In this document: positions 1-64,000 of the stretch, in pieces | Layout: each line of letters opens with the position of its first letter | Position numbering within the stretch: position 1 is the first letter of the stretch | Source: Planctomycetota bacterium | GTDB lineage: Bacteria > Planctomycetota > UBA1135 > UBA2386 | NCBI GenBank assembly: GCA_965223545.1 | Contig: OZ245006.1 | Location: 2,752,001-2,816,000 of the forward strand | Reading direction: 5' to 3' | DNA: 64,000 bases | The notes under the pieces: generated by a model | Databases searched by the model: none | The model's input: the letters and a program-made list of their open reading frames with translations, nothing else | What the model was told of the DNA's origin: nothing | Made by a program: the position numbers and the translations under genes

Positions 1-188
1 TGCTGCGGCTGCTCGTCCTCGTCGTACAACACCGCGGCGGCGAGTTCGCCAAGCGGCGGCGCCGTCGGCTCGGCGGCGAGTCGCGCCCGGTCGGAGACGG
101 TACGGACCACCCCCATGCTGAGCGCCGCGGTGATCGCGACGGCTGCCGCGATCCAGACCGCCATCCCACGTCCGCCGGAATCGATCAC
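1..188 (-). CDS. Partial CDS running off the window edge; N-terminal membrane anchor or signal, function unknown
   Basis: Manual translation VIDSGGRGMAVWIAAAVAITAALSMGVVRT...LYDEDEQPQ; open to position 1; hydrophobic N-terminal stretch. Confidence 0.45.
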   Translation of the reverse strand, partial: MIDSGGRGMAVWIAAAVAITAALSMGVVRTVSDRARLAAEPTAPPLGELAAAVLYDEDEQPQ

Positions 189-366
189 CTGCCGATTGCA
201 TCGGCCACTCCGGGCCAGCCGCTGTAGATCACCCAGCTCCTTCGGCCACGGCGCGACCGTCCCGTTGTGGGACGTCATCTGCGGAATCCGTTGACGCGTT
301 CCGATACAGGTCTTGCCGCGCGGCTGACGCCGCTGGCAACACTCGGGAGAAGAGAGAGCCGATCGA

Positions 367-1977
367 ATGATGGTTTGCACGTCGCCAACTCGCCATGCCT
401 CGGGCAGGAGGTGCACCCACCGCCTGCCCGGCAAGCCGGTCTTCGCACTGGGCGCCGCCCTGTTGCTGGGTTCTGCCGCACTCAACGCGCAGAATCCTCC
501 TCAGATCAAGGGCATCACCAGCTCGGCGGCCGGCGTCAACCTGGCGCCTCATACCTACTACTCCCCCAGCTGGGTGTTCGTCGACGTGTTCAAGCACGCC
601 GCGCCCTGGTGGGCCCAATCGACGACCAGCTCGACGTGGAGTACCGGCCTGCCACTCGACCAGGATGCCGACGGCTGGATCCGGTCGTTGAGTCCCGGCC
701 AGGCCGCCGGCACCCTGATCTACCAGAACACCGGCGGGCGCTACCCGGGCGGACGCTACATCGCGACCTACGACGGCGACGGCGAGCTGCAGTTCGGCTT
801 CGACGCGCGCATCGCGAGCAGTCAACCGGGGCGGATCGAGATCGACGTGTCGCCGAGCGACAACGGCATCTACGTCAAGCTCGTGCGCACCAATCCGGCG
901 AACTACTTGCGCAACCTGCGCATCACCGAAGCCCGCTTCGAGAACCACGGCAGCGCGTTTCATCCGCGCTTCCTGAACACCAGCAAGGTGTTCAGCGTGC
1001 AGCGCTTCATGGACTGGCAGCGCACCAACGACTCGCCGATCCGCAGCTGGGGCCAGCGCACGACGGGGACCTCTCATACGCAGGCCGGCGACGCCGGCGT
1101 CGCGCTCGAGTACATGATCGATCTGTGCAACGAGCTGGGGGTCGACGGCTGGTTCTGCGTGCCGCACTTGGCCGACGACTTCTACGTGCAGCAGTTCGCG
1201 TCGCTGCTGCGCGACCGCCTCGATCCCGGCCTGCGCGCCTACATCGAGTACTCGAACGAGGTCTGGAACAGCCAGTTCGTGCAGTGCGGCTACGCCCAAC
1301 AAGAAGGCCTGCGGCGCAACCTGTCCGGCGACCCCGTGCTGGCCGGCATGCGCTTCTACGCGCAGCGCTCGAGCGAGATCCACACCATCTGCACACGCGT
1401 GTTCGCCGGCAGCAGCCGGCTGGTGCGCGTGCTGGCCTCGCAGAACGCCAACCCGTGGATCGGCGAGCAGATCATGGACTGGAACAACGCCGCGCAAACC
1501 GCCGACGCGCTTGCCGTCGCCCCGTACTTCGGTGGCTTCCTCGGCAATCCATCGACGACGTGGACCGTGACCGGCAAGACCGTTCCCGAAGTCTTGGTCG
1601 ACGCTTACCTGGACGTCACCGACGTGATGGGGCGCGCGCAGGAAAACGCCGACAACGCGGCTGCGCGCGGCCTCTCGCTGATCGCGTACGAGGGCGGCCA
1701 GCACCTCGTCGGCTTCGGCGGTGCGCAGAACGACCCGGTGCTGACGCAGCTGTTCGTCGCCGCCAACCGGCACCCCCACATGGGGCTGCTGCAGCGCTAC
1801 TTCTACGACAAGTGGCGCCAAGCCGGCGGCGGCCTGATGGTTGCCTACAACTCGACGTCGCCCTACACGAAATGGGGCTCCTGGGGACTGACCGAAGCCA
1901 TGGACCAGGACCCGCTGCGCGCGCCCAAGATGTGGGCGGTGCTGGACTACATCTTCTGGAACCCCAAATGGTGGTAG
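367..1977 (+). CDS. Secreted putative glycoside hydrolase-like (TIM-barrel) protein
   Basis: Signal-like segment ending ALNA-Q; motifs RFMDW, YIEYSNEVWN, VAPYFG, AYEGGQH (NE...E pattern of clan-A-like hydrolases); start codon uncertain. Confidence 0.7.
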   Translation: MMVCTSPTRHASGRRCTHRLPGKPVFALGAALLLGSAALNAQNPPQIKGITSSAAGVNLAPHTYYSPSWVFVDVFKHAAPWWAQSTTSSTWSTGLPLDQDADGWIRSLSPGQAAGTLIYQNTGGRYPGGRYIATYDGDGELQFGFDARIASSQPGRIEIDVSPSDNGIYVKLVRTNPANYLRNLRITEARFENHGSAFHPRFLNTSKVFSVQRFMDWQRTNDSPIRSWGQRTTGTSHTQAGDAGVALEYMIDLCNELGVDGWFCVPHLADDFYVQQFASLLRDRLDPGLRAYIEYSNEVWNSQFVQCGYAQQEGLRRNLSGDPVLAGMRFYAQRSSEIHTICTRVFAGSSRLVRVLASQNANPWIGEQIMDWNNAAQTADALAVAPYFGGFLGNPSTTWTVTGKTVPEVLVDAYLDVTDVMGRAQENADNAAARGLSLIAYEGGQHLVGFGGAQNDPVLTQLFVAANRHPHMGLLQRYFYDKWRQAGGGLMVAYNSTSPYTKWGSWGLTEAMDQDPLRAPKMWAVLDYIFWNPKWW

Positions 1978-2056
1978 CCTTTTCAGGCATCCCGTGCCCA
2001 CGGGGTAAATTCGGCGCCACCCGCTGCGTTGTTCTGCCCATCCCCCCGCAAGAGCC

Positions 2057-3082
2057 ATGGCACTCAGCAAGCTCGCTCCGATCCGCTACACCGGCCACCG
2101 CGCCCTGGCCGCGTTGAGCTACGCGCGGGAACGCCGGCTGCGATCCGGCGCCCGCGCATTTCGCGGCCCGACGGCCACCACACCACTGCAGCGCAAGGCC
2201 CTGGCCGAGCTGCAGGAGCACGGTATCACCCGCATCGAGGGCTTGGTCCCGGACGCCATCCTCGAGAGTCTGCGGAGCGGCATCCGCGAGATGGTCGAAA
2301 ACGTCGATGCGCGCGCCGATCGAGTGTCGGCGATGGCGCCGGACGGCTCCTTCGATCCGATGCGCCACCGCGACATCCAGTTCGACGAGCAGACCGGCGC
2401 CGCCTGCTACGACCCGGACTTCCGCATCTACACCAGCAACGATCCGTTCCAGCTGCGGCCGGAGCTGTGGAAGCTCGCGCTCGGCGACGACCTGGTCCGC
2501 ATCGCCAACTCGTACTTCGGCCGGCAGGCGTACGTCGCGCGCGGACTGGCAGTCCGCCACCTGCCATCCCCACCGCGTGACGTCTACCAGTGGCGTTGGC
2601 ACCACGACTCGTGGGGCCGCAAGCTCAACGTCCACATCCTGCTCACCGACATCGGCGACGACGGTCAGTTCTTGGCCTACAAGATGGGCACCCACAAGCT
2701 GTATCACGGCTACCGGAGCTTTCGCACGCCGGAGATCGAAGACGACGAGTACGAACGGCGCTACGCCAGCCTGCCGACGTTCAAGACCACCGGCAAAGCC
2801 GGCGACTTGATGCTGCTGGACGGCAACGGCATCCACCGCGCGACCAGTGGCGAGACGCTGCGCGACGCCTACCTGCTGATGTACTACCCGGACCGCACGT
2901 TCTCGTTCGGGCACGCCTTCCCGCCGGAGGTCCAGCGGGAGTTCACCGACGAGCAGCGGGTCGCGGCGCGCGAGATCATCCGCACGCGGCGGATCAAGCA
3001 AGAGCGCGGCGAGCACAACATCCTGCCCTTGCTCGGCGCCAACTGGTGGAAGACGCTGCCGCACGTGCGCGCCTGGATGTAG
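2057..3082 (+). CDS. Phytanoyl-CoA dioxygenase-like Fe(II)/2-oxoglutarate oxygenase
   Basis: WHHD (HxD), GTH, GKAGDLMLLDGNGIHRA and downstream R. Confidence 0.75.
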   Translation: MALSKLAPIRYTGHRALAALSYARERRLRSGARAFRGPTATTPLQRKALAELQEHGITRIEGLVPDAILESLRSGIREMVENVDARADRVSAMAPDGSFDPMRHRDIQFDEQTGAACYDPDFRIYTSNDPFQLRPELWKLALGDDLVRIANSYFGRQAYVARGLAVRHLPSPPRDVYQWRWHHDSWGRKLNVHILLTDIGDDGQFLAYKMGTHKLYHGYRSFRTPEIEDDEYERRYASLPTFKTTGKAGDLMLLDGNGIHRATSGETLRDAYLLMYYPDRTFSFGHAFPPEVQREFTDEQRVAAREIIRTRRIKQERGEHNILPLLGANWWKTLPHVRAWM

Positions 3083-3226
3083 GTGCGCGCCGGCGCGGCT
3101 CGGACCGGCGCGGAAAATTGGAAGTCGTGGTCAACCGCCGCACGGCGACCGACTAGTCGTATAGGAGCGGGCCGCACGCGTCCCCGCCGGCCGGCCGACC
3201 TTGCAGGGCTTGACGCCCCAACCTCC

Positions 3227-3802
3227 ATGCGCTCACTCGTGATTGCCGCCGCCATCGGCGGGGTGCTTCTCGTCTGCCTCTGGACGCCGGCGAGCGCCGC
3301 CCCCCCGGCGGCGCCGCAGCACATCGCCGAGCAAGAGCCCGACAGCCCACCGGCCGGTCCCGCGCCCGCCCTGCGCCCGGAGCAGCCCAAGGAGCCCGAG
3401 ACGGACCTGCCGCCGGAGTTCTTCGCCGCGCTGCCTCCGCATTCGAGGATCGGCCTGCGGTTGCCGGCCGGCCTCACCAGCGGTCTGCGCTGCCCGGACG
3501 GCAGCTTCCTCCCCCTCCTCAACGGCGTGCCCGAGGCGGCACCGATCCAGCGCTTGGCTCGCTACGGGCCGCTGCCGCCGGTGGTTGCCAAGCGCACCGA
3601 CGCCGGCGGCGACGAGTGGTACGAGCACGCGGACGGCTCGCTGACCACCACGCGGTGGGTCGAAGTGACCGCACTCGGCGTCACGACGCGCGACGTCGAG
3701 ACCACCCACTGCACGCCCAACGACCAAACCGCGGCGGTGAGCCTGGCTCCGGCCCCGCGTCCGACCGCCCCGGCGAAGGAGCCGGATCCCCTTCCGCGCT
3801 GA
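3227..3802 (+). CDS. Hypothetical exported, Pro-rich protein
   Basis: ATG at 3227 (MRSLVIAAAIGGVLLVCLW signal/anchor) within ORF 3083..3802. Confidence 0.6.
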   Translation: MRSLVIAAAIGGVLLVCLWTPASAAPPAAPQHIAEQEPDSPPAGPAPALRPEQPKEPETDLPPEFFAALPPHSRIGLRLPAGLTSGLRCPDGSFLPLLNGVPEAAPIQRLARYGPLPPVVAKRTDAGGDEWYEHADGSLTTTRWVEVTALGVTTRDVETTHCTPNDQTAAVSLAPAPRPTAPAKEPDPLPR

Positions 3803-3863
3803 CGGTCGATCGTCACCGCAACCGCCCCCGCCCCATTCAGTCTCTCCTCTACTCCGAACTGTC

Positions 3864-5033
3864 ATGCAACAGCTCCTCGGCCTCGCCGCGTTGGCTTCGC
3901 TGGCGGCACCGCTCGCCGCGCAAGGCTTCAGCAACGCCGTCATCCGCAACAACGAGCCCTACTTCGTCACCGCGACCGCCACCAGTGCGGCCACCGGCCA
4001 AAACTACAACTGGGACCCGGTCAACCCGGGCGAGTACTCGCGGGGCACGCTCGCCGCACCCGTCGGCGTGCCGGCCAACACGTGGAGCTGGCGCATTCTT
4101 CCCCGCGAGATCAACTACCGATCCGGCAACCGGCAGGTCTCGGGCTTCGTCCACGACCTGCGCCTGTCGGCCGAGACCGCGACCAGCTGGACCGGGGTCT
4201 ACGAGCCGGAGGTGCAGCTGATGGCGACCGTCCCACGCCCGTCGGTCGCAGGCGCCCTCAACCCTGACTGGAACAAGGTGCTGGTGAGCATCGGCGAGAA
4301 CCCGGTCCCTCCGCTGGGCACGCAACAAGTGACGGTGACCCGCGCGCTCGCCAACCCGATCAACGTCCCCAGCGATCCCAGCAACCCGCAGGGCAGTGAT
4401 CACCTGGCCCTGGCGCTGAAGTTCCGCGGCGGGGAGAGCAAGTGGATCAACGGCGCCCAGGGCTTCGTCGGCTCCTGGATGGACGGCCCGACGCCGTCGA
4501 CGACAACCGGCTTCTACTACCCGACCAGCCGAGTGACCGCGCACAGCACCGATCCCCGCTTCGTGCTGTGGGCCACCTACATGGAGGCCGAGCCGACGAT
4601 CAACGTCTACTCGGACTGGGGTCAACGCCGCTTTCCGCCGCAACCGACCCCGCTGTTGGGACACTCGATCGGGACCTACTACTCCGACATCGCCACCGCC
4701 TCGGGCAACCTCGGCCTCAGCGTGCGCGCCGCCAACTACCCCGGCGGCTTCGCCGCCGTGTTGTTCAACTTCGGGCCCTGGATCCCGGTCGCGTTCCCGC
4801 TGTTCGGCCAGACCGTCGAGCTCAATGTGGCCGACCCCAACCTCGGCCTCTTCGGCGGCATCCCCGGCGTCGGCCTACTCCAGCTCGATCCCAACGGAGC
4901 CGCAGACGGCTTCTCGATCCCGATCCCGGCCAACGCCGCCTTCACCGGCACCTCGATGGGCTTCGAAGCCCTGGTCTTCGACCCCCTCCTCACCATCCAA
5001 GCCAGCACCGGCAGCGCCTTCGTACAAAACTGA
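3864..5033 (+). CDS. Secreted hypothetical protein with the shared C-terminal domain
   Basis: Signal peptide ...APLAA-Q; C-terminus FSIPIPANAAFTGTSMGFEALVFDP. Confidence 0.75.
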   Translation: MQQLLGLAALASLAAPLAAQGFSNAVIRNNEPYFVTATATSAATGQNYNWDPVNPGEYSRGTLAAPVGVPANTWSWRILPREINYRSGNRQVSGFVHDLRLSAETATSWTGVYEPEVQLMATVPRPSVAGALNPDWNKVLVSIGENPVPPLGTQQVTVTRALANPINVPSDPSNPQGSDHLALALKFRGGESKWINGAQGFVGSWMDGPTPSTTTGFYYPTSRVTAHSTDPRFVLWATYMEAEPTINVYSDWGQRRFPPQPTPLLGHSIGTYYSDIATASGNLGLSVRAANYPGGFAAVLFNFGPWIPVAFPLFGQTVELNVADPNLGLFGGIPGVGLLQLDPNGAADGFSIPIPANAAFTGTSMGFEALVFDPLLTIQASTGSAFVQN

Positions 5034-5047
5034 AGGTACGGAGCCAG

Positions 5048-5297
5048 TCCTGCCCCGGCAGATTTGTCGGCCCTTCAGGGCAGGAAACTAGCCGCTGAGG
5101 AAGGGGGAGGGGAACGTGTGAGGGGCCCGGCAGCTACGCCCCCAATAGCCACTGGAGCACGTTTGCCCCAGAGCCAGTCTGGGTCCGAGTTGGCCATCCT
5201 TCACTGGTGAGGGGCACGTCGCCGTGCCCACTCCCGCAGGTCAGATTCGTTTGATCGCCGCCTCGGGCCGGGCCCACCACAACAATGAGGATGAAGT
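5048..5297 (+). ncRNA. Putative bridge RNA region of the IS110 element (boundaries approximate)
   Basis: GAGCCAG (5171-5177) equals the left target flank plus core; CAGGTCAG (5237-5244) equals the IS right end plus core; hairpin CCTGCCC/GGGCAGG at 5049-5084. Confidence 0.65.
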
Positions 5298-6680
5298 ATG
5301 GCTGGGAAGAGCAGAACGAGGAAGGGCAAGAAGCCCGCAGCGGAAGTATTGCCAGTCGTGAAGCCCAACGCCGCCGGAATCGACATCGGCAGCCGCGAGC
5401 ACTGGGTGTGCGCAGCAGCACCCGACGGCAGTCGTCCGATCAAGCGATTCGGAACGACGACGCCCCAGCTAGAGGCGCTCGCGGACTGGCTGGAGGAGCT
5501 CGGAGTGCGATCCGTCGCGATGGAGAGCACCTATGTCTACTGGATTCCCGTCTACGAGCTACTCGAGTCGAGAGGCTTCGAGGTCATCCTCGCGAATGCC
5601 CGCGAGGTGAAGAACGTGCCGGGCCGCTCCAAGTCCGATGCCAGCGATTGCAGTTGGCTGCAGAAGCTACACACCTATGGCCTCATTCGCGCTTCGTTCC
5701 GGCCTCCGAAGGACATCTGTGCGTTGCGGACCCTGCAACGCCATGCCGCGTCTTTGATCGCGCAGCGCACGCGCCACACGCAGTTGATGCAGCGGTCACT
5801 GGATCAGATGAACGTGGCGATCCATCGCGCGGTAACGGACATCACCGGCAAGACCGGCCTCGCGATCATCCGCGCGATTCTCGCTGGTGAACGCGACCCT
5901 CGAGCGCTCGCCAGACTGCGTGATCCGCGCTGCAAGATCTCCGAGAAGGAGCTCGCGGATCACTTGCAAGGGACCTGGATCGAGGAGCACATCTTCACTC
6001 TCGCTTCGGGCTTGCGGATGCTCGAGCACACCGACCACGAGATCGAGTCGGTCGAGAAGCGATTGATGGCGATGATCGAGGACCTGCAACCGGAGGAAGC
6101 CAAGACGGCCGACGTCCCCGAGCATCCAGACCCCCGCAAGGAGAGGAGCATCCGAACGAAGGGCGGCCGGGAGCTTCGCGATGCCCTCTGCCGGCTCGTC
6201 GGGTGTGATCTCACGCGAATCGACGGTATCAGCCCGAGCACGGCCATGATCGTGCTCACCGAGGTCGGCTACGACCTCGAAGCTTTCCCGACCGAGAAGC
6301 ACTTCGTCTCCTGGCTACGCCTGTGCCCACGTCAAGCCGTCTCGGGTGGAAAGCGCATCAAGAAGCACCGCAACAACATCGCGGTCAGCAGGATCGCCAC
6401 GGTCCTCCGGATGGCCGCCCTGTCCCTCCAACGTACTCAGACAGCTCTCGGCGCACACTTCCGCAAGATCGCCCGCGCGAAGGACGGCAACGTCGCCATC
6501 TTTGCCATCGCCCGCAAACTGGCCCTGCTCATCTACCGCATGCTGAAGTTCGGCCAGGACTACGTAGACGAAGGCGCCAAGGCCTACGAGGAGCGCTTCA
6601 CCCAGCGACGCATCGTCGGACTCCGACAGAACGCTAAATCCCTCGGGTACAAGCTCATACCGATCGCCGAGGCTGGGTGA
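5298..6680 (+). CDS. IS110-family transposase/recombinase (DEDD RuvC-like + Tnp20 domain)
   Basis: GIDIG, AMESTYVYW, KSDASD, LTRIDGIS, LCPRQAVSGGK, ARKLA motifs. Confidence 0.95.
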   Translation: MAGKSRTRKGKKPAAEVLPVVKPNAAGIDIGSREHWVCAAAPDGSRPIKRFGTTTPQLEALADWLEELGVRSVAMESTYVYWIPVYELLESRGFEVILANAREVKNVPGRSKSDASDCSWLQKLHTYGLIRASFRPPKDICALRTLQRHAASLIAQRTRHTQLMQRSLDQMNVAIHRAVTDITGKTGLAIIRAILAGERDPRALARLRDPRCKISEKELADHLQGTWIEEHIFTLASGLRMLEHTDHEIESVEKRLMAMIEDLQPEEAKTADVPEHPDPRKERSIRTKGGRELRDALCRLVGCDLTRIDGISPSTAMIVLTEVGYDLEAFPTEKHFVSWLRLCPRQAVSGGKRIKKHRNNIAVSRIATVLRMAALSLQRTQTALGAHFRKIARAKDGNVAIFAIARKLALLIYRMLKFGQDYVDEGAKAYEERFTQRRIVGLRQNAKSLGYKLIPIAEAG

Positions 6681-6703
6681 GTTTCAGGTCAGGCTCCGTA
6701 CCG

Positions 6704-7672
6704 TCAGCGACCGCCGTCTGTCTCGGTGGGCGGCGCCTCCGAGGTCGCGCGGAGCGCGGCCCCGACGAACGCGAGCGAACGCGGCAGCTGCCGCTGCAGA
6801 CTGCCGCTGCCCCAGGAGTGCCCGCCTCCGTCGACCAGCACGAACTCGTGCGCGACACCTCGTTCGGTCAACACCTCGGCGAGTTCCTGATTGGCGGGGG
6901 TGAAGCCGTAGCGATCGGCGGTGCCGGCGTCGAAGTACATGCGCAGCGGCGCCAGCGCCTCGGACGCGAGATCGCGAGCCAGCGCCAGCGGCATCTCGGC
7001 GGCCCACTTCGCCGGCTCGATCGGATCGCCGAAGACCTCGTCCAACCCGCTGCTCTGGATCAAGCGCTGCACCATGCGCCCGCGGCGTCCCTCGAGCGCG
7101 GAGGGATCCGCCGGCATGATGGCAGACGAATGCGCGGCGACGATGCCGAATACCCCGGGATGCCGCATGGCGATCTTGAGCGCGCCAAAGCCCCCCATGC
7201 TCACCCCCATGATCGCGCGCCGGCGCGCCGCGGGATCGACCGCGTAATGCTCCGCCAAGAACCGCGGCAAGGCCTCGACGACGAGCTTCTCCTGGTCGCC
7301 GTCGGGGCCACCGTCGATGTAGAGCGGCCGACGGCCGACGCCGAGTGAAACGAAGATGACCGCGGGGATCGCGTCGTCCGCGCGCGCCGCGTCGAGCGCC
7401 AGCCCGCCGCCCTCGGCGTGGAACTTCCGATGGCTCTCGTTGCGGCCGTGCAGCCAGACGACCCAGGGGTAGCGCGTGCCCTCGGCCGCAGCCTCGGCAT
7501 AGTCGACCGGCAGGTAGACCAGGGCCCGCGCGGTGCCGCCCTCGGGAATGGGCAGCTCGACCTCTTGCAAGGTGAAGTGCGTCAGCTCGGGACCGCTCGC
7601 CCCGTCGCCGCGCTGACCGACGAGACTGGCTGCAAGACCGGCGACGACCGCCGCGAAACCGAACATCCGCAT
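6704..7672 (-). CDS. Exported alpha/beta-hydrolase esterase
   Basis: VYLP, YPWVVWLHG, GVSMGG nucleophile elbow, DAGTAD, GGHSW. Confidence 0.85.
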   Translation of the reverse strand: MRMFGFAAVVAGLAASLVGQRGDGASGPELTHFTLQEVELPIPEGGTARALVYLPVDYAEAAAEGTRYPWVVWLHGRNESHRKFHAEGGGLALDAARADDAIPAVIFVSLGVGRRPLYIDGGPDGDQEKLVVEALPRFLAEHYAVDPAARRRAIMGVSMGGFGALKIAMRHPGVFGIVAAHSSAIMPADPSALEGRRGRMVQRLIQSSGLDEVFGDPIEPAKWAAEMPLALARDLASEALAPLRMYFDAGTADRYGFTPANQELAEVLTERGVAHEFVLVDGGGHSWGSGSLQRQLPRSLAFVGAALRATSEAPPTETDGGR

Positions 7673-7755
7673 GGTGGTGAGTGTTCCTCAGAAGAGTGGG
7701 GAGACCGAGGCCAGCATATCGGCGGCGGCCCGCGCGAGCGCGATTGCGCTGACGC

Positions 7756-10700
7756 GTGAGCCGCAGCCGTGCCGCGCTATGCTCATGCGCTCGCGTGGCT
7801 CCGACATCCAACAAGCCTCGACCGCGATGGCGGCGTGCCACGATCGGCGCGCTGTTGATCGCGCTCAACACCGTCCTCGCCACCTACCTTCTGCGCCGGC
7901 CGCTGTTCGAGTCCTGGCTCCGCACGGCGCTCGAGCAGCGCCTCGGTCAAGCCCTCGACGCGGAGGTTCAGCTGGGCGCGATCGAGGGCAGCTGGGTCTT
8001 CGACGTCCACCTCCGGGACCTACAGATCCGCAACGGCGGCGGCGTGCTCGCGTCCCTCGAAGACGGACACCTGTCCGCCCGCTGTGCGCCGGTCGAGCTC
8101 GCCACCGGCGCGCTGGCCGGCCTCCGCTCCGTCGAGCTGCGGGCTGCCTCCGCGGAAATCCGCCCGGGAGCCGGACCGGACGCTCCGCCGTCGCAGCCGG
8201 ACGTGGAGCCAATCCCCGACCTCTCCTGGCTCGACGAGATCGCGCCGCACGGCATCCGCGCCGCCGTCGACCGTCTCACGCTGCGCACCGGGGACGACGT
8301 GCACGAGACCGCGGCGCTGCTCGAGCTGCAGCCCAAGCCGGCGGCGGAACGCGGGCGGACGCTGCGGCTGCAGCTGGGCGCCGACCGCCTGGAGCTGGCG
8401 CTGGGCGCCGGAGTCCGCGCGGGACACGGCGAGCTGCGCGTCGCCGATGTCGGCCGGCTGCTGCCGTCGCTCGGCCTACAGACCGGACTCCGCGGCGGTC
8501 AGCTGCGCGCCACCGTCGAGCTCGGGCTCGATCCCGCGCACATCGGCGGCGAGCTGCAACTGCGCGACGCATCCCACCGAGAACGCCGCCTCCAGCGCAC
8601 GTCGATCACCTTCTCCGCCAGCGCGGATCGCATCCGCGTGCCGGACGCCACGGTGGATCTCCCCGGCCTGCGCTTGCGCGCCACCGGCGTCGAGTTGCCC
8701 GCCGACGATGGCGCCGTGGTCTGGCGAACGGCCGCCGGAACCGCATCCGTGACGGTCGACGACCTCTCCGCCTACACCGACCTGCTACCGGCCCCCTTGC
8801 ACGAGTTCCTGCCGCTGCGCGGCGGTGCCGAGCTCCGGCTCACCGCGGGCACGCTGGACATCGACCAGTGCGTGCTGCACGGCCGCGACGCGCGCCTCGC
8901 CATCCGGCGCGGCACGATCGTGCTCGCCGCGGACGCGCGCCAGTCGAGTGGGGAGTTGGCGGTACGGCTCGCGTTCGACGCACCGCGCACCATCCCGATC
9001 GGCGCCGACCGGGGTTGCACCGCCCAGGGTCTCATCGAAGGCACACTGCGCGGCTCGCTCGACGCACCCCGCATCGACGCCGACGTGAACCTGGCACAGC
9101 TCGCGGTGGCGGGGTACGCGCTCGAGGGAGTGCGCGGACGACTGCGCCACGAGGGGTCGCGCACGTCGGCGACAGGCGTCGAGATCGACGCGGTGCGCGC
9201 AGCGGGCGCCACCGGTGATGGCTCACGGCTGCGCGGCGACCTCGCCTTCGAGCTGATGGCGGACGGCTGGCGCATCGAGACCAGCGAGCTCCGCGGCGTG
9301 CTGACGCCGGCCATCCTGGAGGGAGAGCTGCGCGAAGAGTGGGCCCATCGGCTGGCTGCGGCCCCGTTCGCCGTGCGCGGCTGGTTTCGACAACGGCACG
9401 ACGAATGGCCAGAGCTCGACGCCGCCCTGGCTCTGCCCAATCTGCACATCGCCCCCCATCCACCGATCGCGCTGGAAACGGCGGCGATCATCGACGCGCG
9501 CGGAACCTTGCAGCTGCGCGCGCTGCGCGCGCGCGGCGGCGTGCATCTCGACGCGCGGGGCACCGTCCCTCTGGCCAGCGACGGCTTGGTGGACGTGCAC
9601 GCCGCCGCGCACGATCTCGACCTGTCGTCGGCGCTCGCCGCCGCCGGCCTGACCGTAGCGTTGGAGGGCCGGTGCGACGCCAGCGTGCGGCTGCGCGGGC
9701 CGAGGACCGCCCCGACGTTACAGGCCACGGTACACGGCATCCTGCAACCACCCTCGGACACGGCGTTGGCGGCACCGGTCCCCAACGGCCCCGTCGACGT
9801 GGAGCTGCTCGTCGACGGCGTGCCCGGCGTCGGCTTCGACGAGAACGGCCTGCGGCTCGGCACCCCGCAATGCGCGGCGATCGTGCGCGCTACCGGAGGC
9901 GACGGCGCTGGCGCTGCGCTCTGCGATGCCCGCCTCGATCTGCGCGGCGACCGCACGTCGGTCGCGCTGACCAGTCTGCGCGTCGGCCCCGGTGCCGCGA
10001 CCGGTGCCGCCACGGCCTCCGGCCCTTGGACCGCCCTGCTGCAGCCGGAGGGGCTCGCGCCCGAGACCCCGCTCACCGCCAACCTCGCGCTGAGCGAGCT
10101 CGACCTCGGCGCCCTGCAACACCAAGCCTGGTGGCCGGCGCACACCGCAGGGCTGACCGTCAGCGGAATCGCCACCGGTGAGGTGATGGTGGCGGGCTCG
10201 GTGGGCACCCCGCGCAGCACCTTTGCCATCGCCATCGAAAACGGTGAGGTGCGGCAGGAGGACCTGCCGCCGCTGCAGAGCTTCACGGCGCAGCTGCGCG
10301 GCACACCGACCGAGCTCGAAGTCCGCGATGGCCGAGCGACCTGGGCCGGCGGCGGCCTGCAGTTCGGGGGTGCGCTGCGCACGACGGACGCCAGTCCGCT
10401 GTGGTCCTGGTCGCCGGCCGCCATCGCGATCGACGGCCGTGCATCGTGGACCGAGGGCGACGTCGCCGCGCTGCCCGCGTTCTTCGACGGCGCGTGGACG
10501 GCGGCGGGCACCGCCACCGTCGAGGCGACGATCACTGGTACGGCCGCGGCGCCGGCGGTCGCCGGGCGCGCCCAGATCCGCGACGGCCACCTGGCGGAAG
10601 GTGCCTCGATCCTGCTGGATGACATGCAGGCGCGGATCGTCGCCCATCCCGACCACATCGTTCTCGAGCAGCTGACCGCTTCGTCCGACGGCGGCGCGCT

Positions 10701-12009
10701 GCGCGGCAGGGCGCGGATCGAGGGCGGCACCGATGCGCTGCTCGGCGGCGGCGACGCTTGGACCCGGTCCACCGTGGACGGCATCCTGAACCTCGAAGAA
10801 GTGCCGCTCGCCACTCTCTTGCGCGGCGCGCAGGGCGTCAGCCAAGCCGACGGCACGGTCACCGGCAAAGCCACGTTCGCCGGTCCCCTGGCGTCGCCGC
10901 GCGCCACCGCGCGCGTGCACCTGCGGGACGGAGTGCTCAAGCTCGCGCAGCTGCCCCGCCTGGACGGCCTCAATGGCACGGTGGAGCTGGAGGAGGACCG
11001 CGCGACGCTGGCCGACGGCCGCGGGCGCGCGGGGGCTGGCGAGTTCCAGCTGACGGCGCGCGCCGCGACGACCGACGGCGCCACGCTGTGGAACACGCAG
11101 GAGCCCCTCGAGCTCGAGGCGAAGCTCACCGGCGAAGACGTGCTCCTGTACCGGGCGCGCGGCGTCAAGGTCCGCGCCAACGCGGCGCTCGAGCTCAAAG
11201 GCCACCTTGAGCAGATGGCGCTGAGCGGCACCGTCGGGATCACCGATGCGGCGCTGGTGCGGCGCATCCCGTTGCTCCCAGACCTGACCGCCCGCGGCGG
11301 CGGAATCGAGGCGAGCAGCGGTTTGCGGCTGCCGGGCATCGGCGCGGTCGGTGAGCGCATCGCCGTCGACGTCGCGGTGCAAACCCTGGAGCCGTTCGAC
11401 GCCGACACCAACGTCCTGCGCGCGCAGCTCGACGCCGCCCTGCGCCTGCGCGGCACTGCGGCCCAGCCGCATCTCGAGGGCACCATCTCCGCGCAACGCG
11501 GCACGCTGGCGTTTCCCGGCACCAAGCTGCGGCTCGACAGCCTGGTGCTCAGCTTCGATGCGGACCGGCCCCAGCTGCCCGGCATCTTGCTGCACGCCAA
11601 CGGCCGACGCCACGGCATCCACGTGCAGATGACGGTCGAGGGCCCCTACGACGAACCCGAAGTCGTGCTGACGTCGGCCCCCGCCGTGCCCCCGCAAGAG
11701 CTGGTCGTGCTGCTGACGACCGGCGCCCTGCCGTCGACGCTGCGCAACCTCGGGCCGCAGGGGCAAGCCACGCTGCTCGGGTCGTTCTTGGCGGAGGAGA
11801 TCTTCTACACCTACTTCGGCAGCGACAGCACCGAGGACACCCAACGGCTGCTGGACCGGTTCCACATCGAGTCGGGGCGAGAGGTGAGCTCACGTGGCGA
11901 GGAGAGCCTGCTGTTCGAGTTCGACCTCGACGAACGACTGGCGCTGCAAGCCGAGCGCGACGTCTACGAGGACTTCAACATGGGTGTGGTCTACCGCATC
12001 CGATTCTGA
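7756..12009 (+). CDS. tamB: Translocation and assembly module TamB-like protein
   Basis: 1417 aa; N-terminal TM helix, beta-taco-type repeats, C-terminal LRGTAAQPHLEG...EGPYDEPEVVLTSAPAVP...YRIRF; directly upstream of an Omp85 gene. Confidence 0.8.
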   Translation: MSRSRAALCSCARVAPTSNKPRPRWRRATIGALLIALNTVLATYLLRRPLFESWLRTALEQRLGQALDAEVQLGAIEGSWVFDVHLRDLQIRNGGGVLASLEDGHLSARCAPVELATGALAGLRSVELRAASAEIRPGAGPDAPPSQPDVEPIPDLSWLDEIAPHGIRAAVDRLTLRTGDDVHETAALLELQPKPAAERGRTLRLQLGADRLELALGAGVRAGHGELRVADVGRLLPSLGLQTGLRGGQLRATVELGLDPAHIGGELQLRDASHRERRLQRTSITFSASADRIRVPDATVDLPGLRLRATGVELPADDGAVVWRTAAGTASVTVDDLSAYTDLLPAPLHEFLPLRGGAELRLTAGTLDIDQCVLHGRDARLAIRRGTIVLAADARQSSGELAVRLAFDAPRTIPIGADRGCTAQGLIEGTLRGSLDAPRIDADVNLAQLAVAGYALEGVRGRLRHEGSRTSATGVEIDAVRAAGATGDGSRLRGDLAFELMADGWRIETSELRGVLTPAILEGELREEWAHRLAAAPFAVRGWFRQRHDEWPELDAALALPNLHIAPHPPIALETAAIIDARGTLQLRALRARGGVHLDARGTVPLASDGLVDVHAAAHDLDLSSALAAAGLTVALEGRCDASVRLRGPRTAPTLQATVHGILQPPSDTALAAPVPNGPVDVELLVDGVPGVGFDENGLRLGTPQCAAIVRATGGDGAGAALCDARLDLRGDRTSVALTSLRVGPGAATGAATASGPWTALLQPEGLAPETPLTANLALSELDLGALQHQAWWPAHTAGLTVSGIATGEVMVAGSVGTPRSTFAIAIENGEVRQEDLPPLQSFTAQLRGTPTELEVRDGRATWAGGGLQFGGALRTTDASPLWSWSPAAIAIDGRASWTEGDVAALPAFFDGAWTAAGTATVEATITGTAAAPAVAGRAQIRDGHLAEGASILLDDMQARIVAHPDHIVLEQLTASSDGGALRGRARIEGGTDALLGGGDAWTRSTVDGILNLEEVPLATLLRGAQGVSQADGTVTGKATFAGPLASPRATARVHLRDGVLKLAQLPRLDGLNGTVELEEDRATLADGRGRAGAGEFQLTARAATTDGATLWNTQEPLELEAKLTGEDVLLYRARGVKVRANAALELKGHLEQMALSGTVGITDAALVRRIPLLPDLTARGGGIEASSGLRLPGIGAVGERIAVDVAVQTLEPFDADTNVLRAQLDAALRLRGTAAQPHLEGTISAQRGTLAFPGTKLRLDSLVLSFDADRPQLPGILLHANGRRHGIHVQMTVEGPYDEPEVVLTSAPAVPPQELVVLLTTGALPSTLRNLGPQGQATLLGSFLAEEIFYTYFGSDSTEDTQRLLDRFHIESGREVSSRGEESLLFEFDLDERLALQAERDVYEDFNMGVVYRIRF

Positions 12010-12015
12010 TCCTCC

Positions 12016-14097
12016 GTGGCACCACCAGCGCGAGCACCTTCTCCCGCAAGGGCGACTGCAGCACTGCTGGCGCTCTGCATGGGCGGCTGCAGCCTGTGGA
12101 ACCCGACGTACCAAGCCGACCGGGACCAGGCCGACGCCGCAGGCACCGCCATCGTGGAACTCACGGTGGGGGGCAACGAGGGCATCGGCGTTCCGCGCCT
12201 GCGCCGGGAGATCGAGGACTACCTGATCGACGTGTCGCGCGATCCACAACGCGAGGGTGCCGTGTTCGACGCGGCCGAGGATCTGCGCGAGCTGTATCGG
12301 GCATCCGGCTACCCCGAGGCGCGCGTCGACTACGCGCTGACTCAGGTCGGGGATGGCGATCCACCCCGAGTGCGCGTCGCCTTCTCCATCGAGGAAGGTC
12401 CGCTGGTCGTGATCGACGAACCCACGATCAGCGGCAACCAGCACTTCGACGACGAGACGCTGCGCCGGCTCTGGTCCCGCCAACAATCCGGTCTGCTCGG
12501 CCTCGGCGACGCCATCTTCGTCGCCGCGGAGTTCGACACCCTGGCGGCGGACATCCAGGCTCTGTACCAGGAGAACGGCTTTCTGCTCGCCGCGGCGACC
12601 GCCGCGACCGACCACGCGACCGGGACCTCGCGCGCGTCGGCACACCTGACGATCGACGAGGGCCCGCGGTTCGAGTTCGCGACCGTCGAGCTGGATCCCC
12701 CGTTGCGCGCCGCCCTGGAAGGCGTGGCGCCCCGACCGCCGACCGGCTGGTTCTCGGCGACCCGGCTGCAGGACTACAGCCTCGCGCTCCGCGCGACGCT
12801 CCGCCGCCGCGGCCACCCCAAGCCGGCGATGCGGGTGGCGTCGACGATCGACGCCGAGCGCCGCCAAGTCCGGGTCGCCATCACCGGCGAGCCCGGCCGC
12901 CGGGCGGCGATCGGCGAGATCGAGATCGAGGGCAACGAAAAGACCAGCGAAGCGCTGATCCGCAACCGCCTCGCGCTGTCGGTCGGCGACCGGTACGACG
13001 GCGACCGCGAAGACGCCGGCCTGCGCCGCCTGTATCTGACCGGCCTGTTCACCAAGGTGCGCATTCGCCACGACTGGCTCGACGGGGACCGCATCCGGGT
13101 GACGGTCGAAGTGGAAGAGGACCGCTCGCGCGCCCTCGAGGCGATGGTCGGTTACGGCAGCTACGAGCGCCTGCGCGCCGGCCTGCGCTACGACGAGAAG
13201 AACCTGCTGGGCTCCGGCCTGCAGCTGACCATGCTCGGCCGCATCAGCCAACGCGGCTATCGCACCGGCATTTCGCTGACCAATCCCTACCTGTTCGGCA
13301 CCGAGACCGCGTTGACGGTCGGCAGCGAGTTCTTCGAGCGGCAGGAACCATCGTTTCGCGACCGCGCGGTGGGCAGCACGGTGTCGCTGTCGCGCAGGCT
13401 GCTGTCGCGCACGACTGGTCGGATCGGCTACTCGTTCCGCGACCATGCCGATGCCCTGGCGCAGGTCGTCGACCCCGGCAGCCGGTTCGTCGACTACGTC
13501 GAGGGCAGGGTGTTCGCCGAGCTCAAGAACGACCACCGCGACAACATCCTCTTCCCGAAATCGGGCCACGAGCAGTTCGTGCTGTTCGAGGTGATGGACG
13601 ACACCCTCGGCGCCGACGTCTCGTTCCAGCGGCTGCGCCTGGGCGCGACCGCGCACCTGCCGCTCTCGGAGAACCTGAGGCTGGTGCTGCGCACCGAGCA
13701 GGGCTGGCTGTGGCCCGGCGACACCTCCGCCGAGATCCCGCTGCAGGAGCGCTTCTTCAATGGCGGCGAGAGCACGGTTCGGTCGTTCCGCGAGTCACGT
13801 CTCGGACCGACCGACGCGCTCGGCGCGCCGATCGGCGGCGAGTTCCGCAACATCCTCAGCTGCGAGCTGCGCGCCCCCGTGTGGAAGACCCTCGAGGGCT
13901 CGCTGTTCGTCGACGCCGGCAACGTCGGCCGCAGTGTGGACGACTACGGCTTCGACGACTTGCGTTACGCGGTCGGTGCCGGCCTGCGCCTGGTGCTTCC
14001 CATCGGTCCGCTGCGCCTCGACCTGGCCCACAACCCCGACCGCGAGCTCGGCGAGAAGGAGTGGGTGACGCACTTCAGCGTCGGCTACCCGTTTTAG
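12016..14097 (+). CDS. tamA: Omp85-family outer-membrane protein (TamA/BamA-like) with POTRA domains
   Basis: Lipobox-like GGC; POTRA repeats (IEGNEKT..LIRNRL); ERFFNGGESTVRSF; FVDAGNV; GAGLRLVLPIGPLRLD; terminal F. Confidence 0.85.
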   Translation: MAPPARAPSPARATAALLALCMGGCSLWNPTYQADRDQADAAGTAIVELTVGGNEGIGVPRLRREIEDYLIDVSRDPQREGAVFDAAEDLRELYRASGYPEARVDYALTQVGDGDPPRVRVAFSIEEGPLVVIDEPTISGNQHFDDETLRRLWSRQQSGLLGLGDAIFVAAEFDTLAADIQALYQENGFLLAAATAATDHATGTSRASAHLTIDEGPRFEFATVELDPPLRAALEGVAPRPPTGWFSATRLQDYSLALRATLRRRGHPKPAMRVASTIDAERRQVRVAITGEPGRRAAIGEIEIEGNEKTSEALIRNRLALSVGDRYDGDREDAGLRRLYLTGLFTKVRIRHDWLDGDRIRVTVEVEEDRSRALEAMVGYGSYERLRAGLRYDEKNLLGSGLQLTMLGRISQRGYRTGISLTNPYLFGTETALTVGSEFFERQEPSFRDRAVGSTVSLSRRLLSRTTGRIGYSFRDHADALAQVVDPGSRFVDYVEGRVFAELKNDHRDNILFPKSGHEQFVLFEVMDDTLGADVSFQRLRLGATAHLPLSENLRLVLRTEQGWLWPGDTSAEIPLQERFFNGGESTVRSFRESRLGPTDALGAPIGGEFRNILSCELRAPVWKTLEGSLFVDAGNVGRSVDDYGFDDLRYAVGAGLRLVLPIGPLRLDLAHNPDRELGEKEWVTHFSVGYPF

Positions 14098-15050
14098 CGG
14101 GCCACCGGCGGAACGCGCACGCGTTCCGTGGTATCACCGATCGTCACAGCGAATGGGAACCCGCGGTTCGACGACGCCGCCCCCCACCGGCCGTTCACGT
14201 CGAGGGCGATGAAGCTGGCGCTCAGGTCGTAGCCCTTGGGGTCGCGCCGCGCCATGTCGTGCAACACCGCTTCGCACGCCTGCTGCGGTGGCGCACCGGC
14301 GCGCATGCGCTCGACGACGGCATAGGACGCACAGTGCCGCATGATGTTCTCTCCCAAACCGGTGGCCCCAGCGGCGCCGACCTCGTTGTCGACGTAGAGC
14401 CCGGCGCCGAGAATCGGCGAGTCGCCGACACGGCCGGGGAGCTTGCCGCCCGCTCCGCTGGTCGAGCAGCCGCCGGCCACGTCTCCGTTCGGGCCCAGGC
14501 CCAGCAGAGTGACGGTGTCGTGACCGGTCAGCGGTGCCGGTGGCTGTGGTTGCCGTTCTCGCCACGCCTGTTTCAGCGCGGCGTGCCCCGAGACATCGAC
14601 CGACTCCAGGCCGTGCTCCAGGGCGAACCACCGCGCGCCCTCACCCACCAGCATCACGTGCTTGCTGTGCTCCATCACGCGGCGCGCCGCGGTGATCGGG
14701 TGCACGATGCCCTCTAGGCCCGCGACGCTACCGGCGCGATGGCCGGGTCCGTACATGATGCAGGCGTCGAGCTGGGTGTAGCCGGCGGCGTTCGGTCGGC
14801 CGGCCAAGCCGACGCTGCCGTCGGGACCGCGGCTCTCGACGTCGCGAATGCCCTGCTCGACGGCATCCAACAGCGACGCGCCGCCACGCATCGCGGCCGC
14901 CGCGGTCTCGGTCGCGAACCTGCCAAAGGGCCATGTGGCGACGAACAACGGCGGTCGCGAGCCGGGCCGGGCGCCGGCGACACAGCCGGCCGCGGCGGTC
15001 ACCGGGACGGCGCCCGCGGCAGCGGACAAGAACGTGCGTCTGTCGATCAT
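14094..15050 (-). CDS. N4-(beta-N-acetylglucosaminyl)-L-asparaginase / isoaspartyl peptidase (Ntn hydrolase) with Tat signal
   Basis: Start MIDRRTFL; LDACIM, HPITAARRVM, HDT|VT autoprocessing site, STSG, PGRVGDSPILGAGLY, GATGLGE. Confidence 0.9.
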   Translation of the reverse strand: MIDRRTFLSAAAGAVPVTAAAGCVAGARPGSRPPLFVATWPFGRFATETAAAAMRGGASLLDAVEQGIRDVESRGPDGSVGLAGRPNAAGYTQLDACIMYGPGHRAGSVAGLEGIVHPITAARRVMEHSKHVMLVGEGARWFALEHGLESVDVSGHAALKQAWRERQPQPPAPLTGHDTVTLLGLGPNGDVAGGCSTSGAGGKLPGRVGDSPILGAGLYVDNEVGAAGATGLGENIMRHCASYAVVERMRAGAPPQQACEAVLHDMARRDPKGYDLSASFIALDVNGRWGAASSNRGFPFAVTIGDTTERVRVPPVAR

Positions 15051-15097
15051 GCTTCTCGCCGAGCATAGCTGCGCCGCCGTACCAGTCACCGTGGCTG

Positions 15098-15517
15098 TCA
15101 CGCACAGCTGTCGCAGACCCCGACCACGCGGATCTCGACATCCCGCTCGCGCAGCGCCCGCGGCGCGACGCGCGCCCCCCGCAGGGCCAGCTCGACTCCC
15201 TCCAGGCACGCGATCGTGCCGCACTCGTCGCAGACGAAGTGCGGATGGGCCGCCTCCCGCTCGAGCACCGCTTCGAAGCGCCAGACGTGGTCGCCGACGT
15301 CGAAACGGCGCGCCAGCCCGACCCGCGCGAGATCGAGCAAGTTGCGATACACGGTGGTCCGGTTCCACGGCCCGCGGGCCAGCGTGGCCGCCATCTCGCC
15401 GTGGCTGACGGGCCCTTCGCTGCGGCGCAGCGCGTCGAGCACCGCGACCCTCGAAGGCGTGGCGCGAAGACCGGCGCCGCGCAGAGCGGCACGCGTGGCG
15501 GGCGCGGACGGGGACAT
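15098..15517 (-). CDS. Fur-family transcriptional regulator
   Basis: LRATPSRVAVL, TTVYRNL, HPHFVCDECG, GVCDSC. Confidence 0.9.
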   Translation of the reverse strand: MSPSAPATRAALRGAGLRATPSRVAVLDALRRSEGPVSHGEMAATLARGPWNRTTVYRNLLDLARVGLARRFDVGDHVWRFEAVLEREAAHPHFVCDECGTIACLEGVELALRGARVAPRALRERDVEIRVVGVCDSCA

Positions 15518-15603
15518 CGCCCGCAGTGTAAGCGCAAACTGCCGATCGCGCCGGGGCGGCGGCGACCGCGATCCGGCGAGCGCGGCCTGCTAACATCCCC
15601 CGC

Positions 15604-17478
15604 ATGGGGCCGCTCTGCCACGACACCGACGCCTTCTTGCCGATGTCCCGCGCCGAGATCGAGGCCCGGGGATGGGACGAGGTCGACGTGGTGTTCGTCA
15701 CCGGCGATGCCTACATCGATCATCCCTCGTTCGCGATGGCGATCCTCGGCCGCACCCTGGAAGCCCACGGCTTCCGCGTCGCGATCCTCGCCCAGCCCGA
15801 CTGGCGCAGCGCAGCACCGTGGCGAGAGCTCGGCCGACCGCGGCTCTTCTACGCCGTCAGCGCCGGCAACATGGACTCGATGATCAACCACTACACCGCC
15901 AACAAGAAGCGGCGCAACGAGGACGCCTATTCGCCCGGCGGTGCGATCGGACGACGGCCTGACCGCGCCACCAACGTGTACGCGCAGCGTTGTCGCGAGG
16001 CATTCGCCGGAGTGCCGGTCATCGCCGGCGGCGTCGAGGCGTCACTGCGGCGGATCGCCCACTACGACTATTGGAGCGATGCGGTGCGGCCCAGCGTGCT
16101 GGTCACGGCCAAGCCCGATTTGCTCGGCTTCGGCATGGGCGAGCGCACCATCGTGGCCATCGCCCAACGGCTACAGGCCGGCGCGCCGGTGCAGGACCTG
16201 CGCGACCTGCGCGGGGTCGCCTATCTGCTCGGACGCACGGAGACCGTGCCACAGCACCGCTTCCACCCCGATGGCGATGTGGACGACGTCGAACTGCCCG
16301 CCTTGGAGCGCGTGCGCACCGACCCACGCGCGTTCGCCGAGATGACGGCGAAGCTGCACCACGAGACCAATCCGCTCAACGGCCGCCGCCTACTGCAGCT
16401 GCACGGCGACCGCACCGTGGTGATCAATCCGCCCGATCTACCGCTCACTGAGGCCGAGCTCGACGCCGCCTACGACCTCGCCTACACGCGGCGGCCGCAC
16501 CCTTCCTACCGAGAACGCATTCCCGCGCACACGATGATCGCCGACTCGGTGACCATCATGCGCGGCTGCTTCGGCGGCTGCACCTTCTGCTCGATCACGA
16601 TGCATCAGGGGCGCGCCATCCAGAGCCGCAGCGAGGGGTCCATCCTGCGCGAGCTGCACGGCATGGCGCGCGATCCCGACTTCAAGGGCACGGTCAGCGA
16701 TCTCGGCGGACCGACCGCCAACATGTACCGGATGCGCTGCACGCGGCCCGAGATCGAGCAGCGCTGCCGTCGGCTGTCGTGCGTGCACCCAACCGTGTGC
16801 AAGCTGCTGGACACCAGCCACGAGCCAACCATTCAGCTGATGCGCAAGGCGCGCGCGGTGCCCGGCATCCGGCGCGTGCACATCGCCTCGGGCATCCGCA
16901 TGGATCTCGCGCGGCGCTCCGATGGCTATCTCGACGAGCTGGTCCGCCACCACGTCGGCGGCCACCTCAAGGTCGCTCCCGAGCACGTCAGCGATCGCGT
17001 CCTCGCCAAGATGAAGAAGCCCGCACAGCACACGTTCGAGGAGTTTGCCGACCGGTTCGAAGCGGCGTCGGCGCGTGCCGGCAAGGAGCAGTACTTGGTG
17101 CCGTACTTCATCGCCAGCCACCCCGGCAGCGAAGTCGAGGACATGATCCAGCTGGCGGAGTTCTTGGCCCAACGGGGATACAAGCCACGGCAGGTGCAGG
17201 ACTTCATTCCCGCACCGATGGACATCGCGACCTGCATGTACCACACCGGGCTGGATCCCCTGACCATGCAGCCGGTGTCGACCGCGCGGCGGCTGCGCGA
17301 CCGCCGCGTGCAGCGCGCGCTGATGCAGTTCTTCCGTCCCGAGAACTACTTCGTGGTCAAGCAGGCGCTGCGCGAGGCGGGCCGCACCGACTTGATCGGC
17401 AATGGCCGCCGTTGCCTGATCCCCGCGAATCCGCCGAAGGCGGCGCGCAGCGCGAAGGACCGCGCATCGATGGACTAG
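15604..17478 (+). CDS. ygiQ: YgiQ-family radical SAM protein
   Basis: [59 protein letters not shown]. Confidence 0.93.
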
Positions 17479-17749
17479 CTCGGCTCTGCGTCTAGCGCAA
17501 CTACCGCTGCGGCTGGGGCGGTTGCCCGCAGCAAGGCCGTGATCCCTCCAAGGATCCCGATCAGAGCGAGAACCCACGCCCCCGTCGCACCGATGCCGAT
17601 CTCGAGACCGTACCGGAAGACGGCCCACGGCACGCCGATGGCGACGCCGGAACCGCAGACCATCGCCGCGATCGTCAGTCCGGTCCTACGACGATGCGGG
17701 GCCACTTCCATGGATGTCGACATGTCAGGTCTCCTATCGAGCAGGGCCA
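17475..17749 (-). CDS. Small membrane protein (two TM helices)
   Basis: Two hydrophobic segments in ORF 17475..17798; start uncertain. Confidence 0.45.
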
Positions 17750-18032
17750 TGCGCGCCCGCGTAGCCAGTATTCCCGGGTCGCCAGTACTCGCAGTCAAGG
17801 CGGGTCATCCGCTGACCGCGCGTGTCGCTTGAATCTGCCCGAAGTACTGTCGATCCCGCCGTCGTCCACGAGCGCCTGTCGCTGCCCAACAGTCGCTGAG
17901 GAACCCCTTTGGCTGCGACGCCGAAGCTCTTCCGTGGCCCCGTCAGCGGCCACCGAGCCCATCGCTTGGGTAGGCGATCGACGGCCGCCACGGGGCCTGG
18001 GCGAACGTCGGAGCGGTCGCTACTCTGGGCGC

Positions 18033-19313
18033 ATGCGAGCGCTCCCAAGGATTCTCATTGCGGGTCTGGCCGTTCCGTTTTGTGCACCGAACCCCGCGGC
18101 TCAGGCGCACGCGGGGCACTACTTTGTTTCGCTCCGGCCCAACCGCATCGGAGTCGTGCACCCTCGGATCCCGGGGCCGGGGGCCTTCGTTCAGCAACTG
18201 CCGCCGGCCTTGAACGGCGTGACATCGTTTCCCTTCTCGCTCGCTGTGCGTGAATCCGACGGGATGTTGTTGGTCGGCACGCGAGCTGTCTCAGGGACGC
18301 AGGTGCGCCTCCATTGGCTTCATCTGCAATCGCTCTCGGTCGTCGAGGCAACATCTGCTGCTCTTGGAGTGGCCAGTCCGACCTTCTTCGGCGCCCGAGT
18401 GACGGACCTCGCAATGCTCCCCGACGGGCGCGCGTTGGCCATGGTCCAGGGCATCCAGGGGTCTCCTCTGGCTATCGTGGATGACGCCGGGACGAGCGTG
18501 AAGGTTCCGCTCGAGAATGCATCGTTTTTCCAAACCAACGGGAACGAGTACGTGGTGACGGACCAGACGGGTTCCATTGCGTTCTTCACCCGCTCGAGCG
18601 ACCTCTACAGCATCCCGCTTCCGGGCGGTGGCACCGCGACGCGAGTCTACCGGTCGACGGGATCGTTGTCGTCACTCGCCAGAGGCCGCAACAACGATCT
18701 CGTCTTTGCGCATACCGGAACGATGTACTCTCTCGACCTGCAGACAGGCATCGCGACCGCGGCTCGACCTGTGCCGGCCTCGTTGTTCTGCCGCGAACGC
18801 GCGACAGATGAGGTCGCGGTCCTGCAGGTCAGCCCGTTCGGTGGCACGTCGACCGTTTCGCACGTCTCCCCGAATGGATCGGTGACGCCACTTACGACAT
18901 TCAATGCCTATGGTGAGGGCATCGCGTGCGCTCCGGCTCCGTCCCTCTATGGATCCGGGACCGGGGGGTACTCGACGTACGGATGGCAGGTCGATCCCAC
19001 GCCGGGAGGTCTGCCGCGCTTGGGCAACGCCCAGTTCGGCGTCCAGAGCCTCGCATCAAGCGGGGGGACAGCGGGTGTCGTCTTTGCCAGTGGCACTCCG
19101 ACTCGGGCGACGGTTGTCGGGTTCGAGCTACTGCTCGGGTTCCCGCAGGTGTTCTTGGGTGCATTGCCGGCGGCCGGACCGTTGCCTCTGCCGATCCCCA
19201 ACGCCATGCCCCTGCTAGGGCAGATTCTGCATCTGCAGAGCTACCACCTGGACGCCGGAGCACCGCAAGGGATCGGAGCGTCGACGGGGCTGCGGGTCAC
19301 GGTGCTTCGCTGA
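18033..19313 (+). CDS. Secreted beta-propeller-like protein with the shared C-terminal domain
   Basis: ATG 18033, signal ending PAA-Q; C-terminus LPRLG...LPLPIPNAMPLLGQILHLQSYHLD. Confidence 0.7.
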   Translation: MRALPRILIAGLAVPFCAPNPAAQAHAGHYFVSLRPNRIGVVHPRIPGPGAFVQQLPPALNGVTSFPFSLAVRESDGMLLVGTRAVSGTQVRLHWLHLQSLSVVEATSAALGVASPTFFGARVTDLAMLPDGRALAMVQGIQGSPLAIVDDAGTSVKVPLENASFFQTNGNEYVVTDQTGSIAFFTRSSDLYSIPLPGGGTATRVYRSTGSLSSLARGRNNDLVFAHTGTMYSLDLQTGIATAARPVPASLFCRERATDEVAVLQVSPFGGTSTVSHVSPNGSVTPLTTFNAYGEGIACAPAPSLYGSGTGGYSTYGWQVDPTPGGLPRLGNAQFGVQSLASSGGTAGVVFASGTPTRATVVGFELLLGFPQVFLGALPAAGPLPLPIPNAMPLLGQILHLQSYHLDAGAPQGIGASTGLRVTVLR

Positions 19314-19471
19314 CTCTCATGAAGCGCTCGAGGGCAGCCTGATCTCGGGCTTCTCCAGAGACAAGGTGACCCTCGCGGCAACGTGATGCCCTCGCCGCCT
19401 CGGCTCGCGCAGCGGCGGACGGCGCCCCAATGGAGTAACTCGACCCCGAGTCGGAGATACACTCGGGCGTC

Positions 19472-20854
19472 ATGCGAATCAGGGGAACCGCCGTCGCCCG
19501 GTCCTGCCAGTCCCGGCTTGGGCAGATGGCGGCACTCTCGCTGCTCTGGGCCGCAGTCGCCGGCGCCGCAACCGGCCAACCGGCCAACCCCCCGCCACTC
19601 CTGTCCGCCGAGGGCGAAGCCGACGGCAACGCCCTCGGTGCCGCGCTCGCGATCGCGGGCGACGTCGACCGCGATGGCACGCCGGACATCATCACCGGAT
19701 CGCCGCGGGATGATGGCGTGGTGACGGATTCGGGCAGCGCCTGGCTGTACTCGGGCGCCAGTGGCGGCGTCCTGCAGCTGCTGCGGGGCGCCAGCAGCGG
19801 TGACCAGTTCGGCTTCGCGGTCGCCGCCGCCGGCGACGTCGACGCCGACGGCTATGCCGACGTCATCGTCGGCGCGCCGCACGAGGCCAACCGCGACGAC
19901 CGGCACGAGCATCTGCGGGCCGGCTGCGCACACGTGATCTCGGGTCGTGACGGCAAGCGGCTGTGGGCGCTGCGCGGCCCCTCGGAGGGCGCCGCCCTCG
20001 GCTGGTCGGTGCAGGGCGTCGGTGACGTCGACCGCGACGGCCACGCCGACGTCGCCGCCGGAGCACCGTTCTACTTCGTCAAAGATGCGCCCGACATCGG
20101 CCTGGTCCGCATCTACTCCGGCAAGACCGGCGAGGTCTTGCACGAGCTGCTCGGCGTGCGCGGGGGTGACCGGTTCGGCTGGTCGCTGGCATCGGTCGCC
20201 GACCGCACCGGGGACCGCGTGCCCGAGCTGCTGATCGGCGCCGAAGGCAGCTCCAACGACCAGGGACAGGCCGGCGCGGCGTACGTGTTCGATCCACGCC
20301 GTGGCCGGCGCATCCGCGAATTGCGCAGCGGCCAGACGAACGACTACCACGGCACGTCGGTGGCCAACGCCGGCGACATCGACGACGACGGCAAGGAGGA
20401 CTGGTTGGTCGGCGCGTGGAACGGCCGCGACCCCGACGCGCGGGCCACCGGCATGGCGATGGTCTTCTCCGGCCGCAGCGGCAAGCCGCTGCACCGCGTG
20501 TTCGGCGACGCGGAGCACGACCGGTTCGGCGCCTCGGTCACCGGCTTGGGCGACATCGACGGCGACGGCCACGCCGACTTCGCGGTCGGCGCACCGCAGG
20601 AGCAGGAGGCGGGCCGCGGCTACGTCCGAATCTTCTCGGGAGCGAAAGCGCTGCCGCTCTCCACGCTGCACGGCGAGGCGATCGGCGACCTGTTCGGCGA
20701 TGCCATCGCCGCCACCGGCCCCTCCGGCGAGAGCCCGCGCGGACTGCTCGTCGGCAGCCCGGGGCGCCGCGGCCGCGGCGGATGGATGGTCTATCCAGTG
20801 GGCGCCACCGCGACCGACACAGACGAAGCTGGCCGAGGCCATCCGTCGCGTTGA
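19472..20854 (+). CDS. FG-GAP repeat (integrin-alpha-like) secreted protein
   Basis: Repeated FG.AVA.AGDVD.DG.AD..VGAP motifs. Confidence 0.9.
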   Translation: MRIRGTAVARSCQSRLGQMAALSLLWAAVAGAATGQPANPPPLLSAEGEADGNALGAALAIAGDVDRDGTPDIITGSPRDDGVVTDSGSAWLYSGASGGVLQLLRGASSGDQFGFAVAAAGDVDADGYADVIVGAPHEANRDDRHEHLRAGCAHVISGRDGKRLWALRGPSEGAALGWSVQGVGDVDRDGHADVAAGAPFYFVKDAPDIGLVRIYSGKTGEVLHELLGVRGGDRFGWSLASVADRTGDRVPELLIGAEGSSNDQGQAGAAYVFDPRRGRRIRELRSGQTNDYHGTSVANAGDIDDDGKEDWLVGAWNGRDPDARATGMAMVFSGRSGKPLHRVFGDAEHDRFGASVTGLGDIDGDGHADFAVGAPQEQEAGRGYVRIFSGAKALPLSTLHGEAIGDLFGDAIAATGPSGESPRGLLVGSPGRRGRGGWMVYPVGATATDTDEAGRGHPSR

Positions 20855-20873
20855 AGCGCGAAGGTCGGCTCGG

Positions 20874-22220
20874 TCAGAACGTATTGCCGAACGCGATGGT
20901 CAGCAGGCGGTCCTCCTCGGAGAAGCCGAGGTCGACCCGGAACAGCGCTTCGCGGGCGAAGCCAATCCGGAAGCCCGCGCCGTAGCTGTCCAAGAATCGC
21001 CCCGATCCCAGCGCATCCAGATCGTCGGCCAGCGTGCCGAAGTCGTAGAACAGCGCCGCGCCGATGCGCTCGATGCGGATCGTGTCCGTGATGCGGATCC
21101 CGTACGGCACGATCGCGAAGCGGTACTCGACGGTGCCGTGCACCGCAACGCGATCGGTGAAGCGCCGCTGGATGTAGCCGCGCAGCGTATCCTCGCCGCC
21201 GAGCGTCGGCAGGCTGTAGTAGGGCAGCTCACCGGCGGCAGCGGTGACGAACCCGCCGACGGCGAGCACGTCGGTCGGCGGGTTCTGCTGCTCGGCGGAA
21301 CCCCCGTCGTGCAGCAGCGGGGGCAGCCGGACCGCGCCGTTGGCGTCGAGCGAGAACAACGCGCCGGCATCCAAGCCGGTCTGCAGGGGAGCGACCGCCA
21401 CCGACGCGCCGATGCGAAACCCCTCGTACGGGTTGGCGAGGCTGTCGCGCGCATCGAACGCCGCGCCCGCGCTCAGCCACAGCTGATCGACTCCGTCGGC
21501 CTCGACGAACTGCGCGCGAAAGACGTCGTCGGTGCTCGGCACCGCCTCGACGCGGCCCCGCTGCAAGCCGTGGTGCTGCACCTCGGCGCCGAACGACAGC
21601 ATCGTGTCATCCCCGGCCTCGGGCACGCTGAACCGAGTGCCGACGCCGACCAAGCCGAACTCCTCGGTGTAGGAGCTCTCGGCACTCTCCGGAGTGCGGC
21701 TGCCGAGGCCGAAGAACCGCCGCGTCAGCGTGCGCGAGTAGTGCGCGCTGACCGCGACCGTGCTGCGCTCGTCGCGGATGATGCCGCCGGCGGGAATCGA
21801 CCGGTGGTTGAGCCATCGGCGCCAGTGCATCGACAGCTGCTGCTGCCCCTCCTCCGAGTAGCTGACGACCGCGTTGAGCAGCTCGCGCCACTGACGGTTG
21901 CGGAAGTCCACGTCGGTGACGGCGACGCCCCCGCCGAAGCCGATGTCCTCTTCGCGAAACAGGATCGGCGTGATGAAGCTGCTGACCAGGAAGCGGTCGA
22001 ACATGTCGCCCGGCTTGATCCGGCCGCCCGGCGTGTAGCGCCACCGCTCGGGGTTGGGCAGGTCGTCCGGCAGCTGCGGGCGGACGACCGTGGTGCCGTC
22101 CGCGGCCATGTTCTGGTTGGGGTCGTAGCCGGCCGCTTGGCCGTGCACGACTCCCACCAGGCACACGGACACGAGGACGTGCGCACCCGGGCGCGGAGAC
22201 TGGCGTTGGCGACGACGCAT
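20874..22220 (-). CDS. Omp85/BamA-TamA-like beta-barrel without obvious POTRA domains
   Basis: DARDSLANPYEG, LGGEDTLRGY...RFTD, EYRF, FYDFG, YGAGFR, RVDLG, terminal GNTF; start uncertain. Confidence 0.75.
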   Translation of the reverse strand: MRRRQRQSPRPGAHVLVSVCLVGVVHGQAAGYDPNQNMAADGTTVVRPQLPDDLPNPERWRYTPGGRIKPGDMFDRFLVSSFITPILFREEDIGFGGGVAVTDVDFRNRQWRELLNAVVSYSEEGQQQLSMHWRRWLNHRSIPAGGIIRDERSTVAVSAHYSRTLTRRFFGLGSRTPESAESSYTEEFGLVGVGTRFSVPEAGDDTMLSFGAEVQHHGLQRGRVEAVPSTDDVFRAQFVEADGVDQLWLSAGAAFDARDSLANPYEGFRIGASVAVAPLQTGLDAGALFSLDANGAVRLPPLLHDGGSAEQQNPPTDVLAVGGFVTAAAGELPYYSLPTLGGEDTLRGYIQRRFTDRVAVHGTVEYRFAIVPYGIRITDTIRIERIGAALFYDFGTLADDLDALGSGRFLDSYGAGFRIGFAREALFRVDLGFSEEDRLLTIAFGNTF

Positions 22221-22289
22221 GGGCGCCATTCTGCCGCGCGTGCGCACCAGTGCACGCGCGGGTTCAAGCGCCGCTGGCCGCGCCCTACC

Positions 22290-23525
22290 TCAGAACTCGG
22301 GCCAGGTGACGACGTTGCTGATCGTCAGCTGGCCGGTGGTGCCGTCGAGGCAGGCACCGGCGAACAGCAGTACGCCTGGCGGGAAGCCCGGCGGCAGCGA
22401 GACGTTGGGGGCGCTGAAGCCGACCTTGCCGCTGCTGGGCACCGGTCCGACCACGAGCGTCAACGTCGCCGGCGCCAGCAGGAAGATCCCGCCCGCGTTG
22501 CCGGGACCCGGCTCACACTGCAGCATCGCCTCGAGGGAGAACGGCTGCCCACGCGGCGGACACCGCGGCAACACCGTCAGCTGGCCCGGCAGTGTGTCGA
22601 CGGTGTCGACGCCGGTGGTCCAGATGCCACCTGGCGGGAACGTGCACGCCGTGGTCGTGGCGAGCGCCTTGGTGACGATGTGCACCTGCTCCGGCACCGC
22701 GGTGTGCGTCGTCGTGAAGAACACGTCGTCGTCAGGGTCGTACTCCAGCGAGTGGTAGAAGTTCCCCGGGGGGCTCGAGCTCGCCGCGGGCCCCGAGGGC
22801 AGGGTGAACAGCCCGACGCCGCCGGTGCCGCCATCGACGGTGAATCCGAGACTCGCCGGGGCTCCCGGGCAGTAGTCGACACCCGACACCGGACCGGTCC
22901 CAGCAGCACCTCTGACGTTGGTCACCAGCACTGGCGGCGCATAGGTGCAGTCGGGACGCACGGCCATGCGGTAGATGTCGCCGTTGTTCTGACCGAAGAA
23001 GATGTTGCCGGTCGGATCGGTGCAGACCGAGGTCACCGGCATCGTCGGGGAACTCGCCGCCCCGACCAGGGTCGCCGCCGCACCCCGCTGTCCACGGGGG
23101 AAACGGTACACTCCACCGTCGCTCGCCACGAGCGGGTCGCCGTTGCGGTCGAAGGCGATGCCGTTGATGGTCGAGCTCGCGGCCATCTGTCCCCAGTTGA
23201 GGGAGACGAGGACGTTGCCGGCACCGTCGATGAGAAGCCGGCTGAGCTGGCCCGCGCTGGCGCGGTGCCCGCCGATCCAAACGTTTTCGTTGACGGGATC
23301 GATCTGCACCGCCTTGACGTCCGGGCTGCCGGTCATCGCGGCGAGGCCGTTGACCACCTGGCAATTGCCACTGACCGGATCGACGATCATCAGACCGTCT
23401 GGCGCGGTCGACGTCGCGCTGGTCAGGTAGAAGGAGGCGACGTGGCGACCGTAGGGGATCTGCGCCGAGAGGGGCGCTGTGGCCATGGCGCTCGCGAGAA
23501 GGAGCGCACAGCGGAGGGTGTACAT
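22290..23525 (-). CDS. Secreted beta-propeller-like protein
   Basis: Signal ending PLSA-Q; blade-like repeats (GIAFDRNGD, VCTDPTGNIFFG, LEYDPDDD). Confidence 0.7.
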   Translation of the reverse strand: MYTLRCALLLASAMATAPLSAQIPYGRHVASFYLTSATSTAPDGLMIVDPVSGNCQVVNGLAAMTGSPDVKAVQIDPVNENVWIGGHRASAGQLSRLLIDGAGNVLVSLNWGQMAASSTINGIAFDRNGDPLVASDGGVYRFPRGQRGAAATLVGAASSPTMPVTSVCTDPTGNIFFGQNNGDIYRMAVRPDCTYAPPVLVTNVRGAAGTGPVSGVDYCPGAPASLGFTVDGGTGGVGLFTLPSGPAASSSPPGNFYHSLEYDPDDDVFFTTTHTAVPEQVHIVTKALATTTACTFPPGGIWTTGVDTVDTLPGQLTVLPRCPPRGQPFSLEAMLQCEPGPGNAGGIFLLAPATLTLVVGPVPSSGKVGFSAPNVSLPPGFPPGVLLFAGACLDGTTGQLTISNVVTWPEF

Positions 23526-23559
23526 CGCGGTAGGCTACCACGGCTTGGCGCCACTCGGA

Positions 23560-25866
23560 ATGCGTACCGGAACGCCACACCCTACTCTGACGCTCGACCG
23601 CATCCTGCGCGCCGCGGCCCGCATGGCCATCGTCGCGCTGACGCTGGTGCCGATCCTCTGCGGCGGCGAGCTCGGACTGCCGGCCCTGTACTTTCCGGCG
23701 GTGACCGCCAAGCACGTGGGGTGGTTGGCGCTTCTGGCCATGGCATCGGGCTGCTGTCTCGCGCTGACGCGATGGCGGGGCGCGGCACTCGGTTCGCCGC
23801 TGGGATGGCTGGCGGTCGTCGGCGTCGCGCTGGCCGCTGTAGCCGCGGCCCTCGGCGCGGATGCCACGCAGTCGTGGACCGGATCGTTCGAACGCCTCGA
23901 CGGCGTGCTGCTGACCGCGAGCGGCGCCGCGTATTTTCTCGTCGCCCGGGCGGTGATGGACGCGACCTGGTGGCGCCGGTGGCTCTGGGCCTCGGTCGCG
24001 GTTGCCTGCGTGCTCGCCGCAGTCGCACTGCTGCAGAGCGCGCAGGTCCTGCTCGGTGTCGCGCTGCCCGCATGGATCGCCGACCCGTCGGTCCCCCCGC
24101 CAACCGAGGCGCGCTTCTTTCGCGCCACCGGCCGTTTCGGCTCCGGGGTGTTCGCCGCGTCGTACTGGGCCTTGCACTCGGCCATGCTGATGACGGCGGG
24201 CGCCCGACAGACCGGCCGGCGTCGATTGGCGTTGCTCGCGCTGGCGGCGCTGACGGGGGCCGCCGTCCTCGCCAGCCAAACCCGCATCACCGCCGCGGCG
24301 CTGTGCGCAGTCGCCGGCTGGCTCGGCATCCGCACGGCGCGCGCGGGCACGCTCTCGCCGCGCGGGCGCCGCCTGCTGATCGCGACCATGGCGGCCGCGG
24401 CCTTCGCGATCGCGATCCCCCTGGTGGCACTGGCCATCGACCCGGTGCGCTTCGAGCAGTGGCCCGGCCTGAGCCGCGCGGTCTCCGCGATCCACGAGCT
24501 CGGCCGCCGCGGCCTGCTGTTCGGCGTCGCGTTGCAGGGCTTGGCAGACGCGCCGTGGACGGGGGTCGGCCCCGCCAACTTCGAGCTGGTCTGGGACCGG
24601 CACTTCGAGCCGCGCCTGTGGACCACGGCGGAACGGTTCGACCACCCGCACAACGCGGCGCTGGCGTGGGCGGCGGCCGCCGGCTTGCCGGGCTTGGTCT
24701 GGGTCGCGCTGTTCGCGGCGGCGCTCTGGCGCGCAGTACGGCGGCATCCCGATCCGGTCCCCCGCGCCGCGCTGACCGCGGCCTTGCTCGTCTACGCGGC
24801 GCACGCCGCGCTGCAGCCGACCGCCCTCTGGGACCACATCGCGCTGTGGTCGATCGCGGCGTTCGTCGACCGCCGCGGGCGTCCACCCGATCCCGCAGTC
24901 CACGCTTCTCGACCCGCCGCGGGCTCGGCGCGGCTGGCGCTGGCGGTCGCCATCGCCGCCGGGCTCGGCGCGATTCCACTGGCGCTGGCCCGCGACGCGC
25001 AGCGGCTCGGCGCGCTGGCGCAGCTCCGGGCGGCGCCCGCCATCGCGGAGAGCGCGCCCCGGCACGCGGACGCGCATTGGCAGCAAGCGGCGGGGACGCG
25101 CACCGCGCGCGAGGCCTTCCACGAGATCGGCGTGCTGGCGCTGCGCGCGGCGAGCGATCTGGAGATCGCCGACACCACCGCACTGCCGCTGGCACAGCTG
25201 GTCCAGCGCGCCGCCGACGCGCTGCACGCGGAGCGCCCGGCGCGCGTGCACGAGCTACTGCTCGCAGCCAATGTCGCCATCCAAACCGCGGCACGCGTGC
25301 GCCGCGACCGCGAGCGCTCGCAGTCGCACCTCGAGCGCGCCCGCGCTCTGCTGGAGCGTGCTCTCGAACGCTCGCCCCGGCGCGCCTCGCTGCACGAGGC
25401 GATGGCGTTGGTCCACCTCGGCACCCCCGGCGAGCGCAGACAGGCGATGGCGGCGGCGCGCACGGCGCACGAAGTCGCGGCGGGCAACCACCGCAGCGCG
25501 CTGCACGCGATCGCGATCGCGCTCGGGCTGCGGCGGTTCGAGCTCGCGCAGGAGCTCGCCGCGCCGCTGTATCCCGTCGACGGTGCGCTGCACCGGTGGC
25601 CGAGCGACCGCCTGCTGCAGGCGAGCCGCACCGCGGAACGCCCGCTGTTCTGGCTGCCTCGGCTGCGGCCGCGCGTCGACGCGCTGCGCGGCCTGGTCGA
25701 CCGAGGGGCGGTCGCGCCCGAGGAAGCACGACGGCGCGTCGTCGGCATGGCGGAGCTCCTGGTCGCCGGCGGCCGGCGGGAAGACGCGGTGCGCGCCGTC
25801 CGCGCGTTCGTCACCTGGGATCCCGACTTCGCGACCGAGGCCGAGCGCCGCATCGCGACGTGGTGA
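23560..25866 (+). CDS. O-antigen ligase (Wzy_C)-like membrane protein with C-terminal TPR-like region
   Basis: Many TM helices; SWTGSFERLDG, SQTR, PWTGVGPANF, FDHPHN motifs. Confidence 0.8.
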   Translation: MRTGTPHPTLTLDRILRAAARMAIVALTLVPILCGGELGLPALYFPAVTAKHVGWLALLAMASGCCLALTRWRGAALGSPLGWLAVVGVALAAVAAALGADATQSWTGSFERLDGVLLTASGAAYFLVARAVMDATWWRRWLWASVAVACVLAAVALLQSAQVLLGVALPAWIADPSVPPPTEARFFRATGRFGSGVFAASYWALHSAMLMTAGARQTGRRRLALLALAALTGAAVLASQTRITAAALCAVAGWLGIRTARAGTLSPRGRRLLIATMAAAAFAIAIPLVALAIDPVRFEQWPGLSRAVSAIHELGRRGLLFGVALQGLADAPWTGVGPANFELVWDRHFEPRLWTTAERFDHPHNAALAWAAAAGLPGLVWVALFAAALWRAVRRHPDPVPRAALTAALLVYAAHAALQPTALWDHIALWSIAAFVDRRGRPPDPAVHASRPAAGSARLALAVAIAAGLGAIPLALARDAQRLGALAQLRAAPAIAESAPRHADAHWQQAAGTRTAREAFHEIGVLALRAASDLEIADTTALPLAQLVQRAADALHAERPARVHELLLAANVAIQTAARVRRDRERSQSHLERARALLERALERSPRRASLHEAMALVHLGTPGERRQAMAAARTAHEVAAGNHRSALHAIAIALGLRRFELAQELAAPLYPVDGALHRWPSDRLLQASRTAERPLFWLPRLRPRVDALRGLVDRGAVAPEEARRRVVGMAELLVAGGRREDAVRAVRAFVTWDPDFATEAERRIATW

Positions 25867-25990
25867 GTCGCTGCGATGCAGCTGCTCTCACATCGAGACT
25901 GCTCGCCTCTCGGGGCCAGCCGGCGCCGCCTTGGGCCGATGAACGGGATGCCGCGGGTTTCCGCGGGCACGACACAGCGGGGGGAGATCC

Positions 25991-26794
25991 ATGAAGCAAA
26001 CGTCAGTCTTGAGCGTCCTCGTCGCGGGCGCTCTGTCGCTGCCGGGCTACGCGCCGGCGCAGAACACCGCTCGCGGTGTGGTCACCACTGTGTCCAGCGA
26101 TGGATCGGAAGTGGATTTTCGACGGCAAGTGGTGCGCGGCAAGAACACGGTGTTCGAGTTCTACGCCGATTGGTGAGGCGCTTGCCGCACCACGGGGCCT
26201 CAGTTGGAGGCCGCCATCAAACAGTCCGAGGACACCGTCCTGCGTCGCATCAACATCGTGAGCTGGGACAGCCCGGTCGCCAAGCAACACTCGATCCGCT
26301 CGATTCCACACTTCGTGATGTTCGACACTCGCGGCCGCAAGGTTGCCGAGGGAAAGGACGTTCTCAAGCGAGTGCAGCAATCCGCGACCGTGGCTTCATC
26401 GCGTGACGCGCGCACCAAGGGCCGCACTGAACGGGTGAGAAAGCGCGGGGGCAGCTCGGTGCGGACGGTGGTCCGCAACGGCGACCGAATCCGGCTGACG
26501 ACCGTGTTGGCTCGCGGTCAATACACCGTTTTCGAGTTCTATGCCGACTGGTGTCACGCGTGCGAAGAGTTGGCGCCGAAGTTGGAGACGATGGCCAACG
26601 AGACCGACGGCGTCGCACTCCGCCGGATCAACATCAAGGACTGGGAGAGCCCCGTCGCGAAGCAGTACGAGATCAAGTCGCTCCCACACCTGATCATGTT
26701 CGACAAGAAGGGCAAGCAGGTCGCCGAGGGCCGCGATCAAGTCGTGCGGCGGATGGTCGACCTGCAGCGGGCAGCCGCGACCCCGGGTCGCTGA
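25991..26794 (+). CDS. Exported tandem thioredoxin-domain protein; probable selenoprotein (UGA 26174-26176 = Sec, UxxC)
   Basis: ORFs 25991..26176 and 26204..26794 are in the same frame; EFYADW-U-GAC matches EFYADW-CHAC of domain 2; SECIS-like hairpin follows. Confidence 0.85.
26196..26212 (+). promoter_or_regulatory. Putative bacterial SECIS apical hairpin
   Basis: GGCCTC-AGTTG-GAGGCC; 6-bp perfect stem; G at loop position 2; 25 nt between UGA and loop. Confidence 0.65.
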
Positions 26795-26813
26795 TCGGCT
26801 TGCGCGTTCTCGG

Positions 26814-27179
26814 CTACGACGCTTCCAGGATCTCGATGTCGTAGCCGTCGGGATCGCGCACGAAAACGTAGTTGGAGGCGACCTCGGGCTTGCTGCGCCG
26901 GTACCACCACCCGCGCGCCTCGACGTCCGCGATCACCGGCCCCAGATCGTCGACGTGGAAGGCGAGGTGACCGAACTGCGTGCCGGGCTCGTAGTCGCGC
27001 CCGTCGTGATTGTGGGTCAGCTCCAGGTGGTAGCCCCCGCTCTCGTCGGTGAGGAAGACCAGGGTCGCCTCGTCACCGATGGTCTTGCGGCGCACTTCGC
27101 GGAGCCCCAGGAACCCGGTGTAGAATTCCAGGGCCTTCTGCAGATCCCGGACCCGGATCATGGTGTGAGCCAGTCGCAT
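26814..27179 (-). CDS. gloA: VOC-family lactoylglutathione lyase (glyoxalase I)
   Basis: HTMIRVRD...FY..LG, LELTHN, GHLAF.VDD, FVRDPDGYDIE. Confidence 0.85.
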   Translation of the reverse strand: MRLAHTMIRVRDLQKALEFYTGFLGLREVRRKTIGDEATLVFLTDESGGYHLELTHNHDGRDYEPGTQFGHLAFHVDDLGPVIADVEARGWWYRRSKPEVASNYVFVRDPDGYDIEILEAS

Positions 27180-27333
27180 GCGGCAGAGCATATGCCATTC
27201 GCGATCCGAACCCGCGCCGCCATCGGCCGAAGCAGGGCCCCGGGGGGCCCCGCCGCTTTGCAAACCGGCGCCGACCGGCGATACTTGAAGTGGCCCTCCC
27301 CGCGGAGCCTGCCCACACACCTGAAGACTCCAA

Positions 27334-28938
27334 ATGTTGCTGCGCTACCTTTCGCCGGCCGCCCTCGTGTTGCTCGGGACCGGCTCGGCCATGGCCCAAG
27401 ACCACGCCACGGCGGCCATCAACGACCCGCGGTCGCACGGCGTCGTCGGTGACACCAAGCTCTCGCTCAACGAGGTCATCCTCCTCAACAAGCGGGTGCT
27501 GCTGCAGAGCTCGCTGTCGGCAGCCGAGCAGGGGCAGATCAACGGCTTCGGCGGCGACGTCGCCATCGCCAACATCGACGCCACCATCGTTCCGCGCATC
27601 ACGCTGGAGCGCAACCTGGACACGATCGACGACACCGCGCACGGGCTCAACCTGGTGGGCGTCGGCGGCCAACCGATCATCGATCTGGCCGGCACGCGCG
27701 GCATCGTCATCAACTCGAACTTCGCCGACGTGCGCAACGTCGTGCTCGAGAACGCCGCGATCGCCATCGACATCACGCAGGGCAATGCGATCTACGGCTC
27801 GGTCGTCGACAGCGTCACCTTCCGCAACATCTCGAACACCGCGGTCCGCGTCGCGACGCCGACCGACGGCGACACGACCCAGCTGACGATCGAGCGCAGC
27901 CTGTTCGACGGGGTACCCAACGGGTTCGAGTGGTTCGACACCGGCACCAATCGCCGCGGCAGCCTGACGGTGCAGGGTTCGACCTTCCGCAACTGCAACT
28001 ACGGCGTGCGCGTCCATCTCGGCCCCGGCGGCGTGCTCACCTCCGCGATGCACCGGCTGCGGTTGCAGCAGTGCACGCACGGGATCGCATTCGAGCGGCC
28101 GACCGCCACCGACACGCGCAGCGTCGTCCTCACCAGCCTGCACGCGCTGATCACCGGGGCGCAGTCGGCGTTTTCGTTCCAAGGCCACACCGGCAGCAAC
28201 GACCATCTGGATTTTCACATGGCGGAGTTCGCCGGCAGCAAGCACGCGCTGCGGGTGTGGCCCGCCGGCGCCGGCACCACCGGACTGCTCGAGGACAGCC
28301 GCATCGACGGCCCGGCCGAGACCCTCGGGCTCGGCAACTTCACCCTGAGCAACCTGCGGGCGCGCGGCGCCAGCTGGACGTTTGGCGGCACCGTGCCACA
28401 GGTCGTCTCGACGACGATCTTCGACGGCATGATCGTGGGCACGAGCGAGGGCCAACCCCTGACGTTGAACGGATGCCGCTTCGTCGGCGGCGGCATCGCG
28501 GGCACCGCGGCCGCGCCGGTGTCGGTCAACAACACCTACCTGGGCAGCGCGACGGTGGGCAGCTACGTCTCGGCGAACGGCAGCCTGCCCGCCCCACAAC
28601 TCGGCTCCTGCGATGCCTCGCCCCTCGAGCCACGGATCAACACCACCGCGGCGCTGACCACCGACCTGCCCCCCAACCTGTTCGGACAGTGGTTCTTCGG
28701 GCTCGCCGAAACACTGCCACTGCTGGGCCCGCAACCGATCCACCTCTACTTTTGGCTGTCGTTGCACGTACCCTTGCCGGCGATCGTTGCCGGCAACTCG
28801 CAACTGCCGCTGCAGATCCCCAACAATCCGAACCTGATCGGCAGAAGCTGGATCGCTCAGCTCGCGGTGTTTCCCGGGCCGGGCGTGTCCGCGCCACCAC
28901 TCAACCTCCCGCCCGGGCGCTGGATCGTCGTGCGCTGA
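27334..28938 (+). CDS. Secreted beta-helix-like protein with the shared C-terminal domain
   Basis: Signal ending AMA-Q; parallel beta-helix-like repeats (DSVTFRNI, GSTFRNC); C-terminus LPLQIPNNPNLIGRSWIAQ. Confidence 0.7.
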   Translation: MLLRYLSPAALVLLGTGSAMAQDHATAAINDPRSHGVVGDTKLSLNEVILLNKRVLLQSSLSAAEQGQINGFGGDVAIANIDATIVPRITLERNLDTIDDTAHGLNLVGVGGQPIIDLAGTRGIVINSNFADVRNVVLENAAIAIDITQGNAIYGSVVDSVTFRNISNTAVRVATPTDGDTTQLTIERSLFDGVPNGFEWFDTGTNRRGSLTVQGSTFRNCNYGVRVHLGPGGVLTSAMHRLRLQQCTHGIAFERPTATDTRSVVLTSLHALITGAQSAFSFQGHTGSNDHLDFHMAEFAGSKHALRVWPAGAGTTGLLEDSRIDGPAETLGLGNFTLSNLRARGASWTFGGTVPQVVSTTIFDGMIVGTSEGQPLTLNGCRFVGGGIAGTAAAPVSVNNTYLGSATVGSYVSANGSLPAPQLGSCDASPLEPRINTTAALTTDLPPNLFGQWFFGLAETLPLLGPQPIHLYFWLSLHVPLPAIVAGNSQLPLQIPNNPNLIGRSWIAQLAVFPGPGVSAPPLNLPPGRWIVVR

Positions 28939-29002
28939 CCGCGGTGGAGCGCTGGCGGCCCTCGCATCTGCCGGCGCCCCCTCGATCACGAAGGACGGTC
29001 CC

Positions 29003-30469
29003 TTGCCTCGAGTACATCGCCAAGTCTCTCTTGCCTCCTCGCCGAGCGCCGCGCTGCGCGGGGCCGACGCCGCGCTGGTGATCGCGCCGGCCGCGCGGTT
29101 GACTCCGCGTCGCTGGCCGAAGGTCTTCGGCACCTCGCTCGACGAATGGGTCACGCGCCTCGGCAAGGAGGCTTCGCCGGGCGATCTCGGCGGCACGGCG
29201 ACCACCCTGACCGACACCACGCCGCAACGGCTCACCGTGGGGTCGTTGCCGGACCGCGGTTCGCGCTACAACAGCGCGGCAAGGGCGGAGGCGATCCGGC
29301 GCGTCACCGCTTCGGCGCGCACCGCGCGGGGCACCACGGCGGTGGTGCTCTTGCTCGACGACGCCGAACACCTGACGGCGGCGGCCAACGCAGTCGGCCG
29401 CGCGTTCCCCCTGTTCAGCGCCAAGACCGGCAACCGGCCCGCGGCGAAGCTCAAGATCGCGGCGGTGACCCCCGACGGCAAGGCGGTGCGGCCGACGGCG
29501 CACGCGCGCGAAGTCCTCGAGCACGCGCGGCAGGCGGCCCGGCTGGTCGACAGCCCACCGACCGACATGAACCCGGCAGCGCTGGCGCGTGAAGCGCGGG
29601 CGATGCTGCGCGGCGTCGAGCACGTGCGGTGGACGGAGATCCGCGGCAACAAGTTGCTCGACCGCGGCCTCGGCGGAATCCACGCCGTCGGGCGCACCGC
29701 TCGCAGCGAACCCCGCCTGTTGATCGCCAGCTACGCGCCGCCACGGGCCAAGGGCGCGGCGATCGCCCTGGTCGGCAAGGGCATCTCTTACGACACCGGT
29801 GGCCTGCACCTGAAGGGACGCGGCGCCATGGAGGGCATGAAGGGCGACATGGGGGGCGCGGCGGCCGTGCTCGGCGCCTTCCGCGTCATCGCCGCAACCG
29901 GCGTGCGCCGGCGCGTCCACATGCTGCTCTGTCTCGCCGAGAACGCGATCGGCGCCGCGGCCTACAAGCCCGACGACATCTTGACCATGCACTCCGGCAA
30001 GACGGTCGAGATCAACAACACCGATGCCGAGGGACGCGTGGTGCTGGCCGACGGAGTCTCGTGGGCGGTGCGCAAGCTGGGCGCCGAGATCATCCTCGAC
30101 GCCGCGACCTTGACCGGCGCCCAGATGGTCAGCACTGGCAGCCTGCACGCCGCCGTGATCAGCAACGACGCCGACCTCGAAGCCGCGATGGTCGCAGCGG
30201 GCCACCGCAGCGGTGACTTGGTGCACCCGATGATGTTCGCGCCCGAGCTCTACAAGCAGGAGTTCCGCAGCCCGGTCGCCGACATGCGCAACTCCGTCAA
30301 GAACCGCTCCAACGCACAGGTCAGCTGCGCGGCGCAGTTCATCTACTGGCACATCGAGGACACCGACGCGCGCTGGGCCCACGTCGACCTCGCCGGCCCA
30401 GCACAGCGCGCCGATCGCGGTACCGGCTATGGGGTCGCCCTGCTCGCCGATGCCGTCGCTCGGCTGTAG
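29003..30469 (+). CDS. M17 leucyl aminopeptidase family protein (NPEPL1-like)
   Basis: GKGISYDTGG, MKGDMGGAAA, NTDAEGR..LADG, ATLTGAQ, HVDLAG. Confidence 0.92.
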   Translation: MPRVHRQVSLASSPSAALRGADAALVIAPAARLTPRRWPKVFGTSLDEWVTRLGKEASPGDLGGTATTLTDTTPQRLTVGSLPDRGSRYNSAARAEAIRRVTASARTARGTTAVVLLLDDAEHLTAAANAVGRAFPLFSAKTGNRPAAKLKIAAVTPDGKAVRPTAHAREVLEHARQAARLVDSPPTDMNPAALAREARAMLRGVEHVRWTEIRGNKLLDRGLGGIHAVGRTARSEPRLLIASYAPPRAKGAAIALVGKGISYDTGGLHLKGRGAMEGMKGDMGGAAAVLGAFRVIAATGVRRRVHMLLCLAENAIGAAAYKPDDILTMHSGKTVEINNTDAEGRVVLADGVSWAVRKLGAEIILDAATLTGAQMVSTGSLHAAVISNDADLEAAMVAAGHRSGDLVHPMMFAPELYKQEFRSPVADMRNSVKNRSNAQVSCAAQFIYWHIEDTDARWAHVDLAGPAQRADRGTGYGVALLADAVARL

Positions 30470-30476
30470 CGAGAGC

Positions 30477-30505
30477 ACGGAGCCGGGCTCGATCTTTTGG
30501 CTTCG
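30477..30505 (+). repeat. Degenerate copy of the intergenic repeat family
   Basis: ACGGAGCCGGGCTCGATCTTTTGGCTTCG, 24/29 identical to the 49083 copy; between convergent genes. Confidence 0.55.
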
Positions 30506-31395
30506 TCAGCGCCGCTCGCGACGCTGGCGGCGCCGCTCGCCCCAGCAGCACGCGACTTCACAGCAGGCGTCTGCGCCACATGAGTCGGTCACGCAGCCCA
30601 CGTCGCAATCACCGGCTTCTGCCCAGCGCGTGCGAGCTGCGCATTGGCGTAGCCCGACGCCTCCTCCCGCCCCGCGCCGGCAGCGTCGAGCGCATTGAAG
30701 CGCCCGCGACGCCGGTCCGCATGCAAGTCCTCGATCGCGTCGAGGACATAGACGAAGCGGGCCAGCGCAGCCCCGCCGCGGCGGAGTTGCGCGCGAAGAT
30801 CGTTCCGATCACTGAGCTCGGCGGCGGCGGCGAACACCGCGCCCCCGAGTGCCGCGCTCGGTGCCGCTGCCCGCGTCAGACACGCGGCACGATCGACGGC
30901 CCGCGGCCGAGCGCGCAGCTGGCGCTCGACCCGGCGCTGCCGATCCGGCAAGGCGGCGAGAAAGCGGCGCACCTCCGCGAAGCGCGGCTTCGCCAGCCGA
31001 CCTCGTCCTCGAGCCAACGAACCGCGCAGCCCCCACAGCGCCACGTGGCGAGAGAGACGCCGCGTCCAGCCCTCGTCCTCGAGATCGTCGCGCAGCTTTG
31101 CTTCCACCGCCCCGAGGTTGGCGAGCGCCAACAACTCGGCGGCCGCGGCGGACAACGGCTGCACGCGGACACGCCGCAGCGGCACAGCCACGCACGGACG
31201 TGCCACGGGCGATGCCGGGTCAGCGAGTGCCGACAGCAGCAGGGCGAGCACCGTCTGGTCGTAGTTGACGGTGACGGCCGCCGTGCGCCCCGCCGCCGCA
31301 CGCAGCGCGTGGCAGGCGGCGCAAAAATGGGCGGAGTAGACCTCGCGTTGGCGGACATCCGCACAATCCCGCGCCAGTCGAAGTGCCCCGAACAT
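30506..31395 (-). pseudogene. DUF5685-like gene with a frameshifted Cys-rich tail
   Basis: MFG...YSAHFCAACHAL...NYD, KLRDDLEDEG, YVLDAIEDL..D...GRFN. Main frame stops at 30589; another frame gives GDCDVGCVTDSCGADACCEVACCW to a stop at 30506. Confidence 0.6.
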
Positions 31396-31456
31396 CGTCC
31401 CCCTCAGCCTACGGGCACGCCGCGCCGCGCACCACGATCGGCCGCACTCGCCCGCC

Positions 31457-34087
31457 CTACTGCGCTGCCGCGGCGCGCAGCTCGCGGGCACGGGACAAGT
31501 CGGGGCGCCGCGCCAGCACGCGATCCAGCAGGCGCACCGCCCGCGTCTTGTGACCGCGGCGCAGCTCGACCTCGGCGACGACGAGATCGGCCAGCGGCTC
31601 CGGTCCGCGCCGCTGCCAGCGCAGCCCCACTTCGTGCGCCAAGTCCAGGGCCTCGAGGCGCAGCGCCGCCTGCGCGGTCCACAGCAGCACCGACTCACGC
31701 AGCTCGTTCTGTTGCACGACTTGCTTCATCGCGGCCAGTGCCTCGCTCCGGTAGCGCTCTCGTTGGTTCGTGCGCGCCGCCGCGCCTTCCCACCGCAAGA
31801 GACGGGCCGACATCAGGTAGAGCGGCGCGGCGCGGGAGACCGACAGCATGCTCGGCAACTCCACCGACGCGGCGAAGTCCGCGCCCGCATCCGCCAGCGC
31901 GGCCTCTCGCTCCGGCCCGGCGCGCACCGCTGCCAACGCAAACCGGTACAGCCCGCGCAGAAACTGCCGGAAGCCATCCGGCTGGATCTCGAGCGAGTCG
32001 GTCAGGATCTCCTCGATGCGTTGCAGATCCTCCGGACCAACGGGCGCGCCCTCCGCGGGCGCGACGAAGCTGAGCAGCGCGGCCAGGGGTCGGTAGCTGC
32101 GCGCGAGCGCTGGGGGTAGCCGCACGGCAATCGCCTCGACGCCACCGCCGCCGCCCACGCCGGGCAGCACCCGCGTCGGCGACACGAGAAGCTGCCAGAC
32201 GAGCTCGGATGCCTCGAGCTCGGGAAAGCCCCCGACCGCGGCGCGGGTCAGCAGGGTGTCCTCGACGCCCGCTGCCACCGCGAGGTCAGCCGCCCAGCGA
32301 TCCAGAGCGGCGCCGCCGCTGCCCGGCAGCAGCGCCCGGGCGCGCTCCAGCAGTCGACTTGCCCGCACGAAGTCCCGCTGCAGACCGAGCGCCGCGACCT
32401 GCATCAACAGCGGATACGGATCGCCCGGATACATCGCCGCCATGCGCGCCGCCGCCTGCTGCGCGTCCCGCAACTCCCCCATGGAAACGAGCACCGGTGC
32501 GAGGCACTCGTGCGCGCGCCGATGGTAGGGCTGCAGCGCCAACGCCTGCTCGAGCAGCGTGCGCGTCGCGACCAAATCACTCGCCAGCAGCGCGCGGGCG
32601 TAGGCGGACTGCGCCGCGCTCAACCCACCGTGCAGCAGCGCCTGACGCACCGCCGCGAGGCCGGCCTCGGGGTTGTCATGCCGGTTGACTCCCAGGTCGC
32701 CACGCAGCAGCAGCACCTCCGCCTCGCGGTCGCCGAGGTCGCCGACACCCCACAGCGCATCCAACTCGGTCCGCGCCGCGCGCAGCTGGCCACACCCCTC
32801 CAGCGCCTCGATGATGCCGACCGTCACCCCGACCCGGTCGGCGTGCCCGGTCTGCGCGGCGCGCCGGTAGTCCACCAACGCCTGCCGCCAGTCACCGCGC
32901 TGGGCCAGCAGCTGTGCCGAGCGAAACCACGCCAAGGCGCTCGCCTCCTGGGCGACCCGGCGCTCTCGCTCGACCGCGCGGTTGACACCGAACTGCCAGG
33001 CCGCGAGCAGCGACGCCAGCGCGAACAGCGCCAGTGCAACGCTCAAGCCGGTCAGCAGCGCGTTCCTCCGCACCCACCGCGCCGCCCGCATCAACGGACC
33101 GGCGGCGCGGGCACGGACTGTTCGAAACCCGAGGAACCGCTCCAAGTCCTCGGCAAACGCCTGCGCCGTCTGATAGCGACGTGCCGGATCCGCCTCCATC
33201 GCCGTCATGCAGACGGTCTCCAGGTCGCGCGGCACGGCGCGGTTGACCCGCCGCGGCGAGCGCGGCTCGCCGTTCGCGACTTGCCGCAGGATCTCGTGCG
33301 GGGTGTCACCGCTGTAGGGGACCGCCGCGGTGAGCATCTCGTACAACGTCGCTCCGAGCGCGTAGACGTCGCTGCGCTCATCCACCGTGGCGATGCCATG
33401 CCGCGCCTGCTCCGGCGACACGTAGTGGGGCGTGCCGACGAACTCCCCGGTGTGAGTCAGCCCGAGCTCCGCATCCACCTTGGCCAGACCGAAGTCGAAG
33501 AGAAGTGCACGCCCATCGTCGGCCACCATGACGTTGCTCGGCTTGACGTCGCGGTGGACGACACCGTGCGCGTGCGCATGCTGCAGCCCGCGCGCGACCT
33601 GCAACGCCAGTCGACAAACTGCGCCGACGTACGACGTCGGCCAGGCAGCATCGAAGCCGGCGCCGCTCGGCGCCTCCACCAACTGCGTCGCCGACCATTG
33701 CGAGGGGGCGGTGCCGGTGCTGCGCACCCGCTCGAGCCTGCGGTGCAACGTCTCGCCCGACACCAGCTCCATCGTGAAGTACGGACACCCTTCCGCTTCG
33801 CCGACCTCGAACACCGGCACGATGTTGGGGTGTTGCAGCCGCGCCACGGCGCGCACCTCGCGCTCGAACCGGGCAAACGCCCGCTCGCTGGCCTGCAGCC
33901 GCTGCGCGAGCACCTTGAGCGCGACCCGCCGGCCGAGCCCGGCGTCTTCCGCTTCGTAGACGACACCCATGCCGCCGCGCCCGATCTCCCGCACGATCCG
34001 ATAGCCCCCGACCGCGCTCGGCAAGGCACCCGACCGGTCGGCCGGTGGGTCTGCGTCGTCAGGGTGAGTCGGAGGGAGCGGGCTCAT
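31457..34087 (-). CDS. Hanks-type Ser/Thr protein kinase with TM helix and TPR-like C-terminus
   Basis: IGRGGMGVVY, VALKVL, HRDVKPSNV, DFGLAK, GTPHYVSPEQ, SDVYALG. Confidence 0.93.
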   Translation of the reverse strand: MSPLPPTHPDDADPPADRSGALPSAVGGYRIVREIGRGGMGVVYEAEDAGLGRRVALKVLAQRLQASERAFARFEREVRAVARLQHPNIVPVFEVGEAEGCPYFTMELVSGETLHRRLERVRSTGTAPSQWSATQLVEAPSGAGFDAAWPTSYVGAVCRLALQVARGLQHAHAHGVVHRDVKPSNVMVADDGRALLFDFGLAKVDAELGLTHTGEFVGTPHYVSPEQARHGIATVDERSDVYALGATLYEMLTAAVPYSGDTPHEILRQVANGEPRSPRRVNRAVPRDLETVCMTAMEADPARRYQTAQAFAEDLERFLGFRTVRARAAGPLMRAARWVRRNALLTGLSVALALFALASLLAAWQFGVNRAVERERRVAQEASALAWFRSAQLLAQRGDWRQALVDYRRAAQTGHADRVGVTVGIIEALEGCGQLRAARTELDALWGVGDLGDREAEVLLLRGDLGVNRHDNPEAGLAAVRQALLHGGLSAAQSAYARALLASDLVATRTLLEQALALQPYHRRAHECLAPVLVSMGELRDAQQAAARMAAMYPGDPYPLLMQVAALGLQRDFVRASRLLERARALLPGSGGAALDRWAADLAVAAGVEDTLLTRAAVGGFPELEASELVWQLLVSPTRVLPGVGGGGGVEAIAVRLPPALARSYRPLAALLSFVAPAEGAPVGPEDLQRIEEILTDSLEIQPDGFRQFLRGLYRFALAAVRAGPEREAALADAGADFAASVELPSMLSVSRAAPLYLMSARLLRWEGAAARTNQRERYRSEALAAMKQVVQQNELRESVLLWTAQAALRLEALDLAHEVGLRWQRRGPEPLADLVVAEVELRRGHKTRAVRLLDRVLARRPDLSRARELRAAAAQ

Positions 34088-34170
34088 CAACCGGGCTCGA
34101 CCATTAAATGCGATCGGGCGAGCCCATGTGGCTCGCCCGAACGGCCAGCGCGTTGCTGTGTAGAAGAATG

Positions 34171-34279
34171 AGCCCGGCACGAACCTACTTTCGCCTTTCG
34201 ACTATCATCGGCCCAGGCTGCTTGACGACCGAGTTCGGGATGGGATCGGGTATTTCCAGCCAGGTATGGGCACCGGGCA
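34171..34279 (-). rRNA. rrf: 5S rRNA (short, ~109 nt)
   Basis: CCCGATCCCATCCCGAACTCGG core on the minus strand; terminal stem GCCCGGTGC / GTGCCGGGC. Confidence 0.93.
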
Positions 34280-34407
34280 ATACGCATGCGTTCTCCGGTG
34301 GACGCGTGATAAGCGTCGTGCGCCGGAGAAGACGCATAGGGTGTGAGGAACGTCGCGAAGGCGGCGCTTTGCGCCGTCTTCGATCGAGAAGACCAAGGTG
34401 AGAATGT

Positions 34408-37363
<2,956 letters not shown>

Positions 37364-37414
37364 TATATCCTCACGCGAGATCCTCTTGATCTCGACGATT
37401 CCTCACACCCTACT

Positions 37415-37425
37415 TGTCAAAGAGC
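37415..37425 (-). promoter_or_regulatory. rrn boxA-like antitermination element (spacer before 23S)
   Basis: GCTCTTTGACA on the minus strand, identical to the leader copy. Confidence 0.7.
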
Positions 37426-37509
37426 TTCGTAACTGCTTTGGCGCCCGCGGGCTCGTCGGCCGAAATTCGACCGGGCTCGACCGCCGGACGAGGCTCGTGG
37501 CGTCGAGAC

Positions 37510-37585
37510 TGGTGGAGACGATGGGACTCGAACCCACGACCTCCTGGTTGCAAACCAGGTGCTCTACCAGTTGAGCTACGTCCCC
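37510..37585 (-). tRNA. tRNA-Ala(TGC)
   Basis: 76-nt cloverleaf, anticodon TGC, encoded CCA, in the 16S-23S spacer. Confidence 0.96.
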
Positions 37586-37609
37586 GACGCGCGGTAGGCC
37601 CCCCAGAAG

Positions 37610-37686
37610 TGGTAGGCCTAGGTGGATTCGAACCACCGACCTTACGCTTATCAGGCGTACGCTCTAACCAACTGAGCTATAGGCCT
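37610..37686 (-). tRNA. tRNA-Ile(GAT)
   Basis: 77-nt cloverleaf, anticodon GAT, encoded CCA. Confidence 0.96.
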
Positions 37687-37877
37687 ACGGTCGGGCGCCA
37701 CCCCGCGCCGAACCGATGATGGCCGACGCGAGGCAGAAGAAGATTGGATAGCCCCGAGGTCGCGTGTGCCCTGTGCTTCTCGGCACGTGCAGGCGACCCG
37801 GCTGCCACTCGGCGCGCAGCCCTCTTGCGAGGGTCACGAACCGTGCTTGAGCCGGCGCTGGACGCGCCGGTTTCCTT

Positions 37878-39439
<1,562 letters not shown>

Positions 39440-39665
39440 AGAAGTTCTGATCGGGATTCCGCAAGAGACAGCAGCACGACGAACGCACCGCTGCGCGAAC
39501 CGCACCCGCAGGCACGGCGTCTCACGATCCCATTTTCTTGGTCGCCAAAACCACTCCGCCAACCGCGACACCGCCACTCCCCGGCCGGAACCGGAACGCG
39601 GCAACGACGCAGCGGCAAAGGCCTTGGACGCTTTTGCTCACACGCTGTTTCGAGGCTATCCAGAA

Positions 39666-39676
39666 TGTCAAAGAGC
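39666..39676 (-). promoter_or_regulatory. rrn leader boxA-like element
   Basis: GCTCTTTGACA on the minus strand upstream of 16S. Confidence 0.7.
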
Positions 39677-39820
39677 CGGCCGTTGCCTCTCGACCCACCG
39701 CGCGAACGACACACTCGGGGCGCCGTCAGCGGAGGGAGGGTGGGAGGGTCGGGCGTCGCGCTTGCCGCCCGAGCCGCCGTCCGTGGGGACGAGCGAGCTC
39801 TCGACGAGCGAGGGCGGGGA

Positions 39821-39849
39821 AGGGTAGCCACGCCCCCGGGCGTTGAAAA
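39821..39849 (-). promoter_or_regulatory. Possible sigma70 promoter of the rrn operon
   Basis: TTTTCA-17 nt-TACCCT on the minus strand; weak consensus match. Confidence 0.35.
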
Positions 39850-40029
39850 GCCCGTGGTGGCAAAATTTTGGCGGCGCCCGCCGCCGCGGCGGCACGCGGC
39901 CAGGGGGGCCCTGAGCGCGTCAACATCGAGGCCGTAGGGCACTCCGGCCGGCGAAGCCCCGTCGACCACCCGCGCCGCCTGCGTGCTCGCCTCGGCCGCA
40001 CCCCTGCCGTACAACCTGCGGGCCTCTCC

Positions 40030-41069
<1,040 letters not shown>

Positions 41070-41073
<4 letters not shown>

Positions 41074-42023
41074 GCCAGACGTTCGATCTGCGTGGCAAGC
41101 GCGTCCTCGTCACCGGCGGCGCCGGCTTCTTGGGCCGCGCCGTGTGCGAGCGCATCGCAAGCCGTCAGCCGGACGAGCTGATCGTGCCGCGGCGCGCGGA
41201 CTACGACTTGACCGTCGAGGCCGAGGTCGAGCGGCTGTACCGCGAATGGCGACCGGAGGTCGTGCTCCACCTCGCGGCGGAGGTGGGCGGCATCGGCGCG
41301 AACATGGCGAATGGCGGCCGCTACTTCTTCGCCAACATGGCCATGGGCCTGCACCTGATCGAGCACGCCCGGCGCGCCGGCCTGGAGAAGTTCGTTCAGG
41401 TCGGCACCATCTGCGCGTATCCCAAGCACACCGAGGTGCCGTTCCGCGAAGAGCACCTGTGGGACGGCTACCCCGAGGAGACCAACGCGCCGTATGGCGT
41501 GGCGAAGAAGGCGCTGCTGGTGATGCTGCAGGCCTATCGCGAGCAGTACGGGTTCCCGGGCATCTATCTGCTGCCGGTCAATCTGTACGGGCCGCACGAC
41601 AACTTCGACCTGGAGACCAGCCACGTCATCCCCGCGTTGATCCGAAAGTTCACCGCCGCGGTGCGCGATGGCCTCGACTCGGTCGAGGTCTGGGGCACCG
41701 GCAAGGTCTCCCGCGAGTTCCTCTACGTCGACGACTGCGCCGAGGGGATCGTGCTCGCCACCGAGCGCTACGACGACGGTGACCCCGTGAACCTGGGTAC
41801 CGGAACCGAGATCACGATCGGCGACCTGGCCGCCGAGATCGCCCGCGCGACCGGTTTCACCGGCGAGCTGCGCTTCAACACCTCGCGGCCAGACGGCCAA
41901 CCCCGCCGCTGCTTGGACACCACGCGCGCGGCAGAGCGCTTCGGCTTCCGCGCCCGCGTCGGGTTCGAAGAGGGCTTGCGGCAGACCATCGACTGGTGGC
42001 AGGCGCAGCCGTCGGCAGACTGA
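41070..42023 (+). CDS. fcl: GDP-L-fucose synthase family epimerase/reductase
   Basis: [54 protein letters not shown]. Confidence 0.93.
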
Positions 42024-43633
42024 CTCGGCACGGCGCCGTGCTGTCGGCGATCTGCGCCGTCTACGCGGCGGTGTTCTGCCTTGGGTTCAGCTGGTCCGAG
42101 ACACCGTTCTATCCCCGCTTCTTCGACCAAGTCAGCTATCGTGTCGAGGTCGCCGCGGTCGCCGACGCGATCGCCGACCGCGGCCCCGGCGCGGCTCTGG
42201 GCGCCGCTTTCGAGCACGCGACGGCGCAGGGCATCGGCTACCCGTTGCTCGGCGGGATCGCCTTGGCCCTCGGGTTCGATCCGGTGCACGCGATGATGGC
42301 GCTGTTCCTCGGCTGCCTGACGACGATCTTCTTCGCACTGTCGACCGCGGGCGGTGGGGCGTGGGCGGGGTGGATGGGCATCGCTCTGCTGACTTCCGCA
42401 ACGAGCCTGCTCAACCCGGTCGGCTCGCTGCGCGATTTCCGCCCCGACCTCGCCGGCCAACTGCTGTGGGCGACAGCCACGGCACTCCTGCTCGCCTCGG
42501 ACGCCGGTCGGCGGCGATGGCCGTGCGCGCTGCTCGGTGCCGTCCTCGGCATCGCGTTCTGCACGCGTTCGCTGACCCTGTTCTACGCGATCGCGGCCAC
42601 GCCGCTCTGCCTCGCCGCGGCCTGGGTGCGGCACGCCCGAGGCCGCGGGCGGCGGTTGACCAACCTGGCGCTCACCGCTGCCATCGCCCTGCTGATCGGC
42701 GGGCCGTTCTTCGTCGCCCACCACGATCTGATCTACGACTACTACATCGCCAACCACCTGTCCGCCGCCGAGAACACCGCCCGCGGTTTCGGCTACGCCA
42801 ACCCGGCAACGCAGCTGGTCTGGTACGCATCGAGCTTGCGCAAGAACCACATCGGCTACGCGGCGCTGGCCATCGGCGTCACCGCCGGCGTCCTTCTGCT
42901 GCGATCGGGAGCGCGGTTGCGCCGCCGCGACGTCTGGTCACCGCTGCTCCTGACCATCGCCGGGCTGGCGCCACTCGCTGTGCTCGCCCTCGGTCCGCAG
43001 CGCAGCAGCACGGTCAGCGGCGTCGCCCTGGGGCCGGCGATGATGCTGGCGCTGCTCGCCGGCTTCGCCGCGCCGCGCATGCAGGCTCCGAAACCGCGGC
43101 TGTGGTACGCCTTGGTCGCGCTCGGGCTGGCGCTCTGGCCGGTGCGGTTCCTGCTGCGCACGGCCGACGACGCGCGATCCCGGCAGGCGGCGGGGCACCA
43201 TCGCGTGGTGGCGCAGCACCGCGCGATCCTGCGGCACACGCGCGGACGGCAGCACGTCTGGCTGTCGACGCTGCCGCTGATCGAAGCGCACTCGCGCAAC
43301 ATGCTCGAGGTGCAGGGCGCTCGGCTCGAGGGCCGGCTCCCGCGGCGCTTCTTCGACAACGGCCTCGGGCACTCGATCTACGCGTGTGCCTCGGCGGCGG
43401 AGTTCGAAGCCAAGCTCCGGCAGAGCGATGTCGTCCTGTGGTGGGACGGCCGGGCGTCGGGCGGCGACTCCCTGCCCGCCAACCGCGAAGTCGTCGAGCG
43501 ACGGACCATCATCGCTCGCATTCTGGCAGACGAGTTCGAACCAGCGCCGGGCGCGGCCGGTGAGATCCTGCTCGAGGGCGCGCCGCTGCGCCTCTACTTC
43601 CGCGCCCCCGCGCGCCGACCGACACCGCGCTGA
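41996..43633 (+). CDS. Polytopic membrane protein, possible GT-C glycosyltransferase
   Basis: ~10 hydrophobic segments, DQ..Y and DFRPD loop motifs; downstream of fcl; start uncertain. Confidence 0.55.
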
Positions 43634-43654
43634 TCGAGCTCGCGGATCACGCGG

Positions 43655-45049
43655 TCAGTGGCCGAGGCGCAGCTCGACGCCGAACGACGCCAGCCCACCG
43701 CCGATCGACGCGAGGCCGGCCGCGGCCGGATCGCGCGCCACCCACTGCAGGTAGACCGACGCTCCAGCCAGCACCGGCAAGTTCGGCACCGCGACCACCA
43801 GCTGCGCATCGCCGGCCGAGTTGGCGGTCCGCTGGGCGGCGATCAGAAGCCCTGCCGGATCCACCCACAGCGTGCAGCCCTCGAACGCGATCCCGGCCGG
43901 CGCGGCCGACAACAGACCGACCACCGGCTGCCCCGCGACCGCGTTGCGAACGCGCAGCGCGAGGCGCGCGACCCCCAATCGCGGCAGCTCGTCGACACGC
44001 AGGTCGAGCGGACCTCGGCTCCCGATACAGCAGTCGCCGTACGGCAGCACCGCCGCGGCACCGGGATCGCTGCCGCCGCCACCGTAGTACGGCGCCGCGA
44101 ACGGGCTGGCGCGGAAGTGCGCATCCAACATCTCGGCGACCTTTCGCTCGCCGTTCAAGTTCGGGTGCGTGCCGTCGCCGCGGAATTCGCAACACGTCCA
44201 GGTCAGACCGTCTCCGCGCGGGGTGGTCCCATCCGCCCACGGATACGGCCCCCACGCGAGCCAGGGCGCCATCCCGCGCCCTGGGCGCGGATCGAAGGCG
44301 AGGCCGGGATCGCCGCCAATCTGCTGCTCGATCAGGCCGCGCACCGCGAAGCCGGACTCGTAGGCATGCGGCTCGGGATTGAGGTGCGAGTTGGCGTATC
44401 CGGCATAGGTCCGGCTCGAGACGAACGCGATCTGACACCGCGGAAAAACCGCTGAGATGTTGCGCGCGATCGACTCGAGGTAGCCCTGCAGCTCCGCGGC
44501 ATTGGCTGGAAACGTCGTGGTCGGGTTGGGCACGGCCTGCTTCAACCAAACCACCTGCACTTGGGCGGCGGTCAAGCCCGCCTGAGCCAAGCGCTGCAAC
44601 GCGACGGTCCAGTACACCGACCCGGGATTCGCGAGCTCCGGGGCCCCCCTGCCCGGCTGCGCCAGGTCGATCACCCGCACCGCGGGAAGGCGCAGCGGAT
44701 CGGCATCGCTGATCCGTTTCCACGCCGAGAACTCCTGCGACGCGTTCGACATGCCGATCGACGCGATCACGATGCGACCGTTGGCACTGGGCTGTCCCGT
44801 GCCATCGACCGGCTGGACCGCCGCCACCGCCGTCTGCCCGAGGATAGCGTGCGCCGGCGGCATCGCGTTGGAGCCGCCGCGGTACAACCCACCCAAGAAC
44901 CCGCGGTACGTCCCGATGCCGAGGTCGACGAGCGGGATCGCGCCGGTCGAGCTCGGCGCGCACGCCTGCGCCGGGAGCCAGGACATCACCGCGCACGAAA
45001 CCAGCAGGGGGATGACCCGACCGCGGCACACCAGGGGGACGAAGCGCAT
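43655..45049 (-). CDS. Secreted hydrolase-like (SGNH-like) protein with the shared C-terminal domain
   Basis: Signal ending PAQA; SIGMSN and DGTHP (DxxHP) motifs; C-terminus LPRLG...VAVPNLPVLAGASVYLQWVARDP. Confidence 0.65.
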   Translation of the reverse strand: MRFVPLVCRGRVIPLLVSCAVMSWLPAQACAPSSTGAIPLVDLGIGTYRGFLGGLYRGGSNAMPPAHAILGQTAVAAVQPVDGTGQPSANGRIVIASIGMSNASQEFSAWKRISDADPLRLPAVRVIDLAQPGRGAPELANPGSVYWTVALQRLAQAGLTAAQVQVVWLKQAVPNPTTTFPANAAELQGYLESIARNISAVFPRCQIAFVSSRTYAGYANSHLNPEPHAYESGFAVRGLIEQQIGGDPGLAFDPRPGRGMAPWLAWGPYPWADGTTPRGDGLTWTCCEFRGDGTHPNLNGERKVAEMLDAHFRASPFAAPYYGGGGSDPGAAAVLPYGDCCIGSRGPLDLRVDELPRLGVARLALRVRNAVAGQPVVGLLSAAPAGIAFEGCTLWVDPAGLLIAAQRTANSAGDAQLVVAVPNLPVLAGASVYLQWVARDPAAAGLASIGGGLASFGVELRLGH

Positions 45050-45105
45050 GCTGTTCCTACTCTTCCGCAAACCGCCGGATCCGCAATTCGGGTCGATCCT
45101 AGCAC

Positions 45106-45987
45106 CTAGTGGGTCTGCGGCCGCTCGGACGCCAGCTGGCGCGCGATCAGGGCCGCGACGCCGCGCTGCACCGGCCACGTCACGCGCGGGAGCCAGCGTC
45201 CGCGCAGGGCCTGCGCATCTTCCTCACTGCTCGCACCGAAGACGCCGGGCCAGCGCTTGCGCAGCGTGTCGAGGCCGTAGATCCAGGCGGCCGGACACCG
45301 CCGGTGCGTGGCGTGGCGCGCCATCACGCGACGCAGCTCGGCGAAGCGCCGCCACCCGCCGGACGCGGTCTTCGCGCGGGCGTGCTCGCGCGCCGCCGCT
45401 TGCAGCGCGTCGACGAACACCACCGGCCAGCGCGCCGAAAGCCGCAACCACAAGTCCCAGTCCATCGCCCAGTGCAGCGAGGGATCGACACCCCCCGCGG
45501 CGAGAACGCACCGGCGACGCATCAGCGTCGTCGGTTGCAGGATGTAGTTCTCGACGTGGGCCAGGCGCCAGCGATCGAACGGCCGCGTCGCCGAGAACGC
45601 ACCGAGGCTCCGACCGGCCGCGTCCATGCGCTCGCCGTGGCCGTAGCAGAACGCCGCATCCGGACTTCGCCGCAGCGCGTCGACCGCGCGGCGCAGCATG
45701 CCCGGTGCCCAGACGTCGTCGGCGTTGAGCCAGGCGACGAACTCCGAACGGACGCCGCGAAAGCAGCGGTCGATCGCCGCCGCCTGTCCACCATCCGGCC
45801 CACTCTCCCACGTCAACCGATCGCCAAACGACCGCAGCACGGCCAGGCTCTCGTCACGCGAGCCGCCATCGGCGATGTGCAGCGCGAGCGATACGCCGGC
45901 CTGCGCGAGCACCGAGTCGATGGCCTCGCGCAGAAACCGCCCCTGGTTCAAGTTGGGCACGACCACCGTCACTGCTGGGCTCCCCAT
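45106..45987 (-). CDS. GT2 glycosyltransferase
   Basis: VVVPNLNQG, DGGSRD, WLNADD, MDWDLWLR. Confidence 0.9.
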   Translation of the reverse strand: MGSPAVTVVVPNLNQGRFLREAIDSVLAQAGVSLALHIADGGSRDESLAVLRSFGDRLTWESGPDGGQAAAIDRCFRGVRSEFVAWLNADDVWAPGMLRRAVDALRRSPDAAFCYGHGERMDAAGRSLGAFSATRPFDRWRLAHVENYILQPTTLMRRRCVLAAGGVDPSLHWAMDWDLWLRLSARWPVVFVDALQAAAREHARAKTASGGWRRFAELRRVMARHATHRRCPAAWIYGLDTLRKRWPGVFGASSEEDAQALRGRWLPRVTWPVQRGVAALIARQLASERPQTH

Positions 45988-45991
45988 GGTG

Positions 45992-48313
45992 TCAGGCCAC
46001 CGTCTCGACCGAGAGCACACGGAACGCCAGTGCGCGGCAGTCGTCCGAGACGCCCGCGGATGCGGGTACGAATGCGCGGTTGGCGGCCAAGGTGACCACC
46101 GTCGGAGTCAGCCGGCGCTGTGGCAACGACACCTCGAGCGAAAACCGCCCACGACGCCGCACCGCGCACCGGCCCACCTCGCGGCCCGCCACCTGGGCTC
46201 GCACCACCAAACGGCGGGGAAACGGCCAGAACGGGCTCTCGCCGATGACCCGCACCCGAGCGGCATCACCGTCGACCAACAGGGTGGTCAACGGACCGGC
46301 CCAGCCGTCGCCGTACGGTGGCGCCGGAACCTTGACCCGATGGCGGCGCATGCGCCAGCTCGCCAGAACCCGCGCCAGCGGACGCGGCACGATCCACGGC
46401 ACCCGCCGGGCCAGTCGGCTGCACCGGTGGTGCAGGTAGCCCGCCAACCACTCGTGGTGCACATAGCCGAAGTGCCGTCGGGCCACCCGCAGCACCTCGT
46501 CGTAGATGCCATCGCGCTGCGCCACCGTCTTGGCCGCGGAGTGCAACCGGTAGGTCGCCAGCACCCGGTCGAGGTGCACGGCGTCGTAGTGGGTGGCGAA
46601 GCGGATCCACAGGTCGTAGTCGAACGCGTAGCGCAGGCTCGGATCGGGAAGGTCGATGACGTCGAACACCTCGCGCCGCAAGAACGTCGCCGGCTGGCAC
46701 ACGAAGCAGTTGCCGGCCAGCGCGGTGCGCGAGAACCGAGGACGGGTGGGGTAGCGGCCGATCGGCACACCGGCCGCATCGGTGTAGTCGGCCTCGCCAT
46801 ACACCATCGCCGCCTCGGGGTGGCGCGCGAGCGCGTCGACGGCCGCCCTGACCGCGCCAGGCCGATAGGTGTCGTCGCTGTTGAGCCAAGCCACGACCTC
46901 GGCCCGCGACGCGCGCAGCGCCGCGGTGATCGCGGCGGCGTGCCCGCCATCGGGCGCCGACCACCAGCGCACGCGATCCCCGTAGCTCTCGAGCATCCGC
47001 AGCGTAGCGTCGGTGGAACCGCCGTCGGCGACCGCGTACTCGAGGTCGGGATAGTCTTGCGCCAACACGGACTCGATGGCGGCCGGCAAGTAGGCCGCCT
47101 GGTTGAGCGACGGCGTCACCACGAACACCCGCGGGCGCCAGCGCCGTGCGGCGGCGGCCAATGGCTCGGCGGGCGGCACGCCGGCGGCGTCGAGCAGCAC
47201 CCGCGCCAAGGTCCGCGCCGCAGCGCGGTAGCTGAACCGCGCCGCCCGGCGCCGGCCGCGGTCGACCCGCTGCCGGGTCGCCGCCGACGGCCGCGTGGCC
47301 GCGCGGATCGCGGCGGCGATCGACGCCGGCGACGCGGGATCGAACCACACCGCGGCGTCGCCCGCCACTTCGGGCAAGCTCGTCATCTGCGCGGCGGCGA
47401 GTGGCACGCCGCGCTGCATCGCCTCCAGCGCCGGCAAGCCGAACCCCTCGAACAAACTCGGCACCACCACCGCGGCGGCGCCGTCGTACAGCGCGGCCAA
47501 GTCGCGCTGCGGCAACGTGCCCAGGCTGTGGACAAGGTCGGCGACGCCGAGCGCGCGGGCGTGGGCAGCGACGCCACTCGTCTCGAGGTCGTCCGCGCCG
47601 GTCAACACCAGCCGCGGCGCGCTGCCGTGGAGGGCGCGGTGGCGTGCCAACCCGCGCAACAGGCCGACGTGGTTCTTGTGGGGCCAAGCCCTCGCCGGAT
47701 AGAGCAAGTAGCCGGGCCGCAGCCGCCAGCGCGCCAGCACCCGCGCGCAGACTTCGGACCCCACTGGCGCACACAGGTCGGGGCTACAGCCGTGCGGCAA
47801 GACGACGACGCGCTCGGACGGCAGCTCGTAGGCGCGCTGCATGTGCCGGGCCGTGAAATCCGACGGCACCAGCACGCGTGCGCTGCGGTGCACGGCGACC
47901 CGGATCCCGGTCGCGCGGCGCGCCAGCTCGTCCGGAGCGAAGAACTCGGGATGCGCCAGGTGCTGTAGGTCGGGGATCGATGTGACCGCGGGCACCGGTG
48001 GCGGCGACGGCGCCAAGAACATCAACGGGCACCACAGCACGTGCTGCCGCCGCCAGAAGGCCGCGTCGGGCGGCGCCGCGCGGACCCGGTGCACTCCGCG
48101 CCAGCGCGCGACCTCGTCGTGGCCGGCGGGGCCGGTCAGCGCGGTGACCACCAAGTGGTTGCCCCGTTCCTCGGCCAGCGCGTCGAGCAGGTCGCGAGTG
48201 ACGTTCTCGATCCCGCCGATGCGCCCCGGCACCAGCGCGCGGAGCTGCACCGTGACCGCCAGCCGGCCGCCGCCGTCGGAACGCGCGTCCTGCACCATCG
48301 TGAGCACCGACAT
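45992..48313 (-). CDS. GT4-GT2 bifunctional glycosyltransferase
   Basis: HKNH and EGFGLPALEAM (GT4), then VVTPSLNQ, DGGSTD, WLNSDD (GT2). Confidence 0.9.
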   Translation of the reverse strand: MSVLTMVQDARSDGGGRLAVTVQLRALVPGRIGGIENVTRDLLDALAEERGNHLVVTALTGPAGHDEVARWRGVHRVRAAPPDAAFWRRQHVLWCPLMFLAPSPPPVPAVTSIPDLQHLAHPEFFAPDELARRATGIRVAVHRSARVLVPSDFTARHMQRAYELPSERVVVLPHGCSPDLCAPVGSEVCARVLARWRLRPGYLLYPARAWPHKNHVGLLRGLARHRALHGSAPRLVLTGADDLETSGVAAHARALGVADLVHSLGTLPQRDLAALYDGAAAVVVPSLFEGFGLPALEAMQRGVPLAAAQMTSLPEVAGDAAVWFDPASPASIAAAIRAATRPSAATRQRVDRGRRRAARFSYRAAARTLARVLLDAAGVPPAEPLAAAARRWRPRVFVVTPSLNQAAYLPAAIESVLAQDYPDLEYAVADGGSTDATLRMLESYGDRVRWWSAPDGGHAAAITAALRASRAEVVAWLNSDDTYRPGAVRAAVDALARHPEAAMVYGEADYTDAAGVPIGRYPTRPRFSRTALAGNCFVCQPATFLRREVFDVIDLPDPSLRYAFDYDLWIRFATHYDAVHLDRVLATYRLHSAAKTVAQRDGIYDEVLRVARRHFGYVHHEWLAGYLHHRCSRLARRVPWIVPRPLARVLASWRMRRHRVKVPAPPYGDGWAGPLTTLLVDGDAARVRVIGESPFWPFPRRLVVRAQVAGREVGRCAVRRRGRFSLEVSLPQRRLTPTVVTLAANRAFVPASAGVSDDCRALAFRVLSVETVA

Positions 48314-48366
48314 TTCAGCGCCAAGGCGGAACAAACGCCAGCAACGCCGCGGTAGCCTCTGCGCTG

Positions 48367-49080
48367 GTGCGGCTGTCGGTCGTGATTCCCACTTTTCGCG
48401 AAGCCAGCAAGATCGGCGCGGACATCGACGCCGCCGGCGACTTCTTGCGGCGCGACTTCGCCAACGCGGGTGAGATCGTCGTCGCCGACGACGGCAGCGA
48501 CGACGGCACTGCGACGCGGGCGGCCGCGCGCGCGGCCCGCGTCGCACCGGTTCCCCTGCAGGTTTTGCGCAGCGAGCGCAACCGAGGCAAGGGACATGCA
48601 TTGCGGCGCGGGGTGGCCGCCAGCCGGGGCGCCGTCGTGTTGACCGTCGACGCCGGCGGCTGCGTGCCGCTGGCCGACGCACACCGCGGCCTGGCGCTGC
48701 TCGCTCGCGGCGCCGACGTGGCGCACGGCAGCAGGCGCCACGCCGACGCCGAGATCGCGGATCCCGCGCCGTGGTGGCGACGGCTGGGCAGCCGCGCCTT
48801 CCGCCTCGTGCAAACCGGCCTGCTCCACCTGCCTCCCGAGCTGCGCGACACCCAGTGTGGCTTCAAGCTCTACCGCGGCGAGATCGCGCGCCCCCTGTTC
48901 GGCCAGTGCCAGACCGACGGCTTCATGATCGACAGCGAGCTGATCCTGCGCGCGCGCCGCGCCGGCCTGCACATCGCCGAGTTCGGCGTCCGCTGGACAG
49001 CGGACCGCGACTCACGATTCCGCCCCACCACCGGCAGCTGGCGCAACGCCCGCGAGCTCTGGCGCATCCGCCACCACTAA
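48367..49080 (+). CDS. Polyprenyl-phosphate glycosyltransferase (GT2, DPG-synthase-like)
   Basis: LSVVIPTFRE, DDGSDDGT, NRGKGHA, DTQCGFKLY. Confidence 0.88.
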   Translation: MRLSVVIPTFREASKIGADIDAAGDFLRRDFANAGEIVVADDGSDDGTATRAAARAARVAPVPLQVLRSERNRGKGHALRRGVAASRGAVVLTVDAGGCVPLADAHRGLALLARGADVAHGSRRHADAEIADPAPWWRRLGSRAFRLVQTGLLHLPPELRDTQCGFKLYRGEIARPLFGQCQTDGFMIDSELILRARRAGLHIAEFGVRWTADRDSRFRPTTGSWRNARELWRIRHH

Positions 49081-49082
49081 CG

Positions 49083-49117
49083 AACGTACGGAGTCAGGCT
49101 CGATTTTCTCGCTTCGC
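49083..49117 (+). repeat. Single-arm copy of the intergenic repeat family
   Basis: 33/35 identical to the left arm of the palindrome at 61336. Confidence 0.85.
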
Positions 49118-49199
49118 CGCCCCCCACCCGGAACCGGCCGACCCTGGGTTCTCCCCATTCGGGTCACGCCCCGGGCTGCGAACCGCCGATGAATCGCCC

Positions 49200-50198
49200 A
49201 TGCGACTTCCCGTCACGATCCCACTGTGCTTGGCAACGCTGGTGCTCGCCAGCTGCGCCTCCCACGAGAGCTTCCGGGTCCGGGTTCTCCGGCCCGCGCC
49301 CGTCGATCTCGGCAGCCATTCGCTGGTGGCGCTGGACCGCTGGACGGGCGAGGCGCCCGAGGCTGTTGCCGACTCGTTCGGCGCTGCGCTGCGCGCCGCG
49401 CGCAACCCCCTGACCGGCAACCGCGACTTCGACATCATCGACCGCGCGGGGCTCGACGCGATGCTCGATCGGGTGCGGCAAAGCGGCGCCGAGGATTGGC
49501 AACAGCAGACCATCGCCCAGCTCGAGCGGTGGAAGTCGGCCGACCTCGTCGTGCGCGGCCACGTCGAAACGCACCGCTACACCGAGGAACTCCACGAACA
49601 AGACGTCACCGACGCAGAGGGCAACCCGCACACCGCACTGCGCCGGCATGGCTCGGCCACCCTGCAGGTCACCGTCGAAGCACTACAGGGTCCGCGCCAA
49701 CTGCCGTTCGATTCGGTGCGCTTGCAAGCCGCCTACAGTGCCGAGACCCACGCGCTCGACTCCGAGCCAGCGCCGATCGACCCGGAACCACTGCTGGCAC
49801 GAGCGCGCGACGACGTCGTCGGCCAGTACCTCCGGCGCGTACTGCCGCACGAGGACTGGGAGACCGTGATGCTGTTCATCGACGGCGATCTGCCGCAGCT
49901 CGACATCGGCAACGGCTACGCCAAGGCCGGTGATTGGCAACGCGCCCTGCAGAGCTTTGGCGAGGCGCTCGCCGCCGCCGAGGGAACGCTGGAGGAGCTG
50001 CGCTACAAGGCGCTGTTCAACTCGGGGGTCGCGATGCTGCGAACCAACCGCTTCAGCGATGCGCAGGAGATGCTGGGCGATGCCTACGCGCTGCATCAAG
50101 ACGAGCGCATCCTGGCCGAGCTGCAACGCGCGCGCCAAGCCGAGGCCGACCACGAGGCTCTACAGAACCAAGCCCGGCGCACCGCTGCGCCGCGCTGA
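49200..50198 (+). CDS. Lipoprotein with C-terminal TPR repeats
   Basis: Lipobox LASC; GNGYAKAGDWQRAL and ALFNSGVA TPR-like helices. Confidence 0.75.
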   Translation: MRLPVTIPLCLATLVLASCASHESFRVRVLRPAPVDLGSHSLVALDRWTGEAPEAVADSFGAALRAARNPLTGNRDFDIIDRAGLDAMLDRVRQSGAEDWQQQTIAQLERWKSADLVVRGHVETHRYTEELHEQDVTDAEGNPHTALRRHGSATLQVTVEALQGPRQLPFDSVRLQAAYSAETHALDSEPAPIDPEPLLARARDDVVGQYLRRVLPHEDWETVMLFIDGDLPQLDIGNGYAKAGDWQRALQSFGEALAAAEGTLEELRYKALFNSGVAMLRTNRFSDAQEMLGDAYALHQDERILAELQRARQAEADHEALQNQARRTAAPR

Positions 50199-50201
50199 CC
50201 G

Positions 50202-53200
50202 TCACGACCGGCGCGAGAACCAACGCATCATCGTCGCGGCCGACGCCTTCGCCAGCCGCGGAACGCGCGGGTGATTCATCACCCGCGTGTAGACCGGATA
50301 GGTCCTCGCCACCAGCCGCCATAGTCGCGTCTGCGTGACCCCGTCCAAGGTCGCGCGCAGCCGTGCACGCTCCGCCTCCAGGCGGGCGATGCGTTCGCGC
50401 AAGTGCCCCTGCGCCAACATCATCGTGCCGTTCGAGCCGTTGGTCGTCGGCGGGCCCGCGGCGCGCTCCGACTCCAAGAACGCGACGGCGGGAGCGTCGC
50501 CCGCCGCCTCGCCGAGCGCGAACCGCGGCGGCACTCCGAGCTCCTCGGCCAACCCCACGGCTTCGAGCTGGGCCGCGAAGCGCTGTCCGCTCGAGCGCAG
50601 CGACCACTCGTTCTCGACCCACTGCCGCCCCCAACGGCCGAGGTCGCGCCGCAGGGTGGGGTTCTGGTGCAGCCGCACCAAGGCCGTGGCGAGCGCGCCG
50701 GGATCGACAGCGTCCGCCAACAACCCACTGACTCCGTGCGCCACCGCCTCGCGCACACCACCTGCGGGGTAGCCGATGGAAGGCGTGCCGGCGGCCGCCG
50801 CTTCGATGAACACTTGGCCGAAGGTCTCGATCAAACTCGGGCCAACGAACACGTCGGCGGCCGAGTAGGCCATCGCCAAGGTCAGCGGATCACCGACGTA
50901 GCCGAGGCTCTTGACCGCGACGTCATCGCCGATCTCGCCGATGTCGACGTGTCCGACGCAGACCGCCAGCAAGTCGCTCAACCGCGCGCGCCGCAGGGCC
51001 TCCAACAAGTGCGCCAGTCCCTTGCGCTCGTCGCTGAGGCAAGTCGCCGAGAACAGCACGATGAACTTGTCCGGCGGCAAACCCAATGCCTGCCGGCACT
51101 CCATCGGATCGCGCGGCCGAAAGACGTCGATCTCCAGCCCGTAGCGAAGACCGATGATGCGCGGCGACGTCGCGCCGGGAAAGCACCGGCGCGCCACCGA
51201 CTCCGTCCACGCACTCACGCCGGCCAACACCGGCCCGCGCTCGGCGGCCAGCGCGGCCCGCTTCGCCTCGTAGGCCGGCGCGATCAAGGGCGGCTCCAAC
51301 ACGGGATAATCGTACGCCGTCGGACAAGTGTGATCGCAGTGCGACTCGAACTTGGTGCAGTCGCCGGTGTACGCGCAGCGCCCGGTCAACGACCACAGGT
51401 CGTGCATCACCTGCACGACCGGCCACCGCGCCGCGATCGCCCCCGGTAGCTCGGCGGGCAGACGCGCCGAATGCACGTTGCCGAGGACCACCAGATCCGG
51501 CTGCCGATCCGCGATCGCTGCGATCAGCTCGGAGACCGAGCTCTTCGCCTCGCTCAAGTGGGGCGCGATCGCCAGCGCCTCGACGCGCTGGCCAATCAGC
51601 GCCAACGACTTGACCAACCGCAGCTGCGCGATGCCCGCGCCACCGACCCAGCCCATGTCGTTGAAGAACACGACCCGCAGCGCGGCCCGGCGCGCCTCGC
51701 GCCGCAGCGCCGGACGCACGCCGGCAGCCGCGGCGAACGCGTCGCGCACTTTCGCCAACTCCGGCCCATAGTCCGCCTGACTGAACGTCTTTTGCTCTTC
51801 GTGCACCCGGTACTGCGCAATCGGCGCACCGATGACGTGGAGGCGCGCCCCGGCCCGGGCGAAGCGCAGCCACATCTCGTAGTCCATCGAGTAGTAGAGC
51901 GACTCGTCGACGCGGCCGCCGGCGCGCTGCCACAGCGCCCGCGTGAACATCACCTCGGGTTGGTAGAAGAACTGCCCGCGCGTCCACCTCCCCTCCAAGT
52001 CCAACAGCTGCTCGAGCGGCAACGGCCCGGCGGCGCAGCTGGTCAGGTGGCGGCCCGCCAGGACTCCGTCTCGGTAGAGCTCGCAGACGCCGCACACCAG
52101 ATCGGCACCCGAGGTGTGGAACGCCATCGCCATCGCGGCGAGCGCTCCCGGCGCGAGCCGATCGTCACTGTTGATCCAGGTGACGATCTCACCGGTAGCC
52201 CGCGCCATGCCCTTGTTGATGGCATCACTCTGGCCGTTGTCCTTCTCGCTGACGACGTAGCTCAGCCGCTCGGAGTAGCGCTCCAGTACTTCCGCCGTCG
52301 CATCCGTCGAGCCGCCGTCGATCACGATGTGCTCCACGCTGGGATAGCCCTGGTGCAGCACCGACAGAATCGTCTCCTCGATGAACTCGCCTTGATTGTA
52401 CGACGGCGTCACGATGGAGATCTTCGGCCAGGGGGCGCCACCCGGCAGGGTCGGCGGCAGCGCGGCAGTGCGCGGCGCCACCCAGGGCCACGCACCGCGA
52501 CCACCGGCACCGGGCACGTCAGCGCCACGGCGCAGGTCGCGGCGGGCGCGCGCCGCGGCCGCAGCCAGGGTGCCGTCGTCCTCGGCCCCGGTACACGCCG
52601 CGCGCAGGGCGGCAAAGGTCGACTCCGCCAACCGGGCGGCGCGGCCGCGACAGCGCGGCCCCGCCCGCAGCAACAGAGCTCCCCCGAACACGCCGACACT
52701 CTGGTAGCCGGCGATCGCGGCGCGCAGCTCGGGCGAGAGCTCGCCGTCGTGGGCGGCGCCGCGGCACAGCACCGGAACTCCGACTTCGACCGCGAACTGC
52801 AGCGCGCCCAACAGCGGCCGCGCCCCGGAACGCACCAGCTCGGCGCCGACGATGACCATGCTCGGCCCGATCGGCACCGCAGCTAGAAAGTCCGCGACCT
52901 CGCCGTGGAACACGACCGCACGGTCTTCGCAACCGGCCTCGACCAGCCGAGTCCGCAGCGCGGCGATGCGCTCGGAGGAAGGATCAACGGCGTAGTACTG
53001 CGGCGCCGAGCCCGCGCCGGCCGAACGAGCCCCCCGCATCGCGGCGAGCCCGCCGGGCCTTTCCAACCCGATCTCGAGGATCACCCGACCGCAACTCTGC
53101 CCCATCTCGAACAGCTTGCGGCCCACACCACCCACCGTGCCCTCGCCGCTCTCGAGTTGCGCCTCCGCGGCCATCTCGCTCTGCTCGTCCCCCTCCGGAC

Positions 53201-54134
53201 CGCGCGGCCAACTGCGCTGGAAGCCGACGTCCTCGTCGAGCGGCCACAGCTGGGTCGGCGGCACGACGCGCACCGGCATGCACGGTCCCGCGTCTGGCTC
53301 CGGGCGGTGCCCGGCGACCCGGCGCACTGCCTCCAGTTCCTGCCGCAGCGCCGCCAGGCCACCGCGGAGCGATGCCTCCTGCTGGCGCGCCTCGAACATC
53401 CGAACCCCCATGAGCTCGCTTTGCCGGCGGACCGCGACAGCGCTGGACTCGGTCGAGGTCTCCTGCCAATAGCCGAGCCGCGCCATCCAGTCGCCGTGAT
53501 AGCGCGCGAACAATCCGGCGGTCTCATCGTCGAGCAAGTTCTCGGGATCGACGTGCGCACCGCGGCGAAAGAACTTCGGACTCAGCCGCTGCAGTCCCTC
53601 GAAGTCGTTGTGCCAGTCACCCGTGGGTTCGATCCCGGCGAACTCCGCGATCCGCTCGATGGCCACCCGCGGCGTCCGCACGATCTCCTCGTAGCGCAAC
53701 AGCAGAGTGTCGGCGCGCCGTTCGGGCTGCCAGGCGTCGAGGTGACTCCCCCAACTACCGAACTGCGTGTAGCCGGCGACGACGTCGGCCATCGACAGCC
53801 GCGCGTCGCCGGCCACGAAATCCTGCAAGTACCGGTGGTAGGACGAGACCGCCGCGCGGCCGTCGCGCACGACGTAGATCGCCCGCTCGTCGTCGGCGGG
53901 CGCGTCGTGCGTCTTGACGAAGAACAGGGCCTCGGCCGCCCGCATCGCCGGGTACGCTTCCGCCCACGGACGGGCCAGGAACTCGTGACCGACCGCGTCG
54001 CGCAGCGCGGGATCGGCACCGATGTCGGTCAGGTCGTCGTAGCGAGAACAGCTCGACCGACCGAAGGCGGACCTGAGCACCTGGCGGAGCAGGGTGTTGC
54101 CCGAGCGCGGGTAGGACGCGAGCCAGATGATCAA
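50202..54134 (-). CDS. Multidomain sulfotransferase - coiled coil - (methyltransferase-like) - GT2 - GT4 protein
   Basis: TTG start overlapping the wzt stop; SYPRSGNT, KTH, RDGRAAVSSY, RYEE; ISIVTPSYNQ...WINSDD; ETFGQVFIEA. Confidence 0.85.
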   Translation of the reverse strand: MIIWLASYPRSGNTLLRQVLRSAFGRSSCSRYDDLTDIGADPALRDAVGHEFLARPWAEAYPAMRAAEALFFVKTHDAPADDERAIYVVRDGRAAVSSYHRYLQDFVAGDARLSMADVVAGYTQFGSWGSHLDAWQPERRADTLLLRYEEIVRTPRVAIERIAEFAGIEPTGDWHNDFEGLQRLSPKFFRRGAHVDPENLLDDETAGLFARYHGDWMARLGYWQETSTESSAVAVRRQSELMGVRMFEARQQEASLRGGLAALRQELEAVRRVAGHRPEPDAGPCMPVRVVPPTQLWPLDEDVGFQRSWPRGPEGDEQSEMAAEAQLESGEGTVGGVGRKLFEMGQSCGRVILEIGLERPGGLAAMRGARSAGAGSAPQYYAVDPSSERIAALRTRLVEAGCEDRAVVFHGEVADFLAAVPIGPSMVIVGAELVRSGARPLLGALQFAVEVGVPVLCRGAAHDGELSPELRAAIAGYQSVGVFGGALLLRAGPRCRGRAARLAESTFAALRAACTGAEDDGTLAAAAARARRDLRRGADVPGAGGRGAWPWVAPRTAALPPTLPGGAPWPKISIVTPSYNQGEFIEETILSVLHQGYPSVEHIVIDGGSTDATAEVLERYSERLSYVVSEKDNGQSDAINKGMARATGEIVTWINSDDRLAPGALAAMAMAFHTSGADLVCGVCELYRDGVLAGRHLTSCAAGPLPLEQLLDLEGRWTRGQFFYQPEVMFTRALWQRAGGRVDESLYYSMDYEMWLRFARAGARLHVIGAPIAQYRVHEEQKTFSQADYGPELAKVRDAFAAAAGVRPALRREARRAALRVVFFNDMGWVGGAGIAQLRLVKSLALIGQRVEALAIAPHLSEAKSSVSELIAAIADRQPDLVVLGNVHSARLPAELPGAIAARWPVVQVMHDLWSLTGRCAYTGDCTKFESHCDHTCPTAYDYPVLEPPLIAPAYEAKRAALAAERGPVLAGVSAWTESVARRCFPGATSPRIIGLRYGLEIDVFRPRDPMECRQALGLPPDKFIVLFSATCLSDERKGLAHLLEALRRARLSDLLAVCVGHVDIGEIGDDVAVKSLGYVGDPLTLAMAYSAADVFVGPSLIETFGQVFIEAAAAGTPSIGYPAGGVREAVAHGVSGLLADAVDPGALATALVRLHQNPTLRRDLGRWGRQWVENEWSLRSSGQRFAAQLEAVGLAEELGVPPRFALGEAAGDAPAVAFLESERAAGPPTTNGSNGTMMLAQGHLRERIARLEAERARLRATLDGVTQTRLWRLVARTYPVYTRVMNHPRVPRLAKASAATMMRWFSRRS

Positions 54135-55399
54135 GACCGCACCTCCGGTGCGCGCACGACGTCCACGTCGAGCGCCTGCAGCAGGTTGGTGATGCCGTCC
54201 ACCGCGATCCGGTCGATGACCGGGAACTTGACCGCATCGACCCGGCGCGCGAGGAACCGCTGCGTATCGGCGTACCGGCAACCACAACCGAAGAAGTAGT
54301 TGCCGGGGGTGAGGGCGAGATCCACCGTCCACCGCAAGGTCGCGACATCCCCGGCGGCGAAGGGCCCCAACCGACGGTCGAGCCGATCCGACGACACCAG
54401 CATCACCTCCACGCCCTTGATGGTCTTGATATGGAAGCCGCAGACGACCTCGTCGACATCGGCGTCGAACCGCACCGAATAGCAGAATCGGAGCTGCTGC
54501 TTCGAGTGCGCCGAGGGGATCCGCGCGCCACTCTCGTCCTCGAACCACATCTCCTCGATGCGGGCGGTGCCGTCGCCGTAGTCCATCGTGTCGTCGGTGG
54601 AGCTCTCACCGAAGTAGATCTTCTGCAGCACGTTGCACGCATCGCGCGGCAAACCCTCGAAGACCTTGCCGCCGCGGTGCAAGACCACACCGCGGTGACA
54701 GAAGCGCGTGACCGCACCGAGGTCATGGGTGACGAACAAGCACGTCGTCCCAGCCTCGAGCAGCTCCTCGATGCGCTGGTAGCAGCGGCGCCGAAAGCGC
54801 GCGTCGCCGACGCTGAGCGCCTCGTCGATGATGAAGACGTCCGGCCGCATCGCGACGAACATCGCGAATGCCAACCGCACCGTCATGCCGGACGAGTACA
54901 GGCGGACCGGGCGCTCGAAGAACGCGCCGAGAGCGGCGAAGGCGCGGATCTCGGGCACCCGCGCGTCGATTTCCTCGCGCGTGTAGCCCAGTAGGCCGGC
55001 GGTCTGCAGCACGTTCTGGTGGCCACTCAAGAGCGGGTTGAACCCGGTGCCCAGCTCGAGCAGGGACAGCACGCGCCCGTGCACCGAAAAGCTGCCTGCG
55101 GTCGGCGACAGCGTCCCGCTCAACAGCTTGAGAAGCGTGCTCTTGCCGGCGCCGTTGGGTCCGATGATGCCGACGCACTCGCCCGGCTGCACTTCGAGAT
55201 CGAAGTCGCGCAGCGCCCAGAACTCCTGGTACCGCGGCGACTGGCGTGGCCACAGCCAATCCCGCAAACGGTCGTACGGTCGCTCGTACAGCTTGAAGCA
55301 CTTGCCGAGACCCGTCGCGTGGATCGCCGGACCCGCGGCCACCGCCATCGGTGGCGGTGCGCGTTCGCCGGGCGAGGAGTGTCGGTGCGGGAGGGTCAT
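54131..55399 (-). CDS. wzt: Polysaccharide ABC transporter ATPase with C-terminal carbohydrate-binding domain
   Basis: GPNGAGKST, ELGTGF, YSSGMTVRLAF, IDEALSVGD, Wzt_C-like tail (YGDGTARI...LTPGNY). Confidence 0.93.
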   Translation of the reverse strand: MTLPHRHSSPGERAPPPMAVAAGPAIHATGLGKCFKLYERPYDRLRDWLWPRQSPRYQEFWALRDFDLEVQPGECVGIIGPNGAGKSTLLKLLSGTLSPTAGSFSVHGRVLSLLELGTGFNPLLSGHQNVLQTAGLLGYTREEIDARVPEIRAFAALGAFFERPVRLYSSGMTVRLAFAMFVAMRPDVFIIDEALSVGDARFRRRCYQRIEELLEAGTTCLFVTHDLGAVTRFCHRGVVLHRGGKVFEGLPRDACNVLQKIYFGESSTDDTMDYGDGTARIEEMWFEDESGARIPSAHSKQQLRFCYSVRFDADVDEVVCGFHIKTIKGVEVMLVSSDRLDRRLGPFAAGDVATLRWTVDLALTPGNYFFGCGCRYADTQRFLARRVDAVKFPVIDRIAVDGITNLLQALDVDVVRAPEVRS

Positions 55400-55404
55400 C
55401 GCTG

Positions 55405-56193
55405 TCAGAGAACGTCGCGGATCTCATGCCGCAAGCGGCGCACCGCCAGGCGCGCCACGACGACGACCGCGAGTGGCCAGGCGACCATACCCGCCCACGC
55501 CCACAATGGGGGCATGCGGTCGAAGACGAACAGATCGCGCACCGCCCAGATCGCGGGAACCAGCGGGTGTAGGGCGTAGAAGCGCGGGTCGAGCCACTCG
55601 GTGACCAGCTGCGCGGGGTAGACAATGGGTGCGGTCCACATCAACGCCGGCAACCAGGCCGCGATCCACTGCGCCACGTCGCGAAAGAAGACGTTGAGCG
55701 TGCCGAGCAGCAACCCGAAGGCGAAGCCGAGCGCGACCAGCGCGAACAGGGGGAACGGCAACAGCAGCCACAGCGGAGTCGGCACCCAACCCACGACCAG
55801 CGCCAACACCAGCAGAAGCGCGAAGCTGATGCCCAGGGTCAATGCCGAGGACGCCGCGATCTGCGCGACGAACACGTGCTCGGGCAACGGCAGCTTCTTG
55901 AGGTAGTTGGCGTTGGTCACGAACGAGGTCGCGCCACGCTGCAGACACTCGGCGAAAGCGATCCACGGGAAGAAGCCCGAGCACAAGTAGAAGGCGTAGG
56001 TCAGCACGCCGCGATCGACGTCGAGCGTCGGCCGCATCAGATTGGTGAAGACGACCGAATAGATCGCGATCGAGGCGAGCGGGTGGAGAACGTTCCAAGA
56101 CACGCCCAGGCCGGTGCCGGCATACCGATTGCGCACATCGGCGACGGCGCGGCTCCAAATGAAGCCGCGGTAGGCGATCAGGCTCTGCACCAT
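55405..56193 (-). CDS. wzm: Polysaccharide ABC transporter permease
   Basis: RYAGTGLG..W..LHPL, PW..F.E, LNVFFRD, PIVYP. Confidence 0.92.
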   Translation of the reverse strand: MVQSLIAYRGFIWSRAVADVRNRYAGTGLGVSWNVLHPLASIAIYSVVFTNLMRPTLDVDRGVLTYAFYLCSGFFPWIAFAECLQRGATSFVTNANYLKKLPLPEHVFVAQIAASSALTLGISFALLLVLALVVGWVPTPLWLLLPFPLFALVALGFAFGLLLGTLNVFFRDVAQWIAAWLPALMWTAPIVYPAQLVTEWLDPRFYALHPLVPAIWAVRDLFVFDRMPPLWAWAGMVAWPLAVVVVARLAVRRLRHEIRDVL

Positions 56194-56257
56194 GGTCGCT
56201 CGGGATGCTAACCCGCGCCCGCCGGGATCGGCAACTTGCCACTGCGCGGCACCATCG

Positions 56258-57310
56258 CTACACCCACCCCTCGACCGCCGAGTGATCTCCGGGGCCGAAC
56301 ATGCTGCGCGAGGTGTTGCTGATGATCTTGGCGCCGTCGAACTCGATGCGGTACTGCATCCGCTCCAAGCCCGCCCTCCCCATGAAGGCGTCCAGCTCGC
56401 GGTGCGCGCGCGGCGCATACACCATGAAAAAGCCACCGCCACCGGCTCCGGACACCTTGCCGCCGAGCACGCCGAACCGCTCCTTGATCTCGCGGTAGAG
56501 CTCGTCGATGCCAGGGATGGTGATCTTGGCGGACAGCCGCTGCTTCTGCTCCCAATGGGCGTCCATCAGCTGGCCGAAACGGTCGTAGTTCTCCGCTTCG
56601 ATCGCGGCCAACGACTCCTCGCCGAGCGCTTTGATGCGGTGCAGGGCGTCCTGCACCTCGGCGTGCTCGGGAGACGATGGCGACTTCATCGCCTCGTCCT
56701 GGTCGCGCAGCATCGCCGGCGCGCTGCGCCGCACGCCAGTCCAGTACAGCTGGGTATTGGCGACGAAGTCGGCAATCGATGCCGGCTTGATCGCCGCCGA
56801 GCGAACGGTGACCCGACCATCGGTCGCGATGTCGAGCACGGTCATCCCGCCGTACACCGCCATGTACTGGTCTTGCTTGCCAATGCCCTTGCCCAATGCG
56901 TTGATCTCGATGTCGCACGCTTCTTCCGCGAGCTCCTGCAGATCACACAGGTTGCGGCGGTAGACGCGCAGCGCGGTCAGCAGGCCGACGAGATAGCAGC
57001 TGGACGAGCCGAGGCCCGTGCCGGCCCGCAGGTCGGCGATCGATGCCACCTCCATCCGCGACAGCACGCCGTGCCGCTTCAACGCTTCCCTGGCCAGCTC
57101 GTGTTGCAGCTGGTCGGGATGGTCGACGGTCTCGCTCTTGGTGTACTTGACGCGGATCTTTGGATCGATCGCCGGCGGGTTGATCGACACGTACATGTAC
57201 TTGTCGATTCCCATCGCCAACACCAGTCCACCGTGCTGCCGGTAATAGGACGGTAGGTCGGTGCCACCACCCCCGAGGGTCACGCGAAACGGAGTGCGGG
57301 AGACGATCAT
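56258..57310 (-). CDS. hddA: D-glycero-D-manno-heptose 7-phosphate kinase (GHMP family)
   Basis: SRTPFRVTLGGGGTDLP, GTGLGSSS, GKQDQY, GGKVSGAGGGGF. Confidence 0.85.
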   Translation of the reverse strand: MIVSRTPFRVTLGGGGTDLPSYYRQHGGLVLAMGIDKYMYVSINPPAIDPKIRVKYTKSETVDHPDQLQHELAREALKRHGVLSRMEVASIADLRAGTGLGSSSCYLVGLLTALRVYRRNLCDLQELAEEACDIEINALGKGIGKQDQYMAVYGGMTVLDIATDGRVTVRSAAIKPASIADFVANTQLYWTGVRRSAPAMLRDQDEAMKSPSSPEHAEVQDALHRIKALGEESLAAIEAENYDRFGQLMDAHWEQKQRLSAKITIPGIDELYREIKERFGVLGGKVSGAGGGGFFMVYAPRAHRELDAFMGRAGLERMQYRIEFDGAKIISNTSRSMFGPGDHSAVEGWV

Positions 57311-57939
57311 GCAGACTCGATCCTGTCGCGCAGCGCGGTCGCCACCAAGTGGTGGAGCACCGCGTGCAGTCCTTCGGTATGCGGGGTCGACTCGACCGGG
57401 ACGACGACCACCGCGTCGCAGAGCGCCGCCATCGGCCCACCGTCGAAACCCACCAGGCCGACCGCCGCACCAGAATGAGCGCGGGCGTATCGCAACGCCG
57501 CGAGGACGTTCTGGCTCCACGGCCCCGCCTTGTCCGCACCGGCCCCGCCGTGCACGGAGATGCCGAACGCCACGTCCCCCGGTCGCCACCAGGTCTCGAG
57601 CTGCTCGACGTAGACCCGCGCGAAGCCGTCATCGTTGGTCAACGCCGACAGCAACGGCAGGTTGTCGTTGAGACTCAGCGCCCGCGGCCGCGCCTTGCCC
57701 TCGACCTGACAGCACTTGAACAGATCGGCGGCCAGGTGCTGCGCGGTCGAAGCCGAACCGCCGTTGCCAAACGTGTAGATGGTGTTGCCACGCTGCCACG
57801 CGGCGAACAACACGTCCACCAACGCGTCGACCGCGCGCGCGTCGATCATCGCCAGCACACTCTGTGCGCGCTGCAGGTACCGGGCTGTGCCGCCTCGCGC
57901 CCGGCCGCCGCCGGCTCGTTGTTTCTCAGGGGACGTCAC
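57307..57939 (-). CDS. gmhA: Sedoheptulose-7-phosphate isomerase (SIS domain)
   Basis: FGNGGSASTAQHLAAD, ALTND, GFDGG, EGLH; start uncertain. Confidence 0.8.
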   Translation of the reverse strand: MTSPEKQRAGGGRARGGTARYLQRAQSVLAMIDARAVDALVDVLFAAWQRGNTIYTFGNGGSASTAQHLAADLFKCCQVEGKARPRALSLNDNLPLLSALTNDDGFARVYVEQLETWWRPGDVAFGISVHGGAGADKAGPWSQNVLAALRYARAHSGAAVGLVGFDGGPMAALCDAVVVVPVESTPHTEGLHAVLHHLVATALRDRIESA

Positions 57940-58051
57940 GGCCGGAACGCGGATGAAGCCCGCATGAGCGATCGTGGTAAACGGCGGAGAGTAGGCACGC
58001 CCCCGGCCGCCGTCAAAGGCCGCCTGATGGTCTCCGGAGAATCCGCGCGGC

Positions 58052-59068
58052 ATGCTGCGGGGCATGGCGGACCACTATCCGACTCTCCTCGTCGGCGCCG
58101 GCGCCATCGGCCAGCGCCGCGCCGCGGTCGCCGCCGCAGAACCACGCACCCCGCTGGTCGGTGTCTGCGATGTCGATGGGGCTGCGGCCGCGCAGGTGGC
58201 GACGGCCCACGGCGGTCGAGCCTTCGCCGATTGGCGGCCCGCGCTCGTCGAGACCCGCCCGCGGGTGGTCGTCGTCGCCACCCCGAACGCCTTCCACCGC
58301 AGAATCGTCTGCGCCGCGCTCGACAGCGGTGCCGCGGTTCTGACCGAAAAGCCGTTCGGCCGCAACGCGGACGAGGCGCGCACGATGTTCGACGCCGATC
58401 CGGAGCAGCGCCGGCTCGCGGTCGGCTTCAACCACCGATTCCATCCCGCCGTCGACACCCTCCATCGAATGGTGAACGGCGGCGCCATCGGGACAGTGCT
58501 GTTCGTGCGCGCGGTGTACGGACACGGCGGGCGCGCTGGCTACGACAGTGAGTGGCGCTTCGATCCGTCCACCGCCGGCGGGGGCGAGTTGCTCGACCAA
58601 GGCGTGCACCTCGTCGACCTCTTGTGCTGGCTGCTCGGCGAGCCGGAGCGCGTGCAGTCCGAGCTCGGCAGCCTGCACTGGGACGGGCGGGTCGAGGACA
58701 ACGCCTTCGCACTGCTGCGCTTCGCCGGCGGCGCCATCGCCAGCATGCACGCGTCGTGGACGCAGTGGCGCAACCGCTACCAGATCGAGGTCTACGGCGC
58801 CACCGGCGCGCTCGAGCTGCACGGGTTGACCGGCAGCTACGGCGCTCCCACGCTGACGCTCTGGCAGCGCCAGGAGTCGGGCGCGCCCGTCCGACGCGAG
58901 ATCCCGGTCGCGGCCGAGGACCTCAGCTGGGCTGCGCAGTGGGCCGACCTCGTGGCGGCCCTCGACGACGGACGGCCGCCGCGCGTCGGCGGCGCCGAAG
59001 GCCTGCGCGCGATGCGAGTGGTCGACGCCCTCTACCGCAACGCCGGCCGCGCCACGCGCGGCTCGTAG
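58052..59068 (+). CDS. Gfo/Idh/MocA-family oxidoreductase
   Basis: GAGAIG, ATPNAFH, EKP, GFNHRFHP, GGGELLDQGVH. Confidence 0.9.
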   Translation: MLRGMADHYPTLLVGAGAIGQRRAAVAAAEPRTPLVGVCDVDGAAAAQVATAHGGRAFADWRPALVETRPRVVVVATPNAFHRRIVCAALDSGAAVLTEKPFGRNADEARTMFDADPEQRRLAVGFNHRFHPAVDTLHRMVNGGAIGTVLFVRAVYGHGGRAGYDSEWRFDPSTAGGGELLDQGVHLVDLLCWLLGEPERVQSELGSLHWDGRVEDNAFALLRFAGGAIASMHASWTQWRNRYQIEVYGATGALELHGLTGSYGAPTLTLWQRQESGAPVRREIPVAAEDLSWAAQWADLVAALDDGRPPRVGGAEGLRAMRVVDALYRNAGRATRGS

Positions 59069-59766
59069 CAGCGACGCGCAGCGGCCAGGGCCGCGGGCGT
59101 GTCGATCGCCAGACAACGGCCAGCGATGGCGTGGCCGGCCAGGATGCCCCCGTTGCGCAGCACGTGTGGGAACACGGCCCGCGCGAAGTCGGCAGCGCGA
59201 TCGCGGCGCACGTGCTCCAGCAACGCGGGCTCGACCACGTAACAACCGGCGTTGACCCACGGCAGCGCGGGATCGTCGACGCCTTCGAGAAAGCGCAGCA
59301 CGCGCCCCGCGCGGTCCATCTCGACGCGACCACCGAACAAGCCGGTGTGCTCGTGCGCGGCCGGTGAGTAGAGCGCCAGGGTGGCGATGGCGGCATTGGC
59401 GGCGTGTGCGCGCCGCAGGCCATCGAGCTCGAAGTCGAGGACGTTGTCGCCGTAGACCACCAGAAACGGGGCGTCGCCGAGCTCGGGGGCGAGGTGGGCA
59501 CAGGTGCCGGCGGTGCCGAGCAGCTCTGGCTCGTGAAGATAGCGGATGCGCAACCCGAACCGGCTGCCGTCGCCGATTGCCGCGGGGATCATCTCCGGCA
59601 AGTGGTGCAGGTTGATCCAAACCTCCTCGATGCCGCTCGCCGCGAGCCAGTCCAAGTTGCGCTCGAGCACCGGCCGACCGCCCACCGACACCAACGGCTT
59701 GGGCATGTTCTCGGTCAACTCGCCGAGGCGCGCACCCAACCCCGCCGCCAACACTACCGCCTTCAT
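59032..59766 (-). CDS. NDP-sugar pyrophosphorylase (HddC/GMPP-like)
   Basis: AVVLAAGLGARL, PKPL, LLGTAG, VVYGD, NAGCY. Confidence 0.88.
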   Translation of the reverse strand: MKAVVLAAGLGARLGELTENMPKPLVSVGGRPVLERNLDWLAASGIEEVWINLHHLPEMIPAAIGDGSRFGLRIRYLHEPELLGTAGTCAHLAPELGDAPFLVVYGDNVLDFELDGLRRAHAANAAIATLALYSPAAHEHTGLFGGRVEMDRAGRVLRFLEGVDDPALPWVNAGCYVVEPALLEHVRRDRAADFARAVFPHVLRNGGILAGHAIAGRCLAIDTPAALAAARRCYEPRVARPALR

Positions 59767-60737
59767 TCGCTGTTCCTCTCGCCGGCACCGACACCGGCCG
59801 CACCATGCACCGGCCCACCCCCGCGGGCCGTCAGGTGCTGGATACAACACCGCAGTCCGTCTTGCAACGACATCCGCGGGCGCCATCCCAGCGCCGCCAA
59901 GGGCCGCGGGTCGGCCAGCGTTTCGGCGGCCTCTCCCGGCAGCGCCGGCAGGTGCCGGGGTGGGACGCGGCGGCCAACCAACCGGGCGACCTCCTCGTAG
60001 ACGTCGAGGACGGAGACACTGCGGCCGGTGCCGACATCGAAGGTGCGACCATCGGTCCGCGGCTCGGCCAAGCAGAGCAGGTGCACGCGGCAGACGTCTT
60101 CGACGTCGACGAAGTCGCGGCGGACGTCGCCGCGGCCGTAGATCACCGGCGCTCGTCCGGCCAAGAGCTGCTGGGCGAACGCCACCATCACCGGCGGTAC
60201 CGCGCGACGGTCGTCCTGCCGCGCACCGTACACGTTGAAGTAGCGCAGCACGGTCGCGCGCAGGCCGTGGTAGCGCGCGTGACTGCGGACCAGCTCGGCA
60301 CCGGCGTGTTTGGTGATCGCGTACGGCCCCAACGGCGCGACCCGATCGACGCCCGCGGGCAGGTCGCGAATGCCCTCGTACACGGCCGACGAATCGGCGT
60401 AGATCACCTTGGCCACGCCCGCCAACCGACACGCCTCGAGCACCTGCGCGGTCCCCCGCACGTTGATGTCAGCGGTCTCCACCGGATGGCTGAGACAATC
60501 GGATGGGCAGTTGCGCGCGGCCAGGTGGAACACGGCGTCGACACCTTCGAACAGCGGCACTACGGCCGGATCGCGGACGTCCAGCCCGGCGAAGTCGACG
60601 CCCGCCGGGACGTGCTCCACGCGACCGGCGGAGAGATCGTCGATGCCGGCGACCCGATAGCCCGCCCGCAGTAGTGCCTCACAGGTGTGACTGCCGATGA
60701 AACCGGCGCAGCCGGTGACCAGCACGCGCCGGCTCAT
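59763..60737 (-). CDS. NAD-dependent epimerase/dehydratase
   Basis: VTGCAGFIGSH, HLAA, YAITK, RYFNVYG, RDFVDVED. Confidence 0.9.
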   Translation of the reverse strand: MSRRVLVTGCAGFIGSHTCEALLRAGYRVAGIDDLSAGRVEHVPAGVDFAGLDVRDPAVVPLFEGVDAVFHLAARNCPSDCLSHPVETADINVRGTAQVLEACRLAGVAKVIYADSSAVYEGIRDLPAGVDRVAPLGPYAITKHAGAELVRSHARYHGLRATVLRYFNVYGARQDDRRAVPPVMVAFAQQLLAGRAPVIYGRGDVRRDFVDVEDVCRVHLLCLAEPRTDGRTFDVGTGRSVSVLDVYEEVARLVGRRVPPRHLPALPGEAAETLADPRPLAALGWRPRMSLQDGLRCCIQHLTARGGGPVHGAAGVGAGERNSE

Positions 60738-61297
60738 CCGCCCGCACTCAGCTCGCTTTCCCGCACCGCGCGCACCACTGGCAAGACCCCGCCCACCCCC
60801 GACACCTCGTAGTCCGCAGCCGGGCGATCCGCTTCTCGACCCTGCGGCTCGCGCAGACCGATGGATCGCGCTCCGGCGCGCCGCGCCGCGCGCACCCAAT
60901 TCCAGTCGCGGGCGACGACGAAAGAGCGGCGCAGGTCGATGGCCTGCTCGGCGGCAGCGCGCACGAGGAGCCCCGGCGCCGGCGGCGCACAGTCACAACG
61001 CCGCTCGGCCGCGGCACTGTGTGGGCATACGTAGAACGACCGGTCGGCGGCCAACCCCAGCCCCCGCGCCACGGCGCCGTGCCACCGCGTCAACTCGACC
61101 GGCGCGAGGCGGCCTTCGCCGATCTCCGGCTGGCGCGCCAACAGCGCGACCCGGTAGCCCAGCTCGGTCAATCCGCGGACCGTTACGCCGGCGTGCCGCC
61201 GCAGCACCGGTGCGGGCGCACCCGTGCCCGAATCGGCCGGACCGAGCGCCAACATCGCGTCGCGCTCGAGGAAAACTGCGGGTCTCGTCAGACTCAT
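60734..61297 (-). CDS. gmhB: GmhB-like HAD phosphatase with degenerate catalytic motifs
   Basis: AVFLERD, CPH...CDC..PAPGLL, IDLRRSFVV; operon context. Confidence 0.7.
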   Translation of the reverse strand: MSLTRPAVFLERDAMLALGPADSGTGAPAPVLRRHAGVTVRGLTELGYRVALLARQPEIGEGRLAPVELTRWHGAVARGLGLAADRSFYVCPHSAAAERRCDCAPPAPGLLVRAAAEQAIDLRRSFVVARDWNWVRAARRAGARSIGLREPQGREADRPAADYEVSGVGGVLPVVRAVRESELSAGG

Positions 61298-61335
61298 CGC
61301 TAGAACGACACTCCGCTATACGCACCGACGCGCGA

Positions 61336-61438
61336 AACGTACGGTGTCAGACTCGATTTTCTCGCTTCGCGGTGCCGCACCGGCCGTTGGCCGGTGCGGC
61401 ACCGCGAAGCGAGAAAATCGAGTCTGACACCGTACGTT
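61336..61438. repeat. Perfect 50-bp inverted repeat with a 3-nt loop (REP/REPIN-like)
   Basis: 61336-61385 is the exact reverse complement of 61389-61438. Confidence 0.95.
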
Positions 61439-62238
61439 CATCGCTGGGGCTTGAGGACCCGGTAGGCCAGGCGCGTGCGGGCGCCGTAGAGGCGGTGCAG
61501 CAGGAGGGCGAAGGAGCCGCGCGGCCCAAGCTCGGCGGCGTGGCGCCGGGCGGTGCGGTAGGCGGCGTCCAGCTGCGCGCTGGTGCTGCGCGAACCCTTG
61601 GCGGCGGCGTGCACGCGGAAGTCGGCGAGCGTGTCGGGCAACACGGTGGGCGGCGCGATCCGCGCGAACCGAAACCACAGGTCGTAGTCCATGTCCAGGT
61701 GGAGTTCGGGCTCGAGGCCGCCGGCGGACTCCCACAGGGCCCGGTTGAAGAACACCGCCATCTGCGAGATGAAGTTCTCGGTGACCAAGCGCGCCCGCGA
61801 GAAGCGGCGGCCTCGCCAGCGCTTGTAGGCCGAGACCCACGCGCTGCAAGGGCGCCCTCCGGCATCGATCATGCCGGCGCTGCCGTACAACCAGAGTGGG
61901 CCGGGCTTGTCGGCCATGGCGGCAACCACTCGGCGCAAGGCTCCCGGGCGCAGCCGGTCGTCCGAGTTCAGCCAACCCAAGATCGGTGCGCGGGCCGCGG
62001 CGAGGCCCAGGTTGACCGCGTCCGACTGGCCCGAGTCCGGTTCGAAGCACAGGCGCAATCGCGGACCGTACTCGTCGTGCAGCCGCCGCAGCAGGTCGCG
62101 CGATCCATCGACCGAGCCGGGGTCGCGCACGATCAGCTCGCTCTCCACCGGCTGGTCCAACACCGAGCGGACCGCCTCCTCGAGGAACGGTCGCTGGTCG
62201 AGCGACGGCATCACCACGCTGATCGCGGGCGTGCTCAT
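61438..62238 (-). CDS. GT2 glycosyltransferase
   Basis: ISVVMPSLDQ, DPGSVD, WLNSDD, MDYDLW. Confidence 0.9.
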   Translation of the reverse strand: MSTPAISVVMPSLDQRPFLEEAVRSVLDQPVESELIVRDPGSVDGSRDLLRRLHDEYGPRLRLCFEPDSGQSDAVNLGLAAARAPILGWLNSDDRLRPGALRRVVAAMADKPGPLWLYGSAGMIDAGGRPCSAWVSAYKRWRGRRFSRARLVTENFISQMAVFFNRALWESAGGLEPELHLDMDYDLWFRFARIAPPTVLPDTLADFRVHAAAKGSRSTSAQLDAAYRTARRHAAELGPRGSFALLLHRLYGARTRLAYRVLKPQR

Positions 62239-63428
62239 CCGGCGCACAGCTCCCGCGCTTGCAGCAGCCAACCGGCACGGCGCGGCCCGAGCCTCGGTTC
62301 GAGCGGCGCAACCTTGGTCGTGCGCGCGCAAGACAACACGGCCTTGACCGGTGAGCGGCCGCCATCGACGGCGATGGCGAGCTCGAACTCTTCGCCCGGC
62401 GCCAAGAGCCCCGAGCGTACGTCCCGGCCACCGCAGCGGACGCCGACGACCTGACCTTGGACATCGAGGTTGCGGCCACGAACGGTCAAGCGCGTGGCGC
62501 GGCCGTCGTCCGGCAACCAAAGGTGGCCCAAGCCACCGACGTAGCCATCGCGCCAGACCCCCTGCGCGTTCTCGAGCCAGCGTCGCAAGACCCGCTCCGC
62601 CGTGGCGACCGGGCGCCGCACCATCCGCGCCATCCGCGGCGAGGCCGGCGCGTCGCCGCGCACCGCCGGAGCCTCCTCGGCGATCAACCCACAACGCCGC
62701 GCCACGGTCGTCGACGTGTGGGCCACGCCCGCCGGCGACCAACCGTGCACGCCGTGGCGCCGCAGGATGGACAACAGCTCGCGCAGGCGACGCATACCCC
62801 CGGTCGAGGTCTTGGTATCACCGTGCAGCCGGCCGGCGGCGAGTACGGAATCGACGTACGCGAAGCGCCGCCGCGCACCCAGCCGCATCCACAGATCCCA
62901 GTCGAGGCCCCAATGCAGGGACTCGTCCAGCAGTCCACTCTCGAACAAGGCCGCCCGCCGAAAGAACACGGTCGGCTGCAGGATGTAGTCGGCGACGTGC
63001 ATCAGCCGCCACAGGTCGAACGGCACGGTCTCGGGAAAGCGGCGCAGGACCTCGCCGTTCTCGTCGACGAGGTTGCCCTCACCGTAGACGAGCGCGGCCT
63101 CCCGGTCGGCCTGCAGGGCCTCGACCGCGTTGCGCACGGCGTGCGGGTAGTAGAAGTCATCCGAGTTGAGCCACGCGACGACTTCGCCCCTGCTGCGCCG
63201 AAACCCCGTGTTGATCGCATCACATTGCCCGCCGTCGCGACGGCTCTCGAAGGTGATCCGGTCGCCGTAGCTCTGCAGGATCTCGATCGTGCCGTCGGTC
63301 GATCCACCGTCGCAGACCAGCACCTCGATCGGCGCGTAGTCTTGACTCAGTACCGAGTCGATCGCGACGCGCACGAAGCGTGCCTGCTGGAACGAGGGAA
63401 TGACGATGCTGACCAACGGCGGCGTCAT
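62235..63428 (-). CDS. GT2 glycosyltransferase
   Basis: VSIVIPSFQQ, DGGSTD, WLNSDD, QPTVFFR. Confidence 0.9.
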   Translation of the reverse strand: MTPPLVSIVIPSFQQARFVRVAIDSVLSQDYAPIEVLVCDGGSTDGTIEILQSYGDRITFESRRDGGQCDAINTGFRRSRGEVVAWLNSDDFYYPHAVRNAVEALQADREAALVYGEGNLVDENGEVLRRFPETVPFDLWRLMHVADYILQPTVFFRRAALFESGLLDESLHWGLDWDLWMRLGARRRFAYVDSVLAAGRLHGDTKTSTGGMRRLRELLSILRRHGVHGWSPAGVAHTSTTVARRCGLIAEEAPAVRGDAPASPRMARMVRRPVATAERVLRRWLENAQGVWRDGYVGGLGHLWLPDDGRATRLTVRGRNLDVQGQVVGVRCGGRDVRSGLLAPGEEFELAIAVDGGRSPVKAVLSCARTTKVAPLEPRLGPRRAGWLLQARELCAG

Positions 63429-63531
63429 GTCGGCCGCCGATTCTACGGTCAGCCCGCTAACTCAGAACGACGGAAGTAGGAGCCGGACGCGATCTTCCCG
63501 CTCGCCGTTCGCTGCGCGGCGGGCCCGCGGC

Positions 63532-64000
63532 TCAGGCCGGCTTGCGCGCGCCCTGGCGCAGCTCTTCCATCTCGTCGATGACGCGCTTCGGCGCGCGGTA
63601 GCCGCGGTGCTGCAGGATCTTGTCGATCTCGTCGGGCCGGTTGGCCTTCTCTCGCGCCGCTTCCATATCGATCTTCTCGTCGATCACCAGCTCGGCGAGC
63701 GCCTGCTCGAGGGTCAACATGCCGACGCTCTTGCCGGTTTGCTGCAGACTCAGCATCTGCGAGGTCTTGCCCTCGCGGATCAGCGAGCGCACGCCGTCGG
63801 TGGCGACCAGGATCTCGCGCGCGGCGACGCGGCCACCGCTGCGGCAGGGCAGCAGCACCTGCGAGATGACGCCGACCAGCGTGGCCGACAACACCAACCG
63901 CACCTGCGGCTGCGCCTCGGACGAGAACACGTCGATGATGCGATCGATGGTCTGGATCGCGCCGACCGTGTGCAGCGTCGCCAGCACGAGGTGGCCGGTC
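63532..64000 (-). CDS. pilT: Type IV pilus retraction ATPase (3' part only)
   Basis: TGHLVLATLHT, TIDRIIDVF, GRVAAREIL, LIREGKT.Q, GMLTLEQ. Confidence 0.85.
   Translation of the reverse strand, partial: TGHLVLATLHTVGAIQTIDRIIDVFSSEAQPQVRLVLSATLVGVISQVLLPCRSGGRVAAREILVATDGVRSLIREGKTSQMLSLQQTGKSVGMLTLEQALAELVIDEKIDMEAAREKANRPDEIDKILQHRGYRAPKRVIDEMEELRQGARKPA

Follow-up and report, generated by a model that had tools for sequence, protein, structure and literature searches.

A probable exported selenoprotein with tandem UxxC and CxxC thioredoxin domains in an uncultured planctomycete

Introduction

The locus raises a simple question: is an in-frame TGA that divides two open reading frames a stop codon or a selenocysteine (Sec) codon and, in the latter case, what would a protein that joins a UxxC and a CxxC thioredoxin domain do? 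The locus lies within a window of 64,000 nucleotides, the whole stretch of DNA analysed here, which comes from a planctomycete genome of 8.1 Mb that is 91% complete. The gene is flanked by an O-antigen-ligase-like membrane protein upstream (23479-25866, + strand) and a convergent glyoxalase downstream (26814-27179, - strand), neither of which recurs beside its relatives. The window also carries a complete rRNA operon (16S, tRNA-Ile, tRNA-Ala, 23S, 5S; 34172-39440, - strand).

The gene and its reading frame

The following features define the gene.

25980..25986, + strand: Shine-Dalgarno-like GGGGGAG, 4 nt 5' of the ATG; the 3' end of the window's 16S rRNA is CCTCCTT
25991..26794, + strand: whole gene, 267 aa with U62; ATG at 25991, final TGA at 26792-26794, a single internal TGA
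26174..26176, + strand: in-frame TGA, almost certainly a selenocysteine codon at the nucleophilic position; the family holds 48 distinct TGA domains

An earlier sequence-only reading of this DNA had claimed that a short frame runs through the TGA into a longer one, and this stands: read directly, the codons after the TGA are GGC GCT TGC in the same frame, the last of them (26183-26185) encoding the resolving cysteine, Cys65, and read-through from the ATG yields the 267-residue product. Standard ORF calling gives a 61-aa piece (25991-26176) and a 196-aa piece (26204-26794) with a TTG start, and the predicted splitting by gene callers is borne out by the public protein collection, where the two pieces are separate records (P0027 and P0002, respectively). 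The TTG start of the 196-aa piece lies in the loop of the hairpin described below and in the middle of a helix, and the piece has no signal peptide.

The TGA is not an assembly slip. It is spanned with 0 differences by two independently assembled contigs, X3 (depth 414) and X1 (depth 5.5), both of which read TGA and not TGC or TGT; they come from two runs of one study, and X1 may be the window's own source. Six sequencing runs from other studies yielded short pieces only, none of them bridging the TGA. Among the public runs listed as containing the gene there is no RNA run, which says nothing about its expression. No promoter-like site or terminator was found on the gene's strand, and no second copy of the gene was found in the window's genome.

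Selenocysteine machinery and conservation of the TGA

The genome encodes the full machinery, i.e., selA (384 bits), selB (318 bits), selD (346 bits) and tRNA-Sec (selC, 74 bits) with a TCA anticodon; selD itself carries an in-frame TGA, along with a hairpin whose loop is 5 nt long. Because selB scores above the cut-off in about 311-313 of the 339 genomes of the same class, the whole class appears to decode selenocysteine, and the presence of selB does not discriminate carriers of the family (33 of 38) from genomes overall (313 of 339).

With the read-through protein as the query, matches at E<=1e-11 were obtained in 38 of the 339 class genomes. Every listed class match contains a TGA, and the motif is U-x-x-C in all 31 loci that were read out of the 38 that match, the window's own locus included. 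A phylum-wide sample of 401 genomes added 34 matching ones; among 29 loci fetched from other classes, 17 have UxxC and 12 have CxxC (10 by pattern and 2 by eye). The UGA is aligned with the catalytic cysteine of 47 Cys domains, and a quick tree implies 7 changes between the Sec and Cys forms. The three refuting conditions named in the sequence-only reading thus all turned out in its favor: the Sec machinery is present, the contigs read TGA, and relatives retain the TGA and the hairpin, with the addition that Cys forms without a hairpin also occur outside the window's own class. Given its catalytic position and the conserved hairpin that follows it, the internal UGA is almost certainly a selenocysteine codon, and the gene almost certainly encodes a 267-residue selenoprotein.

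One family of another class contains three loci with Cys and without a hairpin (L175, L179 and L181), as opposed to L173, L174 and L196. The three group inside a mostly-Sec clade and likely represent an independent Sec-to-Cys reversion.

Comparison of the neighbourhoods of 58 loci (about 1.5 kb on each side) revealed only overlapping shadow frames and small-clade synteny, and no conserved partner or substrate gene.

The SECIS hairpin

The element expected to direct recoding lies immediately downstream of the TGA.

26196..26212, + strand: bacterial SECIS hairpin GGCCTC-AGTTG-GAGGCC, lying within the codons for G-P-Q-L-E-A; identified by conservation, covariation and the consensus criteria of PMC13188914

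The stem arms occupy 26196-26201 (GGCCTC) and 26207-26212 (GAGGCC) and enclose the loop AGTTG (26202-26206), 25 nt from the UGA. According to the legend of Fig. 2 in PMC13188914, bacterial SECIS elements have a loop of 3-9 nt, a stem of 4-16 bp, a spacing of 16-37 nt, a G in the first two loop positions and an MFE <= -7.5; the window hairpin agrees with this consensus, with its 5-nt AGUUG loop, 6 bp, 25 nt and -13.2 kcal/mol. Taken alone, the hairpin is not more stable than shuffled sequences (z -0.42; 62 of 200 shuffles fold as well), so that its weight rests on conservation. RNAalifold applied to 19 sequences recovered this hairpin as the only structure; both partners vary in 4 of 7 pairs, 88.7% of the cells are paired, and the covariation score was reached by 0 of 500 shuffles and was lower in slid controls, the shuffle control being inflated by the relatedness of the sequences.

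Furthermore, the hairpin follows the TGA. Of the 48 TGA domains, 41 retain at least 5 of the 6 stem pairs, whereas no Cys domain (of 47) retains more than 3; the AGTTG loop is present in 41 of the 48 TGA domains; and the rare proline codon CCT, with a genome background of about 4%, appears in 37 of the 48 TGA domains versus 3 of the 47 Cys domains. These comparisons include domains of at least 65 bits, with identical DNA counted once, and the Cys control set is rough, being dominated by nearly identical soil-metagenome sequences retrieved with a Cys pattern. This retrieval, from genome and metagenome collections, returned Cys forms only and is uninformative on the frequency of the TGA form. 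The suggestion that a hairpin lies at SECIS distance is thus upheld by consensus, by covariation and by the tie to TGA rather than Cys domains, and by these sequence criteria the hairpin is a SECIS.

An identical 12-nt hairpin core, at an identical spacing after the TGA, is found in an unrelated gene of an IMG/VR contig (L231:322-1464, - strand) that encodes a 380-aa secreted TlpA-like protein with a W-U-G-P-C motif and, by eye, dockerin-like and C-terminal sorting-like parts.

Protein anatomy and domain comparison

The read-through protein consists of four parts.

25991..26059, + strand: probable Sec-pathway signal peptide, residues 1-23, with Lys2, a hydrophobic core and A-P-A before the cut (hydropathy and by eye)
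26075..26386, + strand: thioredoxin domain 1, W-U-G-A-C, with Ile-Pro106 at the cis-proline position (Pfam, alignment, model)
26387..26455, + strand: basic, predicted flexible linker of 23 aa with 8 Lys/Arg; pLDDT <50 at model residues 119-131
26456..26776, + strand: thioredoxin domain 2, W-C-H-A-C, with Leu-Pro232; TGT at 26552-26554 and TGC at 26561-26563

The signal peptide proposed earlier is probable, judged by eye and from hydropathy: the maximum over 12 residues (Kyte-Doolittle) is 2.45 in the N-terminus and 0.73 elsewhere in the protein. An upstream hydrophobic stretch, i.e., a signal, a lipoprotein signal or an anchor, is present in 43 of the 48 TGA members, and the protein is likely exported.

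The two domains are paralogous, as had been noticed from the letters. PF00085 matches in two stretches (E 5.7e-28; 97.4 bits versus a cut-off of 23.5), and each domain alone exceeds the cut-off (40.7 and 52.2 bits). From the strand before the active site onward, 40 of 71 residues (56%) and 65.7% of the bases are common to both; the TGA of domain 1 aligns with the TGT (26552-26554) of domain 2, which places it, as claimed, at the nucleophilic cysteine of the internal paralogue. The catalytic pair of domain 2 is Cys188/Cys191, and the proline of each domain is invariant.

In an alignment-based structure model, both domains have the plain thioredoxin order of elements and a pLDDT >90, the linker falls below 50, and the pTM is 0.50. 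Both domains are basic (pI 9.4 for domain 1 and 9.3 for domain 2). Structure and sequence searches with the protein match thioredoxins as well as multi-domain PDI proteins, the latter by way of summed repeats. The model suggests that the two domains are likely loosely tethered and largely independent. A Lys/Arg-rich interdomain linker is common to the window protein (26387-26455) and P0003, P0004, P0021 and P0028.

Tandem architecture and its history

No other class or phylum locus (59 inspected) has two family domains in one frame (L186 consists of two adjacent genes), and all 47 of the other TGA loci are single-domain. Tandems do appear in protein searches, and six of them look cut at a UGA (P0003, P0004, P0005, P0021, P0028 and P0031), the UGA being deduced from the protein ends and five of the six residing on contigs <3 kb. 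P0003 and P0004 begin at the residue that aligns with the start of the window's 196-aa piece, P0021 and P0028 begin slightly later, and P0031 and P0005 terminate at F-Y-A-D-W. In five of the six, the companion domain has no CxxC: it is CxxS in P0003 and P0004, there is no catalytic Cys in P0021, P0028 and P0031, and only P0005 has CxxC. Five all-Cys tandems fall in other branches (among the all-Cys tandems are P0026, P0030, P0033 and P0061). Searches of the classes around four related genomes (4, 9, 1 and 18 genomes), of the 339 own-class genomes and of the 401 phylum genomes, with the best 6-7 candidates per genome scored in the latter two, did not recover the DNA of the tandem relatives, and P0021 as the query had no match besides itself.

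In quick trees, which have many open forks and do not show the two domains as sisters, neither window domain groups with the clade of single-domain genes from the same class; both lie close to these multi-domain forms and to members of other classes. Domains 1 and 2 are mutual best-scoring matches among 83 rows, and a sister relationship between them is not rejected (p-AU 0.71).

A possible trace of history is seen in domain 2.

26574..26590, + strand: position in domain 2 equivalent to the SECIS; AGTTG loop letters kept, 3 of 6 pairs, -1.1 versus -13.2 kcal/mol; possible remnant

Domain 2 uses minority codons, TGT (18%) at the UGA position and TTG (14%) at the loop position. Together with the loop letters, these could be a sign of a Sec-to-Cys reversion, of the kind described, with remnant hairpins, in PMC1794560, but a weak one because TTG is also the loop-position codon of 14 of the 47 Cys domains, and TGT is used by 7 of the 47. 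We propose that a UxxC domain was likely duplicated to give the tandem and that one copy, now domain 2, then changed to Cys and lost its SECIS stem, possibly because a second UGA would lower the full-length yield. Recoding is put at 30-40% per UGA in PMC4513850, which would make a second UGA costly and may explain the reversion or decay of the companion domain.

Proposed function and the envelope redox network

The reading that we favor, as somewhat more probable than all others taken together, is that of a disulfide reductase of the envelope whose two domains are loosely tethered and largely act on their own. SelB-tRNA(Sec) would bind the hairpin 25 nt downstream and recode the UGA, and the signal peptide would export the chain. 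The selenolate of domain 1 would attack substrate disulfides or oxidised enzymes, with Cys65 as the resolving residue; by the same thioredoxin chemistry, domain 2 would act more slowly via Cys188/Cys191 or help to hold the substrate. The single DsbD of the genome would re-reduce both domains, and the likely clients would be an MsrA and a peroxiredoxin, both putative selenoproteins with putative signal peptides encoded in the same genome. Export, reduction by DsbD and action on envelope disulfides and oxidised enzymes are all proposed by analogy with the DsbD/ScsB-TlpA-peroxiredoxin pathway (PMC3322552). A role of domain 2 as a low-selenium fallback was considered and rejected: the domain lies downstream of the UGA, and no exported form would be made without read-through.

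In the only DsbD of the genome (G000:C1:4306602, - strand; L224, L209), the C-terminal thioredoxin motif, T-U-V-N-C, opens with an in-frame TGA that is followed by a hairpin, so that this envelope electron hub is itself likely a selenoprotein. Neither DsbB nor VKOR was found in the genome, which at 91% completeness is no proof of their absence. The envelope thus presents a reducing pathway and no recognised oxidising one.

The selenoproteome appears to be large: a genome scan yielded 85 candidates with a TGA plus a hairpin. Among 20 picked by eye, the TGA lies inside the matching redox domain in 14, two are true stops and the other four are unassigned. The redox-domain candidates (L210-L229 and the scan list) comprise deiodinase-like, HMA, TlpA-like, MsrA, peroxiredoxin, lipoprotein thioredoxin, DUF3179, glutaredoxin, AhpD/CMD and three Thioredoxin_7 proteins, with second copies, by eye, of the deiodinase-like, MsrA, peroxiredoxin and TlpA genes. 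The MsrA and peroxiredoxin candidates have signal-peptide-like starts. Five TGA-plus-hairpin candidates have no Pfam family over the codon (G000:C1:492917, +; 6247186, -; 2993927, +; 1762082, -; 3622532, -) and might possibly be uncatalogued selenoproteins. W-U-C occurs in an FG-GAP protein among them, L/T-U-S-A in two paralogues, G-U-G in an HMA-like protein and W-L-U-M-C in the remaining one.

We tentatively go one step further and suggest, as an idea that may well prove wrong, a selenium-based reducing chain in the envelope, from a UxxC DsbD via exported UxxC thioredoxins to the exported Sec-MsrA and Sec-peroxiredoxin, with a Sec-to-Cys reversion captured within one polypeptide. Should this be the case, a fold that occurs in a selenium and a sulfur version within the same chain would be a natural internal control for the contribution of selenium.

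Alternative explanations

Among the alternatives to an envelope reductase, a PDI-like disulfide isomerase or chaperone, with a catalytic Sec domain and a companion that mainly binds substrate, as in PDI, survives best, and we still consider it rather unlikely. That the tandem relatives keep the fold of the companion and lose its cysteines in five of six cases is what such a function would lead one to expect, and the best structure matches are indeed to the multi-domain PDI family (ERp72 a0a, E 3.6e-12; TXNDC5; PDIA4). These ERp72/PDI matches, however, come from summed thioredoxin repeats (TM 0.37, rmsd 12 A), the PDI domain model (TIGR01126, pdi_dom) scores 65 versus a cut-off of 107, no DsbB or VKOR that would make disulfides in need of shuffling was found, and most family members have a single domain.

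Exchange between like thioredoxin domains is usually slow, which argues against a second possibility, an obligate intramolecular relay in which electrons would pass from the CxxC to the UxxC domain, or in reverse, within one chain. The sequence-only reading had favored such a two-domain Sec/Cys relay, and this part of it is not supported: every other TGA locus (47 of 47) makes do with a single domain, the companion has no CxxC in five of the six cut-looking tandems, the linker is modelled with low confidence, the pTM of 0.50 indicates no fixed packing, and both domains are basic. The intact motifs in the window protein and P0005, a 23-residue linker long and flexible enough for the domains to meet, and the all-Cys tandems of another branch would all be compatible with a relay. 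Selection probably acts on the chemistry of domain 2, whose CxxC and proline are intact, and a relay would explain this as well. On balance, we regard an obligate relay as improbable, the more so when compared with an isomerase.

A DsbA-like oxidase that inserts disulfides into exported proteins appears very unlikely. The exported thioredoxin fold and the His as the first X residue of C-H-A-C in domain 2 would suit it, but no DsbB or VKOR was found for re-oxidation, there is no match to a DsbA family in Pfam or NCBIfam, and the proline of domain 1 is preceded by Ile, a trait of reducing thioredoxins. Finally, a nonsense mutation, or two separate genes of 61 and 196 aa, can practically be dismissed: it would account for the two pieces in public collections and for a hairpin no more stable than shuffles, but not for a TGA that recurs at this codon in 48 distinct domains of the family, from many genera and classes, and that is tied to the hairpin, for the complete Sec machinery, or for a 196-aa piece that starts at TTG within the hairpin loop, in mid-helix and without a signal peptide.

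Significance

The reading of an exported, Sec-containing envelope reductase corrects the mis-annotation of a whole subfamily (48 TGA domains seen) and brings in a domain arrangement not found in the catalogues consulted, in which a UxxC and a CxxC thioredoxin domain share one exported polypeptide. With 56% of their core residues in common, and with the chain, the compartment and the expression level shared, the two domains make the long-standing question of selenium versus sulfur in thioredoxins, mostly approached via engineered mutants, directly addressable. The findings also hint that the envelope of this overlooked lineage of uncultured bacteria houses a redox network rich in selenium.

Comparison with known systems

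Proteins of TIGR02187 have two thioredoxin-like units; the read-through protein (P0001) scores 24.6 versus a cut-off of 185 with this model and 38 versus 805 with seleno_TsoB, and among the 21 families listed by the NCBIfam search no selenoprotein model (seleno_TsoB, PDO_seleno_TRX and others) comes near its cut-off. The closest known kind is the UxxC thioredoxin (PF00085), an experimentally verified bacterial selenoprotein family (PMC13188914, Table 1; see also PMC9312934 and PMC1794560). With this family, whose representative is WP_010956703.1, the window protein shares the thioredoxin fold, the Sec nucleophile with a resolving Cys, and the UGA with a downstream SECIS. It differs in its signal peptide, the pairing of UxxC and CxxC domains and a U-G-A-C that is not the canonical motif, and its subfamily has a signature of its own, the N-terminal strand T-I-S-x-G-E-x-V-D and W-x-S-P-V-A. 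A UxxC thioredoxin fold is likewise shared with several predicted families in the PMC13188914 table, namely PF13098 (thiol:disulfide interchange), cd02966 (isomerase-like), Redoxin and the AhpF N-terminal homologue TIGR02187. None of the 119 families in this table is an exported tandem UxxC+CxxC PF00085 thioredoxin; in the literature search, neither the subfamily nor the tandem form was found described, and BSepDB (PMC13326102) may list members as thioredoxin.

TrxA (TIGR01068) is a single domain of about 100 aa with W-C-G-P-C and no signal peptide, which the window protein is not; the model is passed (100.6 bits versus 96.8) only as the sum of two stretches, and the genome has separate WCGPC thioredoxins. 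The DsbD/ScsB-fed reductases (TlpA, ResA, CcmG/DsbE; for TlpA-PprX, see PMC3322552) would share the proposed role of an exported carrier from DsbD to envelope enzymes. The window protein departs from them in its use of Sec and in being closer to PF00085 (97 bits) than to Redoxin/AhpC-TSA (32-46 bits); it falls below the curated cut-offs for dsbE (37 versus 123), ResA (35 versus 170) and TlpA (25 versus 230), and the model has no Redoxin-type insertion after the active-site helix. With the PDI family (ERp72 a0a, PDB 3idv; TXNDC5), it has in common tandem thioredoxin domains on linkers, both catalytic and non-catalytic, and an export compartment. PDI proteins differ in being eukaryotic and Cys only, in their identity of 23% to the window protein and in their domain packing (TM 0.37), and the ER_PDI_fam score (51 versus 344), like that for pdi_dom, is below the cut-off; the window tandem looks like a duplication independent of the PDI family.

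Judged by curated cut-offs, the protein thus belongs to PF00085 and to the bacterial selenoproteins, and not to TrxA, TlpA/ResA/DsbE or PDI. It involves neither new chemistry nor a new decoding mechanism and represents an uncommon version of an already known type of selenoprotein.
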